Positions 1 to 64,000 of a stretch of 64,000 nt of DNA are shown here, piece after piece. This DNA comes from Cyanobacteriota bacterium (lineage in GTDB: Bacteria; Cyanobacteriota; Cyanobacteriia; Cyanobacteriales; Nostocaceae): NCBI GenBank assembly GCA_046045965.1, contig JBJOKS010000011.1, positions 1 through 64,000 on the forward strand, given 5' to 3'. The notes below the pieces were generated by a model. It saw nothing but the letters and a program-made list of their open reading frames with translations, searched no databases and was not told the origin of the DNA. Numbering within the stretch: position 1 is the stretch's first letter; the number at the start of each line of letters is the position of its first letter. The position numbers were made by a program, and so were the translations under genes.

Positions 1-126
1 AAACCAAATGTTAAGTTAATTGTCGCTCCTTTTCCCGATCTACAACGAGGATCTGACCAGTTTTTTTTCAACAATTCTCTCAAAGCCTCTTGACAAAAGA
101 CTTTCAGGCTTAACTTGTCACCAATG
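1..126 (+). mobile_element. Right end of a probable IS4-like insertion sequence (transposase C-terminus 1-93, terminal sequence ...acttgtcaccaatg) inserted into the resolvase gene
   Basis: Open frame 1-93 (KPNVKLIVAPFPDLQRGSDQFFFNNSLKAS*). Resolvase similarity stops at 127. Read inward, the end is CATTGGTGACAAG, and CAT- termini are typical of IS4-type elements. Family call is from recall; the other end is outside the window. Confidence 0.5.
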
Positions 127-418
127 TATGTACGTTGATTTGCCGATGTACACAAGACTCTAGCATTTCCAATACTTGCAGTGTGGAACGTGCCATACGA
201 CTGACTTCGGAGAAGATGATTACATCTTTGGCATTGGCTGTTTCTGTAATTAGTTGTCCTACTCCCCGTTTCTGCCATTGCTCCCGTCCAGACACGGTAT
301 CTTCTATGAATTGAATGGGACTTAACCCGTGGATGTTGGCATACTCTAATATGCCATGCCTCTGGTTTTGCAGGTCTTGGCGATCGCTGGAAACTCTCAA
401 ATAAGCATAAATTACCAT
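127..418 (-). pseudogene. Serine recombinase/resolvase, N-terminal catalytic part, truncated
   Basis: YAYLRVSSDRQDLQNQ catalytic motif and SEVSRMARS. Ends after about 97 aa with no helix E or HTH domain. Confidence 0.85.
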
Positions 419-429
419 AACTCCATTAG

Positions 430-548
430 CTGTCGGAAAAAACTACTTCGGATATTTAATCGAACGGATATACTTTAAATTAAACCACGAAAACTGAACA
501 TATGTGTTCGGAGTAAAAGTTCTTTTTTTCTGGACACTTTTGGACGGC
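430..548. promoter_or_regulatory. Candidate res site / resolvase promoter region
   Basis: Imperfect inverted repeats directly upstream of the resolvase, e.g. gaacatatgtgttc at 496-509. Confidence 0.35.
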
Positions 549-583
549 AATTTGCCAAAAGCCTTACCACAACAGGGTTACAG

Positions 584-742
584 CTTATTTGCAAATAATG
601 TGGTTTCAAAATCGTTGTTTGCGGTTTCGTTGCCTCTTATTTGCAGTTATTGTGGTTTCTTTGCTTTTCTTATTTGCAAATAATGTGGTTTCAAAATTGC
701 CTTGTTTGCGGTTTTGACGATTTATGTTTGCAGTTCGCTACA
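584..742 (-). mobile_element. Terminal region of a Tn7/Tn5053/Mu-like (TnsB/TniA) transposon
   Basis: Minus strand starts TGTAGCGA at 742. About six repeats of TT(A/G)TTTGC(A/G) follow, including an exact 29-bp direct repeat (584-612 and 669-697). The adenine deaminase similarity stops exactly at this boundary. Confidence 0.75.
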
Positions 743-1371
743 GCTATTTTCTCTAAAGCCTCACTCAGGGAAGAACATTCATGGTCTGTAGTAATTTTGG
801 CATCTGCATATTTACGTAACCCCGTACCCACTAACCCCGGTGCATGACCATCAATGGGGATTCCCAAACCTTGCGCTAAATGAATTTTATCCATTATTTC
901 TGGACTATCAGCCAACACCCCTGGTACATTCATCACCTCACTTAAATAAGAAACACCATGTTTAACCAGTTGATGGAAATCGTTTACCGTCAGGGTTGCA
1001 CCGGCAGTTTCAAAAGTAGTAGCAGGGACACAAGCAGGAAAACCAAAAGCAATTTTGAGGGGAGTTTGTAGGGCATTATTCACCATGAAGCGGATACCCT
1101 CTAAACCCAGAACATTAGCGATTTCGTGGGGGTCAGAAACAGTGGCAACCGTACCATGCACCGTTGCTAATCTTGCGAACTCAGTCGGTACAAGCATGGA
1201 ACTTTCAATATGAATATGGGCATCCACAAAACCAGGAAGAATGTACTGTGAATATTGTCCCTGGTCAGGGATTATGGTTTGAATGCGTCCATCTTGAATG
1301 TGAACAGTACCCGGAAAAATGCGACGGTGGAGAACATCAACAATATTGCCAGCAATGGTAAAATTTTTCAT
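743..1371 (-). pseudogene. ade: Adenine deaminase, 5' portion, interrupted by transposon
   Basis: PGFVDAHIHIESSM, SDPHEIANVLG, DGHAPG and TDHEC motifs. Only about 210 aa remain before the transposon end. Confidence 0.9.
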
Positions 1372-1579
1372 AATTTTATTGTTATGCAAAATAAATTTTA
1401 TATTTAGGAGAGGGAACAGGAAGGATCAGGAAATAAGAAATACAGAGATTTTTGTTTGTTCTAAAAATGTTAAATTAATTTTGCTCAGATACTTGTGTCA
1501 AGGTTTTAGGATTACGGTTCAAGCTACTCAAATAAGTCACAATCAATAGTAATAAGTAAAAAATTACCAATTATAACCA

Positions 1580-1903
1580 GTGTTATTTAAACAGCAACGA
1601 GCTATTGGCATTGATGTTTTACATTTAGCATTACCCTTGGTTGGTCAGTCATTACTGCAAACCTTAATTGTTTTGGTTGACCGGATCATGCTTGGTCACT
1701 ACAGCATAGCAGCACTGGCATCAATGCGAATTAGTGGCAGTTTTTTTTGGTGTTTAGAAGGTATTCTTTCTGCCATTGCCGTGGGTACAGTCGCCTTAGT
1801 GGGTCGGGCTATTGGTAGTGATGATAGGTCTTTAGCTGCTGCTGCGGCTCGTGGTAGTTTGCTATTTGCTGTAGTTGTAGGAATTACAGCTTCAGTTCTA
1901 TGT
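1580..1903 (+). pseudogene. MATE-family efflux transporter, N-terminal fragment
   Basis: LALPLVGQSLLQTLIVLVDRIMLGHYS..ALAS..GTVALVGRAIGS is a MATE-type N-terminus. Truncated where it meets the WD40 gene end. Confidence 0.75.
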
Positions 1904-2621
1904 TTACTTAATCCTATACTTCTGACAAGTTTCCCTAGCACCTCTAGCGGTTTCATCTTGAGCTAAAGTTTCAGGATCATTCAAAGCGGAATGGTAGCGG
2001 AGTCTGTTGCAAGCGATATCTAACCAACCCTGCCAATTGCCAATCCAAAATCTTACTGTTTTGTCTTTACTGCCACTGATTATCTGTTTGCCATCAGGAC
2101 TGAAGACTACTGATTCGACACTGCCATTGTGCTTAAAAGGTGAGCCAATTAGTTTACCTTTCAAATCCCATAAATATATAGCACCACTATCTACCGATAC
2201 TCCACTGACTCCAACCGCAATCATCTTACCATCTGGGCTGAAGGCTAGGCTTCTTGCAGGAGCAGGGAGATCGATTTTTAGGAGTTGTTCACCTTTGAGA
2301 TTCCAGAGTCTAACTGTATTGTCATTGCTACCACTAGCAATCATCTTGCCATTTGGAATAAACGCGACTGAAGTAATGATATTGGTATGTTCTCTAAAGG
2401 TTTTGCCAATGGGATTCCCTTGCAAGTCCCATAGTCGGATGGAGTTGTCCTTTGCGTCAGCACTGCCACTCGCACTAACAATCATTTTGCCATCAGGACT
2501 GAAGGCAACCTTATTTACCTCATCTTGATGGGCTTGAAATGGCGGTTTAAGTTGTTTTCCTTGAAGATTCCATAGCTGAATTTGCCCTTTAATGTCACCA
2601 CTGGCGATTATCTGCCCATCT
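1904..2621 (-). pseudogene. C-terminal WD40 portion of the IS-split nSTAND1-WD40 gene
   Basis: Multiple WD40 repeats (VAFSPDGKMIVSAS...LWD). Joins in frame to the 4987-7551 part once the IS and one target-duplication copy are removed (SPDG|QIIASGD). Confidence 0.9.
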
Positions 2622-2787
2622 GATACTGTTGGCGAAACATTACTTAACATTAGATAGAGGGGAGCTTCGGTGTAATACATGGAATAAGGAAAGGGCTTTT
2701 CCCGTGTATTACATGGGGGATGAAAAAAGTAAGAAGGAAACGCTCTCTTATTAATAAACTAGAATAAACACCTGTGGAGACGAGTAT

Positions 2788-4443
2788 ATGTGCTTACATC
2801 CTTCAGAAATTCCCCCAGTCCCAGAAGAAACGGCACGTGTAGCTGTTGCAGCATTCCCCAAAGGTAATATGTATATGCGTCTGCGCGACGAACTTGGAAT
2901 CTTCTTTCAGGATGAAGACTTTGCATCTGTGTATCCACAAAGAGGGCAGTCAGCACAAGCACCTTGGCGACTAGCGATGGTATTGATAATGCAATTCTTA
3001 GAAAACCTGTCGGATAGACAAGCAGCCTCTTCAGTGCGAGCAAGAATTGATTGGAAATATGCTTTATCCTTAGAATTAACAGATCCAGGCTTTGATTTTA
3101 GCGTTTTAAGTGAATTCCGCGACCGACTAATCTCCGGGGGTGTCGAGCAGCAAATACTAGACAAAATGCTCTCAAGATTTCAGGAATTAAAACTGTTATC
3201 AGCACGGGGAAAACAGCGCACCGACTCCACCCATATTCTTTCCGTAGTCAGAGAGTTAAGTCGATTAGAAAATCTAGGGGAAACTCTAAGGTATGCTTTG
3301 AATGCTGTAGCAGAAGTTGACCCAACTTGGCTCAAATTACTGGCTTCCCCTGAGTGGTACGACCGATATTCAAAACGTTTTGAAGATTATCGACTGCCCA
3401 AAACTGCACCAGAACGAGAAGCATTGGCTATCCTCATTGGGGCAGATGGCTTTCGTTTACTTGATGCCGTCTATGCAGAAACGTCTCCACTTTTTCTGCG
3501 AAAGCTGCCAGCAGTGGAAGTTCTACGTCAAGTGTGGCTACAACAATATCATGCGCCCACAGATAAAATTGAGTTACGCAATGAACAAGACGGACCACCT
3601 TCAGCCGTGAGAATTTGGTCTGCTTATGATTTAGATGCACGTAAAAGCAGTAAACGCACTACTAACTGGACAGGGTATAAAGTGCATCTGACAGAAAGTT
3701 GTGATGAAGATGCTCCTCATATTATCACTCATGTAATAACGACTCCTGCTACCAGTCCAGACCAAACAGTGATACCCTCAATCCATCAAGCTTTGGCTGA
3801 TAAAGAACTTTTACCTGAGCAACATTTAGTTGACCAAGGATACACTTCAGGACCATTGCTTTCTAATTCCCAGAGTGATTATGACATTGATTTGTTTGGT
3901 CCAGTGCCTCTCAATGTCGGATGGCAATCAAAAGCAGGTTTGGGATTTGATTTATCCCACTTTCAAATCAACTGGGAGCAAAAAACAGCCTATTGTCCTC
4001 AAGGCAAGTGCAGTAGCCGTTGGAAAAAAACTCAAGATACCTATGGAAACCCAGTGATTCGTGTTGACTTCCGGTCTTCTGATTGTTCAGTCTGTCCTGT
4101 TCGCTCCCACTGTACCCGCTCAAAAACCAAGCCACGAGGCTTAACTTTACAGATGCAATCTGATTACGAAGTCCTCCAGAAAGCTAGGGAGCGGCAAAAA
4201 ACTGAACAGTTTCAACAACAGTATGCACTGCGGTCTGGGATTGAGGGAACTATTTCCCAAGGGATTCGAGCCTTTGAATTACGCCACTGTCGTTATGTTG
4301 GTTTAGCAAAATCCCATCTACAGCATATCCTCACTGCTGCTGCGATGAATCTAGTACGAGTGTTTGCTTGGTGGGAGGAGATGCCTTTGGCGAAAACGCG
4401 CAAATCACACTTGGCGAAATTGGCAGACCCGATTCTAGCCTAG
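2788..4443 (+). CDS. IS1182-family DDE transposase
   Basis: 551 aa. LSDRQAA..VRARIDWKYAL, QRTDSTH, GYKVHLTE, VDQGY, a Zn-ribbon CPQG..CSVC..C and RSGIEGTISQG motifs. Confidence 0.92.
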   Translation: MCLHPSEIPPVPEETARVAVAAFPKGNMYMRLRDELGIFFQDEDFASVYPQRGQSAQAPWRLAMVLIMQFLENLSDRQAASSVRARIDWKYALSLELTDPGFDFSVLSEFRDRLISGGVEQQILDKMLSRFQELKLLSARGKQRTDSTHILSVVRELSRLENLGETLRYALNAVAEVDPTWLKLLASPEWYDRYSKRFEDYRLPKTAPEREALAILIGADGFRLLDAVYAETSPLFLRKLPAVEVLRQVWLQQYHAPTDKIELRNEQDGPPSAVRIWSAYDLDARKSSKRTTNWTGYKVHLTESCDEDAPHIITHVITTPATSPDQTVIPSIHQALADKELLPEQHLVDQGYTSGPLLSNSQSDYDIDLFGPVPLNVGWQSKAGLGFDLSHFQINWEQKTAYCPQGKCSSRWKKTQDTYGNPVIRVDFRSSDCSVCPVRSHCTRSKTKPRGLTLQMQSDYEVLQKARERQKTEQFQQQYALRSGIEGTISQGIRAFELRHCRYVGLAKSHLQHILTAAAMNLVRVFAWWEEMPLAKTRKSHLAKLADPILA

Positions 4444-4561
4444 TTCATATCTGTTTAATGTTTTGCCCAAAAGCTGATGTAATCTCATTTTTTTTCCATG
4501 TATTACATGGAAAATTACCCATTCCTGGGTTATATTTACTGTGTAATACACGGAAGTATTT

Positions 4562-4954
4562 ATGTGGAAAAGGGATATTCAAGGCAAATTTGCCCTGAAA
4601 AATGATGATTATCGTCAAGTACGCTCTTTAAGGTTGACTGATGATACCTGGAAGGCTTTGGGTATTGCTGCTGAATGTTTAGGCATGACTAGGGCTGATT
4701 ATTTGGAATACTTGATTGATGGCAGTCCCCTCCCAAGTATTACACGGGAAAGTTCAGATTTTTTAGTTCCCACTCTCTCAGGATCTCAGCCAGGTATTAC
4801 ACGGTATCAGGAGTCTCACCAAATACCAAGGCTTTCAGAACTGGAAATTTTACGTGACCGCGTTTTGTCTGAACTCAAGCTGGGTAAGCAAGCCTCTGGG
4901 TATAAAACTGTTCTCAAGGCTCTCAATCGTTTTATCACTGAACTAACCAGCTAG
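4562..4954 (+). CDS. Small IS-borne protein with N-terminal ribbon-helix-helix-like segment (putative regulator)
   Basis: 130-aa ORF inside the inverted repeats. VRSLRLTDDTWKALGIAAECLGMTRADYLEYL has a CopG/RHH-like pattern. Confidence 0.6.
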   Translation: MWKRDIQGKFALKNDDYRQVRSLRLTDDTWKALGIAAECLGMTRADYLEYLIDGSPLPSITRESSDFLVPTLSGSQPGITRYQESHQIPRLSELEILRDRVLSELKLGKQASGYKTVLKALNRFITELTS

Positions 4955-4986
4955 TATCCTGCTTCTCTGAATTCGCCAACAGTATC

Positions 4987-7551
4987 CCCATCTGGGCTAA
5001 AAACGGCAGAAAAAACAAAGTTGCCCTGCTTCATTGGAGGAGCAACCAAGTTACCTTGAAAATCCCATAACAGAAGTGTTCCATCTGCATCAGTGCTAAG
5101 AATTGTTTGACCTTTCGGGCTAAAAGCAACGGAAGTAATTAAACTCTTATGGTGTGTAAAGGGTGAACTAAGAATCGGGGCACCTTCCTGATTCCATAAC
5201 TGTATAGTAGAGTCTGTAGCACTAGCGATCGTCTTGCCATCAGAACTAATTGCAACTGTATTGCCACCTTCTGGTATGGCTTTGGACAGCAAGCCACTCT
5301 CAATGTCCCACAAACGCACAGTGTTATCGCTGGTAATTTGGGCAGACTCAAGCGGACCAAACCATCCACCTACGCTGACCAAGTGTTTACTATCTGGACT
5401 CAAGGCAAGATAGGTAATTCTGTTAGTATGACCTTTTAAGGTTGTCAACAATTGACCATTGCGATCGAATAAAGAAATGTCCCCCCAATCACTTCCGCGA
5501 GCGATGATTTGACCATTTGGACTGGAAATTTCCAAGTTACCTACACTTTCAAAATTAGGAGACTCTTTAAATTTTTCAATGATTGGTGAAGGTGTTATTG
5601 GTTGACCTTGCCAATCCCAGATCTTAAGCACTTGGTCTCCCCGCTCATTCATAATTACAATAAACCGATCGTCTGCACTTAGCTTAAGAAACTTGGGTTG
5701 TTTCTCATCTCCTCTAAAAACGCTACGCTCCCTTGAACGTTCTACTGCTTCTAGCAAGCTAGATTGAGTGATTGTAAATACATCATCATTTTGAAGCTGT
5801 TTTCCCACCCCCAATGCTTGAATTGCCTGAACCAAACCCTGAGTTGGACTAATAGAAAGTTGATTGATTGATTCAGCAGCTTGGGTTCGCACGTCAGCTA
5901 GTTGGGTTTGCCTATCAGCCCGTTTCCATTGCCAGCCAGCAGCGAGAGCAAATAAGACCGCTACTGCCAAGCCACCAGAAAGCCATCGAATAGCCCTACG
6001 TTGGAGACGTACTTTCTCTTTTTGAATGCGCTCACGCTCAACTTGTTTTTCTTTTTCTAGGCGATCGCGCTCACCTTGACTTGCATCTAAAAACTGATTG
6101 GCTTCCTGACTCAAACCACCGAGAACCTGATTAAAGGTTTCATCTTTTCTCAGTTCTAAAGCCTGCTCTAATCGAGAACCTGACCACAAATCCTCATGAG
6201 ATTTGGTTTTCTTCCATTGTTCGACATCATCGTTCAAGCGGTTGCGAAGGGCGATCGCCTGACGATTTTCCTTAATCCAACTATTCAACGTTACCCAGGA
6301 AGTCAGCAAGGCTTCGTGAGCGATCTCAATCGTGCTTTCTTGGGAGTCAGTTACATGATTACTCACTAATAAGTTATGATTGACCAACTGAGTTAAGATT
6401 GTTTGCTCTAGTGGATCGCTAAACTCTGAACGGGTGGCACGTCGGCGAACAGGTTTCCACTCAGTTCCAGATTCTTCATCTTCGCCAATACCCGCTAACT
6501 TCAGAAATATTCTCTGAGCCACTAATTTTTCCGATTCAGACAAAGACTTGTAGATTTGATCTACGTGCTGCTGGAGTGCGCCTCGCACCCCACCCAATTT
6601 CCGATAGTTGGTGATATTGAGCGTCTTATCTTGAATGCTTTGGCTCTGAACTTCTGTTTCCCACAACAGATTTAGCGTGTACTGCAACAAAGGCAAATAT
6701 CCAGCCTGTCCTTGCACGTCATCAATGATTTGCTTGACTAATCCAGTCTCAAATACTACACCATGATGGGCAGCAGGTTGTTCGATCGCCAAGCGCAATT
6801 CATCCAATTGCATTTCTGCAATCATGGGGCGATGCTTATCTGTCACCTTGATTAAGTCGGGATAGGGACTGAGCCGATCCAAAAAATCTGCTCGCATTGT
6901 TGCTACAAGTTTAACCGAGCGATCACCAGCTTTGTCGAGAGTTTTTACCAGTTGCACCAAACTTTTGATGAAGACATCCCGTTTGCTTGACTCAGTGGTG
7001 GTAAACAACTCCTCAAACTGGTCGATGAGAATGAACCAGTAGGCATCTGCTTGTTTGAGCGATCGCATTAACTGAGTTAATGTGTCCTCCTTAGCAATAC
7101 GAGCAATCTGCACTTCTGATTGTTTGTATTTCCCTAACAAACTGGCATACAGGGATTCAAAGGGATCTTGATCGGGAGTGAAAATCAGATTAACAAAGTG
7201 GTTTCCTTGCCTTTCTGCCAACCAAGGAATCAGACCGGCTCGAATCACCGAAGATTTGCCGCTTCCTGACGCACCTAGAAGTAACACCAAATTAGTTTGC
7301 TCTAGTTCATTCACCAATCCTGTGAGGAACTGATCCCGCCCAAAAAAGCAATCTTTGTCTTCTGATTCAAACTTCTTTAGCCCTTTATAAGGGGATGTAA
7401 TGATAAATTTGCGAGTTTTGACTTCTTCAACTGATATCTGGATAATTTGTGTTTGGTTAAAGGTAACACTTTGACTATTTGTAACTGACACATCATGGAT
7501 ACTCTGATTGTGTCCATCCTCACCCAGATTTGAAGGAAATTCCTGTGTCAT
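4987..7551 (-). pseudogene. nSTAND1-type P-loop NTPase + TM helix + WD40 repeats (NLR-like), 5' portion of IS-interrupted gene
   Basis: SPYKGLKKF..FFGRD, Walker A GASGSGKSS, Walker B LIDQFEELF, MRADF, LPLLQYTL and EIAHEALL. A hydrophobic helix and WD40 repeats follow. The restored gene would be about 1091 aa. Confidence 0.9.
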
Positions 7552-8063
7552 GGAATTACCATCCAGGCTTTAGCTACTAAACTTGCCACTTTCATTACTG
7601 GTTCTGCCAGTTCTTCCACTCCTACTAATCCCTTTTTCAAGGCAATTATTGCCTGCTCGACTAAGCTTTTATCGGGTTGGGGCTTTTGTACTTCTTTTTG
7701 AATAGTTTGAATCTTTTCATCTGCTATTTCCTTTAATAAAGGATTAAGGGTACTATTTGTGGCAATCGCCTGCTTTAATTTTTCCAGCACACTCAAGGCT
7801 TCCTGCAAATTAGTATTCTGTAGTTTTGCCTGAGCCTTATTCTGATTGACACTACTTCCTTGCTCTGCCTGAATTTGGCTCAGATCGATCTCACTGCTGC
7901 CTGTAATACTCACGCCACTCATAGTTTGACTCTTAGCAGGAGTTGTCGCCTCCTTGCCAACAGCAGCTAGAACACTGGGGAGTTCGCGTTGAAGTTCCAG
8001 TTTTTGTTCGGGGGTTAGAGTTTTGATAATTTCTAAAATGTCGCTAATGCTATAAGTAGGCAT
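7548..8063 (-). CDS. Hypothetical protein translationally coupled to the NLR-like gene (helical N-terminus, S/T/Q-rich central motif, helical C-terminus)
   Basis: ATG at 8063 (the ORF extends to a TTG at 8096). Its stop overlaps the NTPase start as ATGA at 7548-7551. Confidence 0.8.
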   Translation of the reverse strand: MPTYSISDILEIIKTLTPEQKLELQRELPSVLAAVGKEATTPAKSQTMSGVSITGSSEIDLSQIQAEQGSSVNQNKAQAKLQNTNLQEALSVLEKLKQAIATNSTLNPLLKEIADEKIQTIQKEVQKPQPDKSLVEQAIIALKKGLVGVEELAEPVMKVASLVAKAWMVIP

Positions 8064-8151
8064 AGGTCCAATTACCAAAAAACGAATTGTTGACAAAATG
8101 TAAAAAAGTGATGTGATTTCTTCCCGAAAGAGTTTAGAGGGGGTTTGGTCT

Positions 8152-8175
8152 GCATAACTATTTATTATACGGAAA
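8152..8175 (-). other. Candidate integron attI recombination site
   Basis: Minus strand reads tttccgtataataaata-GTTATGC, a GTTRRRY-like core with one deviation. It lies between a divergent intI fragment and the gene pair. Confidence 0.55.
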
Positions 8176-8318
8176 CTTTCCGTTTAATCTTTTCCTCAAT
8201 CCTGATACATCAGGCATTACAACGGATTCTTGTCTGAATATACGGAAAACTTCTTCTTTACCAACTTATTTAGGTAATATACATAATGTTTCCGTATATC
8301 CCTTGGTGTTATCAATAA

Positions 8319-8460
8319 TTTTTAACATATCTTGCTATCAATGAAAATGTGGCTGTATCAACGCATAAACAAGCACTTCATGCTGTTATTTCTCTCTATA
8401 AAGAGGTATTAAAACAAGATTTAGATTTAAAAGCAGATGCGGTACGTGCTAAAAAAAAAC
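8319..8460 (+). pseudogene. Integron integrase (IntI-like) N-terminal fragment
   Basis: Frame reads FLTYLAINENVAVSTHKQALHAVISLYKEVLKQDLDLKADAVRAKK, matching the IntI pattern FL..LA....V..ST..QAL.A..FLY..VL. No catalytic domain. Confidence 0.7.
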
Positions 8461-8806
8461 CACATAATATTACTATTTTGGAGATGTCTAATATTGTTTT
8501 ATCTGGAAGTCCCTTCGTTAAGCAGTACAATCTATTAGTGTTCCTCAAAGGAAGCGATAGTAATTTATTAGAGTTATTTGTTAGAAGTAAAAAAAATGGC
8601 TAAAGGGTTTGGTACAAAGCCGGAAAAACAATTAGGATAAATCTTACAGTTAATTCCAGAAGCTAAAGCATATATTCCTGACTCACATTTTTAACAATCT
8701 TAAACTTTAATTTAATTTAGTTTGGTTTAGTCCATTTACTCGTTCTCGCTGCTTTTTTATGCTTTGGTTTTTTTGTGGAATATTCAGATTAAGTTTAGCA
8801 TTCATC

Positions 8807-9538
8807 CTACTTTTCAGATATATAAATTTTTAGGTTAATAATTTCTTTCAAACTGCTAAGGTAAGTTAGCAACGCATAGATAAAAGTTACAATTCCTAGC
8901 ATTTCCAGGAATTCTTCAATCACTATAGCACTTAAAGTTATTATCCCCAGCCGTCCAAAAGATACTCTGAAAAACCCACCTACCATTTCCATCCCTAGAC
9001 TTCCGCTAATATAAAAAATTGCGGCAAGCAGGAATAAATATCGAGTATTCTTAGGTAAATCTAGGAAAAATTGGAAATATTTAAATACAAAAAATATAAC
9101 GGCAGGTATCCCAAATATAACCCAAGTATGATAAAATATTGGGCTTAAATTAAATGATTCTCTGAGCGATGGAATAATCAAAATTTCGTGGAGACTGAAT
9201 GCTTCATCTAGACTAAAAACAAAAAATATTAAAGATAGATTTTTCCAATAAATAAAATATTTATCTGTCTTTTTCATGGAAGTAATTACTGCTAACAATC
9301 CCGAAGAAAATAATAATATTAACGATGAATACAAAGCAGGAATATTGAACTCTTCATCAAGGCTAAAGAGTTCGTAAAACCATTTTGAGCTTGGAAATGG
9401 GAACTCGAAAAACCGGAAATAAGCACTTATAGCACCAGTTAGACTAAGACATAAAATTATAATAATTAAAGGCTTTGTAATTTTTTTAGCAGAGATATAA
9501 ATTGGTAACTCTACGTCATGAGTAGATGGATGCGGCAT
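8807..9538 (-). CDS. Hypothetical polytopic membrane protein
   Basis: 243 aa, several hydrophobic helices, FSLDEE..IP, SLDE..HE and EEFLEMLG motifs. Confidence 0.75.
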   Translation of the reverse strand: MPHPSTHDVELPIYISAKKITKPLIIIILCLSLTGAISAYFRFFEFPFPSSKWFYELFSLDEEFNIPALYSSLILLFSSGLLAVITSMKKTDKYFIYWKNLSLIFFVFSLDEAFSLHEILIIPSLRESFNLSPIFYHTWVIFGIPAVIFFVFKYFQFFLDLPKNTRYLFLLAAIFYISGSLGMEMVGGFFRVSFGRLGIITLSAIVIEEFLEMLGIVTFIYALLTYLSSLKEIINLKIYISEK

Positions 9539-9602
9539 ATAAATCCTTTAGTAACATTATTAACATTAAGATTAAGATTAAGATTACGGCAAAAATATCA
9601 AC

Positions 9603-9622
9603 AGTCCCGCAAAGGCAGGACT
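9603..9622 (-). terminator. Hairpin after the lysozyme gene (possible terminator)
   Basis: agtcccgcaaaggcaggact imperfect inverted repeat just downstream of the stop. Confidence 0.35.
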
Positions 9623-9634
9623 ATTCAGATCACA

Positions 9635-10438
9635 CTAATTTATTGGTGTCAAAAACAATTTAGCCTCTGCTTGTCTCCTCCGTCTTAACCCTGCTTCCAC
9701 CTTACTACCAGGGTTTATATATTTAAGAAACGTCACTTCAATTTGATCCCATTGTTTATTTTGCAGAACTCTAGTAATACTTTGAAAACCAGACCTCCCA
9801 TAGAAATTAGCACCTAAGTTATAACCAAAACTTAATATAGCCCCCTGTTGGTTAGCATTTAATTCGTTCCATACAGGAATTTTTTGCAGAGGTGGTAGAT
9901 ATTTTTGCTCTAGCTGCATCATTAACAATTCTTCTGCTTGTTCCTTGGTAATTGTTTCACCTAATTTCCACTCACTTCCATCTTTTTTGCGAGTAGTTCC
10001 CCAACCAATTGTAATAGGTTTACCACCACTAAGAGGATCAGGATAAGCTTTAAGAAATAAACCTTCAAATTCTTTAATCAACGCAACTCCTGGAAGGGGA
10101 AGTTGACCAGATGCACCACCATAAAAACCAGAATTTGAGGTTTGACTAATTTGTTTTGGCGAATTATTGACGGTATTATCTACAGTCTGACTAAGAGTTT
10201 TATTGATAGCATTATTTAAAGCTATTTGAGTTCTTGGTCCGACAATTCCATCAGCTATAAGCCCCTGTTTTTGTTGAAACTGCCTGACTGCTGCTAAAGT
10301 CTTATTACCAAAATCACCATCTATAGTACCTGGATTGAAGTTGAGTGTTTTTAATATTTTTTGCAATTGCTCAACTTTCCTTCCTTTTGATCCTAGTTTA
10401 AGAATTTCATTAGGATTGAGAATTAATTCGGTGGACAT
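9635..10438 (-). CDS. Peptidoglycan-binding domain + GH24 lysozyme
   Basis: N-terminal PG_binding_1 (GS.G..V..LQ..L, IDGDFG..T..AVRQFQ...GLIADGIVGPRT). C-terminal IKEFEG...AYPDP...TIGWG...GLRRRRQAE. Confidence 0.88.
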   Translation of the reverse strand: MSTELILNPNEILKLGSKGRKVEQLQKILKTLNFNPGTIDGDFGNKTLAAVRQFQQKQGLIADGIVGPRTQIALNNAINKTLSQTVDNTVNNSPKQISQTSNSGFYGGASGQLPLPGVALIKEFEGLFLKAYPDPLSGGKPITIGWGTTRKKDGSEWKLGETITKEQAEELLMMQLEQKYLPPLQKIPVWNELNANQQGAILSFGYNLGANFYGRSGFQSITRVLQNKQWDQIEVTFLKYINPGSKVEAGLRRRRQAEAKLFLTPIN

Positions 10439-10757
10439 GACGCTATCCTTGGCTCTAATGTGGGCAGAAAGGGAGTATGCTCCAATTATCCACCAATTGG
10501 TATATTTTGATAGTTAAATTAAGGTAAATATTCTTAAAGATTTTTTACTGAAAAGTAAATTCTGATTTGACATTCCACCGTTTACCGTCATGCAGTAGCA
10601 AAGCAATAGAAAAGCGAATGACTTCTTGGAAAAGTCGGCGATCTGGGTATTAGTCAGTTCAATGATAATGTAAATAGATAAAAAACAAAAATATGATAAC
10701 CAATTATGATAATTTATTTTTTAGCGAAAAATATCAAATCAAAAATACCTAATTGAT

Positions 10758-11024
10758 ATGCCTTGGTTTGTCAAAATTGAAGCGGGTGTAGTGGATAAAC
10801 CCATTTTTGACCAATATGTACCCGCCCATACAGCCTACGTAAAAGCCCTAATAGCTAAAGGACACAAAGCCAAAACTGGCTATTGGGCGCAAAGGGGAGG
10901 GGGGATGATGCTGTTCGAGGCAGCGTCAATGGACGAAGCACAGGCAATAGTTGCGGCTGATCCCTTGGTAGTCAACGGTTGTGTGCGTTATCAACTTTAC
11001 GAATGGAAAATTGTTATAGAATGA
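10758..11024 (+). CDS. YciI-family protein
   Basis: 88 aa, H..YV, GGMMLFEAAS..EA..IVAADP. Confidence 0.8.
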   Translation: MPWFVKIEAGVVDKPIFDQYVPAHTAYVKALIAKGHKAKTGYWAQRGGGMMLFEAASMDEAQAIVAADPLVVNGCVRYQLYEWKIVIE

Positions 11025-11061
11025 CACACAATTATGGAAATTTGATGTTATGATGATTTCA

Positions 11062-11155
11062 GACCTGGATCTATGCGATCTCAACACCCAAACTTTGTCA
11101 GGACCGGAAGGTAGCAGCAATACGGGATGCTTGTGGTAGGCGTAGTCTCCGGGTC
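11062..11155 (+). ncRNA. ffs: Signal recognition particle RNA (4.5S)
   Basis: Conserved domain IV tcaggaccggaaggtagcagc. Ends gacctgga and tccgggtc pair. TATGAT -10 box just upstream. Confidence 0.9.
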
Positions 11156-11183
11156 GCCCCATTTTTAGGAGTGCTTTGCAGCA

Positions 11184-11567
11184 ATGCCTGGTTTTGGAGA
11201 TATTGTACAAAAAGCTTTTTACCTGGGTGTAGGCTTGGCTTCTTACGCTGGTGAGAAAGCAGGGGGAAAATTAGCCGAACTGCGATCGCAAGTCCAAAAA
11301 CTGGCTGACGAAATGGTGGCTAAGGGTGAAATGAACACAGAAGAAGCTCGTCGTTTCGTAGAAGATATGATGAAGCAAGCCCAACAGCCCCAAACGCCTG
11401 GTGAAACTTCGGAAAAAACAGCCCCTTCTGAACCCCGTCGCATCGAAATTTTGGAGGTAGACGAAGAACCTGCTGTCAAAGAAGTCCCGAAAGACAATGT
11501 GGATCACCTGCGTCAACAAGTGTTAGACCTGAAAAAACAATTAGAACAGCTTAAACGCGAGCAGTAA
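11184..11567 (+). CDS. Phasin-like (PhaP/PHA-granule associated family) coiled-coil protein
   Basis: KAFYLGVGLA...LADEMVAKGEMNTEEARRFVEDM pattern. Confidence 0.7.
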   Translation: MPGFGDIVQKAFYLGVGLASYAGEKAGGKLAELRSQVQKLADEMVAKGEMNTEEARRFVEDMMKQAQQPQTPGETSEKTAPSEPRRIEILEVDEEPAVKEVPKDNVDHLRQQVLDLKKQLEQLKREQ

Positions 11568-11738
11568 AAACTAATTTTTTACCCTGAGCATCAGCAAAAG
11601 TGGGAATTTAAATTTTTGATTTGGGGAATGACGCTATATCCAAAACTGGTTTGATGTGCATTGTATATTGTATATTTTAGCACTAAAAACCAGGTAACGG
11701 AAAGCGTCCTGTGTGTAGCCATTAAGACAGTTAAGCTT

Positions 11739-12146
11739 ATGGAACCGTGGCAAAAAGACTTAGTTGAAATCATCGAAACTGTGGCTGATGAAGTAGAACG
11801 CTTCTTCCAAGGAATGAATGACATGGTAGATGCATTTTTTGAGCTAACGGAAGAAATTACCGAACAGGTACAGAATAACATTGCTGCTGACATTGACCAG
11901 TATTTACAGGAATTAGCGGAACCGCTTTTGGAAGTATACTGGGAACTGGAAGACGTGGTATCAGATGTAGATCCGGGTTTTCCCTATGCAGTGGAAGCTA
12001 CAATCGAAAATAATCCTGCTTGTATAGGTTGTAGCAATTATCATGGTCAAGTATATGGTGGTAACTTATTAGTTTGTGCTATGCACCCTCACGGTTGGGA
12101 TGACGCGAGTTGTCCAGATTGGGAAAAGAACGGTAATGAGTTTTGA
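11739..12146 (+). CDS. Conserved cyanobacterial hypothetical protein with C-terminal Cys/His motif
   Basis: CIGCSNYHG...VCAMHPHG...CPDW. Probable start MEPWQ. Confidence 0.75.
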   Translation: MEPWQKDLVEIIETVADEVERFFQGMNDMVDAFFELTEEITEQVQNNIAADIDQYLQELAEPLLEVYWELEDVVSDVDPGFPYAVEATIENNPACIGCSNYHGQVYGGNLLVCAMHPHGWDDASCPDWEKNGNEF

Positions 12147-12204
12147 GTGTTAAATTAGTATTAGTATTAATTAATGAATCTCTGCATTTTTCAAGAATAA
12201 TTTT

Positions 12205-12633
12205 ATGAGTAATTCTGCACCTGAGACTGTAACCCCAGCAACTCAAGAAATGAAATATGGGGAAAGGGAAATACAAGAAGGAAAACTGATTACATTTCCT
12301 AATCCGCGTGTGGGTCGGCGTTATAATATTGATATTAGTTTACCGGAATTTACCTGTAAATGTCCGTTTTCTGGTTATCCAGACTTTGCGACTATTTATA
12401 TTTCCTACATCCCTGATGAACGGGTGGTAGAGTTGAAGGCTTTGAAGCTGTATATTAATAGTTATCGCGATCGCTATATTTCTCACGAAGAAACAGCAAA
12501 TCAAATTTTAGATGATGTAGTTACTGCTTGTGAACCTTTGGAAATGACCGTAAAAGCTGACTTTACTCCCCGTGGGAATGTGCATACAGTTGTGGAAGTA
12601 AAGCATAAAAAAGAAAAAGAAGAGATTTTTTAA
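12205..12633 (+). CDS. queF: NADPH-dependent preQ0 reductase
   Basis: PEFTCKCPFSGYPDFA, VELKALKLY, SHEE and FTPRG motifs. Confidence 0.95.
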   Translation: MSNSAPETVTPATQEMKYGEREIQEGKLITFPNPRVGRRYNIDISLPEFTCKCPFSGYPDFATIYISYIPDERVVELKALKLYINSYRDRYISHEETANQILDDVVTACEPLEMTVKADFTPRGNVHTVVEVKHKKEKEEIF

Positions 12634-12774
12634 CCCAGGTACGTAGTGAGGACTTAAGTCCTCATTACCAACTTTTTGGATATTTTTTGATGTGTTACTA
12701 ACCAACCATTCTCCAAATACTAGGTTTAGGTAAAGTGATATATTCAGTAAAGTAGGTATATCCAAAGCTCCCCA

Positions 12775-13476
12775 TTAATTTTTGAGAAATTTCCGACGAA
12801 TCAACCTATTAATCAATTTTAATACATTACCTGCAAAAGAAGTAATAAAGCGGTAAGTTTTGCGAACCTTATTTAAAAATGAATAAGGTACTCGTAACCG
12901 CAAAGGGTAGAAAATAGGCAAATATATCAAATAATAAGCCTTTTTCAGATCATCCCATTTTGAGCAGCGGTCCTGGTGGAGAAAATCAGAAATATCAACA
13001 ACTAAACCCCGTCCCTCAAACATCATCACATTTTTTCCATGCACATCATGAGGGAAAAGTCCACGAGTCCGCGCATAGTCCAAAGCACTATCAATATCTC
13101 TTATCACCTGGGGAGGAATACGCAAACCCCTGTGTAGACAGTCATAAAGGGTAACACCATATAATCTTTTCAAGACTAACAAGCCTTCTTGAGCATAAAA
13201 ACACTCAGAAAAAGCCGGATGGGAACCAAGACGCTGGTAAACCTCTAGTTCCTCCTCAAACCCAGAACGACCAGGTGCGTAAATTTTCACCACCAAGTCT
13301 GGGTATTCAGGATGATAAACTACTGCTGCATAGTTTCCTGTACCCAGTAGTTCCCAAGGTGGAGGAAGATAGCGCACTTCTGCTGGGTTGTGAGGATGAA
13401 CACTTTCGACAATTAACTGTGGTATAAGTTCTTGCTGAATACTTACAATTAGTGACTGAATATTGGATTTATCCAT
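12775..13476 (-). CDS. Minimal Ser/Thr protein kinase-like protein
   Basis: LGTGNYAAV, VVKIY, HDVHGKNV and VVDISD kinase-like motifs. Confidence 0.8.
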   Translation of the reverse strand: MDKSNIQSLIVSIQQELIPQLIVESVHPHNPAEVRYLPPPWELLGTGNYAAVVYHPEYPDLVVKIYAPGRSGFEEELEVYQRLGSHPAFSECFYAQEGLLVLKRLYGVTLYDCLHRGLRIPPQVIRDIDSALDYARTRGLFPHDVHGKNVMMFEGRGLVVDISDFLHQDRCSKWDDLKKAYYLIYLPIFYPLRLRVPYSFLNKVRKTYRFITSFAGNVLKLINRLIRRKFLKN

Positions 13477-13563
13477 AGGATATACGCACCATCCTGAGTG
13501 TTATCATTTTAATAAATAACAGCACTAAATTGCTATTATGCACCATAAAAAATTCAAAGAAAA

Positions 13564-14937
13564 TTATTTTTTCCCGGGGTCAGTAAGTTGTTCTAAAATG
13601 CTGAGAACTTCTCTTTCAAAGGTAACTTGAGCGCGGTTAGTTTTACCACCAATATAAAGTTTTTCTCCTCTTTGTAAAGCCCAAATTTGGGAATGGGAAA
13701 AATAACTCATTACCACACCCAACATTAACAAAGCAAAACCAATATAAACAATGGGAATACCGGGATCATATTTAATTTGTAAACCGGTGCTACCTACGAC
13801 ATCCAGAACTTTCAAATTTATCCCATTGACAGGAATAGACATTCCTGAACGCACAGTATTAATTAATTTGCCTTGAGCATCATATATTAATACCATGCCT
13901 TGCAAATCTTTCGCTAATAGAGAAACACCTTCACTTAAATCAGGTTTAGTTGGAACCCAGGTTCCCCACAATCTTCCTTTACCTTTGGTGTCTAATAGTG
14001 CCATTGGTAATTGAAAAATGGGACTATTATTAAGTTTAACACGAACACCGGAAATACCCCAATCTGTTTGATAAAAAACTACTCCATGATAACGCAGAGG
14101 TTTATTCACATAAATTTTTTCATGATTTACTTCTTTCCCACCATTATCCAAAACAGATAAATCTGAATAAAATTGATCAATTCCTCCTTTTGGTGTGTAG
14201 TCAATCCAAAATCTATTCACGCGTACTGACCAATCTTTCAACACATCTTGAGAAGACCAAGCACCCGCATCAATCAGATTTTTAACCTGGAAGGTATTAC
14301 CTGAAGCAATCATTTCTTGAGCCATAAAACCCGTCATTGATCCCCATATTCCCCCCAGCAAAATCATCACAATGCCAATATGAACAATAATCGGTCCAAT
14401 GCGTCCGACTATACCTTTACGGGCATAAAGAAGATCATTTTTTTCCTGATCCTGAAATATTTTATAACGGCTTTTGGCTAACAGTGGTGTAAGTGATTGG
14501 ACGGAAATATCATCTAATTCTGCACTCAAAGCTAACTTATTAAATTTGCGGGGTTCGTCGTAATATTGCCATTTTTGGGCAGCTTTTAAAGCAGGTAATT
14601 GACGAGTAAAAGTACAAGCTGTTAAACTCGTACCAAATAAAACTAATAAAGCCAAAAACCACCAAGTTCTATAAACATGATCTAAACCTACAACTTGAAT
14701 AACTTTCCAAGTGAGGAAACCAAATAAAGCGGGATGCTCGGGATAGTTAGCTTGGTAAAAAGCAGGTGTTTGTCCCTGTTCAATTACCGTACCACTAACG
14801 CTAAATAAGGCAATTATTAATAACAAGATAATTGCTAATCTTAAATCTGTCAGCACAGGTAAAATTTCCCGTCTTAGAAAGCGGACAGGAATAGAAAAAA
14901 AATTGAAGTCTTTGGATGTTGTGTTATCTACAGTCAT
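13564..14937 (-). CDS. ccsB: Cytochrome c biogenesis protein CcsB/Ccs1 (ResB)
   Basis: GTVIEQ, YRTWWF, TACT, IIVHIG, QFYSDL, VNKPL and DPGIP motifs. Confidence 0.92.
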
Positions 14938-15051
14938 TGTTTATGTGAGGGAAAAGGGAACAGGGAACAGGGAACAGGTAACCGAATGGAAATTTCTTTG
15001 ATGTCTGATTTCGATGATAGTTATGTGTTATCATCAAACTGAATAGCCCCT

Positions 15052-15792
15052 CTATAAACTACCAATAGGAATATGAGAAAGTAAAGAGAATACACCAAAA
15101 CCAACTAATAATGCACCGCTAACCGGGTTTATCCAACCAGACCAACGACGCAATTCTAATAGTTTTTTAATCGACGCAGTAAACGTACCTGCTAAAATTA
15201 ATGGTGCAACATATCCGGCTGTATAAGAAAGTAGTAAAACAGCACCTAAAAGTAAATCTTGGGTATTAGCAACCCAACCTAATAAACTAGCTAAAACTGG
15301 TGTGCTACAAGGGGAAGCAACTAAACCAAATGTTAAACCAATAGAATAGGAACGTACACCCGGAGGTAAATCTTGAGAAATCCAATTTGTTTCACCTAAA
15401 GACGGGAATTGTATGGGTAAGGCTTCTAATAAATTCAACCCCATAATAATAGCAATAATACTAACAATAATTGGTAAACCAATTCCTACTTGACCGTATA
15501 CTTTTCCCACCAAACCTGCTATAATTCCTAAACCTGCCAATGTGGTTGCTAATCCTAAAGCAAACCAAGTTGATTGTGCAGCGGCTTGCAGTCGGCTTTT
15601 CGCTTCATAACCGCCAATATAGCCAATAGTAATAGGCAACATAGATAGCATACATGGTGTCAGACTGGTGAGCAAGCCAGCTGCAAAGATAATGGCAATA
15701 CTGACGAGGCTGAGGTGGGTGAGTTGGTTAGCAACCAGAGTGTTTGCGAATTGTTCAAGTTGATAAATTTGGGTTTGTAGATTCTCCAGCAT
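15052..15792 (-). CDS. ccdA: Cytochrome c biogenesis thiol-disulfide transporter CcdA
   Basis: SLTPCMLSMLP and ASPCSTP motifs. Confidence 0.93.
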   Translation of the reverse strand: MLENLQTQIYQLEQFANTLVANQLTHLSLVSIAIIFAAGLLTSLTPCMLSMLPITIGYIGGYEAKSRLQAAAQSTWFALGLATTLAGLGIIAGLVGKVYGQVGIGLPIIVSIIAIIMGLNLLEALPIQFPSLGETNWISQDLPPGVRSYSIGLTFGLVASPCSTPVLASLLGWVANTQDLLLGAVLLLSYTAGYVAPLILAGTFTASIKKLLELRRWSGWINPVSGALLVGFGVFSLLSHIPIGSL

Positions 15793-16399
15793 GGGTTATG
15801 TTTGAATGGGAAAGGCTGACTCTGTTTGTATTTTAGCTGAATTTAGTGTGTTGTTTCTCTTCTGGTGGGAATGTGGGAAAAAACCACATTAATTTTGAAT
15901 GATAATTTTTAGTAATATATTTTTTGGGAAAAAAGTTCACGTGTTCCATTTTCGCAATAGCTAGGGGTTTATTGAGAATACTATTGAGAATAGTATCAAT
16001 AAGCTAACGAAATTTAAGGATTTGGGGATTGATTATTTTGTTGTTCTGTGTTTATAATATTTTTAGGTATAATCCAAGGGTTTTTTATAATTTGTTTTAG
16101 AGCGACAAGAATACCCCCTGCTACCGGGAAACTGCTACGCCATAGAAGTAGGAGAAGTTCACGAAATAGTTAATACAGGGGAAGATGTACTGATTATTAC
16201 CTACTGTGGTTTGCGGGTTTAATAAGTTATTAGTTGACAGTTAAACGCCTACTCATAAGTTATAGAAAATCTTGATCATAGGAATCATTTATAGATGAAG
16301 ATTTCATCCTATAGTTATCATCAAATTTATTTATTTCATAACGTTTTTATGTAGTTAAGTAAACCAATAACTACGCAAATCATAATCTAAACATAATCA

Positions 16400-16866
16400 T
16401 CATCAGGTAAGAAACCCATTCCCATGTATGTTTTATGTCAATTAATTACACATGGTAATGCAATAGCGATCGCCAACAAACATTTAGGAAAAGGCATTAG
16501 TTTACAACTTGCTGGGGCTAAATCTCTCTTCAGTCAACTCAAATCTTCCACACCCTTCACCGCAGCTTTTACCTTTCCCCACGTTAACCAAGATTTATGG
16601 ATTCGTTATTGGTTATCAGCAAGTGGTATTGATCCAGATGCAGATGTCAAATTGTTGACAGTACCCCCAGCGCAAACAGTCGCCAACATGAAAACCGGGA
16701 CAATGGATGCTTTCAGTACCGGCGACCCTTGGCCATTCCATCTTGTTAACGACAAAATTGGCTTTATGGCCGCATTAACAGCCGAAATTTGGAAAAATCA
16801 CCCCGAAGAATATTTTGCCATGAGAGGAGATTGGGTTGATCAACATCCCAAAGCCACAAAAGCCTT
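16400..16866 (+). pseudogene. cmpA: Internal fragment of bicarbonate-binding protein (CmpA/NrtA family)
   Basis: TFPHVNQDLWIRYWL, VPPAQTVANMKTGTMDAFSTGDPWP and WKNHPEE. Lacks the N- and C-termini. Located next to sbtA and bicA. Confidence 0.8.
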
Positions 16867-16877
16867 TCAAAATTCAA

Positions 16878-17048
16878 TTGGTAATGATGACCAATGGACC
16901 TCATGCCAAAATTGGGGAAGTGATGGAAATTCCATTTGGTAGGCCACGCGATCGCTCCCTCATTATGGAAGATACCCAATATTATCAACTCCGTAACTAT
17001 GCGTTAGACTTCCTGTTTAACCGTTTTGCTCATGATGATGTTGGTTAA
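16878..17048 (+). pseudogene. cmpD: C-terminal remnant of CmpD/NrtD-type ABC ATPase
   Basis: LVMMTNGPHAKIGEVMEIPFGRPRDR...YYQLRNYALDFLFNRFAHDD. Confidence 0.75.
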
Positions 17049-17234
17049 GATAAAAAAGCGGCGAATTAAATTTCGCCTCTTGTCTATTTTCTCAGGAATC
17101 AATAATGGTTTTCATAGAAAAAAATTTATACATTGACTAATACAGGCAATTTTGGGCTGTCCTATAAGCTATTGCTTATATGAGGTATATAATATTTATT
17201 TAATAAATATGCATTTGGGTGATTTTTTTTCGAC

Positions 17235-17257
17235 CTAAAGGCTGTATGCTATTTTTA
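17235..17257 (+). promoter_or_regulatory. Probable sbtA promoter element (-10 TATGCT), identical to one upstream of bicA
   Basis: ctaaaggctgtatgctattttta, identical to 19763-19785. Confidence 0.6.
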
Positions 17258-17950
17258 ATGAAACAGTTGATCCCCGGTTTCAACTGCAAAAATTAAACTG
17301 GGTAGATAATTCTGCATGATTGTGTTTCAGGGTAACTAAGGTTTCTCCTTGAGTAGCACCTTAACTCACAATTTATGTAAATTGTCAAACATAATCACAA
17401 ATCAGCAAGATGTTTTATGCTTGCTGTTTTTTGTACTGAGGAAACAGTTAAGCACTACTTGAGGAGCATTTACAGATGTACTTTGACAACCAAATTTTAA
17501 TAAAACTTAAATGTTGAAATCAGATATTTAGATCAACATTAGTATATCATCTACCGCAACATAAAACTGCAAAGGCTGTTAATAAACACTCTTTACTTTT
17601 TATTTTAACAGCCCAGCTTCTGGAAATTCCATCAACAGAAATTAGCCAACATTAATATTTTCAACTAATAATAAACTGGGTGACAAAATTTTTAATTGTT
17701 ACCAAAGTTTATTATTACCAAATAATTATAGTTGCATTATTAGCGACCAAGTTTTTGACAGTTGAAAATAGTTTTTTGATATGGCTAAATGCTTGTAATT
17801 TCAGTAGGCGGTAAAAATTCTTTCTTCAACCCACATCATTCAAAACCTGTGCTGTAGGGGTGAAGAGCCTCACTCTTTCTTTAGTTCTTTAAATCTCATT
17901 TAGTTTATTCATTCAATGCTCCTGAACAGAGGAGTCACAAGGAGGTATTC

Positions 17951-19060
17951 GTGGATTTTGTGTCCTTATTTATCACGGACTTTATCGCCCAGTTGCAGTC
18001 CCCAACACTGGCCTTTTTAATTGGTGGGATGATCATTGCCGCCCTTGGTAGCGAATTGGTAATTCCAGAGTCAATTTGTACGATCATCGTCTTCATGCTG
18101 CTGACCAAAATCGGTCTAACCGGTGGAATTGCCATCCGTAATTCCAACCTAGCGGACATGATTTTACCCGCATTGTTTGCTGTAATCACAGGTATTGCGG
18201 TTGTATTCATCGCCCGCTATACATTGGCCAAGCTGCCTAAGGTCAGAACTGTGGATGCAATTGCAACTGGGGGTTTGTTTGGGGCGGTGAGTGGTTCTAC
18301 CATGGCCGCCGGTCTGACGGTACTGGAAGAACAAAAAATTCCATTTGAAGCATGGACTGGCGCACTCTATCCCTTTATGGATATCCCCGCCCTCGTAACT
18401 GCGATTGTTGTGGCGAATATTTACCTCAACAAGAAGAAGCTTAAAGAAGCAGCCGATTCTGCCATGCAGGAGTCTTATAGCAAGCAGCCTGTTGCGGCGG
18501 GCGATTATCCCAGCACCCGGCAGGAGTATCTCAGCCAGCAGAAAGATCCTGCGGATAATCGGGTCAAGATATGGCCGATCATCGAAGAAAGCCTCCGGGG
18601 TCCTGCCTTATCGGCAATGTTGTTAGGAATGGCTCTGGGACTGTTCACCCAGCCGGAAAGTGTCTATAAAAGCTTCTACGATCCCGCTTTTCGTGGCTTG
18701 CTTTCGATCTTGATGCTGGTTATGGGTATGGAGGCTTGGTCAAGGGTTGGCGAACTGCGTAAGGTGGCTCAATGGTATGTTGTGTATAGTGTGATAGCAC
18801 CGTTTATACATGGATTGATCGCCTTTGGTCTAGGTATGATTGCCCACTACACAATGAACTTCAGCATGGGTGGTGTTGTGGTACTGGCTGTTATTGCTTC
18901 CTCTAGTTCAGACATCTCCGGTCCTCCTACATTGCGAGCCGGTATCCCTTCAGCCAATCCATCGGCATATATAGGCGCGTCCACAGCCATCGGTACGCCA
19001 ATTGCTATCGGCGTGTGTATACCGTTCTTTATCGGGCTTGCCCAAGCGATAGGCGGCTAA
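17951..19060 (+). CDS. sbtA: Na+-dependent bicarbonate transporter SbtA
   Basis: QLQSPTLAFLIGG, GAVSGST, YPFMDIPA and SSSSDISGPPTLRAGIPSANPS. GTG start with GGAGG RBS. Confidence 0.96.
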   Translation: MDFVSLFITDFIAQLQSPTLAFLIGGMIIAALGSELVIPESICTIIVFMLLTKIGLTGGIAIRNSNLADMILPALFAVITGIAVVFIARYTLAKLPKVRTVDAIATGGLFGAVSGSTMAAGLTVLEEQKIPFEAWTGALYPFMDIPALVTAIVVANIYLNKKKLKEAADSAMQESYSKQPVAAGDYPSTRQEYLSQQKDPADNRVKIWPIIEESLRGPALSAMLLGMALGLFTQPESVYKSFYDPAFRGLLSILMLVMGMEAWSRVGELRKVAQWYVVYSVIAPFIHGLIAFGLGMIAHYTMNFSMGGVVVLAVIASSSSDISGPPTLRAGIPSANPSAYIGASTAIGTPIAIGVCIPFFIGLAQAIGG

Positions 19061-19109
19061 TCCCAGACGGGTCGTGGTCTGTTGGCGCTTTCTTGACCCG
19101 GCAGACTAA

Positions 19110-19490
<381 letters not shown>

Positions 19491-19509
19491 GTCGAAACGA
19501 TGCAGCCCT

Positions 19510-19540
19510 AAAAGGCCGGGGCATGACCCCGGCTTTTTTG
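19510..19540 (+). terminator. Rho-independent terminator of sbtAB
   Basis: aaaaggccggggcatgaccccggcttttttg. Confidence 0.85.
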
Positions 19541-19762
19541 TGGTCGTTACTCAAAACGTTAGTCGATTTAGATTATGTACTTAGTATCATCAGTCTTGAC
19601 AATGAGACTAGAAGGCTCAACAAGTTTTGAAATACCCGGAAATACAGGAAAAGTGGTAAATTTACTGCAGACGTGGGAAGACACCATATCAAAGAAATCG
19701 GTAAAATAGATAAAGAAATAGAATTATTTAAATATTGCATTCAGAAATTAAGATTTTGAGTG

Positions 19763-19785
19763 CTAAAGGCTGTATGCTATTTTTA
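19763..19785 (+). promoter_or_regulatory. Probable bicA promoter element
   Basis: Identical 23-mer to 17235-17257. Confidence 0.6.
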
Positions 19786-20349
19786 TTCAAATTCCTTCTA
19801 GAGTAAGTTCTGGTTTTTTGTTACTAGGATCTACTCTGTTACCTTTATTGTGGCGTACTTAAGTTAATACACACAAGTTAAGCGCAATTAAGTAACAATA
19901 TACCTCAGTAACCTAAGAATCTTTTTACCTAGTTTCACTCGACATAACACTTAATCTTCAACTGACCAAAATGCAAATGCCCAAAAATAATGACATTTTC
20001 TTTAAAAATCATTTTGCTCTCATCTCATAGATATCTAAAATATATCTAGCCATTGCAAGTTTTATGGCAATTTTAGCAAACATCCACACTAACAATCAGA
20101 TAGAACTCAGCTATTTAACGTGAGAGAAAAGGTAGCTTAAATATTCCCCATATTTCAAAAAATGGGAATTATAAAAGCCACCCAAAAATTATCACTGTAA
20201 ATAAATATAACACGATTACATTTTTCCTCACTATTTGAGTTTCTAGTAGATAAGGTTAGATGTTTTTATATGGCTAAAATTGTGAATTTAATTAGACAGA
20301 AACAACCCTGTCTCACCCATACAATTTTGTTGTCATTGAGCATCCACTA

Positions 20350-22023
20350 ATGGAAATAACTAATACTATTCATACCCGCAATTTACGAGGTGATATTTTT
20401 GGTGGTGTAACAGCCGCTATCGTCTCTCTACCACTAGCTTTAGCCTTCGGTGTGGCTTCTGGTGCTGGTCCTGTTGCCGGTCTTTATGGTGCTGTGTGTG
20501 TAGGCTTTTTCGCCGCTTTATTTGGTGGTACACCAACTCTAATATCTGAACCTACAGGTCCAATGACTGTAGTCATTACTGGTATTATCAGTTCTTTCAC
20601 AGCAAAAGACCCAGAAAACGGTTTGGCTATGGCTTTTACCGTAGTCATGTTAGCAGGACTGTTTCAAATTATCTTCGGTGTTTTCAAACTAGGAAAATAC
20701 ATCACCCTCATGCCCTACAGTGTAATTTCTGGCTTTATGTCAGGAATTGGGGTGATTTTAATTATTTTGCAAACAGCACCTTTCCTGGGACAGCCAACTC
20801 CCAAAGGTGGCGTTTTAGGAATAGTTCAAAACCTGCCTAATTTATTAGGAAATATTAACCCCATCGCTTTGATTTTGGGGGTGATGACGGTAGCAATTAT
20901 TTACTTAACACCGTCAAAAGTTAAGCGTATTGTTCCGCCTCAATTAATCGCTTTAATTTTAGTAACTGTAGTTTCAATTGTGTTTTTTGGTGATGCCGAT
21001 ATCAAACGTATTGGCGTAATTGAAACTGGTTTACCCAAAATCCAAATGCCAACTTTCACCTTATCAAACCTTACCCTGATGTTAGTTGATGGGGTCATGT
21101 TAGGGATGTTGGGATGTATTGATACCCTATTAACTGCTGTAGTTGCTGATAGCTTAACCCGCACAGAACATAAATCTGATAAAGAATTAATTGGTCAAGG
21201 TATTGCTAACATTGTCTCTGGTTTGTGTGGTGGTTTACCCGGTGCGGGTGCAACAATGGGAACAGTTGTTAATATCCAAACTGGGGCGCAAACTGCGGTA
21301 TCTGGTATTACTCGTGCGTTGGTTTTATTAGTGGTAGTTTTGGGTGCTGCTGGTATAACTAAAGATATTCCAATGGCGGTTTTAGCGGGTATTGCGCTAA
21401 AAGTGGGTATTGACATTCTTGACTGGAGTTTCTTAAAACGTTCTCACAAAGTCTCTCTCAAGGGTTCAATCATCATGTATGGTGTGTTACTCTTGACGGT
21501 ATTTGTGGACTTAATTGTGGCTGTGGGTGTGGGTGTATTTATTGCCAACATCTTAACCATTGAACGTCTTTCTAGCATGAACTCTGAGACTGTTAAAGCT
21601 ATCAGTGATGCGGATGATAACATTGATTTAAGTGCCGAAGAAAAGAGCTTGTTAGATCAAGCAAATGGTCGCATTTTGCTATTCTATTTAAGTGGCGCGA
21701 TGATCTTTGGTGTTTCTAAAGCCATTTCTCGTGAACATAATGCCATTCAAGAGTGTGATGTGATTGTTTTTGACTTAAGTGATGTACCAATGATGGGTGT
21801 GACAGCTTCTTTAACTATTGAAGGTGCAATTAGAGAAGCTTGTGAAAAAGGTCGTCAAGTCATTGTTGTGGGTGCAACAGGTAAGGTTAAGAAACGTTTG
21901 GAAAATTTGGGAGTTGCGAGTTTATTACCTCCTCATCACTGGATGGCAGATAGGAAGGAAGCATTGGAACAAGCCGCAGCTTTAGTTAACAGTTTAGCAG
22001 AGGCAAATGCTCCTGTTGTCTAA
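20350..22023 (+). CDS. bicA: SulP-family bicarbonate transporter BicA
   Basis: GDIFGGVTAAIVSLPLALAFGVASG, SEPTGPM, GAGATMGTVVN and a C-terminal STAS domain. Confidence 0.93.
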   Translation: MEITNTIHTRNLRGDIFGGVTAAIVSLPLALAFGVASGAGPVAGLYGAVCVGFFAALFGGTPTLISEPTGPMTVVITGIISSFTAKDPENGLAMAFTVVMLAGLFQIIFGVFKLGKYITLMPYSVISGFMSGIGVILIILQTAPFLGQPTPKGGVLGIVQNLPNLLGNINPIALILGVMTVAIIYLTPSKVKRIVPPQLIALILVTVVSIVFFGDADIKRIGVIETGLPKIQMPTFTLSNLTLMLVDGVMLGMLGCIDTLLTAVVADSLTRTEHKSDKELIGQGIANIVSGLCGGLPGAGATMGTVVNIQTGAQTAVSGITRALVLLVVVLGAAGITKDIPMAVLAGIALKVGIDILDWSFLKRSHKVSLKGSIIMYGVLLLTVFVDLIVAVGVGVFIANILTIERLSSMNSETVKAISDADDNIDLSAEEKSLLDQANGRILLFYLSGAMIFGVSKAISREHNAIQECDVIVFDLSDVPMMGVTASLTIEGAIREACEKGRQVIVVGATGKVKKRLENLGVASLLPPHHWMADRKEALEQAAALVNSLAEANAPVV

Positions 22024-22174
22024 GAGGATGTTTGAAAAGTATCAGAATTCATGGAGATCCCCCCAACCCCCCTTACAAAGGGGGGCTAAATTCCTCAAAG
22101 TCCCCCTTTTTAAGGGGGATTTAGGGGGATCTGCGGGTGTCAAATCCCACACGAAAAAGTTTTCAAACAACCTC
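22024..22174. mobile_element. 151-bp MITE (IS5/IS1031-type ends) containing a G/C-run palindromic repeat
   Basis: Ends gaggatgtttgaaaag / gttttcaaacaacctc, flanked by TAA on both sides (the left TAA is the bicA stop). Internal cccccctt..aagggggg hairpins. Confidence 0.8.
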
Positions 22175-22319
22175 TAAATTCTCGCATTATCAATCAAAAA
22201 CAATCATCCTCAATTTTGTTATACAAAGTTGGGGTTTATTTATTTTCAAGGAACAAGGAATCAATTTACAGCAACTCAAGCTAAACTAGATACAAATCAG
22301 ATATTGACACTCCCCGGTC

Positions 22320-23410
22320 TAAAGACACGGGGATTCTACATTCATCGTCAAAACTTGCTCAACTAGGTTTGCACTAAGTAGAGTATTAAACTAAGCCGCC
22401 CCGTCGCCAGAGCGACTCGTCTTCAAAACCGGACGTGAGCCTTTCGACTCATCCGGCTCCTCAGTGATTTGGTGCTTGTTTGTGGTTGTTGATGGTACTA
22501 ACTATTCGTTCATAGTGTATCCTTTGCTTTTCCTTGCTTGGGGTGATGATTGTTTTGAACTTTTAGAGCGATACTATCCGCCAGGTTTATCGGGGGTGCT
22601 TGTTGGTCAAATCCCTATTTGCCAACCCCTGATCCTTTGCCTTTTGGCTCCAGCCTATATAGCCTTATTTCGCTGGTTAGTTGTGATGACGGTTCAGACG
22701 TATCTTCGCTTGTGCTACTCATAAGTTCTTGCTCGAAGGAAGCCAGTTTAGGCTACCAGCTTTACCTCCTTTTCATCCCGCTTTAGAGATTGATGGCTAG
22801 TCGCTACCCCAGGGATGATGCTTTCACCGTTGCACCTACGGGGAGGGTCTTCTTTACCTGTTGTACTCTAGGATTTCTAGGTTGAGTCACCCTCATGGTC
22901 ATCCAGTTGTCAAGGTTCGGTTCCGATTATGCGGTTCCATGTTCTTGCCACTCATCCTTGAGTATTTCTACTCATTTCGAGTGAACGATTCGCACAGAGA
23001 TCCCAACTCCTGTAGCGTTACTTTGGGGATGCCCTCCCCTAGCTTTTGCAATATTTAAAATATTAATTGCTGCGTTTGTATCTCTATGTAATTCACATCC
23101 ACAACTGCAATTATGGGTGCGAGTTGATAGAAATTTTTTGACAATTACGCCACAACTAGAACACTTTTGAGAAGTGTAATGTGGAGTAACAGGTATAGCA
23201 ATCTTGTCAAATTTAACCGCAAAATATTCAATCCATTGCCTAAATAAATACCAACTATCATCACTAATTGACTTTGCTAAACAATGGTTTTTTACCATGT
23301 TTGAAACCCTTAAATCTTCATAGGCTACTAAGTCGTTAGACTTGCATACGTTACGCGCTATTCTCTTAGCGTCTTCAATCCGTTGCCTACTTACTTTTAA
23401 GTGTTTTTTG
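22320..23410 (-). pseudogene. tnpB: TnpB C-terminal fragment, interrupted by group II intron
   Basis: VAYEDL, TSQKCSSCG, CSCGCELHRDTNAAINIL. After intron removal the frame continues GVGIS|TLLSANLVEQVLTMNVESPCL*. Confidence 0.88.
22385..22995 (-). ncRNA. ORF-less group II intron (about 611 nt, IIB-like)
   Basis: 5' end GTGCG. Domain V GAGCCGGATGAGTCGAAAGGCTCACGTCCGGTTT. Domain VI hairpin ending ...TTTAAT. No reverse transcriptase ORF. Confidence 0.88.
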
Positions 23411-23771
23411 GTATCACTCTTAAATTACCATTTTGTCTTTATTCCTAAACGTCGGAAAAAAGTCCTAGTAGGTGCTATTGCAGAAAGGTTACAGCAAATT
23501 GTTTGCGAGTTGGTTGTAGAGAATAGGTGGAAAATTATTGCTATGGAGATCATGCCGGATCATGTCCATTTGTTTTTAAATGTCAAGCCGACTGATGATC
23601 CCTCTGGTATCATGAGGAAAATCAAGGGGAGAGCTTCTCATCATCTGGTGAAAAGAATTTCCCGAACTTTTAAAAATACCTACCTTATGGACACCAAGTT
23701 ATTTTGTAAGCACGGCAGGGAATATTTGCACGGAAACCGTGAAAAAATATATTGAAGAGCAACGCAATTAA
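23411..23771 (+). pseudogene. tnpA: IS200-type Y1 transposase TnpA (5'-truncated, frameshifted)
   Basis: NYHFVFIPKRRK and HUH motif PDHVHLF. Frameshift near 23650, then LWTPSYFVSTAG..VKKYIEEQ. Confidence 0.88.
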
Positions 23772-24004
23772 CGTCAATGCAGGATAAAGGAAAGCAACTA
23801 ACCTTCATCCCTTGTCTAAAGCCCAGATGTGGCTTCCTGAGTCAACCACATCTTCAAGGGTTTTCGGCATTTCTCTTATAAAATACTTTCAAACCTGTCG
23901 CTTGTTATCTTTTATTATAGCCTCACCAAGCTTTGAGAGTACAATTCAAGCAAGGTCGAAAGACATGGAGAATCCTTACATTTTAACTACAAAAGGTACG
24001 CCCC

Positions 24005-24880
24005 ATGAATCCCCGCGCACTGCTGTTAGTAAATCGTCATGCTCGCCAAGGACAACAACGGTTATTGGAGGCTATTCATTGTCTGGAGACACTTGGTTTT
24101 TATCTGATTCAAGAGTCTACAGAAAATCCCAAACATTTAGGTGATGTGATCCGTCGCTACCAAAAAGAAATTGATTTGGTGATTGTTGGTGGTGGTGATG
24201 GTACTCTTAATGCTGCTGTAGATGCTATAGTTGATACTCAGTTACCTTTGGGTATTTTACCTTTGGGAACTGCTAATGATTTAGCAAGAACTTTGGGTAT
24301 TCCTAACTCTTTACCGGAAGCTTGTCAAATTATTTCGGCGGGAAATTTACGACGCATTGATTTAGGCTGGGTAAATGGTAAGTATTTTTTTAATGTTGCC
24401 AGTTTGGGATTAAGTGTAAATATTACTCAACAATTAACCAGAGAAGTAAAACGCCGTTGGGGAATATTTGCTTACGCAGCTACCGCATTACAAGTAATTT
24501 GGAAATCTCGTCCTTTTCGTGCAGAAATTCGTACCAAAGACCAATCATTCCGTGTTAAAACTGTACAAATTGCTGTAGGAAATGGGCGCTATTATGGCGG
24601 TGGCATGGCTGTATTTCATGATGCTACAATAGATGATCAAAGGCTGGATCTTTATAGTCTAGAAATTAGTCATTGGTGGCAAATCATACCTTTACTTCCA
24701 GCCATGCGCCAAGGCAGACATATACATTGGCGTGGTGTTCGCGCTATCCAGGGTCAGGAACTTGAGGTTTATACCCGTAAACCCTATCCTATTAATACAG
24801 ATGGAGAAATCACTACTTGTACTCCGGCTGTGTTCCGTGTCATGCCCAGGGCTATAGGTGTTTTAGTGCCACCAGTATAA
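24005..24880 (+). CDS. YegS/DAGK-family lipid kinase
   Basis: GGGDGT, PLGTANDLAR, GNGRYYGGG and NTDGE. Confidence 0.92.
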   Translation: MNPRALLLVNRHARQGQQRLLEAIHCLETLGFYLIQESTENPKHLGDVIRRYQKEIDLVIVGGGDGTLNAAVDAIVDTQLPLGILPLGTANDLARTLGIPNSLPEACQIISAGNLRRIDLGWVNGKYFFNVASLGLSVNITQQLTREVKRRWGIFAYAATALQVIWKSRPFRAEIRTKDQSFRVKTVQIAVGNGRYYGGGMAVFHDATIDDQRLDLYSLEISHWWQIIPLLPAMRQGRHIHWRGVRAIQGQELEVYTRKPYPINTDGEITTCTPAVFRVMPRAIGVLVPPV

Positions 24881-24910
24881 TGTTGTAAAGTGGCAATTTC
24901 ATAAAATCCC

Positions 24911-25507
24911 ATGAAAATACATTTAAGATTTTCTCAACAGATTAAGTCTTTAGTGGAACGTTTAACTGAACAACCCCTAACTCTCGGTGATGTTCTGGCG
25001 GAAACTTCAGAAAGGGGTTTTAGTTTGGTAATTGCATTATTAGTTTTACCGTTTTTGTTCCCCATGCCACCAGGGTTAACGGGTCCTTTTGGGGCTGCTT
25101 GTTTACTTTTGTCTTTGCAGATGCTGTTCGGCAGGCGATCGCCTTGGCTACCTAAAAAAATCGCTACTTATCAATTTCCCCGCCCCTTTGCTCAGATCAT
25201 CCTGCAAAACCTGCGTCGAGTCACCAGGTTATTGGAAAAAATTACCCGTCCCCGCTTGACGAAAATAGCTTCTCATGGTCTTACTTGGCGATGCAATGGG
25301 CTTTGTATCTCTTGGTTGACAATATTACTAATTTCACCAATTCCCTTTACCAATCCTATCCCCACCATCGGTATTTTACTTTTTGCTGCTGCCAGCATTG
25401 AATCTGATGGCTTGTTAATATGCCTTTGCTATGTAATTACAGCCTTGATTACCCTCTTATTTGCGTTTATTGGTTATGCAGTCTGGTTAGCTCCTAATTT
25501 ACTGTGA
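24911..25507 (+). CDS. exoD: Exopolysaccharide biosynthesis protein ExoD family
   Basis: TLGDVL...ERGF...LPFLFPMPPG...PWLP...PIPFTN..P...E.DG. Confidence 0.85.
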   Translation: MKIHLRFSQQIKSLVERLTEQPLTLGDVLAETSERGFSLVIALLVLPFLFPMPPGLTGPFGAACLLLSLQMLFGRRSPWLPKKIATYQFPRPFAQIILQNLRRVTRLLEKITRPRLTKIASHGLTWRCNGLCISWLTILLISPIPFTNPIPTIGILLFAAASIESDGLLICLCYVITALITLLFAFIGYAVWLAPNLL

Positions 25508-25704
25508 TCATTGAGAATTTCCAGAAATCTAAAATTTTTCGGAAAAATATACCATTCCTATGGGGCATCCGCTATAATGAAATACCCAGCCTAAAAAAGC
25601 TGATCAAAATGAGTGATTCGTCCGAATTCTCACTCAATCAGCATTTATGCCGGAAAGTGCGTCAATCACAAAAATACACGATCAAGCAATTAAAGCTTGC
25701 TAAA

Positions 25705-25759
25705 ATAAAACCCCCAGCCAAGGGCTGAGGGTAATGATCTAAATTAAGGTGCATCTACT
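25705..25759 (-). ncRNA. nsiR1: NsiR1-like heterocyst sRNA with DIF1 promoter
   Basis: Minus strand GTAGATGCACCTT... followed by a terminator hairpin with U-tract. TCCGGA (25791-25796) is centred about 35 nt upstream. Confidence 0.75.
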
Positions 25760-25847
25760 ATTTTTCTTATCCGTTGGAATTCTGACTTGATCCGGAAACT
25801 TTCGGTTATGCAAATATTTTTTGTATATAATCGAAAAATGTTTTAGT

Positions 25848-25898
25848 GAAACCCCCAGTTCCACCTGAGGGTAGTTAATCAATTAAGGTTTATATATT
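25848..25898 (-). repeat. Degenerate second NsiR1-like copy
   Basis: Shares accttaatt...accctcag...ctgggggttt with the first copy, 139 bp away. The 5' GTAGATGC is lost. Confidence 0.55.
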
Positions 25899-26044
25899 TC
25901 CGCCTGTGTGTCTACTAAATCAGGAAGAAATTAGTAAAAAGCGATCGCTATTTTTTGGAAATCAACTCCAAGTCACTAGCTATGCTGTAGAGACGTTCCC
26001 CTAGAACGGCTGTATTTTTGCGGGTATTATTTACAACCAATCAG

Positions 26045-26905
26045 CTACTTTTCCAGTCTCTGCTTCTTTAGCTGACTAGATGCAAAAATTCCATGTCTAG
26101 GACTAAACAACAAAGCTAAGACAAATAAACCCGATACTACCAATACAATCGCCGGACCAGAAGGTAAATTATAAAAGTAGCTGAGATACATTCCACTAAT
26201 ACTAGAAATTACACCAATTACCGCTCCTAAAATCATCACTTCATGTAGGCGTTTTACTAATAAAAATGCAGTTGCTCCGGGAGTAATTAACAGTGATAAT
26301 ACTAAAATCACGCCTACAGCTTTCATGCTGGCAACAATTGTTAAAGAAATCAACAACATTAAGCCAAAGTTTAACCGATTAACTGGTAAACCTGCTGCTT
26401 GTGCGCCTAATGGATCAAAGGTGTAAAATAACAGTTCCTTGTATAATAAAAAAACAATTATTAAAACTATAGCAGCAATGATCGCCGTGTCTCGCACTTC
26501 GTCAGCAGTTACTCCGAGAATGTTACCAAATAGAAAGTGATTAAGATCGATTTTGTTATCTTTTTGAATAACTGTAATTAAGGTAACACCAAGAGCAAAA
26601 AAAGCTGAGAATACTATCCCCATTGCTGCATCTTCTTTGATGGGGGAACGGGTTTTTATAAATGCTATGGCTATGGTACTCAAAATACCAGCAATGAAAG
26701 CCCCAACAAATATATTAGCACCAATCATGAAGGCGATCGCCAGTCCTGGTAATACGGAATGGCTGATAGCGTCACCTAGTAATGCTAGTCTTTGTACCAT
26801 TAAGTAACTACCAACGATGGCACATAATAACCCTACTAATATGGCGATAATTAATGAACGTTGCATGAAGCCATATTGCAATGGTTCAATTAGTTGATTA
26901 AGCAT
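26045..26905 (-). CDS. mntB: Mn/Zn ABC transporter permease
   Basis: LLGDAISHSVLPG, EDAAMGI, HFLFGNIL and VGVILV. Probable start MLNQLIEP. Confidence 0.9.
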   Translation of the reverse strand: MLNQLIEPLQYGFMQRSLIIAILVGLLCAIVGSYLMVQRLALLGDAISHSVLPGLAIAFMIGANIFVGAFIAGILSTIAIAFIKTRSPIKEDAAMGIVFSAFFALGVTLITVIQKDNKIDLNHFLFGNILGVTADEVRDTAIIAAIVLIIVFLLYKELLFYTFDPLGAQAAGLPVNRLNFGLMLLISLTIVASMKAVGVILVLSLLITPGATAFLLVKRLHEVMILGAVIGVISSISGMYLSYFYNLPSGPAIVLVVSGLFVLALLFSPRHGIFASSQLKKQRLEK

Positions 26906-27100
26906 ATATGAAAATGAACCACGAAGACGCGTTCGCGAAGCGTTCCGAAGGAATAGTACACGAAGAAAGAAGAGGAAGAGTATAGATGAAATAATTACAG
27001 TATATTGCAGGTAAATGAAGTACAAAATCTAATCCAAAAACCAAGGATCAAGCAGGTTTTACTCCTGACTCCTGACTCCTGACTCCTAAATTCTGCTTTA

Positions 27101-27928
27101 TTATGCGGCATCGGTGAAATACATTACTTTTCCGCTGTAAGCACGATGGAGGTTTTCTTCTGTGAGAACTTGTTGACGGGAACCTGTGGCGATGAGTTCA
27201 CAATTAAGTAAAATTAAATCATCAAAATGGGTGATTGATTGGCCTAAATCGTGGTTTACTACTAATACGATTTTTTGATCTGCGGCTAGTTGCTGGAATA
27301 CTTCAAAAATTATGGTTTGGGTTTTTTGATCTATTCCTACAAAGGGTTCGTCAAAACAGAAAATGTCTGCTTGTTGGGTTAACGCACGGGCTAAAAATAC
27401 TCTCTGTTGTTGTCCTCCAGAAAGTTCTCCTATGGGGCGATCGCTATATTCTCTCATTCCTACCTGTTCTAAGGCTGCTTTTGCTATTTGGCGGCTAACT
27501 GTGGAGAAACTACGCAACCAACCTGTTTTTTTGACACGTCCCATCATCACTACATCCCACACTGTAGCCGGGTAATTCCAGTCAATTTGGCTTCTTTGTG
27601 GTACATAGGCGACTTTTTCTAGTTGCTGCATCAAAGGTTTATTTTCGTATAAAACATTACCACTATTCATGGGAACTAATCCCAAAATGGCTTTCATTAA
27701 TGTACTTTTACCAGCGCCGTTGGGTCCAAAAATTCCTGTGAGTCTTCCTGGTTTGATAATGCAGTTAACATCTCTCAAAGCTTCTTGTGTGCGGTACTGT
27801 ACCCCTAAATGGGAGATGTTTATGGCTGCTGAAGAATTCATATCAATAGATTTTCTGGTTTGTACAGGTGTCTCCTGTTCATGTCTCCGTAAAGGGCTTA
27901 ATTTTTGGTAAAAAGAAATGTTTTGCAT
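27101..27928 (-). CDS. mntA: Mn/Zn ABC transporter ATP-binding protein
   Basis: GPNGAGKST, YVPQR, LSGGQQQR and DEPF. Confidence 0.9.
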   Translation of the reverse strand: MQNISFYQKLSPLRRHEQETPVQTRKSIDMNSSAAINISHLGVQYRTQEALRDVNCIIKPGRLTGIFGPNGAGKSTLMKAILGLVPMNSGNVLYENKPLMQQLEKVAYVPQRSQIDWNYPATVWDVVMMGRVKKTGWLRSFSTVSRQIAKAALEQVGMREYSDRPIGELSGGQQQRVFLARALTQQADIFCFDEPFVGIDQKTQTIIFEVFQQLAADQKIVLVVNHDLGQSITHFDDLILLNCELIATGSRQQVLTEENLHRAYSGKVMYFTDAA

Positions 27929-28018
27929 ATCCGTAGTTTAAATATTCATTCTTTGAGCTTACTATAAAAATGAGAAAAATATGAAAAAATCTATAATTAG
28001 AAGTAATTGGTCGGATAA

Positions 28019-29005
28019 ATGAAAATCATACTTGGGATGGACTGTAGGACTGTGTTGAAGAAAACCAAGATTTCTCCGTTGTGTCTGGGAATTTTACTAC
28101 TTTTGTCTTTATTCGGTTGTACTCCTTCAGAGTCTCAACAGTCAGAAGATGGTAAGCCGCAAGTTGTAGCAACTAGCACTATTATTGCTGATTTAGCGGA
28201 GGAGGTTGGAGGAGAGGAAATAAATTTAACTGGTATTCTCCAACCTGGTGCAGATCCTCATGTTTATGAACCTGTACCCGCAGATAGTCGAGTTTTGGAA
28301 ACAGCAGACTTAATTTTATATAACGGTTATAACTTGGAACCGGGAATTATTAAGTTAATGAATGCTAGTGGAGGGAAAGCTAAAAAGTTAGCAGTGGGAG
28401 AAGTTGTCAAACCTTTAAAGTTAGAAAAAAGTAAAGGTCAAATTGTCCCAGATCCTCATGTTTGGGGAAGTGCAGAAAATGCTATTTCTATGGTAAATGC
28501 AATTAGAGATTCCTTAATTGATTTATCACCAGAAGACAAAGAAAAATTTACTCAAAACGCAGCAGAACTGACAAAGGAATTACAACAATTAAATAGCTGG
28601 ATTAAACAGCAAATTCAAACTATTCCTCCAGAAAAACGCAAACTGATTACTACCCATGATGCTTTTCAATATTATGCTAACACTTATGGAATGGAAATTG
28701 TGGGGACTTTAATTGGGATTAGCACTGAAGAAAAACCAAGCGCCAAAACTGTGAAAGAATTAGTTGATGCAATTAAAAAAATAGGGATTCCGGCAATTTT
28801 TGCGGAAACTACAATTAACCCGACTTTAATTAAAACTGTCGCCGAAGATGCAGGGGTAAAACTCTCACAAAATCCACTTTACTCTGATTCTATCGGTGCA
28901 AAGGGAAGCGATGGAGATACTTACATAAAAATGATGGCAGCCAATACTCGCACTATTGTTGAAGCTTTGGGAGGAAAATATACACCTTTTCAACCTCAGC
29001 AGTAA
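28019..29005 (+). CDS. mntC: Mn/Zn ABC transporter substrate-binding lipoprotein
   Basis: Lipobox LFGC, DPHVYEP, DPHVW, HDAF and SDS motifs. Confidence 0.9.
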   Translation: MKIILGMDCRTVLKKTKISPLCLGILLLLSLFGCTPSESQQSEDGKPQVVATSTIIADLAEEVGGEEINLTGILQPGADPHVYEPVPADSRVLETADLILYNGYNLEPGIIKLMNASGGKAKKLAVGEVVKPLKLEKSKGQIVPDPHVWGSAENAISMVNAIRDSLIDLSPEDKEKFTQNAAELTKELQQLNSWIKQQIQTIPPEKRKLITTHDAFQYYANTYGMEIVGTLIGISTEEKPSAKTVKELVDAIKKIGIPAIFAETTINPTLIKTVAEDAGVKLSQNPLYSDSIGAKGSDGDTYIKMMAANTRTIVEALGGKYTPFQPQQ

Positions 29006-29097
29006 ATTTCATCCTTAAACTCTCTCTGAGGAAAGAGCTACTTACGCCTTTGATTATCTAGATTGATATTAGTAATACCAAGTTTTTTATTTGGGAT

Positions 29098-29436
29098 ATG
29101 ATCATGACTAATAATCATCAAGATAATCAAATTCGTCAACCAGTTAGTAAAGATAGCTTTTCTCAAGAAGAACCAAATGTTAAAGAAAGGAATTTAACCG
29201 CTAATCCTGGTGATAGAATTGCTGATGAACCGCAATCAATTGAAGAAAAAGCTCAACAGGTTGCTGTGGATGTTCCTGATATTACAGGTGATCAAATTAC
29301 GGTTCCCACTTATTTTGTAGTGGAAACTCCTGATGGTGAGAAAAAAGCACTTCATCATGTCAAAGATGCGGAAGAGATTTCTGATGTGATTCGTCAAGCA
29401 CGAGTGAATGAGGAAGGTGAACGCATTTGGTGGTAA
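29098..29436 (+). CDS. Hypothetical protein
   Basis: 112-aa ORF with plausible composition. Confidence 0.65.
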   Translation: MIMTNNHQDNQIRQPVSKDSFSQEEPNVKERNLTANPGDRIADEPQSIEEKAQQVAVDVPDITGDQITVPTYFVVETPDGEKKALHHVKDAEEISDVIRQARVNEEGERIWW

Positions 29437-29847
29437 AGCAGCGTTTACTACAAAAAGTAAGTTCGTGACAAGTCCAGCTTCATCAAATTACGAATTAATT
29501 AGATTTTTGCGTTAAAAAACAACTACGTCACAGCTTACTTAGACCTGATTTGTCTACAATTGGCTGTATGTGGGCTGATCCTCCTTCAAATAGGTACTTA
29601 ATGGTAAATTCCTAAGCTTTTAATGCTATTTAAAATGAAATAGCTACTTAACTAGCTTAAGTGTTAACTCGTAAGTGATTGAGTTTAGCAGCAATTAGAT
29701 GGGTTTTGAGCAGTTATTTACTAGTTTGAAAAGATCATGATTGCGTTTTTTGTTTGACATATGAGAATTTCGCATTTACAATTTTGATGACCTTATTTTT
29801 GATGTTTCAGTGATTATGCTTAATAATAATCTCCATGAAAATCAAAA

Positions 29848-30219
29848 TTGATTGTGAATTGGCTGATATGCTTCAAAGTTATAGCTATGTTATTAAACAA
29901 AAATCGTCAAGAAATGCACAAAAATAGCCAAAAATATCAAATAAATAACCCAAGAGGTTTGTGGACTGTCCGCCATATTCTTATAACCGTATTTATACTG
30001 AGCTTACCCTTTAATACTTTTGCTATACTGCGTTTAATATCATTTATATCCAATCCCCATTCCACAATTAATCTGGAAACTTCTTCCAAAATTAATCTAG
30101 AAACCTTCTACCATCCTGCATCGATTCCCTGGATTGACAATTTATTATCCTGTGAAAATTCTGGTAGAATTTGGGAAAATGATAAATGCTGGGATAGTGA
30201 ACACAGTGCGATGTTCTAA
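29848..30219 (+). CDS. Hypothetical membrane-anchored protein with C-terminal C..GR.W...CWD..H motif
   Basis: One hydrophobic stretch. Start uncertain. Confidence 0.55.
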   Translation: MIVNWLICFKVIAMLLNKNRQEMHKNSQKYQINNPRGLWTVRHILITVFILSLPFNTFAILRLISFISNPHSTINLETSSKINLETFYHPASIPWIDNLLSCENSGRIWENDKCWDSEHSAMF

Positions 30220-30304
30220 ATGCAAATTTTTCCAGGTGATCCCAAAAGTCAAAAACCGCAAATTTTCGATATAAATAGATATGTAATCTATTGTTTCTGT
30301 CACC

Positions 30305-31645
30305 TTGTCCCAACTACAAGAAACTCATTTAAACCGCGCCCGTGCTAGTCTTAGACAAGCGATATCTTGGTATGGATATCTCCGCAAGTCAGGCCAGCTA
30401 TCATCAAAACCAGAATTAGCGGTTTTGGTCAAACCAGAAATAGAACTTTTAACCACCACACTCAACAAGCTAGACTCTAATGTGGTGAGAATAGCGGCTT
30501 TTGGTTTGGTGAGTCGTGGTAAGTCTGCGGTGTTAAATTCTTTGCTGGGGGAAAAAATTCTGCAAACAGGACCCCTCAACGGTGTAACTCAATGGCCGCG
30601 ATCGCTGCGTTGGAAACCAGGGGGAAAGGTAATTGTTGAATTAATTGATACTCCTGGTTTAGATGAAATTGAGGGGGAAACACGGGCGCAAATGGCGCGA
30701 GATGTGGCGCAGCAAGCTGATTTAATTTTGTTTGTGGTTTCAGGAGATATTACTAGAACCGAGTATCAAGCCTTGCTAGAGTTGCGCCAAGCCCAAAAAC
30801 CTTTGATTTTAGTATTTAACAAAATAGATTTGTATCCAGATACGGATAGAACTAGCATTTATAAAAACTTACAGGTTTTGGGTTCTGGACATACCCAAGC
30901 TAAACCGCTGTTACCTGATGAAATTGTTATGGTTGCGGCTGAACCTGCACCAATGGAAGTAAGAGTAGAATACCCGGATGGAAATGTGAGTTATGAATGG
31001 GAAACTCCACCACCCCAGGTTGAGGAATTAAAGCAAACTATTTTGAATATATTGAATAGAGAAGGGCGATCGCTTTTAGCTTTAAATGCACTAATTCAAG
31101 CACGGGAAGCTGAGGAAATTATAGCTCAAAAAACTATTGATTTTCGTCAACAAGAAGCAGAAGATATTATTTGGAAGTTTACTAAATATAAGGCTTTAGC
31201 TATTGGGTTAAATCCGATTGCTTTTTTAGATATTATTGGTGGTGTAATTACAGATTTGGCTTTAATTCGTTCTCTAGCTAGATTATATTCTTTACCTATG
31301 ACTAGCTATGAAGCTACTAATTTATTCAGAACCATTTTATTGAGTTCTGGTGGTTTGTTGTTAGGTGAATTAGGCAGTAGTTTTCTATTAGGTTTAGGTA
31401 AAAGTACGGCTGCGATCGCTAGTGGTGATAATCCTCTCAATATTACTACCTTTGCTGGCAGTGCGATCGCTCAAGCTGGTATTGCCGGTTATGGATCTTA
31501 TACTGTAGGTAAAGCTGCACAGGTTTATTTAGAAAAGGGCTGTACATGGGGACAATTGGGCGCTAGTACGGTGATTGAGGAGATTTTGAGTCAAGTTGAT
31601 AAAAATACAATTTTGTATCGGTTACAGAAAGAATTAGGAAGATAG
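30305..31645 (+). CDS. Era-like GTP-binding protein with DUF697-type C-terminus
   Basis: GLVSRGKS, DTPG and NKID motifs. Confidence 0.85.
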   Translation: MSQLQETHLNRARASLRQAISWYGYLRKSGQLSSKPELAVLVKPEIELLTTTLNKLDSNVVRIAAFGLVSRGKSAVLNSLLGEKILQTGPLNGVTQWPRSLRWKPGGKVIVELIDTPGLDEIEGETRAQMARDVAQQADLILFVVSGDITRTEYQALLELRQAQKPLILVFNKIDLYPDTDRTSIYKNLQVLGSGHTQAKPLLPDEIVMVAAEPAPMEVRVEYPDGNVSYEWETPPPQVEELKQTILNILNREGRSLLALNALIQAREAEEIIAQKTIDFRQQEAEDIIWKFTKYKALAIGLNPIAFLDIIGGVITDLALIRSLARLYSLPMTSYEATNLFRTILLSSGGLLLGELGSSFLLGLGKSTAAIASGDNPLNITTFAGSAIAQAGIAGYGSYTVGKAAQVYLEKGCTWGQLGASTVIEEILSQVDKNTILYRLQKELGR

Positions 31646-31647
31646 TT

Positions 31648-33822
31648 TCAGATATCAGACTTCTGAAGATTTCCAAATTTAGGACTCCACCATCCTTTAG
31701 CTGTATGAAAATAAGCCACATCTTTATGTTTTTTATCTTTCCAAGAATCTTGACCAGAACACCGCAACATAGTTTTATTCTGTCCATCTTTAATATAGCT
31801 GTATTCCTCCAAAGGTTTCTTACATACTGGACAGGGATATGAAGTGATTTTAGCTGAAGGTTTGGGAGCATTTTCATCTGGAGATGTTTTAGTTTTAGGT
31901 GCTTCCCAACGTTTGTTAAAATCGCTCCAAAACAAAACAATGTTTTCACAGCTACTCACACATTTGAGAAAGTATTTCTTTTTAACTTTACTGCTGGGAA
32001 TTTTAGCTAAAAAGTTATTACATTCAGGACATTTGGTTTTTGAAGTTTCATATTTACGCTCAACTTTACCATTACTTTTAGCTGTAGTTGATGAATTAAC
32101 AACCACAGTTTTAGCTTGAGAAAGTGCAGGGACAAAATAGTTTTGATTCCAAGTCGTTAAATAATGTTGCCAAGAGTTTTTTCCTTCAGAAATTGCATCT
32201 AGTGCATCCTCCATTTTAGCAGTGAATTCCGCTTCTAATAAATCTGGTAAAGCTTTTTGTAAAAACTCATCAACTTCCAAACCCAAAGTTGTAGGTTGAA
32301 GATTGTCTTTTTTTAACTCCACATAATTGCGTTTCTTTAAAGTAGCAACTGTAGGCGCGTAGGTACTAGGACGACCAATACCTTTTCTTTCCATCAATTG
32401 TACTAGTTTTGGTTCACTGTAACGCGGTGGTGGTTGGGTTTGTTTCTTCTCATGTCCGGCTTTTTCTAAAGTTAGTATTTGTCCCTGTTGTACAACAGGT
32501 AAAACCGCATCTTTGCTAAGATTCAGCCAATATTTTGCATAACCGTAAAATTCGATTACTTGCCCTCTAGCTTGCCATAAAATATTACCTGATTTCGTAA
32601 TTATCAGAGTTTTACGAAGTTGAGCAGGACGACATTGAGAGCTGATCGCTCTTTTCCAAATCATCACATACAGGTTAAACTCATCTTCAGGTAATTCTGC
32701 CCGTAATTGCACTGAAGGACGAAAAACATCTGTAGGACGAATAGCTTCATGTGCTTCCTGCGCTGTTTTATTACTGCGATGCTTGGCTACTTGCTGAGGG
32801 ACATTTTGCGGATCATTTTGTTCCAACCACTTACGCGCACTAGCACAAAATTCAGGACTTAACATCACTGAATCAGTTCGCATATATGTAATTAACCCTG
32901 CTTCATATAAATTCTGTGCTACCTGCATGGTTTTGTCGGGAGTAAATTTCAACTTTGAACCCGCTGCTTGTTGGAGGGTGGAGGTGGTAAATGGTGGAGG
33001 GGGTTGACGATAAACGAGTTTCCCTTCTACGTGAATAACCTGATGCGGATGAAGTTTTGCTTCCTCAACTAATCTTGTTGCTTCTGCTTCCGAGAGAACA
33101 CGCTTAGATTCGGGTTTTTCTGGGTTATTACCAGCTGCATCATCGTGAGTTTCTGTTTCTGCTTCTGCTGTTTCTGTGAGAGTATTGGCTGTACCTTTGT
33201 AAAAAGCCCGAAATCCTTCTTTATAGTCAACCCAAACACTCCAATAATCTTGGGGGACAAAAACCTGAATTTCTCTTTCGCGCTGACAAATTAGGTGTAA
33301 TGTGGCGCTTTGGACTCTACCTACGCTTTTTGCCCCGTTATTTAATGCCCAAACTAGGGGACTACCTTTGTAACCTACTAGCTTATCAAGACAATCTCGA
33401 CATAATCCTGCACCGATTAAATTGGTGTCAAGTTTTCGGGGATGAGCGATCGCATTTTTGACCGCAGATGGTGTAATCTCTGTATAAACTACTCGCTTGG
33501 GTTCTCTCAATCCTAAAGTTTCTTTAAGATGCCAAGCAATGGTTTCTCCCTCTCTGTCTGGGTCTGTTGCTAAAACAACTTCATCAACTTGTTTGACAGC
33601 CGCTTTGAGTTGTTGAATTGTTTCCTTAGCCCGTTGATCACGGGGGATATAATTACAGCGTACACTATTACCATCCATCGTGAATCCTAGTGAATCTTCA
33701 CCCTCATTACTGAGTTCGCGGATATGTCCACAACTAGCGCGAACAATCCAATCTGCACCGAGAATTTGACTCAGCTTTTTGACTTTTCCGGGAGATTCAA
33801 CCACTAGGAGACGTTTGGGCAT
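31648..33822 (-). CDS. topA: Type IA DNA topoisomerase
   Basis: VVESPGK, ATDPDREGE, GRVQS, ITYMRTDS, AHEAIRPT, GIGRPSTY and C-terminal Cys pairs. Confidence 0.93.
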   Translation of the reverse strand: MPKRLLVVESPGKVKKLSQILGADWIVRASCGHIRELSNEGEDSLGFTMDGNSVRCNYIPRDQRAKETIQQLKAAVKQVDEVVLATDPDREGETIAWHLKETLGLREPKRVVYTEITPSAVKNAIAHPRKLDTNLIGAGLCRDCLDKLVGYKGSPLVWALNNGAKSVGRVQSATLHLICQREREIQVFVPQDYWSVWVDYKEGFRAFYKGTANTLTETAEAETETHDDAAGNNPEKPESKRVLSEAEATRLVEEAKLHPHQVIHVEGKLVYRQPPPPFTTSTLQQAAGSKLKFTPDKTMQVAQNLYEAGLITYMRTDSVMLSPEFCASARKWLEQNDPQNVPQQVAKHRSNKTAQEAHEAIRPTDVFRPSVQLRAELPEDEFNLYVMIWKRAISSQCRPAQLRKTLIITKSGNILWQARGQVIEFYGYAKYWLNLSKDAVLPVVQQGQILTLEKAGHEKKQTQPPPRYSEPKLVQLMERKGIGRPSTYAPTVATLKKRNYVELKKDNLQPTTLGLEVDEFLQKALPDLLEAEFTAKMEDALDAISEGKNSWQHYLTTWNQNYFVPALSQAKTVVVNSSTTAKSNGKVERKYETSKTKCPECNNFLAKIPSSKVKKKYFLKCVSSCENIVLFWSDFNKRWEAPKTKTSPDENAPKPSAKITSYPCPVCKKPLEEYSYIKDGQNKTMLRCSGQDSWKDKKHKDVAYFHTAKGWWSPKFGNLQKSDI

Positions 33823-34073
33823 GGCACTTGTGTTTTAGATACTTTAATATAGGAATTTTAAAGTAAATGAGAAGATTTTTCCAAGAAGTTGAGAAATACT
33901 GGAGAGAATCATGAAAATCACCTAAGACGCAGAAATTGATGTTTTAAGAATTATATTCAGCAATGTGCCAATTGAAGCAAGTGATGAACAAAAACCAGGA
34001 ATCATTTGAGATTATATTGATAAAATCATCCTGTACATCCTTAAATCCTGGGTATCCTGATTCAGACAACAAA

Positions 34074-35570
34074 ATGATATATCTCCAATTAGAAAATATT
34101 ACTAAATGTTTTGGTTCATTTGTCGCTAATGACAATATTAATCTAACTGTAGAAACTGGTAAAATTCATGGAATTTTGGGAGAAAATGGTGCAGGTAAAA
34201 CCACATTAATGAATATTATTAGCGGTTTTTATCAACCAGATTCAGGAAATATTTATTTAGACAATAAACCAGTAAAAATTAATTCTCCCCGTGAAGCAAT
34301 TAAATTAGGTATTGGTATGATTTATCAACATTTCATGCTTGTACCTCAATTAACAGTTACAGAAAATATTATTTTAGGAACTGAAACAAAATGGCGTTTA
34401 AATCTTCAAAAGAAACAAAAAGAAATTACTAATTTATCTCAACTATATCAATTAGAAATTGACCCCAACGCTAAAATTGAAGATTTACCAGTGGGAACAC
34501 AACAACGAGTAGAAATTCTCAAAGTCCTTTACAGAGGAGCAAAATTATTAATTCTTGATGAACCTACCGCAGTTTTAACACCTCAGCAGGTAATATCATT
34601 AATTACTATTTTGCGTCAACTTGCTAATAACGGAAATACGATTATTTTTATTAGTCATAAATTAGAAGAAGTGATGAATTTATGTGATAGTGTCACGGTT
34701 TTACGTCGGGGTAAAGTCGTCGCTACAATAAATACTAAAAATACCACATCTCAAGAATTAGCAAAATTAATGGTAGGACGAGAAGTAGTTTTAAATTTGC
34801 AGAAATTTCCAGCATATTTAGGAAAATTATTGTTATCAGTAGAGAATTTACAAGTTGCAGATGATAGAGGTGTGAATGCTGTTAAAAATGTCTCTTTTCA
34901 ATTGCGAGAAGGGGAAATTTTAGGAATTGCTGGAGTAGATGGAAATGGACAGCGAGAATTAGCAGATGCGATTGCAGGTTTGCGAAATATTCAACAAGGT
35001 AAAATTGGATATAACTCCGAAATTAATCAGGATATAAAAATTGGTTATATTCCCGAAGATAGGCAAACAATGGGATTAGTATTACAATTTAATATTGGTG
35101 AAAACTTGATTTTAAAGACTTTTAGAAAAGTACCATTTTCTCGGCATTTTTTATTACAAAAACAAACAATTAAAAATAATGCAGAATTAGCAATGCAAGG
35201 GTTTGATATTAGAACTAATTTTGAAGATGTTCAGGTAAGTCAACTATCAGGAGGAAATCAACAAAAGGTAGTTTTAGCACGAGAATTAGCAGGAGAACCG
35301 AGTTTAATTATTGCTATGCAACCTACGAGGGGTTTAGATATAGGTGCGACAGAAGTAGTACATACAAAACTGTTAGCAGAAAGGGAACGAGGGGCAGCTA
35401 TTTTATATATTTCCACCGAGTTAGAGGAAGTGATGGCCATAAGCGATCGCATTGCGGTAATGTATAAAGGTGAATTTATTGATATTTTGGATGCACAAAC
35501 AGCAACTATTGAGGAAATTGGTTTGTTAATGGGTGGAGGAATAAATAAATCATCAAAAAGACGTTTATAA
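34074..35570 (+). CDS. Nucleoside/sugar (CUT2-type) ABC transporter ATP-binding protein
   Basis: Two ABC domains: GENGAGKTT, DEPTAVLTP and LSGGNQQK. Probable start MIYLQL. Confidence 0.92.
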   Translation: MIYLQLENITKCFGSFVANDNINLTVETGKIHGILGENGAGKTTLMNIISGFYQPDSGNIYLDNKPVKINSPREAIKLGIGMIYQHFMLVPQLTVTENIILGTETKWRLNLQKKQKEITNLSQLYQLEIDPNAKIEDLPVGTQQRVEILKVLYRGAKLLILDEPTAVLTPQQVISLITILRQLANNGNTIIFISHKLEEVMNLCDSVTVLRRGKVVATINTKNTTSQELAKLMVGREVVLNLQKFPAYLGKLLLSVENLQVADDRGVNAVKNVSFQLREGEILGIAGVDGNGQRELADAIAGLRNIQQGKIGYNSEINQDIKIGYIPEDRQTMGLVLQFNIGENLILKTFRKVPFSRHFLLQKQTIKNNAELAMQGFDIRTNFEDVQVSQLSGGNQQKVVLARELAGEPSLIIAMQPTRGLDIGATEVVHTKLLAERERGAAILYISTELEEVMAISDRIAVMYKGEFIDILDAQTATIEEIGLLMGGGINKSSKRRL

Positions 35571-35580
35571 ATAAAAATTT

Positions 35581-35928
35581 TTATAAACCTAAACAATAGC
35601 GAGTAGTTTTTTCAACTAATAACATTGCTTCTTTAGATAACCTACCTGCCGGATTTTCTGGAAAGCGTGTTGGATCAAGAGAACGAATTTGAAAACACAA
35701 AAATACGGTTTCTAAAATTAGACCACTTTCCGCAGGAAAAACTCTGACATTTGTGGGATAATCACGAGGTATATTAGCACCTTTAGTACCAACAACTACA
35801 GTTACAACCAGGGGAAGATTATTAATTGCATCAATGGAAAGTACAAGTACAGGGCGTTCTCCAGCCTGTTCTCTACCTTTAACTGGATTGAGGTTGAGAA
35901 AATATATTTCTCCACGTTGAATACTCAT
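35581..35928 (-). CDS. PemK/MazF-family toxin
   Basis: RGEIYFLNLNPVKGREQAGERPVLVLS and QIRSLD. Confidence 0.92.
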   Translation of the reverse strand: MSIQRGEIYFLNLNPVKGREQAGERPVLVLSIDAINNLPLVVTVVVGTKGANIPRDYPTNVRVFPAESGLILETVFLCFQIRSLDPTRFPENPAGRLSKEAMLLVEKTTRYCLGL

Positions 35929-36212
35929 TATTCTTGTTCCTCTAACCCATCCATTTCTGTATAAGCAAACTCTTGATTAATAGCTACTAATTCCTCTTGA
36001 ATCGCTGGATCATTTGCCATTGCTGATAATTGTTTTTCCATACTTTCTGGTGTTAATGATGAAATATTATTAACTGCAATATGTGAAAATTCTTTTAAGG
36101 TTTTAAGTCTCATGTTATGGACAATTCTCTCAATTAACCATAACTGTTCTTCACGCGATAGGAGATTAATTGATTGTTCAATTTGTATTAGGTGTTCAGA
36201 TAAATTATTCAT
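35928..36212 (-). CDS. Putative antitoxin
   Basis: 94 aa with an acidic C-terminus and a TAATG overlap with the toxin start. Confidence 0.7.
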   Translation of the reverse strand: MNNLSEHLIQIEQSINLLSREEQLWLIERIVHNMRLKTLKEFSHIAVNNISSLTPESMEKQLSAMANDPAIQEELVAINQEFAYTEMDGLEEQE

Positions 36213-36241
36213 AAGATTCTACTCATTAAACTCATTATATT

Positions 36242-37285
36242 ATGACGAAAAATCATAAACTAATCCGCCTACTAACAATTATATCACCATTAATTGCCAT
36301 CGCCTTTGCTCTTTTTGCTGGTGCAATTCTCATTTTACTTGCTGGTGCTAATCCCATTGTTGCATATACCGCTTTATTTCAAGAATCCCTTTCTACTTAT
36401 TTTGGGTTTGGTAACACTCTCACCAAAATGACTCCTTTATTATTTACAAGTTTAGGTGTTGTGGTGGCTTTACGTGCTGGGCAATTTAATATTGGTGGGG
36501 AAGGACAAATTTATTTAGGTGCTTTAGGAAGTAGTTTAATAGGTTTATATATTCAAGGAATTCCGGCATTTATTCATATTCCTTTAGCCTTATTTTGCGG
36601 ATTTCTTTTTGGTGCATTTTGGGGTTTAATTCCTGGTTATTTGAAAGCTATAAAAGGAGTAAATGAAGTAATTACAACTTTGCTATTAAATTACATTGCG
36701 GTGAATTTAATTAGCTATTTAGTACAAAATCCTTTAAAAGCACCAGCAGCACCTAGTCCTTATTCTCCACTAATTGCCAAGTCTGCTAAATTACCAATTA
36801 TTTTACCCGAAAGTCTTGCCCATGCCGGAATTTTATTAGCATTAATTACGGCGATAATTTTAGGGATTTTATTAGTAAAATCGACTTTAGGATACCAAAT
36901 AAATGCCGTCGGATTTAACCCTGTAGCCGCCCGTTACGCCAAAATTTCCGTAGAACGTACTATTATGTTAGTTATGAGTTTAGCGGGTGGTTTAGCAGGT
37001 TTAGCAGGTGCTTGTGAGGTTATGGGTTTGAAATATCGGCTATTTGAACAAGTATCACCTGGTTATGGATTTGATGCGATCGCGATCGCTTTTTTAAGTC
37101 GTGGTAATGTCTTTGGTATAGTGCTAACTTCTCTGTTTTTTGCCGCTTTGCGTAGTGGTGCAAATGTCATGCAACGCAGCGCCGGTGTACCCTCAACTAT
37201 AGTTTATGCTATTCAAGGTTTAACAGTATTATTTATTGCGATCGCTTTAGCTTTAGAATATCGGGTAAAAGAAATTAAAAATTGA
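36242..37285 (+). CDS. Nucleoside-type ABC permease 1
   Basis: FNIGGEGQ, NEVITTLLLNY and GYGFDAIAIAFL. Confidence 0.9.
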   Translation: MTKNHKLIRLLTIISPLIAIAFALFAGAILILLAGANPIVAYTALFQESLSTYFGFGNTLTKMTPLLFTSLGVVVALRAGQFNIGGEGQIYLGALGSSLIGLYIQGIPAFIHIPLALFCGFLFGAFWGLIPGYLKAIKGVNEVITTLLLNYIAVNLISYLVQNPLKAPAAPSPYSPLIAKSAKLPIILPESLAHAGILLALITAIILGILLVKSTLGYQINAVGFNPVAARYAKISVERTIMLVMSLAGGLAGLAGACEVMGLKYRLFEQVSPGYGFDAIAIAFLSRGNVFGIVLTSLFFAALRSGANVMQRSAGVPSTIVYAIQGLTVLFIAIALALEYRVKEIKN

Positions 37286-37306
37286 CAATTAACAATTAAA
37301 ACAATT

Positions 37307-38236
37307 GTGAATAACCTTAACTTTTTTTCAGATTATCTAGTTGCTAGTTTACATCTTTCTGTACCTCTAGCATTTGCCGCATTAGGAGGATTATACTCAG
37401 AACGTTCAGGAGTTTTAAATATTGCCTTAGAGGGAATGTTATTAACAGGCGCTTTTACCAGTGCAGCCACAACATTATACACGAATAATCCTTGGTTGGG
37501 TATTTTTGCTGCTGTAATTGCTGGAGGTTTAGTAGGTTTACTTCATGCTTTTTTATCTGTAACTTTGCGAGTAGATCAATTAGTTTCTGGTTTAGCTATT
37601 AATTTAGTAGCATCGGGAATAACATCATTTTTAGCCAGGTTAATATTTAATGGTAGTACCCAAAGATTACCAGGAATTGAAGCGATTATAATTCCCGGTT
37701 TATCCCAAATTCCTATTATTGGCAGTTTACTATTTCAACAAGATATTTTTGTTTATTTATTATTATTACTAATTATTTTAACTAGATATATCTTGTTTTC
37801 TACTAACTTTGGTTTAACCTTACGTGCTGTGGGAGAATATCCTCCAGCAGTAGATACCGCAGGTTTATCTGTGTCATCAGTGCGTTACTATGCGGTGATT
37901 ATTAGTGGATGTTTAGCGAGTTTGGGAGGTGCTTATCTCACAAGCGTGCAAATCAGATTTTTTGCCGAAGGAATGAGTGCAGGAAAAGGTTTTATTGCCA
38001 TTGCAGCGTTAATATTTGGTAAATGGCATCCCGTCGGTTGTGCGTTAGCTTCCTTGCTATTTGGTGCTACAGAAGCTTTACAACTGCGAATTCAAGCTTT
38101 AAGTGTGAATATTCCCTATCAATTCTTATTAATGTTGCCCTATCTAATTGCTATTTTAGCATTAGTAGGATTAGCCGGAAAATCTACACCACCAAAAGCT
38201 TTAGGTATTCATTATACTAAAAATGATAGGCAATAA
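37307..38236 (+). CDS. Nucleoside-type ABC permease 2
   Basis: SERSGVLNIALEG, LRAVGE and GKGFIAIAALIFGKW. Confidence 0.9.
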   Translation: MNNLNFFSDYLVASLHLSVPLAFAALGGLYSERSGVLNIALEGMLLTGAFTSAATTLYTNNPWLGIFAAVIAGGLVGLLHAFLSVTLRVDQLVSGLAINLVASGITSFLARLIFNGSTQRLPGIEAIIIPGLSQIPIIGSLLFQQDIFVYLLLLLIILTRYILFSTNFGLTLRAVGEYPPAVDTAGLSVSSVRYYAVIISGCLASLGGAYLTSVQIRFFAEGMSAGKGFIAIAALIFGKWHPVGCALASLLFGATEALQLRIQALSVNIPYQFLLMLPYLIAILALVGLAGKSTPPKALGIHYTKNDRQ

Positions 38237-38585
38237 ATACTCCTATTCTCTTCTAGAGTAATTTCATTTAGAGAATTTATTCAATTCAAAAAACTCCTCA
38301 TAAATTATTCCGGATCTATTCTTGCAAATACTCTAGAGAATGTATCATGAGATGTAATTCCATTTGGTACTTATAAAAAGTATAGGAATTAACTAAAAAA
38401 TTATCTTTAAATTGTTACCGTTAATCAGAGTTTAGTCAATGCTAATCAGTTAAGAAAGGGAAAAAGGAAAAACAAAAACCTGAACTTTTAACCTTTACCC
38501 ACATAAACTTAAAAACTACAATTTCTTAACAGAGTAGTATTGTATCTTTTCCCTAGTTATCTTACACAAATAAGGTGAAAGTATC

Positions 38586-38861
38586 ATGACAACATTTGAC
38601 GGAGTTCAAGCTGCAAATAACTCCGAATTAAATCAATCAAAAACCATTCAACAAGCAATTCTGGAAGCTATTGTTGAAGCCAGAGAAATTTGTGATCAAA
38701 ATGGTATTAATTCACCTAATTGTGCCGTAGCTTGGGATATTGTCGAAGAATTGCAAGCAGAAAAAGCCCATCAAGAACAAGCAAAAAAACGTCAAACCTC
38801 CCTAGAAAGCTACTGTGAAATGTACCCAGATGCCCTAGAGTGTTTAATATACGATCTGTAA
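38586..38861 (+). CDS. cp12: Calvin cycle regulator CP12
   Basis: N-terminal Cys pair, AWDIVEEL and C-terminal YC..YPDALECLIYD. Confidence 0.9.
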   Translation: MTTFDGVQAANNSELNQSKTIQQAILEAIVEAREICDQNGINSPNCAVAWDIVEELQAEKAHQEQAKKRQTSLESYCEMYPDALECLIYDL

Positions 38862-38981
38862 ATTATTTACCCCTTTCTTCCTTTGCACCTTTGCGTCTTT
38901 GCGTGAGATAAAAAAAGCGATCGCACCCCCAAAAACCAGGAATGCGATCGCTTTTTTAGTTGCACTATTTTGTAAACTTCC

Positions 38982-39935
38982 CTAACTAAGCAAATGCAAC
39001 TGATTAAAAATTGTACTCACCAAATGATGAGTAATTGGTAAACTATCAACCACCATCCCCAAACACAACAACATCATGTAAGAGATGGAATACAAAAACA
39101 ATTCTCTAGCTACAGTTTTATCTTCTGGGTTTTGCAACAACCGCCAAGACTTATGGACAAATACCCCACCCAAAGTCAAAGCAATTACCACATAAACAAT
39201 ACCACTAGCGTGTAAAGGATAAAACAGCAGCACCGTAGCAGTTACAGTAATTACCGTGTAGTACCAAATTTGCCGTACCGTAGCTTTATCACCGGCTACC
39301 ACAGGTAACATCGGAATCCCTACTTTTGCGTAATCATCCCGAATCATCAACGCCAAAGCCCAGAAATGAGGCGGAGTCCATAAAAAGACAATGGCAAAAA
39401 TTAACCAAGCCGCCCAGCTTAAAGTGTCAGTAACTGCTGCCCAACCGACTAAAGCCGGAATAGCACCCGCAGCACCGCCAATCACAATATTTTGAGTGCT
39501 GTGACGTTTTAGCCAATGGGTATAGACCAAAACATAAAAAACGATACCGGAAAATGCTAAAAGTGCCGCCAAGAGATTGGCAAATACAGATAGGAGAGTA
39601 AAAGAACCTACAGCCAGAGCGATCGCAAAAATTAACGCATCACGGGGCTGGACTCTACCAGATGGCATAGGACGGTGGCGCGTCCGTTCCATATCATAAT
39701 CTATATCTCGGTCATAGATACAGTTGATTGTTTGGGCGCTGGCAGCAGCCAAAGTACCACCAAGCAGGGTTACTAACAATAACCAAGGGTCTACTTGCCC
39801 TTTAGCAGCAATCCACATACTACCAGCCGTTGTAATTAACAGCAACGGAATAATCCGAGGCTTGGTTAGCTGGTAATAACTTTGAATCACCTGAAAAAAT
39901 GTATCGTGGTGGCGAGAGACATTAGTCTCAATCAT
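38982..39935 (-). CDS. ctaB: Protoheme IX farnesyltransferase (heme o synthase)
   Basis: [26 protein letters not shown] and WTPPHFWAL. Confidence 0.95.
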
Positions 39936-40051
39936 GTTAGCTCTACTTCCTTTCTCAGTTATCAATTATCAGTGATCAGGCAACAGGTGACAGGGAACAG
40001 GGAACAGGCGAAAGTGAAGATAATTACCAATTACCAGCCACAAATAGATAA

Positions 40052-40978
40052 CTAGCAACTTGAGTTACCAATTGTTCTGTCACGCAGTGCTAAAACCGTA
40101 AACACCACCAAAGTACCCAGCAAAGTAGCACCTACAGCTTGGTGAGTAACAGTTAGAGGTTCGACTTGTAGATGTAGTCGGAAAGTAGCAACTCCCAACA
40201 GTAGTTGTAAAATCAACAAGCTACCAGCAATATTTGCCAGTCGTCGCAACGTGGGATGCAGTGCTGGTGTACGCCAAGAGATAAATACAATGACCAAAGT
40301 AGCCACCGTTGGCGGTAGCAACCCAAAAATATGGCTGTACATCACAGCACAGAGTTGATCCCCGCCGGCAAAGCATTGATGCAAAGCCCAGCGAGAACCC
40401 ACCAAAGCACCAAGTAGACTTTGTAGGTAAACCAAAACAGCCGCAACTAAACCCACCCAAGGCAGCTTACCAGCGGTTCCAGTTCCCTGATAGGGAGTAA
40501 GTACCGTACCGATGACTAACAGGGTGATGAAAAACAAGAGTGCCGTTCCCAAATGGGCAGTCACAATATCAAACCGCAACAGTTGGGTAACAGTTAGTCC
40601 TCCCAAAACCCCTTGGAAGACAATTAAAAACAAGGCAAATGTCGAAGCCCAAGGCAACCAGTTGGGTAAAACACGACGATGCCACCAGGATAAACCGGCC
40701 AGAGCGATCGCGCTAAAACCAATCAACGCCGCATCTAATCTGTGAAACCACTCCAAGAATACTTGAAGATTCATTTGCTTGGCTGGAACCAATTCCCCAT
40801 AGCACAGCGGCCAGTCTGGGCAAGCCAGTCCAGCATTCATCACGCGGGTGGCACTGCCTATGGCCATCAAAATTAAGGTGGCTATGCAAATTTTCCACAC
40901 CAAGCGACGAATGACTTCCTTGGGGCTGTTGTGTTGGGCTGCCGCTTCATTTTGTTGTTCTAGGACAAATTCGTTCAT
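40052..40978 (-). CDS. ctaA: Heme A synthase
   Basis: GLACPDWPLC, EWFHR and conserved His residues. Confidence 0.93.
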   Translation of the reverse strand: MNEFVLEQQNEAAAQHNSPKEVIRRLVWKICIATLILMAIGSATRVMNAGLACPDWPLCYGELVPAKQMNLQVFLEWFHRLDAALIGFSAIALAGLSWWHRRVLPNWLPWASTFALFLIVFQGVLGGLTVTQLLRFDIVTAHLGTALLFFITLLVIGTVLTPYQGTGTAGKLPWVGLVAAVLVYLQSLLGALVGSRWALHQCFAGGDQLCAVMYSHIFGLLPPTVATLVIVFISWRTPALHPTLRRLANIAGSLLILQLLLGVATFRLHLQVEPLTVTHQAVGATLLGTLVVFTVLALRDRTIGNSSC

Positions 40979-41392
40979 TAACGATACCTTATCCCCGCTT
41001 GAGGTAGATTCTTAAAATTATCTATTTGATCAGTCCAGACCTATCTACACCCTAACCTATGAACTAGGGTTTCTAGATTGGCTTTCACTTATACTTTGAA
41101 TCACTACAGGCTGTTTTTACTGTAAGATTTAGGTATTTTTTAAGATGTGAATCATTAAATAATGAAAATTATTTAAAATTTCCGAAAATCTTGCTTAAAT
41201 TTTGCTTAAATTTTGGTGCTAATGATCATTTTTTCCTGGATATATCACATTCATACCTTTTACTCAAGATTGGTTAACTAATCAAAAAAATTAATAAAAA
41301 TTTCAGACATTGAGAGTCCATATCCCCAAGGCTGCACTACCTTAGTAAGTGAGTTACTTTGAGATAACGTAATCAATTCCCTTAAGTAAGCC

Positions 41393-42478
41393 GTGAAAAT
41401 TCCAAGTTCGATCTGGACATTACTCATTGGCATCGTGCTAACCCTAGTCAGCCTTTGGTACGGTCAAAATCACGGTCTGTTGCCTACCGCCGCATCAGAT
41501 GAAGCCGTATTGATAGATGGTTTATTTAGCGCAATGCTAACTGTTTCTGCAAGTATATTTCTAATAGTTGAAGGTGTTTTAATCTACTCAGCATTTAAAT
41601 ACCGTCGGCGTGCAGGAGACAACGAAGATGGACCACCAATTGAGGGTAATATACCCTTAGAAATACTCTGGACGGCGATCCCCGCAATTATCGTTATCGG
41701 TATTTCGGTTTACAGCTTTGATGTATACAACCAAATCGGTGGATTTGATCCTCATGCAGTCCATGCAGCCCCTGAAAGACTGATGATGGAAGAATCAATG
41801 TCCATGCCAGGAACTGCTATTGCAGCCACTTTAAACGATACACCTGGCAGCACAGAACCAAATCTCAACCAAGCAAAATCTGACCAGGCCATGCAAGACC
41901 CGGCCACCGCAGCAGTCCGCAATGCAGAAATTCCCCAAATGCGGAATGCTCCCGGTGTCGGTAGTGTTGCTCCCACCTTGGGCGCAAGTGAGGAAAAAGC
42001 GGGACAACCACCGCAATTAGTCGTTAACGTCTCTGCCCTCCAGTACGCTTGGATTTTTACCTACCCAGATACAGGCGTGACTACTGGGGAACTCCACGTA
42101 CCCATCGGGCAAGAAGTACAAATGAACATGACCGCTAATGATGTCATTCATGCCTTTTGGGTTCCAGAATTCCGCCTCAAACAAGACGTAATCCCCGGTA
42201 GACAAACAGAGGTTCGCTTCACACCCAGAAAAGAAGGCAGTTATACCTTAATTTGTGCTGAACTGTGTGGCCCCTACCACGGCGCAATGCAAACCCAAGT
42301 AGTGGTAGAGTCCCAAGAGGCTTATGAAACTTGGATGCAAGAACAACTAGTTGCTAGTAAAGACACTCTCAACCAAGCGGTTGCCATCAACCCTGCGGAT
42401 TTATCCCCAGATCAATTTCTCGCTCCCTACACTAAGGACATGGGCATTCACTCAGAAATGCTGCATTTACACAGGTGA
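41393..42478 (+). CDS. coxB: Cytochrome c oxidase subunit II
   Basis: LEILWTAIP, DVIHAFW and the CuA motif CAELCGPYHGAM. Confidence 0.96.
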   Translation: MKIPSSIWTLLIGIVLTLVSLWYGQNHGLLPTAASDEAVLIDGLFSAMLTVSASIFLIVEGVLIYSAFKYRRRAGDNEDGPPIEGNIPLEILWTAIPAIIVIGISVYSFDVYNQIGGFDPHAVHAAPERLMMEESMSMPGTAIAATLNDTPGSTEPNLNQAKSDQAMQDPATAAVRNAEIPQMRNAPGVGSVAPTLGASEEKAGQPPQLVVNVSALQYAWIFTYPDTGVTTGELHVPIGQEVQMNMTANDVIHAFWVPEFRLKQDVIPGRQTEVRFTPRKEGSYTLICAELCGPYHGAMQTQVVVESQEAYETWMQEQLVASKDTLNQAVAINPADLSPDQFLAPYTKDMGIHSEMLHLHR

Positions 42479-42578
42479 CTGGGGACTGGTGACTGGGGAC
42501 TGGTGACTGGGTTATTTACCTCCATTTCTTCCCCTACTTCCCCTACTTCCTGACTCCTTGATCTCCTTTAAAAAAACT

Positions 42579-44273
42579 ATGACCCAAGCACAATTACAAG
42601 AAACTGCCAATATTCCCACTCTCCAGGCAGAACCAGGGGTGAGAAAGTGGTGGGAATTTTTTACATTCAATACCGACCATAAGGTAATTGGTATTCAATA
42701 CCTGGTTACATCTTTTATTTTCTACTGCATTGGCGGCGTGATGGCTGACTTGGTGCGGACAGAACTACGCACCCCAGAGGTGGATTTTGTCACTCCAGAA
42801 GTCTATAACAGCCTGTTCACACTCCATGCCACGATCATGATTTTCCTGTGGATCGTGCCAGCAGGGGCGGGTTTTGCTAACTATCTCATCCCCTTGATGA
42901 TCGGGGCTAGGGATATGGCATTTCCTCGTTTAAATGCTGTGGCTTTTTGGATGATCCCCCCTGCGGGTGTGTTACTTACCCTCAGTTTGGCGGTGGGTGA
43001 TGCACCGGATGCTGGTTGGACTTCTTACCCTCCTCTAAGTTTGGTAACAGGCCAAGTGGGTGAGGCGATATGGATCATCAGTGTTCTGCTGTTGGGTACA
43101 TCGTCGATTTTGGGGGCAATTAATTTTATTGTCACCCTCTTAAAAATGCGTGTTCCCAGTATGGGAGTCCATCAAATGCCCTTGTTTTGTTGGGCAATGT
43201 TGGCAACTTCTGCTTTGGTGTTGCTATCTACTCCAGTTCTAGCCGGGGCGTTAATTCTGCTGGCTTTTGATTTGTTAGCAGGAACAACTTTTTTTAACCC
43301 CACTGGTGGCGGTGATCCGGTCGTTTACCAGCATATGTTCTGGTTTTACTCCCATCCAGCAGTTTACATCATGATTTTGCCTTTCTTTGGGGCAATTTCT
43401 GAGATTATCCCAGTACATTCTCGTAAACCAATTTTCGGTTATAAGGCGATCGCCTATTCTTCTCTGGCTATCAGCTTTTTAGGTTTAATCGTTTGGGCGC
43501 ACCATATGTTTACCAGTGGTATCCCCGGTTGGTTGCGGATGTTTTTTATGATCACTACTATGATCATCGCTGTCCCCACCGGGATCAAAATTTTTAGCTG
43601 GTTAGCAACTATGTGGGGTGGCAAAATTCAACTGAATACCCCCATGTTATTTGCTATGGGCTTTGTGGGTACATTCGTAATGGGTGGGGTGAGTGGGGTA
43701 ATGTTAGCCGCAGTCCCCTTTGATATTCACGTTCACGATACCTATTTTGTTGTCGCCCACCTGCATTATGTTCTCTTTGGTGGTAGCGTTTTAGGCATTT
43801 TCGCCGCTATTTATCATTGGTTCCCAAAAATCACGGGAAGGATGATGAACGAATTTTGGGGTAAGGTTCACTTTGCCTTAACTATCGTTGGTTTAAATAT
43901 GGCCTTCTTACCCATGCACAAACTAGGACTGATGGGTATGAATCGCCGAGTTGCCCAATATGACCCCAAATTTACAACTTTGAATGAAATCTGCACTTAC
44001 GGGGCTTATATTCTCGCGGTTTCTACATTACCCTTTATCATCAATGCCATTTGGAGTTGGTTATATGGTGAAAAAGCGCCTAATAACCCTTGGCGCGCAC
44101 TTACTTTAGAGTGGATGACAACTTCACCACCCACAATTGAGAATTTTGAGATACTCCCAGTTTTAACTACTGGTCCCTACGACTACGGCGTAAAAGAGAA
44201 GAAAGTTGATGTCACTCAAGTATTAAGCGTCCAACCAGATGAACCCTATCCAACTATTGAGTCTGGTGTTTAA
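42579..44273 (+). CDS. coxA: Cytochrome c oxidase subunit I
   Basis: TDHKVIG, WFYSHPAVY, WAHHMF and VAHLHY. Confidence 0.97.
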   Translation: MTQAQLQETANIPTLQAEPGVRKWWEFFTFNTDHKVIGIQYLVTSFIFYCIGGVMADLVRTELRTPEVDFVTPEVYNSLFTLHATIMIFLWIVPAGAGFANYLIPLMIGARDMAFPRLNAVAFWMIPPAGVLLTLSLAVGDAPDAGWTSYPPLSLVTGQVGEAIWIISVLLLGTSSILGAINFIVTLLKMRVPSMGVHQMPLFCWAMLATSALVLLSTPVLAGALILLAFDLLAGTTFFNPTGGGDPVVYQHMFWFYSHPAVYIMILPFFGAISEIIPVHSRKPIFGYKAIAYSSLAISFLGLIVWAHHMFTSGIPGWLRMFFMITTMIIAVPTGIKIFSWLATMWGGKIQLNTPMLFAMGFVGTFVMGGVSGVMLAAVPFDIHVHDTYFVVAHLHYVLFGGSVLGIFAAIYHWFPKITGRMMNEFWGKVHFALTIVGLNMAFLPMHKLGLMGMNRRVAQYDPKFTTLNEICTYGAYILAVSTLPFIINAIWSWLYGEKAPNNPWRALTLEWMTTSPPTIENFEILPVLTTGPYDYGVKEKKVDVTQVLSVQPDEPYPTIESGV

Positions 44274-44380
44274 TTCGTAATTCGTAATTCGTAATTCGTA
44301 ATTCGTAATTGAAAGAAAATTATGAATTATGAATTACCAATTACCCATTACCTATTACCTATTACCTATTACCCATTACC
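44271..44380. repeat. STRR arrays (taattcg x5, then ttacc(c/t)a-type)
   Basis: Tandem 7-mers between coxA and coxC. Confidence 0.9.
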
Positions 44381-44393
44381 AAATAAGAAATTC

Positions 44394-45014
44394 ATGCAAA
44401 GTCAAATAATTGACCCAGCTAAAATCGCAGAAAATCATCATCATGCGGCTGTAGATACCCATCATGAAGCACATCCAGACCATCGTTTATTTGGTTTGGT
44501 GGTGTTCCTGGTTGCTGAAGGGATGATTTTTATGGGTATGTTCGGTGCTTATTTAGCTTTCCGTTCTACTTTACCTGTCTGGCCTCCTGCTGGTACACCA
44601 GAGTTAGAACTGCTGTTACCTGGTGTGAATACTATAAACTTGATTGCCAGCAGTTTTGTGATGCACAATGCTGATACTGCAATTAAAAAGAATGATGCCA
44701 AGGGGATGCGTACCTGGTTGGCTATTACTGCGGCTATGGGTGCAATTTTCTTGGTGGGGCAGGTTTATGAATATACCCATCTGGAATTTGGTTTAACTAC
44801 CAATTTGTTCGCTAGTGCTTTTTACGTTCTCACCGGTTTTCACGGTTTGCACGTTACTATCGGGGTTTTAGCAATTTTGGCGGTGTTGTGGCGATCGCGC
44901 ACTCCCGGTCACTATAGCAATGAAAAGCATTTCGGTATTGAAGCTGCTGAACTGTACTGGCACTTTGTGGACGTAATCTGGATCATTTTATTCGGATTAC
45001 TATATCTACTGTAG
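44394..45014 (+). CDS. coxC: Cytochrome c oxidase subunit III
   Basis: FLVAEGMIF, TGFHGLHV and YWHFVD. Confidence 0.96.
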   Translation: MQSQIIDPAKIAENHHHAAVDTHHEAHPDHRLFGLVVFLVAEGMIFMGMFGAYLAFRSTLPVWPPAGTPELELLLPGVNTINLIASSFVMHNADTAIKKNDAKGMRTWLAITAAMGAIFLVGQVYEYTHLEFGLTTNLFASAFYVLTGFHGLHVTIGVLAILAVLWRSRTPGHYSNEKHFGIEAAELYWHFVDVIWIILFGLLYLL

Positions 45015-45056
45015 GTATTAATTACTTGGTTATTCACTCCACCTGAATAATTTACA

Positions 45057-45081
45057 GTCCCCCACCCAGGGGGTTTTTTTA
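45057..45081 (+). terminator. Terminator of coxBAC
   Basis: cccccacccagggggtttttttt hairpin with U-tract. Confidence 0.6.
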
Positions 45082-45377
45082 TAGCAGGAGGCAGGAGGCA
45101 GAGGGCAGGAGGCAGGAGGGAAAGCCTTGTTATATCTAAGTCTCAAGGATTAATGATGTCCTAACTATCCTGGCTACAGCTATATAACCAAACTTACGTA
45201 ACTAGTCGCAAATAGATACCCGATTTCTCAAAAAAGTCGGGGATTTGGATATTAGGTTTTTTGAATAATTTCCCAACATGATATGAGTTAGGTTGTGGGT
45301 TTTTGATTTGCGGAAATATGTTGATTTATTTTGAATCTAAATCACAGCATATAAACATGAATAATTGAATTGAAACT

Positions 45378-45839
45378 ATGTCTTTGCATCAGTACAAAAA
45401 AAACGGATACCTAGCAGCAAGTATAGGTAGTTTAATAGGGGCTGCCTTACTGATGTATCCTGGTCATTTTTTAGGTGTTGGTTATGTAAAAATGTTCATG
45501 CCCAATGCTACTCTAGATGGAATCTTTCCCCCTTTTATCGGGTTTATTTTTGGCTGGTGGGTTGGAGAAGTTTTAGGATGTTGGCTGGCTTTGGGGCTGC
45601 TACGCTACCGCAGGGCAGCAAGAACAGCTAAATTATTACTAATGATGACTCCTGTCGGTATATTCTTCTGGATGCTATTTCATATCGTTGTGATCAACTG
45701 GATAGGTACTATTGTTAATCAGTCAAATTCCATAGCCAATCTACAGTATAGAACTATGCCTCTAACTATAGCTTTTGTCGCCATTGCTTTATCTCTGAAA
45801 GCAAGGTATCTAGCACAACAAAATACTTTTAAAATGTAG
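45378..45839 (+). CDS. Hypothetical membrane protein
   Basis: 153 aa, about four hydrophobic segments. Confidence 0.7.
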   Translation: MSLHQYKKNGYLAASIGSLIGAALLMYPGHFLGVGYVKMFMPNATLDGIFPPFIGFIFGWWVGEVLGCWLALGLLRYRRAARTAKLLLMMTPVGIFFWMLFHIVVINWIGTIVNQSNSIANLQYRTMPLTIAFVAIALSLKARYLAQQNTFKM

Positions 45840-45844
45840 TAAAA

Positions 45845-46924
45845 TTACTGATTTAGCCAAATATTAATTGTATCATCTAATCCACCACTGGCGAGTATTT
45901 TACCATCAGGACTAAAAGCAATATCTTTGATGGGTTGCGACCAGGCACTTAGGTAATTATTATTTTCTTGTGGTATATCTTTTAACTGACCTGTAGTTAA
46001 ATCCCACATTTTCATCCCATCTTGTCCACCACTAGCAAGGGTTTTACCATCCGGATTCATCGCCATAGCATTCACCGCATTATTATGTCCTGTCAGGGTT
46101 CGGACTCTTGTACCTTTATTAACATTCCAAATTTTAATGGTTTTATCCCGGCTAGAACTAGCTAAACTTTGCCCATCTGGTGTAAAAGCTAACCCAGTTA
46201 CTATTTGAGCATGGGCTTTTATCTCTCGGATGAATTGACGAGAATTCAAATTCCAAAGTTTAACAACACCCTTATTATCACCACTGGCTAAAGTCTGCCC
46301 ATCTTGACTAATAGCCAAGGTATAAATTGCATTATCAAAGCGTACTAGGGTAGCTAGTGGTAGTTGTTGTTTTAAATCCCACAAACGAATCCCATCTAAA
46401 CCACCACTGATGAGCATTTTACTATCAGGAGTCACCACCAAAGATAAAACCGAAGTGGTATGTCCATCAAAAGCACGGCTAAACTCCAGATTTTTGAGGT
46501 TCCAAAGATTAATCCTGTAGTCACTACCGCAACTAACTAGGGTTTTACCATCTGGGGAAATTAAAACAGAGTCTACAGATCCTTGATGCGCTCTGTTAAT
46601 TGTACCCAGCTTTTTACCGGTTTGAGGATTCCAGAAGCGAATTATTGGCTCGTTGTCTGAGCCACCACTGACCAAAATTTTACCATTGGGGCTGAAATTT
46701 AGTGATTTAACAGTTCCTGTGTGTCCTCGTAAAGTGTGAAGCAGTCGGGGATGGATAACACTTCTGCTATCTAAGGAATCTATATTTACTTTATTAGCAG
46801 CTTGAGCAGGATGAGTAGAAAAATCCTGACTAATGGAAATTGAAACCGCGACGACTGCCAAAGATGCTAAGGTCAGACCAGAGCGAATAAATATTTTACA
46901 TCCCCTTCTTACTTCATTGCTCAC
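45845..46924 (-). CDS. Secreted WD40-repeat protein
   Basis: Signal peptide-like N-terminus and about seven WD40 repeats. Confidence 0.9.
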   Translation of the reverse strand: MSNEVRRGCKIFIRSGLTLASLAVVAVSISISQDFSTHPAQAANKVNIDSLDSRSVIHPRLLHTLRGHTGTVKSLNFSPNGKILVSGGSDNEPIIRFWNPQTGKKLGTINRAHQGSVDSVLISPDGKTLVSCGSDYRINLWNLKNLEFSRAFDGHTTSVLSLVVTPDSKMLISGGLDGIRLWDLKQQLPLATLVRFDNAIYTLAISQDGQTLASGDNKGVVKLWNLNSRQFIREIKAHAQIVTGLAFTPDGQSLASSSRDKTIKIWNVNKGTRVRTLTGHNNAVNAMAMNPDGKTLASGGQDGMKMWDLTTGQLKDIPQENNNYLSAWSQPIKDIAFSPDGKILASGGLDDTINIWLNQ

Positions 46925-47020
46925 AATTACCTCTCACTGCTGCTCTAAAACAGTTACAACCCAATATTACTGATTGACCAAATCACCAATAATCCATAAT
47001 TATGAATTATGAATTATGAA

Positions 47021-47326
47021 TTATGAATTATTTTGACGTGGTTTTTTCTTGGAAACGGTAATGATTGGTAAAGGTGGACTAGAGGACTGAGGGGGTAAAT
47101 AATGTTGTACCACAGTTTCCTCTGGCATTGGGGGACGCTGCTGCATCCGCCATAATTTAAAGGCTAAGGCTACTCCTGTTGTTCCTAAGCCAAAAGTGAA
47201 TAATGACCAGCTATCGTCTAAACCACCAATCAGAGCATCTACTATACCCATTGTTACCAATGCACTGATTATAGGTTCTTTTCGGTAGGCTGACTTCAAA
47301 AAACGAGGTAATACAGCGTTCATCAC
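47021..47326 (-). CDS. Conserved small membrane protein
   Basis: AYRKEPI..., two hydrophobic segments and a Pro-rich tail. Confidence 0.7.
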   Translation of the reverse strand: MMNAVLPRFLKSAYRKEPIISALVTMGIVDALIGGLDDSWSLFTFGLGTTGVALAFKLWRMQQRPPMPEETVVQHYLPPQSSSPPLPIITVSKKKPRQNNS

Positions 47327-47665
47327 AGCTTACTTTGTTCCTGTTAACTTTTTATGTAAGTTTATTCGTAATTTGCCTTTGTCATCTTAGGCTATTTTCT
47401 TCGGCTATTCGGGCATATCAAATTATAATTGTTGGTGGTAAAAACTCAGGTGTAGAAATTAACCATCTTGTTTGCCGTATTTTCCTCCCTGTGATGGAAC
47501 TGAAAATTTAGGAATTAACTCCCAGAAGCTTGATAGAGATAGACGGTAATTGCTGGAGATAGTTCGCTACTTTTTCCAAAATGTGAAAACCAGCTGGATG
47601 ATCCACCTGGTTTGCACTCTTCTAATTACTAGCTTACAGCTCAAGCTTGGGACTGGCGATGGTAA

Positions 47666-47836
47666 CTACTTCAAACCCAACCAAGCAAGTACACCTTGAT
47701 TCGTGACATATTCAATTACTACCATGAGAATAAAGCCAATCATAGCCGCACGTCCGTTCAAACGTTCAGCATATTCGTTGAAACCAAATTTTGGTTCTTC
47801 TAGTTTGGGGGTAACGGTTGGTTGTGGTTGTGTCAT
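47666..47836 (-). CDS. hli: High-light-inducible protein (HLIP/SCP)
   Basis: GFNEYAERLNGRAAMIGF chlorophyll-binding motif. Confidence 0.95.
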   Translation of the reverse strand: MTQPQPTVTPKLEEPKFGFNEYAERLNGRAAMIGFILMVVIEYVTNQGVLAWLGLK

Positions 47837-48117
47837 AATCGAAAGTCCCTTTCTGCAATAATGGTGGTCGGCAAACAAAACTTAACAGTTTTTTTGTGAA
47901 ATCTTGATGGAGATTGAGTTTGAGTCTCTCTGAGAGAGAGGAATGTCAACTCTTTCTTTACATTTTTTAATGTTTCTTTATCTATTGTAGGAATAGTTTC
48001 ATATTAGTCAAGGTTCAGCGATCGCTAAATTTGCAATTTTGAATTACTGAATACGGAAGCAGTGGGATAAATACTGCACTCTAGAATGAATCCAAAATTA
48101 TTAGAGGTGATAAATAC

Positions 48118-49206
48118 ATGGAAATCGGTGTTCCTAAAGAAACTAAAGATCAAGAATTTCGGGTGGGTTTGAGTCCTTCTAGTGTGCGGGTACTCACAGA
48201 AAGCGGTCATACTGTCTTTGTGGAAACTCAAGCTGGTGCTGGTGCTGGATTTACGGATGATGATTACCGTAATGCGGGAGCAGGAATTGTTGAGACAGCA
48301 GAAGCAGTCTGGAATCGGGAGATGGTTGTTAAGGTTAAAGAACCCTTGAAAACAGAGTATAAATTCTTGCTCAAAGACCAGTTATTATTTACTTATTTAC
48401 ACTTAGCTGCTAATCGGGAATTAACAGAATATTTGATTGATGCTGGAACTTGTGCGATCGCCTACGAAACGGTAGAACAACCAGGTGCAAATAGATTACC
48501 TTTGCTCACGCCTATGAGCATTATTGCAGGTAGGTTAGCTGTACAATTTGGTGCAAGATTCTTGGAACGTCAACAAGGTGGTAGAGGCGTACTTTTAGGG
48601 GGTGTACCTGGAGTTAAACCCGGTAAAGTCGTAATTTTAGGTGGTGGGGTTGTGGGGACTGAAGCGGCTAAAATTGCTGTGGGTATGGGTGCTTCAGTAC
48701 AAATTTTAGATGTCAATGTGGAACGCCTATCTTATTTAGAAACCCTGTTTGGTTCTAGAGTAGAACTACTTTACAGCAATTCTGCCCACATTGAAACCGC
48801 AGTTAAAGAAGCTGACTTACTCATTGGTGCAGTATTAATACCAGGCAAAAAAGCGCCTATTTTAGTATCTCGTGAATTGGTTAAACAAATGCGTCCCGGT
48901 TCTGTGCTTGTGGATGTTGCTGTTGATCAAGGTGGATGTGTAGAAACATTACACCCCACATCCCACACCAGTCCAGTATACATTGATGAGGAAGTTGTAC
49001 ATTATGGCGTTCCTAATATGCCCGGTGCTGTACCTTGGACATCAACTCAAGCACTTAATAATAGTACATTGCCTTATGTAGTGCAGTTGGCTAATTTGGG
49101 TGTTAAGGCTTTAGAAGTTAACCCAGCATTAGGTAAAGGTTTGAATGTGAAAAATCATCGCTTAGTACATCCTGCGGTACTAGAAGTTTTTCCTGACATA
49201 GTTTAA
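48118..49206 (+). CDS. ald: Alanine dehydrogenase
   Basis: IGVPKE..E.RV, KVKEP, FTYLHLA, GGGVVG, DVAVDQGG and VPNMPG. Confidence 0.96.
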   Translation: MEIGVPKETKDQEFRVGLSPSSVRVLTESGHTVFVETQAGAGAGFTDDDYRNAGAGIVETAEAVWNREMVVKVKEPLKTEYKFLLKDQLLFTYLHLAANRELTEYLIDAGTCAIAYETVEQPGANRLPLLTPMSIIAGRLAVQFGARFLERQQGGRGVLLGGVPGVKPGKVVILGGGVVGTEAAKIAVGMGASVQILDVNVERLSYLETLFGSRVELLYSNSAHIETAVKEADLLIGAVLIPGKKAPILVSRELVKQMRPGSVLVDVAVDQGGCVETLHPTSHTSPVYIDEEVVHYGVPNMPGAVPWTSTQALNNSTLPYVVQLANLGVKALEVNPALGKGLNVKNHRLVHPAVLEVFPDIV

Positions 49207-49423
49207 ATTTCTCATGACTTAGCTAAGTAGGTAAGGGGGAGTCAAAGTCTCTCCCCTACCAGGTGAAATGATTTGTTGAACTCTTTTGAAACACAGAAGG
49301 TCTATTAAATCCTTTAAAATCGCCTTGATTTGGCTTCTAGAATTCATTCCCATACTCTGTCTGGGAACGAGAAGATACAGAGTATGAGAACGAGAAAATG
49401 GGAAAGAGAAGAAAACTAAAAAA

Positions 49424-49825
49424 TTATGGTGATAATTGCCAAACCTTAATAGACTTATCACCACTACCGCTAATTAAAGCTTTACCATCTTTACTCACAG
49501 CCAAAGCATAAATACCACCAGCATGACCTTCAATAGTCCGGCTTAACTTGCCAGTTTTTAAATCAAAAATACTAATTTTTCTACCTAACCCACCAGTAAT
49601 AAAAATTTTTCCATCGGCAGTGAGAGCAACAGCATTAATGCTACCAAGTTCAGCAGAAAAATTGTGAACAATCTTCCCCGTCTTCAGATTCCAAACCTTT
49701 ACATTATTACCATCAGTTTCTTGAATTGACTGGTGAAAATCGTTATAACCACCATTAATTAAAGTTTGTCCATCGCTACTAATAGCTAGGGAGATAACAG
49801 CAGAAGCACCTTGAAAATCAAACAT
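49424..49825 (-). pseudogene. WD40-repeat fragment (about three blades), probably 5'-truncated
   Basis: Starts mid-repeat and is too short for a complete propeller. Confidence 0.6.
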
Positions 49826-49967
49826 AGGATTTTTCTTTCGGTTTTGGTGGTACTAAAAAAGTTTTTGTCTATTAATCTTTGTTTTCATCCTTGTATTAAG
49901 GAATTGCTAAGAGGATGTTTTAAAAATGCAGAAATTAAGAGATGATAGAATTAACAGTCATTAGAGG

Positions 49968-50447
49968 ATGATAATTTCACCCATGAATAAAATATTAGAT
50001 GAAACCTTATCTCAACAAGTTGCGGAAAGCATCAAAAGTAAAGCTAAAAAGCCTTTTGATAATGCTTATAAAGCAGTTTTAGCAACTGAGAGTGCAAAGT
50101 ATGTTCAAGGTTTTATAGTTTTTACTGGTCATCCATATAAACCAGTTGAACACGCTTGGGTTGAGTTAGAAGATGTAATTATTGATCCTAGCTTTCCTCA
50201 TTTACAAAGAAAAGCTGAAAATATTTGGTATTTTCCCGCACAAAGTCTGACTGTTAAAAAACTAAAAGCGATTATTGATGAATCAAAAGAAGATTATCCA
50301 GAAGATGATCCTTTACCAATTTATGGTGAAGCACCTTATGAATATTATGGGGATTTAATGTTAGGTGATCATGAATATTTGGCAGCTTATCAAGCGGCTG
50401 AGGTTAAATGTCGAGAAATTAATGGCTTAGATGCTGAGAAAAATTAA
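49968..50447 (+). CDS. Conserved hypothetical protein
   Basis: YVQGF..EHAW..IIDP motif, 159 aa. Confidence 0.7.
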   Translation: MIISPMNKILDETLSQQVAESIKSKAKKPFDNAYKAVLATESAKYVQGFIVFTGHPYKPVEHAWVELEDVIIDPSFPHLQRKAENIWYFPAQSLTVKKLKAIIDESKEDYPEDDPLPIYGEAPYEYYGDLMLGDHEYLAAYQAAEVKCREINGLDAEKN

Positions 50448-50458
50448 TATTAAATAGG

Positions 50459-50603
50459 AATCAGGAGTCAGGAGTCAGGAGTCAAGAGTCAGGAGTCAGT
50501 GAAAAGTAAACTACGATAACAGATAACTGAATAGGGAATAGGAATAAATTTACTAATGACTAATGACTAATGACTAATGACTAATGACTAATGACTAATG
50601 ACT
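50459..50603. repeat. STRR arrays (aggagtc-type; actaatg about x7)
   Basis: Tandem 7-mers between convergent genes. Confidence 0.9.
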
Positions 50604-51011
50604 TTAATAAGATTTACCATCGCTGCCAAAATATTCTCTGTAGCTGCAAATTTTATTATCGCGCACGTCAAAGGCAACTGCAATCCGATTTTTATAAGGT
50701 TGTCCAAATAATTTTCCTTCATCACGAAATTCAAAGATGACGGTTTTTTCGTTGCTAGTTATGCTGTCTAAAGATGTTAGCTTAATTCCTGTTTGAAAGG
50801 CTTCAGAAACATAAGCAAAAAACTCTTTTGCTCTTTCTTTACCTATATTTAACCCGTGAAATTTTCCCGTTGGGAACCAAAAGGTAAAATCATCGGTTAG
50901 CATATCTAGAAAATTGTGCCAATCACCAGTTTCTAGACCATATTGAAAATGCTCAAATGCTTGTTGAGCAATTTTTAAAGTTTTTTCTGTTTCGGATGTC
51001 ATTTTTTCCAC
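50604..51011 (-). CDS. SnoaL/NTF2-like protein
   Basis: GDW..FLDMLTDDFTFWFP...YKNRIAVAFDVRDNKI..YREYF. Confidence 0.85.
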   Translation of the reverse strand: MEKMTSETEKTLKIAQQAFEHFQYGLETGDWHNFLDMLTDDFTFWFPTGKFHGLNIGKERAKEFFAYVSEAFQTGIKLTSLDSITSNEKTVIFEFRDEGKLFGQPYKNRIAVAFDVRDNKICSYREYFGSDGKSY

Positions 51012-51123
51012 CTATCCACAGGTAAAAATATAATTTTTGAGGGAGACTTTGATGGTTTTATTCCCCTTTTTTAAAGAGACAAGGGGAAATATACATGAAA
51101 ATTGATACTTCTGGTGACATCCT

Positions 51124-52791
51124 CTAAGCCTCAATTTTCACTCGTCCTACTGGAGAAGCAAGACAAGCGAGAATATAGCCTTCTTCTTGCTCATTCTCAT
51201 CCAAGGCATCCGGTGTGCCATCATACTTCACATCTCCTTCCAACTTCCGCACTTTACAACTACCGCAAACTCCACTGCGACAGCTACTATCAATCTCAAC
51301 TCCTTCTTGTTCAGCTAGATCCAGAATCGATTCTGTGCCATCGCAGGTGATTTCTTTGCCGGATTTGGTAAATACCACAGTCAAAGAGCCTGGTGTTTTC
51401 ACGGACTCTGGAACCGAGGTTGAAATTACTGACTTTGGAACCGGGGTTTGAATTTTTGTAACTTCCTCAGTGATTGTTGGAGTTGGTGGAGAAGGAGTAA
51501 CGGTAGGTTTGGGAGCGGATGGCTGTGGTTTGGACTTTTTCGCGCCGCCAAAACTTTCTTCATAGTAGTTTTGCATGGGGAATCCAATTTGCTCCAGCAT
51601 GGTTTTCACACCTTGCATAAAACTATTGGGTCCGCAAACATAGACTGTACGCTGCCAAAAATCAGGAGCGATCTCATAGAGCATTTGTTCGGTAAGTCTG
51701 CCGATAAAGCCATACCAAGCTTGGCCAGGTTCTGGTCTGGTAATGGCTATTGCCAGACGAAATTTAGGCTGGTGACTAGATATTAACTCTAGTTCCTGAC
51801 GGCAAATAATATCACGAGGACTGCGAGCAGAATGGAAAAAGACAATATCGCAATCAGAAGCAGTATCCATCATCCATCGGGACATTGATATCATCGGTGT
51901 AATACCACTCCCAGCAGAAATAAATAGAAGTTTTTGGCTAGGGTTGGCAAAACAAGTGAATTTTCCCAATGGTCCGCTGACCTTGATTTCTTGACCAACT
52001 CTGAGATTGTCGTGCAACCAGTTAGAAACCAAACCTGGCGGTGCATCCACAGTATCTGGTGGAGCAGGAACACGCTTAACTGTAATTTCTAAAGTATGGG
52101 GACGTGAAGGTGTGGAAGAGATTGAGTAAGAGCGTTTAACTGGTTTATCGTTGATTTTTAGGTTCAGCGTAATAAACTGACCTGGTTGGTAGGTAAATAA
52201 TACTGGTGGGTCAGCAACAAAGCGAAATGTCTTCACATCGTCTGTTTCGTCAATTATTGCTACACAACGAACCATCAAATCACCTTTTTGCCAGTGACTG
52301 ATCTGATCTGGTGGCACAAGTGCAAGGGGCATATACTCACTGGGTGAACGAGTTGGTTCACCTGCTTGCTGACTCACCTGGGGAATAGGAATGGTTCGAG
52401 CAGCCTGTGGAGGATTTGATGTTTGACTGGGGACTGTTTGCTGTTGTTTAACCTTTCCATTATCTGTTGCTAATCGAGGCGCTTCAACAATAAGAATAAA
52501 TTCGCCAATCCGAATAATGTCATCTTTTTTTAGGAGATATTTTTGGTTTAGCTCCGCTACTTGGTCATTGATGCGAGAGCCACTGAGACTAGCAAGGTCA
52601 GAGAAGTAATATTCCCCTTCTTCATAGCGGATACTGCTGTGAACTCGACTAACTTCAACACTGGGCAGAACTATACCACAATTACGGGAGCGACCAATAA
52701 AACACTCGCCATTGATCATCTCTTCTGGCGATATATCTATCTGTTTGATCTCTGTGGGTATTTTTGAGTTTAACAGTTTGATTTTGAGCAT
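51124..52791 (-). CDS. FHA + FAD/NAD(P)H-binding reductase + 2Fe-2S ferredoxin fusion
   Basis: FHA (IGRS..C..VSRVHS), RSYSISS, GLVSNWL, AGSGITP, VCGP, and CRSGVCGSC..C. Confidence 0.9.
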   Translation of the reverse strand: MLKIKLLNSKIPTEIKQIDISPEEMINGECFIGRSRNCGIVLPSVEVSRVHSSIRYEEGEYYFSDLASLSGSRINDQVAELNQKYLLKKDDIIRIGEFILIVEAPRLATDNGKVKQQQTVPSQTSNPPQAARTIPIPQVSQQAGEPTRSPSEYMPLALVPPDQISHWQKGDLMVRCVAIIDETDDVKTFRFVADPPVLFTYQPGQFITLNLKINDKPVKRSYSISSTPSRPHTLEITVKRVPAPPDTVDAPPGLVSNWLHDNLRVGQEIKVSGPLGKFTCFANPSQKLLFISAGSGITPMISMSRWMMDTASDCDIVFFHSARSPRDIICRQELELISSHQPKFRLAIAITRPEPGQAWYGFIGRLTEQMLYEIAPDFWQRTVYVCGPNSFMQGVKTMLEQIGFPMQNYYEESFGGAKKSKPQPSAPKPTVTPSPPTPTITEEVTKIQTPVPKSVISTSVPESVKTPGSLTVVFTKSGKEITCDGTESILDLAEQEGVEIDSSCRSGVCGSCKVRKLEGDVKYDGTPDALDENEQEEGYILACLASPVGRVKIEA

Positions 52792-52899
52792 ATTGACAAT
52801 AATTTCTGAGTTTCAATTGCTAAATTACCGGGTAAGGAGTGAGGAGTTATTGTCTTTGTTATTGGAGGATGAACGGATCTCCTCATCCCCCTAGCTTCC

Positions 52900-55800
52900 T
52901 CACTTTTTACTTTCTTTAACTTTTGCGGTTAACCTTTGCAGGCGAGCCATTGTTGTCAGTAACAAACTCTTTAATACTTCCGAATCATTGCGTGATACTG
53001 TCTCAAAATCCTTGGCATCAATGACCAAAACTCGATTTGTTTCTGCTTTGGCAATTACATTTGCCGATCGCGGTTGCCGTCTCATTACACCCATTTCACC
53101 GATGGTTTCACCTGATTCAATGGTGTTGATGACAACCTCTGTAGCTCCTTGCAGAACTGTTGCCTCAGCTTCTCCATTGATCAACAGTAGAATTTCATTG
53201 GATGGTTCTCCAGCCCTATATATAGTTTCTCTTTGAGAGTAAACCCGAATCTCGGCTTTGCGAGCTAGTTCTATCAAGGCTTCCGGTTTTACTGAGCGGA
53301 AAGAATTGTTTTCCAACATCAATAAAAGTTTATCCAGAGTGCTGAAAGTTTCTTTTGGTGATTCTGACTGTAATGCTGGCCGCTTTGTCCAACTCACAGC
53401 TATACTGGGTTCGTCCGCTGGGCTAACCCGAATCACATCTCCTTGTTGGAGACGCACGGTATTATTTTGTAATCGTTTATCATTAATACGTAACCCGTAG
53501 GTACTATTTAATGCTGTCAAACCAAGTCCTTGTTCATCAACATGGAATATGGCGTGACATTGCGATACTTTGGCATTAGCTAAAACAATATCATTTGCAC
53601 AATTACGTCCCACTTGGACAACTGATTGCTGAAATACAAATTCTTGTGTTGTTTCCCCTACTTTTACTTGAGCGATGAGAGTTGGCAACAAAGTGGCCAT
53701 CGGTCCTTTATCCAGACCCAGGATTTTTTCCACTGTCTCCTGGACTAGCCAATCTTTGATTTTTGCAGAGTTGAGTAACTGGAGTGCTTGTTCGTGTCCT
53801 TGTTCTGGATCTAGTTGATCCAAAGCATAAAGTGCGGCAGCTTGGATGAGTGGTTCTAGCTCTTGCAAAAGTTCCTTGAGAATCTCAATCACAAAGGGCT
53901 GAGTATTAGCTGATATTACATTTGGTGTTTGTTGACCAGCAACAAATATTTGCGTCGGTACTTCGTCATCAATTATCTGTGATTGAGTATCAAAAGCTAC
54001 GGTTACTTCTGATTTATCGGGTTGTAGAAGTGCGATCACTTCCTCACCAATTCTCTGTTGCCATCGCAAACTACTATTAACTTCATTCAGGATATTTGGC
54101 AATACATTTTCTGCCAGTATCCCAATAGCACTAGCAAGTTTTGCTGCATCAGGTGATTCTCCCAAAACTTCCAGAATACACAACAATTGTTTGGTGATAA
54201 TTAGTTGTTTATTCTCAATAGCAACTAATCGCAACAAGGCAAAAACAGATGCTTGCTGAGTTGGAAAATTACTTAAGACTTGATAGCGGACAATCAGATC
54301 CTTTAACTGTGTGAGTAGTACCTCTGCTTTGCGAAGAATCACACTGTTTTCATTATTCATTTGGGATAAAATTTGTGCTTCTTCATCGGTTGTAATTCCA
54401 TACTCTTGTCTTATGACTTGAATTTGCTTGTCTTTGCGCTGGAGTGCTTGATCCAATGGAACTCCCATCTCGATCAAATCTAACAGTTGTTGTTCTAGAG
54501 CTTGCTGATAGCTTTCAATTCTTAACTGGTTTTCCCGGCTTCTACGTTTATTCGGATCTAATAAATCTGGGCTTTCTACTCCCAATTCTGTCAATATACT
54601 GTAGTGTTCTTCATCTTTAAGTCCCAATTCCAAACGGATATACTTAAGTTCTTCTAAGCTACTTGCTGGCTCTATATTTCCTTGCTCTAATTCCTCGCGC
54701 AGCAATCCTTTGTACACTTGAAAGCTGGATTCTTTACTAAAACTGGGTAGCACTTTAGCCAGAACATAGACTTCATCAGGTTTTAGGTTCTGTACTGATC
54801 GACCTTCTAGGAATTTAGATAAATCAATTGTTAATTTAGCCAATTGTCGGCGCAGAGTTTCCGCCAAACTTTCCCTTGAATAAGTTTCAGAACTGCGGTC
54901 AATAGTTCTGTACACCCACAGGGTGCTGACTAGGATGACTAACGCATTAAACCCTAATTCTATAATTTGTGGTAAATCTTTGAGTATGGGACGGCCAGCA
55001 AATATGAAATAAAAGTTGAATACTACAAAGGTACAGATTGTAAACATGGTGTGCTGTACCTGTTGTTTGACCTGTTGTTTACTGAGAGATTTATTAGTCC
55101 TTATGCGATAAGCTCTATATGCTTTTTCCACCTTACATAACAGAAAATAGCTTGCTGCTACAAAAGTTCCAATAGTCAGTGGAACAGCAAATAATTTGGG
55201 AATGGGAATTGGCTGACCAAAAATATAAAATCCTGGATTTAATAGAGTCTCTAACTGATTTTCTTCGTGACTCCAAACTCCAGAGAAGTAATAATCAAGA
55301 TTTCCAGAATACAGAAAGTAGTAAAGATAAAAGCCTATTACTAGTCCCAAATAGCCATATTGCACGAATCTGCGACCTGGTTTGTTTAACATTTCCCAGT
55401 AAGACCGTTCTGCATCAATGTCAATGCAAGGAGATTGGCAGCTAACACAGGCACTTTTTTCGTTACCATCTTTATCTGATGTCCGACACATAGACTGGGT
55501 AACAATTTGTTTCTGACCTTGGTGAGCTTCACTTCCTAATAATGCCCTTGGACCGTTATAGACTATCTGCACGGGAGCCATAGGACAGAAATATTGACAC
55601 CAGCTTTTACCTGCAAACAGATAACCTACCAATATTGCTGATAGAATGGTGAGGATGATAAAAGAGCCTAGCAACAGGCGTTCAGAATTAACAAATAGAA
55701 TTCGCAAGCACAGACCAAGGCAAAGAAACCCAAATTGGAAGTATAGATGATTACGACCAAGCCAAGAATCTTTTGCTACCTTAGCAAGTTCATAGCGCAC

Positions 55801-56199
55801 TGCTCCTGTGCGGGGATTGGTAACTTTACGTTGACGTTGCTTGCCTAATGCTCTAGGAATTTGTGAGATAAAAGATAAGGGGCAGATACGCCGCCATGTT
55901 TCATGTCCTAAAACGAGGAGAATCATTACTCCACAGGGAATGATAATTCCCCAAAAAATTTTGGCTGCTAATGCAAAAGGTTTAACATCAACACACTTTC
56001 CCTGAACTGTGACAACCTCTTTGCATTTCGTCGGGTCTAATAGATCCGGGTTGAGGCGAAAAATACTCCATTCAGTAGAAGGCTGGGTTAGATATGGTGA
56101 AATAGGGTCGTAAAACAACGACACAATCAGTATAATCCAACCAATAACGAGCAGCCATCTAACAAAATGCATTTGTTTTTCCGGGACTCGATGAAACAT
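52900..56199 (-). CDS. Multi-TM 4Fe-4S (NapH/Fer4_5-like) + HEAT-like + FHA + cyclic nucleotide-binding protein
   Basis: WRRICP, WCQYFCP and CVSCQSPC motifs, TM helices, an FHA domain (VGR..ANDIVL...VS..HA) and a cNMP domain (GETIGEMG...PRSANV). Confidence 0.88.
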   Translation of the reverse strand: MFHRVPEKQMHFVRWLLVIGWIILIVSLFYDPISPYLTQPSTEWSIFRLNPDLLDPTKCKEVVTVQGKCVDVKPFALAAKIFWGIIIPCGVMILLVLGHETWRRICPLSFISQIPRALGKQRQRKVTNPRTGAVRYELAKVAKDSWLGRNHLYFQFGFLCLGLCLRILFVNSERLLLGSFIILTILSAILVGYLFAGKSWCQYFCPMAPVQIVYNGPRALLGSEAHQGQKQIVTQSMCRTSDKDGNEKSACVSCQSPCIDIDAERSYWEMLNKPGRRFVQYGYLGLVIGFYLYYFLYSGNLDYYFSGVWSHEENQLETLLNPGFYIFGQPIPIPKLFAVPLTIGTFVAASYFLLCKVEKAYRAYRIRTNKSLSKQQVKQQVQHTMFTICTFVVFNFYFIFAGRPILKDLPQIIELGFNALVILVSTLWVYRTIDRSSETYSRESLAETLRRQLAKLTIDLSKFLEGRSVQNLKPDEVYVLAKVLPSFSKESSFQVYKGLLREELEQGNIEPASSLEELKYIRLELGLKDEEHYSILTELGVESPDLLDPNKRRSRENQLRIESYQQALEQQLLDLIEMGVPLDQALQRKDKQIQVIRQEYGITTDEEAQILSQMNNENSVILRKAEVLLTQLKDLIVRYQVLSNFPTQQASVFALLRLVAIENKQLIITKQLLCILEVLGESPDAAKLASAIGILAENVLPNILNEVNSSLRWQQRIGEEVIALLQPDKSEVTVAFDTQSQIIDDEVPTQIFVAGQQTPNVISANTQPFVIEILKELLQELEPLIQAAALYALDQLDPEQGHEQALQLLNSAKIKDWLVQETVEKILGLDKGPMATLLPTLIAQVKVGETTQEFVFQQSVVQVGRNCANDIVLANAKVSQCHAIFHVDEQGLGLTALNSTYGLRINDKRLQNNTVRLQQGDVIRVSPADEPSIAVSWTKRPALQSESPKETFSTLDKLLLMLENNSFRSVKPEALIELARKAEIRVYSQRETIYRAGEPSNEILLLINGEAEATVLQGATEVVINTIESGETIGEMGVMRRQPRSANVIAKAETNRVLVIDAKDFETVSRNDSEVLKSLLLTTMARLQRLTAKVKESKK

Positions 56200-56820
56200 A
56201 GCAGTGATCCTGATTATTCTTTATAGTTAGAGAAATTTACTCGATTTTTTTGACCGAGTTCGGTTGGTGATGTCTTCGTTGTTATTGTATCAGGGGTATA
56301 GCAAATTTGCCTAAAAGATTTTGCGATGTGGCGTGCAATGCTGATCCTGAATGCTTTTTAAGGACAACGTATGTGCCTGGATTTTTCACAAATTCTCAAA
56401 AACAGGGGTCAACAACCTGACATGGAAGCACTAGAGGACTCTTTTTGATTCCAGGGAAGAAAAATGAGAATTTACACATTGACAATTAACGTGATTTTTC
56501 GATGATTTGTGAATGATTACCCTGACACAAATCTCTTCCCAATCGTCAGTAATATTACAACAGAAGCAGTCAGTAATGAAACCTTCTTGGTATTATTATT
56601 AACGGTGACCAATAAAGAAAGCTGACAAAAGGCCTGTAGAGCAGGAAATGAGTTGTTGAACATAAAAGAAGCGATCGCAGTTCCGTTGTAGTTGTGCGAT
56701 CGCCCTAATTAATTGACACCTAGCCAAAGGAATCAATTTAAAAGATTATATTTCTCATCCTACGAATATGGGGTGCAGTGTTATCCCCATCAGGTGTTTT
56801 ACCCCACATTTAAAATTTAA

Positions 56821-57100
56821 CTAAAATTTAACAACTACTTTGCCGCAACTTTGACCACTTAGCAAGTATTCCACTGCATTGGGGATAGATTCTAAACCAT
56901 TAAATTCTCCTGGGTCAATGGCAACTTTAATCTTACCAGTATAGAACAGATTGAGAAGGCGATCGCGTGCCTCTGGGATATATTCTTGATAATGTGGCAT
57001 CAAAAAACCACGCACAGAAGCAGCTTTCCCAAATAATTGGTGATAAATGCGGGTAGAGTTAATTAGTTCGGGAATTTTCGCATATTCAGAAATAAAACTC
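56821..57100 (-). pseudogene. C-terminal remnant of MDR-family (zinc-binding/quinone) oxidoreductase
   Basis: FISEY...KAASVRGFLM...F.GLESIP.AVEYL.SG.S.GKVVVKF. The N-terminal part is missing. Confidence 0.7.
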
Positions 57101-57300
57101 TTGTGGTGTGGGTATCTTGTCCGCTAGATGTGTACCTGATAACAACAGAAAGTGCTGTAAGTAATCTTCAGCAATGTTCGATAAAATGAAAATACTGGAT
57201 ATTGCTATTGATTTTATTTGAAAAAACCCATCAACTTGTCTAATAAACCACGTATAAAGCTCATAAACCAAGGTTGAGGTAATTGTTCCACTGAATGTAA

Positions 57301-58689
57301 TTATACAAGTCTACGTTTAACTTCCTCTGCTAAATCTACTAAAGCCACCTCTACTTGTTCACCTGATTTCAAATCCTTCAATGATGATTTTTCTGCTGCT
57401 GCTTCATCAGCACCAATAATTACACAAAATTGAATTCCTTGTTTATCTGCGGCTTGAAATTGTTTACCCAAAGGACGTTTTTCAAAATTAGTCACCACAT
57501 TAATTCCCGCTTGGCGTAATTGTTGTGATACCTTTAAATAAACAGGCATTAAATCATCTTGCATATTTACTACTACAACTTGCGTAGGTGTAGCAGATAA
57601 AGTATTGAGAATACCTGCTTTTAATAAACGACTAATTAACCGAGTTAAACCGATAGAAATGCCCACACCTGGCATTTTTTCACCTAAAAACATTCCCACT
57701 AATTCTTCATATCTGCCACCAGAACAGATACTACCCAAGGCTTCATGTCCAATTAAAGTGGTTTCGTAAACTGTGCCAGTATAGTAATTTAACCCACGAG
57801 CGATAGATAAATCAATACAGAAACTTTTATCAGCAACTCCTAAATCTCTTACGCCATTAATTACGGTTTCTAATTCACTAACTCCTAGATTAAATTCCTC
57901 GGCTGATGGTAAATTCAGAGCTAGATATTTGAGTTTATCTAAAACATCATCAACGCTACCATCAATTTTAATAAATTCAATTATTTTCTCTGTTTGCTCT
58001 GAAGAAATACCTTCTTTTTCTAGTTCTAATTTAACTTTCGCTTCGCCAATTTTTTCCAAATTATCAATAATGCCTATACAGGCTTTAATTTGGTTTTCAG
58101 CCACTCCTACCGACTGAAAGAAACCTGTGAGAATTTTGCGGTTATTGATGCGAATGACAAAATCACCAATATTAATTGCTGCAAATATTTCGGTAATAAT
58201 TGCTGGCATTTGGGCATCATATAATAAACTGAGTTTACCACGAGCAACAACATCAATATCACATTGACGAAATTGCCGAAAGCGTCCATCTTTTGCCCGT
58301 TCTCCGCGAAATACCATATCCATTTGATAACGAGCAAAGGGAAAGGTTAATTCATTTAAATGACGGGCAATATAAGCAGCGAAAGGAACAGTTTGATCAA
58401 ATTTTAAAGCTCTGGCTTCCGAACCAGTTTCGCCAGATTTATCCTTTTCTGCTTGGCGATTTGGTGGTAAAATTGGGTCAATCCCATATATTATGTTATC
58501 GCCTTGATTTCCCTTGGCTTGCAATACTTCTAACCGTTCTACGGCTGGGGTTTCAATGGGTGTAAAACCATAACTTTCAAATACACGACGGATGATATCT
58601 AATAAATATACTTCTAACCGTTTTTCGCTGGGCAGAAATTCGGGAAAACCGCTAGGGGTAGAAAAGTTGATTTTGTCACTTTTGGCCAT
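57301..58689 (-). CDS. hisS: Histidine--tRNA ligase
   Basis: FRGER...GRFRQFRQCDID, ARGLNYYTG, GGRYE and GISIGLTR. Confidence 0.96.
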   Translation of the reverse strand: MAKSDKINFSTPSGFPEFLPSEKRLEVYLLDIIRRVFESYGFTPIETPAVERLEVLQAKGNQGDNIIYGIDPILPPNRQAEKDKSGETGSEARALKFDQTVPFAAYIARHLNELTFPFARYQMDMVFRGERAKDGRFRQFRQCDIDVVARGKLSLLYDAQMPAIITEIFAAINIGDFVIRINNRKILTGFFQSVGVAENQIKACIGIIDNLEKIGEAKVKLELEKEGISSEQTEKIIEFIKIDGSVDDVLDKLKYLALNLPSAEEFNLGVSELETVINGVRDLGVADKSFCIDLSIARGLNYYTGTVYETTLIGHEALGSICSGGRYEELVGMFLGEKMPGVGISIGLTRLISRLLKAGILNTLSATPTQVVVVNMQDDLMPVYLKVSQQLRQAGINVVTNFEKRPLGKQFQAADKQGIQFCVIIGADEAAAEKSSLKDLKSGEQVEVALVDLAEEVKRRLV

Positions 58690-58733
58690 GCTTTTACCTT
58701 GTCGAGTTATTAATTATAATTAATAATTATAAG

Positions 58734-60122
58734 CTATTCACAAATTTGTAAGATTACCAATGTCATATCATCATTGTTTTGCCTATCAGGACCGATGAAT
58801 TCCTGAACTTTATCAAACAAATAATCGACAATTTCCTGTGGTCCATTGCAATAACGACAAGCAGTATTAAATGAAGTCACAAAATTATCTTCATCAAAGC
58901 GATCGCCACTAGCCGCTGCCGCATCTGTCAAACCATCTGTATAGTAAACAACCGTATCTCCTGGTTCTAATTGTACTTGCCCATCTTCATATTGACTATT
59001 AGCATCCAAACCAATCAACATCCCTAAAGTATCCAATCTGCTCACAGTTTTAGTCGCAGCGTGCCACCACAAAGGCGGATTATGTGCAGCATTACTATAA
59101 GATAAAACTCGCGTTTTCGGGTCATATTCTGAATAAAACATGGTGACAAAGCGGTGGGAATTTTCCAAATCCGCATACATAACTCGATTCAAATTTTGCA
59201 GAATCCCTGCTGCGGAATTACCATGTAATACTTCACCTCTGAGCATTCCCCGCAACATTGTCATAATTAAACCAGCAGGAACACCTTTACCCATGACATC
59301 GCCAATTACCAAAGCCCAACGGGTATCTTCAGCACTACGCTTATTACTTAGCTGTAACTGATTATGATTTGTGGGAATAAAATCATAATAATCTCCACCC
59401 ACACGATTAGCAGGTTTACAACGTGCGGCTAAAACTGCACCAGGAACACTAGGACATTGACGCGGTAAAAGTCGGCGTTGAATTTCTGCGCCAATTTCTA
59501 ATTCTTGATCTAAGCGTTCTTTTTTTCTCAGTTCTACTGCTAGTTCATCGTTTTCAATGGCTACGGCTGTTTGATCTGCAACTAACCTGACTAACTTTTG
59601 TCTAGTTTCTGTCCAACTATATTCTGGATCACGGCTTAAAACATAAAGCCATCCCCGTTCTGTATGCTTAACTAAAATTGCCGTGCCAAAAATCTGTACA
59701 TCTGGACCCAAATAGCGGTGCATCTGATCATCTAAAATTCCTGTGGTTGCTGTTAGCGGCACAGAATTGGGTAAAAGTGTGATTTGACTGCTGGCAGTTT
59801 CTAGGGCTTTGCGGATATTTTTCCGTTGTTGGCTATCTTGCCAATGTAGCTGCTCTAATCTAATTTGACCATTGGGTTTATAGAGAAATAAGGCGCTACC
59901 ATCAGCATCAGTAACTCTGGTGGCCATGAGTGGAATCAGTTCTAAAAACTGGTTCAAATTATTGAAGCTTCTCAGGGCAAATCCTAAAGAACTGAGCAAA
60001 TCTTGAATTTTGTTCTGTTCCCGATTTAGCCTAGCCACAAGTTCTTTCAGTGCCACAACTGGAGTGACATCTGTGGTGGCACTACTATTAATTTCCGTGG
60101 AGTGAGAAGGAACTTGAGACAC
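58734..60122 (-). CDS. GAF + PP2C/SpoIIE (RsbU-like) phosphatase
   Basis: VGGDYYD, GDVMGKG, YTDGLTD and DDMT. Confidence 0.92.
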   Translation of the reverse strand: MSQVPSHSTEINSSATTDVTPVVALKELVARLNREQNKIQDLLSSLGFALRSFNNLNQFLELIPLMATRVTDADGSALFLYKPNGQIRLEQLHWQDSQQRKNIRKALETASSQITLLPNSVPLTATTGILDDQMHRYLGPDVQIFGTAILVKHTERGWLYVLSRDPEYSWTETRQKLVRLVADQTAVAIENDELAVELRKKERLDQELEIGAEIQRRLLPRQCPSVPGAVLAARCKPANRVGGDYYDFIPTNHNQLQLSNKRSAEDTRWALVIGDVMGKGVPAGLIMTMLRGMLRGEVLHGNSAAGILQNLNRVMYADLENSHRFVTMFYSEYDPKTRVLSYSNAAHNPPLWWHAATKTVSRLDTLGMLIGLDANSQYEDGQVQLEPGDTVVYYTDGLTDAAAASGDRFDEDNFVTSFNTACRYCNGPQEIVDYLFDKVQEFIGPDRQNNDDMTLVILQICE

Positions 60123-61082
60123 AGGTAAATATACTATTGCATTGGATATTAACAGATGGCAGATTTATGATTTATGATCAATCCTTTTTGTTGGGTCTTG
60201 CTCAATCATATTCGACAAGATTAGTCATTTTAGCAAGAGTAGAAAGACTGAGGATGTAATTTTGAGCAGTATTGCATTTGCTGATGGTATTTTTTGTCAT
60301 TTATGAGGAATTTCCTGTTATGTATTTGTTCAGTTAACCGTCAATTAACCCTGTCCAGTATAAAACAGTAATTTTATTAACGCTACAAACGGCTTACAAT
60401 TTTTTCATGACTGAATTACTAATTCATATATCTTGGGAAATAAAGCTTTATGGTTATCGGAGCTATCTCTTACACCTATTGAGTAAGTCTTGAGAGTTTT
60501 TGATGAATGGATTTTGGACTGGGTTGTTAATCAGGTTGTTCCTACTGCTGTTAGGGAAAAAAGATTTATCATGATACCTGTAAAGGCAAAATTGCAAATT
60601 ATAAATTGTAAACATTTAACTGGTATAGCATAAATTTCTTGAATATTTACTCAGAGATAAATTTTCTCTCTTCAGTTTATGAGCTAGGAGATTTTTAATG
60701 GCTGAAGATTCAATTTAGTTCACACCGAAAATATCTAGAATCTATGTAAATAGAACCTAGATGAAGCTTACTCTGCCATATTTAAACCAAAACTTATATA
60801 GGGTGTTGTGGTTTAACCATGATAATTTGAATCTCTAAATGGTTGACAGAGAGTATTTATGAGTAATTTTGCTTATGGAACCTGATAACCAAGACAGGAG
60901 TATTTAGCCAGTTCATTGACACTGATCAAATGGTTGGTAAATACCTTTTACATTAATCAAGTCACCTTGGTTCTGTATGAGATAAACCCCTTGGACAGTG
61001 ATAAAGATGGCTTTAGTGTGAAATTCTACCAGAAGTTAGCCATTTTTTGTAAAAAAAAAGAATTATTTTTATTTTTAGGAGG

Positions 61083-61267
61083 CTGGGGACTGGGGACTGG
61101 GGACTGGGGACTGGGAAGAAAGTAGGGGGAGCAGGGGGAGCAGGGGGAGCAGGGGGAGAATATTAACTTTTACTTTTGCCTCTTGCATGAGTGCCTTTTG
61201 CCTTCTGTTCCCTGTTAAGAGTTCCCTTCTTTCCCAATTACCAATTACCAATTACCAATTACCAATT
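61083..61267. repeat. STRR cluster (gactggg, gcagggg(g)a, ccaatta arrays)
   Basis: Several adjacent tandem short repeats downstream of ftsY. Confidence 0.9.
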
Positions 61268-62870
61268 AGCCATTTAATAGTGCTTCAACAAATTCATAAC
61301 TAGAGAATGGACGTAAATCTTCAATTCCTTCTCCAGCACCAATAAAGCGAATGGGTAAACCTAACTGCTGGACAACAGCTAAGGCCACCCCTCCTTTTGC
61401 TGTACCATCTAGCTTGGTTAAGACAACACCGCTGAGTTGGGCGGCTTGGGAAAATACCTCAGCTTGTCGCAGTCCATTTTGTCCCAAGGTAGAATCTAGA
61501 ACTAAAAGTGATTCTACATGGGCATTTGGGGCTTTTTTGTCGATGATGCGGCGAATTTTACTCAATTCGTCCATGAGGTTTTTCTTGTTTTGCAGTCTGC
61601 CAGCGGTATCTATTAATAGTAATTCGGTTCCTCGTGATTGGGCAGCGGCGATCGCATCAAATACCACTGCTGCTGGATCTGTATTTTTACCGGGATTGGC
61701 AATAATTTCTACTCCGCTTCTTGATCCCCAAACTTTGACTTGTTCGACAGCGGCAGCCCGGAAGGTGTCAGCAGCACCAATTAAGCAGTTATAGCCAGAT
61801 TTTTGGGCTAAATGAGCGATTTTACCAATAGTGGTGGTTTTACCTGCGCCGTTGACTCCTGTAATTAACCAGATGGTTAAGTTATCTTTTTCTGGGGCAA
61901 AGCTGGATCTGGGAGATGCTTGAATTGGTGCATCTAGCATATCCCGGAGGATTTTTTTCAGGTAGGCGATCGCTTGTTCTGGTGGGGTAACTTGATCCCG
62001 TAGTTGTTTCTGTAGGGCATCAATAATAAAATCTGTGGCTTCTACTCCCACATCTGCTTGCAGGAGTAATGCTTCAATTTCAGCTACAGCAGCTTGGTTT
62101 AAAGGTCCTTGTCCAACAATTGCTTTGAGTTGGTTGAGGATATTGCGCCGAGTTTTGTCTAAGCCTTGGCGTAATTTTTTCAGCCAGGTAATTTCTTCTA
62201 TGGAAACGTCTTCTGCTCTTCTACCTTGTGCCGCTAAAACTTCTACTGACCATACAAACCCATCATCAAATTCCAGTTCGGGAATTTCTGCATCTATCTC
62301 TGGTGTGGTTGTGGTTGCTGCCGGAGTTGGTTTTGTTTCTGGTTCTTCAACTTCAACGGCGCTGGCTATCAATCTTTCTTGCTTGGCTTGCCTTTCTGCT
62401 GCGGCCCGTTCTAAAAAGGATAGAGTTGCTGGGCTGGTAACTTCTGTTTTGGTAACTTCTGTTTCTTCAGTAATAACAGCTTCTTCAGTCACAGATATTG
62501 CTTCTGGCTGGGTTGTTTGAGTTATTTCCTCTGTTGCTGTTTCTGGTGTTTCTTCAGTAACAGATATTGCTTCTGGCTGAGTTGGTGCAGCTACCTCATC
62601 TACTAACGTTTCTGTTGTTTCTTCAGTAATAGTAGCTTCTATTGCTGCATTTTCAGGAACATCACCTGTTTCTTGAATCTGAGATTGTTGTTTTTGCTGA
62701 ATATTTTTATAAGCAGCTTTAGCATAAGCCAATAGGTCTGCCGTGTCTGGTGTAGTTTCTGCGGCTGGTTCTGGCTGTGCTTCTTGTGTAGGTAGATTTT
62801 CCCCCTGTGGTTGTGGTTGGGGGGTTTCAGAAGAATCGTGATGTTGACGGCGGAACCAATTAAAAACCAT
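61266..62870 (-). CDS. ftsY: SRP receptor FtsY
   Basis: Acidic N-terminus, GVNGAGKTT, DTFRAAA, DTAGR and TKLDGTAKGG. Confidence 0.97.
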   Translation of the reverse strand: MVFNWFRRQHHDSSETPQPQPQGENLPTQEAQPEPAAETTPDTADLLAYAKAAYKNIQQKQQSQIQETGDVPENAAIEATITEETTETLVDEVAAPTQPEAISVTEETPETATEEITQTTQPEAISVTEEAVITEETEVTKTEVTSPATLSFLERAAAERQAKQERLIASAVEVEEPETKPTPAATTTTPEIDAEIPELEFDDGFVWSVEVLAAQGRRAEDVSIEEITWLKKLRQGLDKTRRNILNQLKAIVGQGPLNQAAVAEIEALLLQADVGVEATDFIIDALQKQLRDQVTPPEQAIAYLKKILRDMLDAPIQASPRSSFAPEKDNLTIWLITGVNGAGKTTTIGKIAHLAQKSGYNCLIGAADTFRAAAVEQVKVWGSRSGVEIIANPGKNTDPAAVVFDAIAAAQSRGTELLLIDTAGRLQNKKNLMDELSKIRRIIDKKAPNAHVESLLVLDSTLGQNGLRQAEVFSQAAQLSGVVLTKLDGTAKGGVALAVVQQLGLPIRFIGAGEGIEDLRPFSSYEFVEALLNG

Positions 62871-63022
62871 TGCAGCAGTATTATTAGTTATGAGTTATCA
62901 GTTATGAATTATCAGTTAGTTATCAGTTTAATTTAATTCGCCAGTTTTTCCAGGGTTGGAAGCTTTAGAGTTATCCTCACTTTTAATGTAATTTAAAGAC
63001 TGGGGGAAGTGAGGATACTACC

Positions 63023-63664
63023 CTATGCTGTTTGTTTCTGTTCTGTGACGCGGCGTAGGACACCATTAATAAAGCGATGTCCATCATCTCCACTGTAGCG
63101 TTTTGCTAATTCTACTGCTTCGTTGATAGCAATACTGCTGTGAACTCCCATGAAGTTCATTTCTGCTACGGCGATTTGCAGAATATCCCGATCTATTTGG
63201 GCCAGGCGAGTTACTTGCCAATCGACTAAAGCCTCAGAAATGATTTTATCAATAATATTGCGGTGTTCATCAACGGTGATGACGATTTCTTTGGCGTAGT
63301 TGCGAACTTCTTTATCTTGATTAGCTAATTGAATTAATTCTGGGAAATCAACGGCTGTACCTAAGTCATTGATGGCTGTTTGGGTGTAGGAGATCGCTTC
63401 TTGGAGCATGGTTCTAGCTGTATTCAGGTCTGAAGCTCGCGTTTGGCTAGTTAAAAGGCGATCATTGCTGCGTTGGAGTTCTCCGGCTGCATTATTGAGG
63501 GTATCTTGAACTTCTTTGGTTAGAGTGCGGACTGCACCCAGGACTAATTTGGCTACTAGTTGGTCATCTGGCAGTTTCTCCAATTTCTTGGGGTTTACTG
63601 GCAGCTGGCTCAGGCTTAACAATGCCAATTCGCGTGCTATTTGCTGGGGTTTACGACGTTGCAT
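63023..63664 (-). CDS. nusB: Transcription antitermination factor NusB
   Basis: ARELAL, W...[20 protein letters not shown] and FINGVL. Confidence 0.95.
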
Positions 63665-63774
63665 AGTGGTAGTAATTGGGGCAGAAGGAATTAAAAAGTA
63701 ATTAAGTAAATGGGGCAAACTTCTCACTATATCAAGTTTGACACATTTTAACAATTAGCTGATCTGTGAGAATG

Positions 63775-64000
63775 TTAGGCTTCTTCTATTACAGAAATGA
63801 CATGATTTGTGGTTTCTGTTGCTGGCTCTGCGGCTGGTAAAATGAATGAGGATAGTCCTGTATTGGGGGCAACGATACCACCAGAAACGACTATTTTAAA
63901 AGCGTCTTCTATGGACATGGAGAGGTTTACTACTTCCTCTTCTGGAACTACTGCATACCATCCAGTGGTAGGGTTGGGGGTAGTGGGGATGAAAACGCTC
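63775..64000 (-). CDS. DUF502-family protein, C-terminal part (runs off the window)
   Basis: SVFIPTTPNPTTGW...SMSIEDAFKIVVSGG. Confidence 0.85.
   Translation of the reverse strand, partial: SVFIPTTPNPTTGWYAVVPEEEVVNLSMSIEDAFKIVVSGGIVAPNTGLSSFILPAAEPATETTNHVISVIEEA

Follow-up and report, generated by a model that had tools for sequence, protein, structure and literature searches.

A cyanobacterial nSTAND1 receptor and its coupled partner share a co-varying, BASS-like peptide: a candidate amyloid signalling module

Two overlapping genes in a cyanobacterium of the family Nostocaceae encode an nSTAND1 NTPase with WD40 repeats (the receptor) and a small protein of 171 amino acids (the partner). 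The two proteins carry a matching short peptide, which lies in a region of predicted disorder in each and which co-varies, pair by pair, in homologous loci. On balance, we consider the genes best read as a two-gene NLR-type conflict module in which amyloid templating would link receptor to partner; amyloid formation, the templating step itself and a toxic output are the parts of this scheme that we infer. The module occupies 1904–8063 of the window, by which we mean the whole 64,000-nt stretch analysed (Cyanobacteriota bacterium, assembly GCA_046045965.1, contig JBJOKS010000011.1, positions 1–64,000 of the forward strand), and has the following features.

7548–8063, minus strand: partner gene, 171 amino acids, start ATG at 8063
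7950–8063, minus strand: N-terminal helical hairpin of the partner, residues 1–38 (AlphaFold2 helices 6–14 and 18–38)
7842–7931, minus strand: partner motif region, residues 45–74, co-varying with the receptor leader (pLDDT <50 for residues 36–79)
7551–7844, minus strand: C-terminal four-helix domain of the partner, residues 74–171, resembling the C-terminal part of PDC-M14B (AlphaFold2 helices 74–102, 108–125, 132–145 and 150–168)
4987–7551, minus strand: 5′ part of the receptor gene, host residues 1–855; the ORF enters the insertion by 11 codons, ending at 4951
7447–7509, minus strand: receptor leader motif, residues 15–35, NQSIHDVSVTNSQSVTFNQTQ, inside the disordered leader (residues 1–38, 7438–7551)
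6193–7392, minus strand: nSTAND1 NTPase domain, residues 54–453 (PF20703, E 4.9e-112)
5929–5994, minus strand: hydrophobic TM-like segment, residues ~520–541, after a coiled, basic stretch (maximum KD19 1.83)
4987–5658, minus strand: first part of the WD40/beta-propeller repeats, residues 632–858 (Pfam WD40 and beta-propeller families)
2622–4986, no strand assigned: inserted mobile DNA, 2365 bp, within the WD40 region of the receptor
2788–4443, plus strand: IS1182-family transposase, 551 amino acids (NF033551, E 1.1e-99; DDE_Tnp_1_6, DUF772)
4562–4954, plus strand: 130 amino acid ORF within the insertion
1904–2621, minus strand: 3′ part of the receptor gene, WD40 repeats, 236 codons plus stop (WD40 E 5.5e-42)

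Amyloid signalling from NLRs to cell-death effectors is established in fungi. To our knowledge, its bacterial counterpart has been charted only where an NB-ARC or NACHT receptor has a Bell-domain partner, and in a single antiphage pair from E. coli.

The partner stop and receptor start overlap by 4 nt in the sequence ATGA (7548–7551), and the translational coupling claimed in the preliminary description extends to related loci, where partner and receptor genes are separated by a short spacer or overlap. A receptor-like ORF, recognised by the conserved N-terminal region of the window nSTAND1 protein, starts between –22 and +41 nt of the partner stop at 15 of 18 genome loci and, within the same range, at 13 of 15 metagenome loci. 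The choice of the ATG at 8063 as the partner start is supported by 37 homologues, mostly of 169–174 amino acids, that share the start MP(T/K)YS.

The receptor is the only protein encoded in the genome with a full-length nSTAND1 match (375.7 bits, the curated cut-off being 27.1, and positions 1–378 of the 379 in the profile). No Pfam family covers its residues 1–53, and AlphaFold2 gives a pLDDT <50 for residues 1–38, in keeping with the earlier view that a leader alone stands where an N-terminal effector domain might be expected. The proposed TM helix is likewise supported: the hydrophobic segment (residues 520–538) is kept in all four homologues checked, with KD19 values of 1.68–2.17. This nSTAND1–TM–WD40 architecture is new for such pairs, and so is a partner in which the motif is joined to a C-terminal four-helix domain and not to a recognisable Bell domain.

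The receptor gene is split by an IS1182-family insertion sequence in which transposase, inverted repeats and target duplication are all present. The element is found once in the assembly, is bounded by perfect 15-bp terminal inverted repeats (2622–2636 and 4972–4986) and is flanked by a 7-bp duplication (2615–2621 and 4987–4993); its transposase scores 334.5 bits against NF033551 (cut-off 270). The 130 amino acid ORF has no Pfam or NCBIfam match and, because of this extra ORF and of inner repeats, the insertion may be nested or composite. Once the insertion has been taken out together with a single copy of the duplication, the two parts of the receptor gene are in frame and yield a protein of 1091 amino acids, and tblastn alignments of intact homologues span both parts alike. 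Since the insertion splits the receptor gene, the module is probably not functional in this genome.

The receptor leader motif and the 21-residue core of the partner motif (SQTMSGVSITGSSEIDLSQIQ, 7869–7931, minus strand) lie and translate exactly as originally described, and the 7/21 identities between them (BLOSUM62 score 38) were reproduced. When the leader (53 residues) is compared without gaps with the ORF that was searched (182 residues, the partner proper being 171 amino acids), they are the highest-scoring pair of 21-mers. Composition-preserving shuffles reached this score in 6/2000 cases when the leader was shuffled and in 3/2000 when the partner was shuffled, local shuffles of the S/T/Q-rich parts only in 2/2000, and shuffles in fixed register in 1/20000; the worry that shuffled S/T/Q-rich sequences might align equally well was not borne out. 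A profile of the partner detects a single other place in the 5.3-Mb genome, the receptor leader motif (E 0.37). In the AlphaFold2 models both peptides are disordered (partner residues 36–79, receptor residues 1–38, pLDDT <50) and adjoin confidently predicted domains. The partner lacks any equivalent of the QII(Q)ISV that is conserved behind the motif in receptors. The 21-residue length first given to the shared element has to be revised, as in other pairs it spans about 25–37 residues; with its 7/21 identities, the window pair is among the weaker ones.

In a sample of 401 cyanobacterial genomes, 11 of the 12 sites encoding the partner domain have, in the same locus, a STAND NTPase whose leader matches, so that the motif is indeed conserved and paired in homologues. 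Seven related receptors were scanned: six have an nSTAND1 domain and one a NACHT domain. The family is found in 11/401 genomes and 10/155 genera, and in neither of two same-genus genomes, a patchy spread that is typical of defence genes. Local alignment of each partner with its own receptor gives scores of 103 for locus L053 (19/33 residues identical), 85 for L050, 79 for L030 (where GRDF and VDFSQ occur in both proteins) and 64 for L049, with the window pair below all four at 38–42. When partners and receptors were re-paired, the sum of the true scores was reached in 4/720 arrangements of six motif types and in 0/200,000 arrangements of 12 motif types (true sum 721, against a mean of 428 and a maximum of 673). 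With 12 types, the own partner is the best match in 7/12 rows and 8/12 columns; the co-variation that had been predicted for such pairs is thus present. Two motif types have no cognate advantage: L014/L059, scoring 26–30 (third of six), and L015, scoring 35 (second and fourth).

An excess within pairs is not what independent drift from a similar ancestor would produce. Residues identical within pairs use the same codon in 60 of 147 cases, and nucleotide identity is 45–57%, which argues against recent gene conversion and suggests that selection at the protein level holds the similarity in place.

The partner itself matches no Pfam family at E ≤ 0.01, and only noise is seen at E ≤ 5. The preliminary description placed its motif centrally, between two helical domains; this stands for the AlphaFold2 model of the window partner, but in relatives the N-terminal helices are variable or absent. 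They are missing from the 147 amino acid form of the L056 partner, and in longer relatives the N-terminal slot is taken by CHAT, TRADD-like_N, HetE-N, AbiTii or other domains instead of the hairpin, a CHAT protease directly preceding the motif in 10 of the 30 longer relatives scanned. Motif and four-helix domain are also found together behind AbiTii, COR-B and DUF488 domains. Judged from these protein sequences, the constant unit of the partner is the motif plus the C-terminal four-helix domain, whereas the place of the N-terminal helices can be taken by other domains.

The four-helix domain is similar to PDC-M14B and, by way of a single intermediate, also to AbiTi. Partner residues 65–162 match positions 165–258 of the 267 in the PADLOC PDC-M14B profile (E 1.3e-7), a partial rather than whole-profile match; the window partner does not match the AbiTi profile at E ≤ 1, and the window receptor does not match the PDC-M14A profile. 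The intermediate is an AbiTii-fused relative (P0173) in which one region matches both AbiTi (1.3e-9) and PDC-M14B (4.6e-11), and hhalign aligns the partner family with this protein at a probability of 87.9 (E 3.2e-6). Structure searches were less specific. Foldseek with the partner model found nothing in the PDB at E ≤ 0.001, and a wide VIA-align search returned generic four-helix bundles only, with a top Z of 11.6, below the level of about 13 at which the tool is unspecific for helical bundles. YicC (8VER), the structure superposed on AbiTi in a review, does not stand out (Z 10.2), and the best hit of a PDB sequence search with the partner family profile (E 0.03) is unusable. The ESM Atlas returned the partner's own cluster first and a CHAT cluster by structure (TM 0.54); DUF4404 (0.90) and TCAD2 (0.86) also appeared there as unconfirmed leads.

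The invariant residues of the partner family are L96, E124, K127, P130, D131, P155, L162 and W167. A HEPN-type nuclease, an idea suggested by AbiTii-HEPN fusions, was rejected for the four-helix domain as this set has neither Arg nor His. A role in membrane attack is a guess, because there is no specific structural match and none of the helices is strongly hydrophobic (maximum KD19 1.33).

What, then, is the shared peptide? BASS motifs, as outlined by Dyrka et al. (2020), have about 25 residues and are rich in Q, N, G, V and I and poor in K, P and L. The family motif, of comparable length, is enriched and depleted in the same residues (Q 14.3%, S 13.0%, N 9.6%, G 8.3%, V 8.1%, I 7.8%; K 2.7%, P 3.2%, L 2.7%). 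QAGRD, a recurrent BASS1 core, is present in the L053 and L056 partners, and the CHAT-fused relatives bear N-I-T-I-S-G...V-Q-A-G-G-D, resembling BASS2 entries. Five pentapeptides, taken from receptor leaders and from Microcystis-type, Nostoc-type and CHAT-fused partners, have no occurrences in the published BASS set. From its composition and from short shared cores read by eye, the peptide looks like a relative of BASS1 and BASS2; given that composition and the QAGRD and ISG...VQAG cores in divergent members, it is probably not an unnamed novelty, though the preliminary description did not recognise it as a named family. A HET-s-type pseudo-repeat was sought in five partners and none exceeds shuffled sequences, the best internal 12-mer repeat being reached by 209–620 of 1000 shuffles.

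The closest parallel is with the BASS/Bell/NLR pairs of multicellular bacteria (Dyrka et al. 2020). As outlined there, these too have collinear overlapping genes, a receptor that carries its motif at the very N-terminus, before the NOD, and the same motif in a small partner, and they occur in cyanobacteria of filamentous or colonial habit; in the window receptor, the motif (residues 15–35) likewise precedes the NOD, which starts at residue 54. They differ in that the window receptor has an NOD of the nSTAND1 type, a class outside the published screen, which is described as covering NB-ARC and NACHT only, and in that the window partner has no recognisable Bell domain, its motif being central (residues 45–74 of 171) and followed by the four-helix domain. 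The window motif has no pentapeptide in common with the published set.

The fungal NWD2/HET-S system, like other fungal pairs of NLR and amyloid motif, is similar in arrangement: where an effector domain might stand, the NLR begins with a short motif that is unstructured, the neighbouring gene encodes a matching motif beside a helical execution domain, and oligomerisation is proposed to lead through templating to effector activation. The partner described here, however, has no two-fold pseudo-repeat, and its helical domain follows the motif on the C-terminal side, in mirror-image order. The Bab/Agp (BASS11) antiphage module of E. coli, for which a link to abortive infection has been demonstrated by experiment (Ibarlosa et al. 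2024, in outline), also comprises two genes with an amyloid-type motif common to the N-terminus of a sensor and a small helical protein. In the same account its sensor is of the TPR-GreA/B-C-PIN type rather than a STAND NTPase, and its motif, of another family, is at the C-terminus of a Bell-related domain.

Two further systems resemble the partner through its C-terminal ~100 residues. These match the C-terminal part of PDC-M14B, relatives doing so down to 4.6e-11, yet this is just the C-terminal third of that protein; we found no paper on PDC-M14. The likeness to lactococcal AbiT comes through P0173, in which AbiTii is fused to the region matching AbiTi and PDC-M14B. The mechanism of AbiT is listed as unknown in a 2026 review. 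Finally, coupling through effector-associated domains (EAD1–11), as outlined in publications of 2020 and 2021, also places one element on the N-terminus of an NTPase and on separate effectors, with adjacent-gene copies the most alike, and shares both the CHAT, TRADD-N, HetE-N and nSTAND1 vocabulary and a bias towards multicellular bacteria. EADs, though, are described there as folded and mostly helical, and the element in the window is one of a family of disordered peptides of 25–37 residues. The EACC1 system, in which nSTAND1 is said to occur, was considered and rejected: EACC1 is described in outline as a protein with a TM helix whose partner is a caspase, and no such family is matched here.

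In the mechanism that we propose, the receptor would be an nSTAND1 NTPase anchored in the membrane, with WD40 repeats as its sensor and a disordered leader in place of an effector domain. Sensing of a ligand by the repeats would cause the NTPase to oligomerise, and the oligomer would gather the leaders into a BASS-like, in-register cross-beta fold. This fold would template the same fold in the partner motif, and polymerisation would then cluster or unlock the PDC-M14B/AbiTi-like four-helix domain, leading to arrest or death in the manner of abortive infection.

The most serious competitor, possible though clearly less probable than templating, is docking of a non-amyloid kind, in which leader and partner peptide join in a beta-sheet of limited size, or swap strands, within the receptor oligomer with a fixed number of partners. 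This would amount to the homotypic adaptor coupling (EAD or Death-like) of bacterial STAND systems reduced to a short linear element, with no self-propagating polymerisation. It explains coupling, co-variation and disorder equally well, the folded domains flanking the motif suit a bounded complex, and the partner family belongs to a network of CHAT, TRADD-like_N and HetE-N proteins in which adjacent genes share adaptor domains. Heterotypic strand pairing, however, needs no likeness between the strands, whilst in-register stacking predicts that the two protein sequences stay alike. In addition, the composition and the QAGRD and ISG...VQAG cores match motifs that the BASS preprint, in outline, reports to form fibrils and prions, and no EAD or Death-like family was found in Pfam scans of receptor or partner.

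An improbable alternative is that a third factor recognises the peptide in both proteins, for instance as a cleavage site for a CHAT-type protease, a degron or a chaperone site, and that the two proteins are co-processed rather than bound to each other. The CHAT protease directly before the motif in a third of the longer relatives scanned fits this idea, and protease-gated activation of small effectors is described as established in other STAND-linked modules. Against it, neither the window pair nor most other pairs encode a protease, the 25–37 conserved residues far exceed the length of a cleavage site, and a third factor would keep the motif constant across pairs when in fact each pair has its own version. 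Least probable, and strongly disfavoured, is the lack of any functional link, the likeness then being due to composition of low complexity, to chance or to occasional conversion between neighbouring genes: both regions are S/T/Q/N-rich, the window pair shares 7/21 residues only and two motif types have no cognate advantage, but the shuffling (≤6/2000) and re-pairing (0/200,000) results, the codon use, which speaks against recent conversion, and the retention of the arrangement across nSTAND1 and NACHT receptors and several partner architectures all tell against it.

Amyloid templating, our preferred reading, has its own awkward points. Modelled folded domains on both sides of the partner motif may hinder stacking. 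In all the validated amyloid signalling systems that we know of, the motif is terminal. Because motif and four-helix domain also follow AbiTii, COR-B and DUF488, the peptide may act for this module and not for a receptor. The modest likeness within the window pair, the two motif types with no cognate advantage, the five pentapeptides absent from the BASS set, the missing pseudo-repeat and the QII(Q)ISV peculiar to receptors count against the reading as well.

A broader and more tentative suggestion, which we think rather unlikely, is that the BASS-like peptide and the four-helix domain form a portable, polymerisation-triggered death module, the mirror image of Bell and HeLo with the switch peptide in front. 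It would be just as tentative to propose that this module has been placed behind nSTAND1 and NACHT in trans, and behind CHAT, TRADD-N, HetE-N, COR-B, DUF488 and AbiTii in cis. Because the receptor of the window pair is broken, that pair is a poorer test subject, and L053, L050 and L030 are better ones; the natural co-varying pairs are ready-made specificity variants. The family links the motif to the AbiT/PDC-M14 domain. With it, amyloid signalling would take in the nSTAND1 clade, a receptor anchored in the membrane and an effector domain of another kind, whose order relative to the motif is reversed. Were the portable-module reading true, lactococcal AbiT and the PADLOC candidate PDC-M14 would also use amyloid-like signalling, and the reach of such signalling in the immunity of prokaryotes would greatly exceed the Bell/NB-ARC/NACHT set.

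The module consists of two overlapping genes on the minus strand, the second of which, encoding the receptor, is broken by an insertion:

7548-8063, minus strand: partner gene, 171 aa, ending in an ATGA that overlaps the receptor start
4951-7551, minus strand: long receptor ORF, 866 codons, starting at the ATGA shared with the partner stop
2622-4986: inserted element, 2365 bp, with perfect 15-bp terminal inverted repeats and a 7-bp target duplication
within the inserted element: IS1182-family transposase (NF033551, E 1.1e-99)
4562-4954, plus strand: 130-aa ORF in the inserted element, with no Pfam or NCBIfam family

In Pfam, the nSTAND1 domain (PF20703) spans receptor residues 54-453 (E 4.9e-112) and WD40/beta-propeller families are matched from about residue 632, while residues 1-53 are covered by no family. 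After a basic coiled stretch comes a hydrophobic segment (residues 520-538), equivalents of which are present in all four homologues checked. The WD40 sequence ends after residue 855, with a stop 11 codons further on, and the remaining propeller is found in the ORF at 1904-2680 from codon 23 onward; the reading frame continues from one part to the other across the insertion site, for a protein of 1091 aa. The inserted element, which is single-copy in the assembly, exceeds the transposase unit. The transposase is flanked by inner inverted repeats (2666-2687 and 4491-4512), and ~19-nt repeats of one family, similar to GTGTAATACATGG, occur at 2666, 2700, 4494, 4537, 4733 and 4790, suggesting that the element is nested or composite. 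The 130-aa ORF may be a passenger gene.

To judge from the fragmentary ORFs at 691-1389 and 1580-1966, the start of the window may be a decayed neighbourhood rich in mobile elements. A 102-aa ORF also lies there (110-418, minus strand), the start of which we take, by eye, to resemble a serine recombinase/invertase N-terminus. On the other side of the pair, the GC content of the stretch directly upstream of the partner gene (8000-9500) falls to 0.29-0.32. There follow a 243-aa ORF (8807-9538, minus strand) that looks multi-pass membrane-like by eye and matches no Pfam family, a 267-aa protein with PG_binding_1 and Phage_lysozyme domains (9635-10438, minus strand) two genes upstream of the pair, and a bacterial small SRP RNA (RF00169, 57.8 bits) at 11062-11158 on the plus strand.

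The preliminary description proposed that the receptor leader and the partner share a 21-residue peptide. Both peptides translate exactly as quoted there and the 7 identities in 21 stand, with a BLOSUM62 score of 38; of all ungapped 21-mer matches of the leader to the partner ORF, this one is the best. Shuffled S/T/Q-rich sequence, equal alignment of which was named there as a refutation, rarely aligns equally well (2 of 2000 when only those parts are shuffled). Composition-preserving shuffles reach 38 in 6 of 2000 cases with the leader shuffled and 3 of 2000 with the partner shuffled, and in a fixed register 1 of 20000 attains the score of the pair. Across six frames of the 5.3-Mb genome, the partner-family profile matches the partner itself and one further sequence, the receptor leader (E 0.37), which is suggestive, not decisive alone. 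The module is a singleton in its genome, where the receptor is the sole full nSTAND1 match, and was not found in the two same-genus genomes searched; the partner is closest to Microcystis-type copies (84-90% identity).

Partner homologues of near-equal length (n = 37) are all annotated as hypothetical proteins, are all cyanobacterial (including Microcystis, Anabaena, Pseudanabaena and Altericista) and share the start MP(T/K)YS. An ORF with the conserved N-terminal region of the window receptor adjoins the partner in 15 of 18 genome loci, its start falling anywhere from 16 nt ahead of the partner stop to 41 nt past it. In the other three, the partner is truncated (L016, L018) or CHAT-fused (L017). 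The same arrangement is seen at 13 of 15 metagenome loci, at least three of which repeat genome loci; the remaining two comprise a truncated copy and a duplicate of L017. A sample spread evenly over the phylum has the partner domain in 11 of its 401 genomes and 10 of its 155 genera, at 12 places, and at 11 of these, wider flanks included, the locus holds a STAND NTPase whose leader is similar. The NTPase gene is directly downstream of the partner in nine of the 11, directly upstream in one (L057) and 3.5 kb upstream in another (L049, the same place as L017). In this last case, the ~3.5 kb of other genes between receptor and CHAT-fused partner includes a small pair resembling, by eye, a nucleotidyltransferase/HEPN-type toxin-antitoxin; the motifs match nonetheless (score 64). 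The lone place without a STAND NTPase, L054, encodes a 672-aa pentapeptide-repeat/TM fusion (7803-9821 of that locus, plus strand), in which pentapeptide-type repeats and a long hydrophobic stretch rich in Ala, Gly and Val are joined to a terminal four-helix domain.

Six of the seven receptors scanned carry nSTAND1 and one NACHT. Their sensor ends vary: most are WD40, L053 has pentapeptide repeats, and 732-aa forms such as L005 lack a repeat domain. Since the same leader type is found with different sensor ends (L053, L005, L050), the sensor has been swapped behind a constant leader-NTPase unit.

Within pairs, the two peptides change together. Both proteins of L030 read GRDF and then VDFSQ, both of L026/L028 read DF(G/S)QKQ, and Nostoc-type pairs have QNI..I.IGD.N and FNQ.Q in common. 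The L053 pair shares 19 of 33 residues, AGRD..IDQ among them, and in the CHAT-fused L050 and L051, partner and receptor have S-Q-.-I-G...SG..N...NA.G..NI.QS in common. We compared true pairing with re-pairings by local alignment of partner segments against receptor leaders. With six motif types, 4 of 720 re-pairings reached the true pairing; with 12, the co-variation proposed earlier as a check was borne out, none of 200,000 re-pairings reaching the true sum (721 versus a mean of 428 and a maximum of 673). The cognate scored highest in 7 of the 12 rows and 8 of the 12 columns, and two types, L014/L059 (scores 26-30) and L015 (score 35), showed no cognate advantage. Of the 34 pairs, 12 entered the larger test, so that each visibly distinct motif type was represented once; those left out are near-copies of a chosen pair or were found later (L051, L056). 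Had the sequences drifted independently from a similar ancestor, no within-pair excess would be expected; the result therefore points to co-evolution or conversion. Of the 147 identical residues only 60 have the same codon, with nucleotide identity at 45-57%; the likeness is therefore kept at the protein level, which decides for co-evolution. Duplicated pairs are not always diversified: two copies in one Nostoc genome (L011 and L013) have near-identical motifs.

In the AlphaFold2 model of the partner (17-sequence alignment), short helices at 6-14 and 18-38 and four helices at 74-168 (pLDDT about 70-82) flank a disordered, motif-bearing stretch at 36-79 (pLDDT <50). The first 470 residues of the receptor (16 sequences) are modelled with a confident fold from about residue 40, the motif-bearing residues 1-38 being disordered. 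Validated amyloid signalling motifs at rest are described as flexible peptides next to a folded domain. Such an arrangement would be equally expected of any linear docking motif, and bounded, non-amyloid docking through the peptide is an alternative that we consider rather unlikely. A shared site for a third party, or chance, takes up the little probability that is left.

Pooled motifs are rich in Q (14.3%), S (13.0%), N (9.6%), G (8.3%), V (8.1%), A (8.0%) and I (7.8%) and poor in K (2.7%), P (3.2%) and L (2.7%), a composition that fits the published account of bacterial amyloid signalling sequences (BASS). The BASS screen took in only Bell protein C-termini and NB-ARC/NACHT N-termini (Dyrka et al. 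2020), so that the nSTAND1/four-helix family lay beyond its reach. Judged by their size, clusters C01 and C02 among the BASS sequences of the 2021 grammar paper are the counterparts of BASS1 (210) and BASS2 (329). C01 entries read ...SG.A.(V/I)YQAGRD..IT..., to which the L053 partner (...SGSGNKVAVTQAGRDAKIDQ) and the QAGRD of the L056 partner are alike by eye; C02 entries read N-T-I-S-G-(G/S)...V-(V/I)-Q-A... and CHAT-fused relatives, again by eye, G-N-I-T-I-S-G...V-Q-A-G-G-D. Five pentapeptides from partner and receptor motifs of the family have no occurrence in the published set. Searches of the literature on nSTAND1, EACC1, PDC-M14, AbiTi/AbiTii and cyanobacterial/STAND amyloid signalling gave no description of the pair. 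Some overlap is possible between the CHAT-fused relatives and Table S2 and Fig. S5 of the BASS preprint, on BASS beside CHAT and further domains. In two nSTAND1 papers, 'amyloid' appears in the reference lists only.

Among 1.84 billion representatives, 163 gave a profile match at E ≤ 0.001, many of them longer proteins aligned only from profile position ~35-45 on, that is, over the motif and four-helix domain. Among 30 longer or odd-length matches scanned with Pfam, ten have CHAT (one below cut-off), two TRADD-like_N (one also with CHAT) and one each HetE-N, COR-B, DUF488, AbiTii and an antidote HTH; two have only weak sub-cut-off matches and 12 nothing, four of these being visibly N-terminally cut CHAT proteins. 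These varied N-termini and a 147-aa form (L056) consisting of the motif and four-helix domain alone indicate that peptide and four-helix domain are constant and the N-terminal part is a slot.

For the four-helix domain, fold searches returned generic bundles and no specific structural match, and it has no catalytic-looking Arg/His among its invariant residues and no strongly hydrophobic helix. The C-terminal ~100 residues of the partner correspond to the C-terminal third of PDC-M14B, a PADLOC candidate defence protein (E 1.3e-7; relatives down to 4.6e-11); no paper on PDC-M14 was found in the literature. In P0173, a relative fused to AbiTii, that domain is followed by a stretch matching PDC-M14B and AbiTi (1.3e-9), and the partner family aligns with P0173 at an hhalign probability of 87.9 (E 3.2e-6). 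The mechanism of AbiT is listed as unknown in a 2026 review.

The best-supported reading is of an NLR-type two-gene module in which the receptor leader and the inter-domain peptide of the partner interact homotypically. Real functional coupling through the peptide is highly probable; that it takes the form of amyloid-type templating we favour slightly. Oligomerisation of the NTPase would then lead to BASS-like cross-beta templating from receptor leader to partner peptide, and the four-helix domain would be the output of the module.
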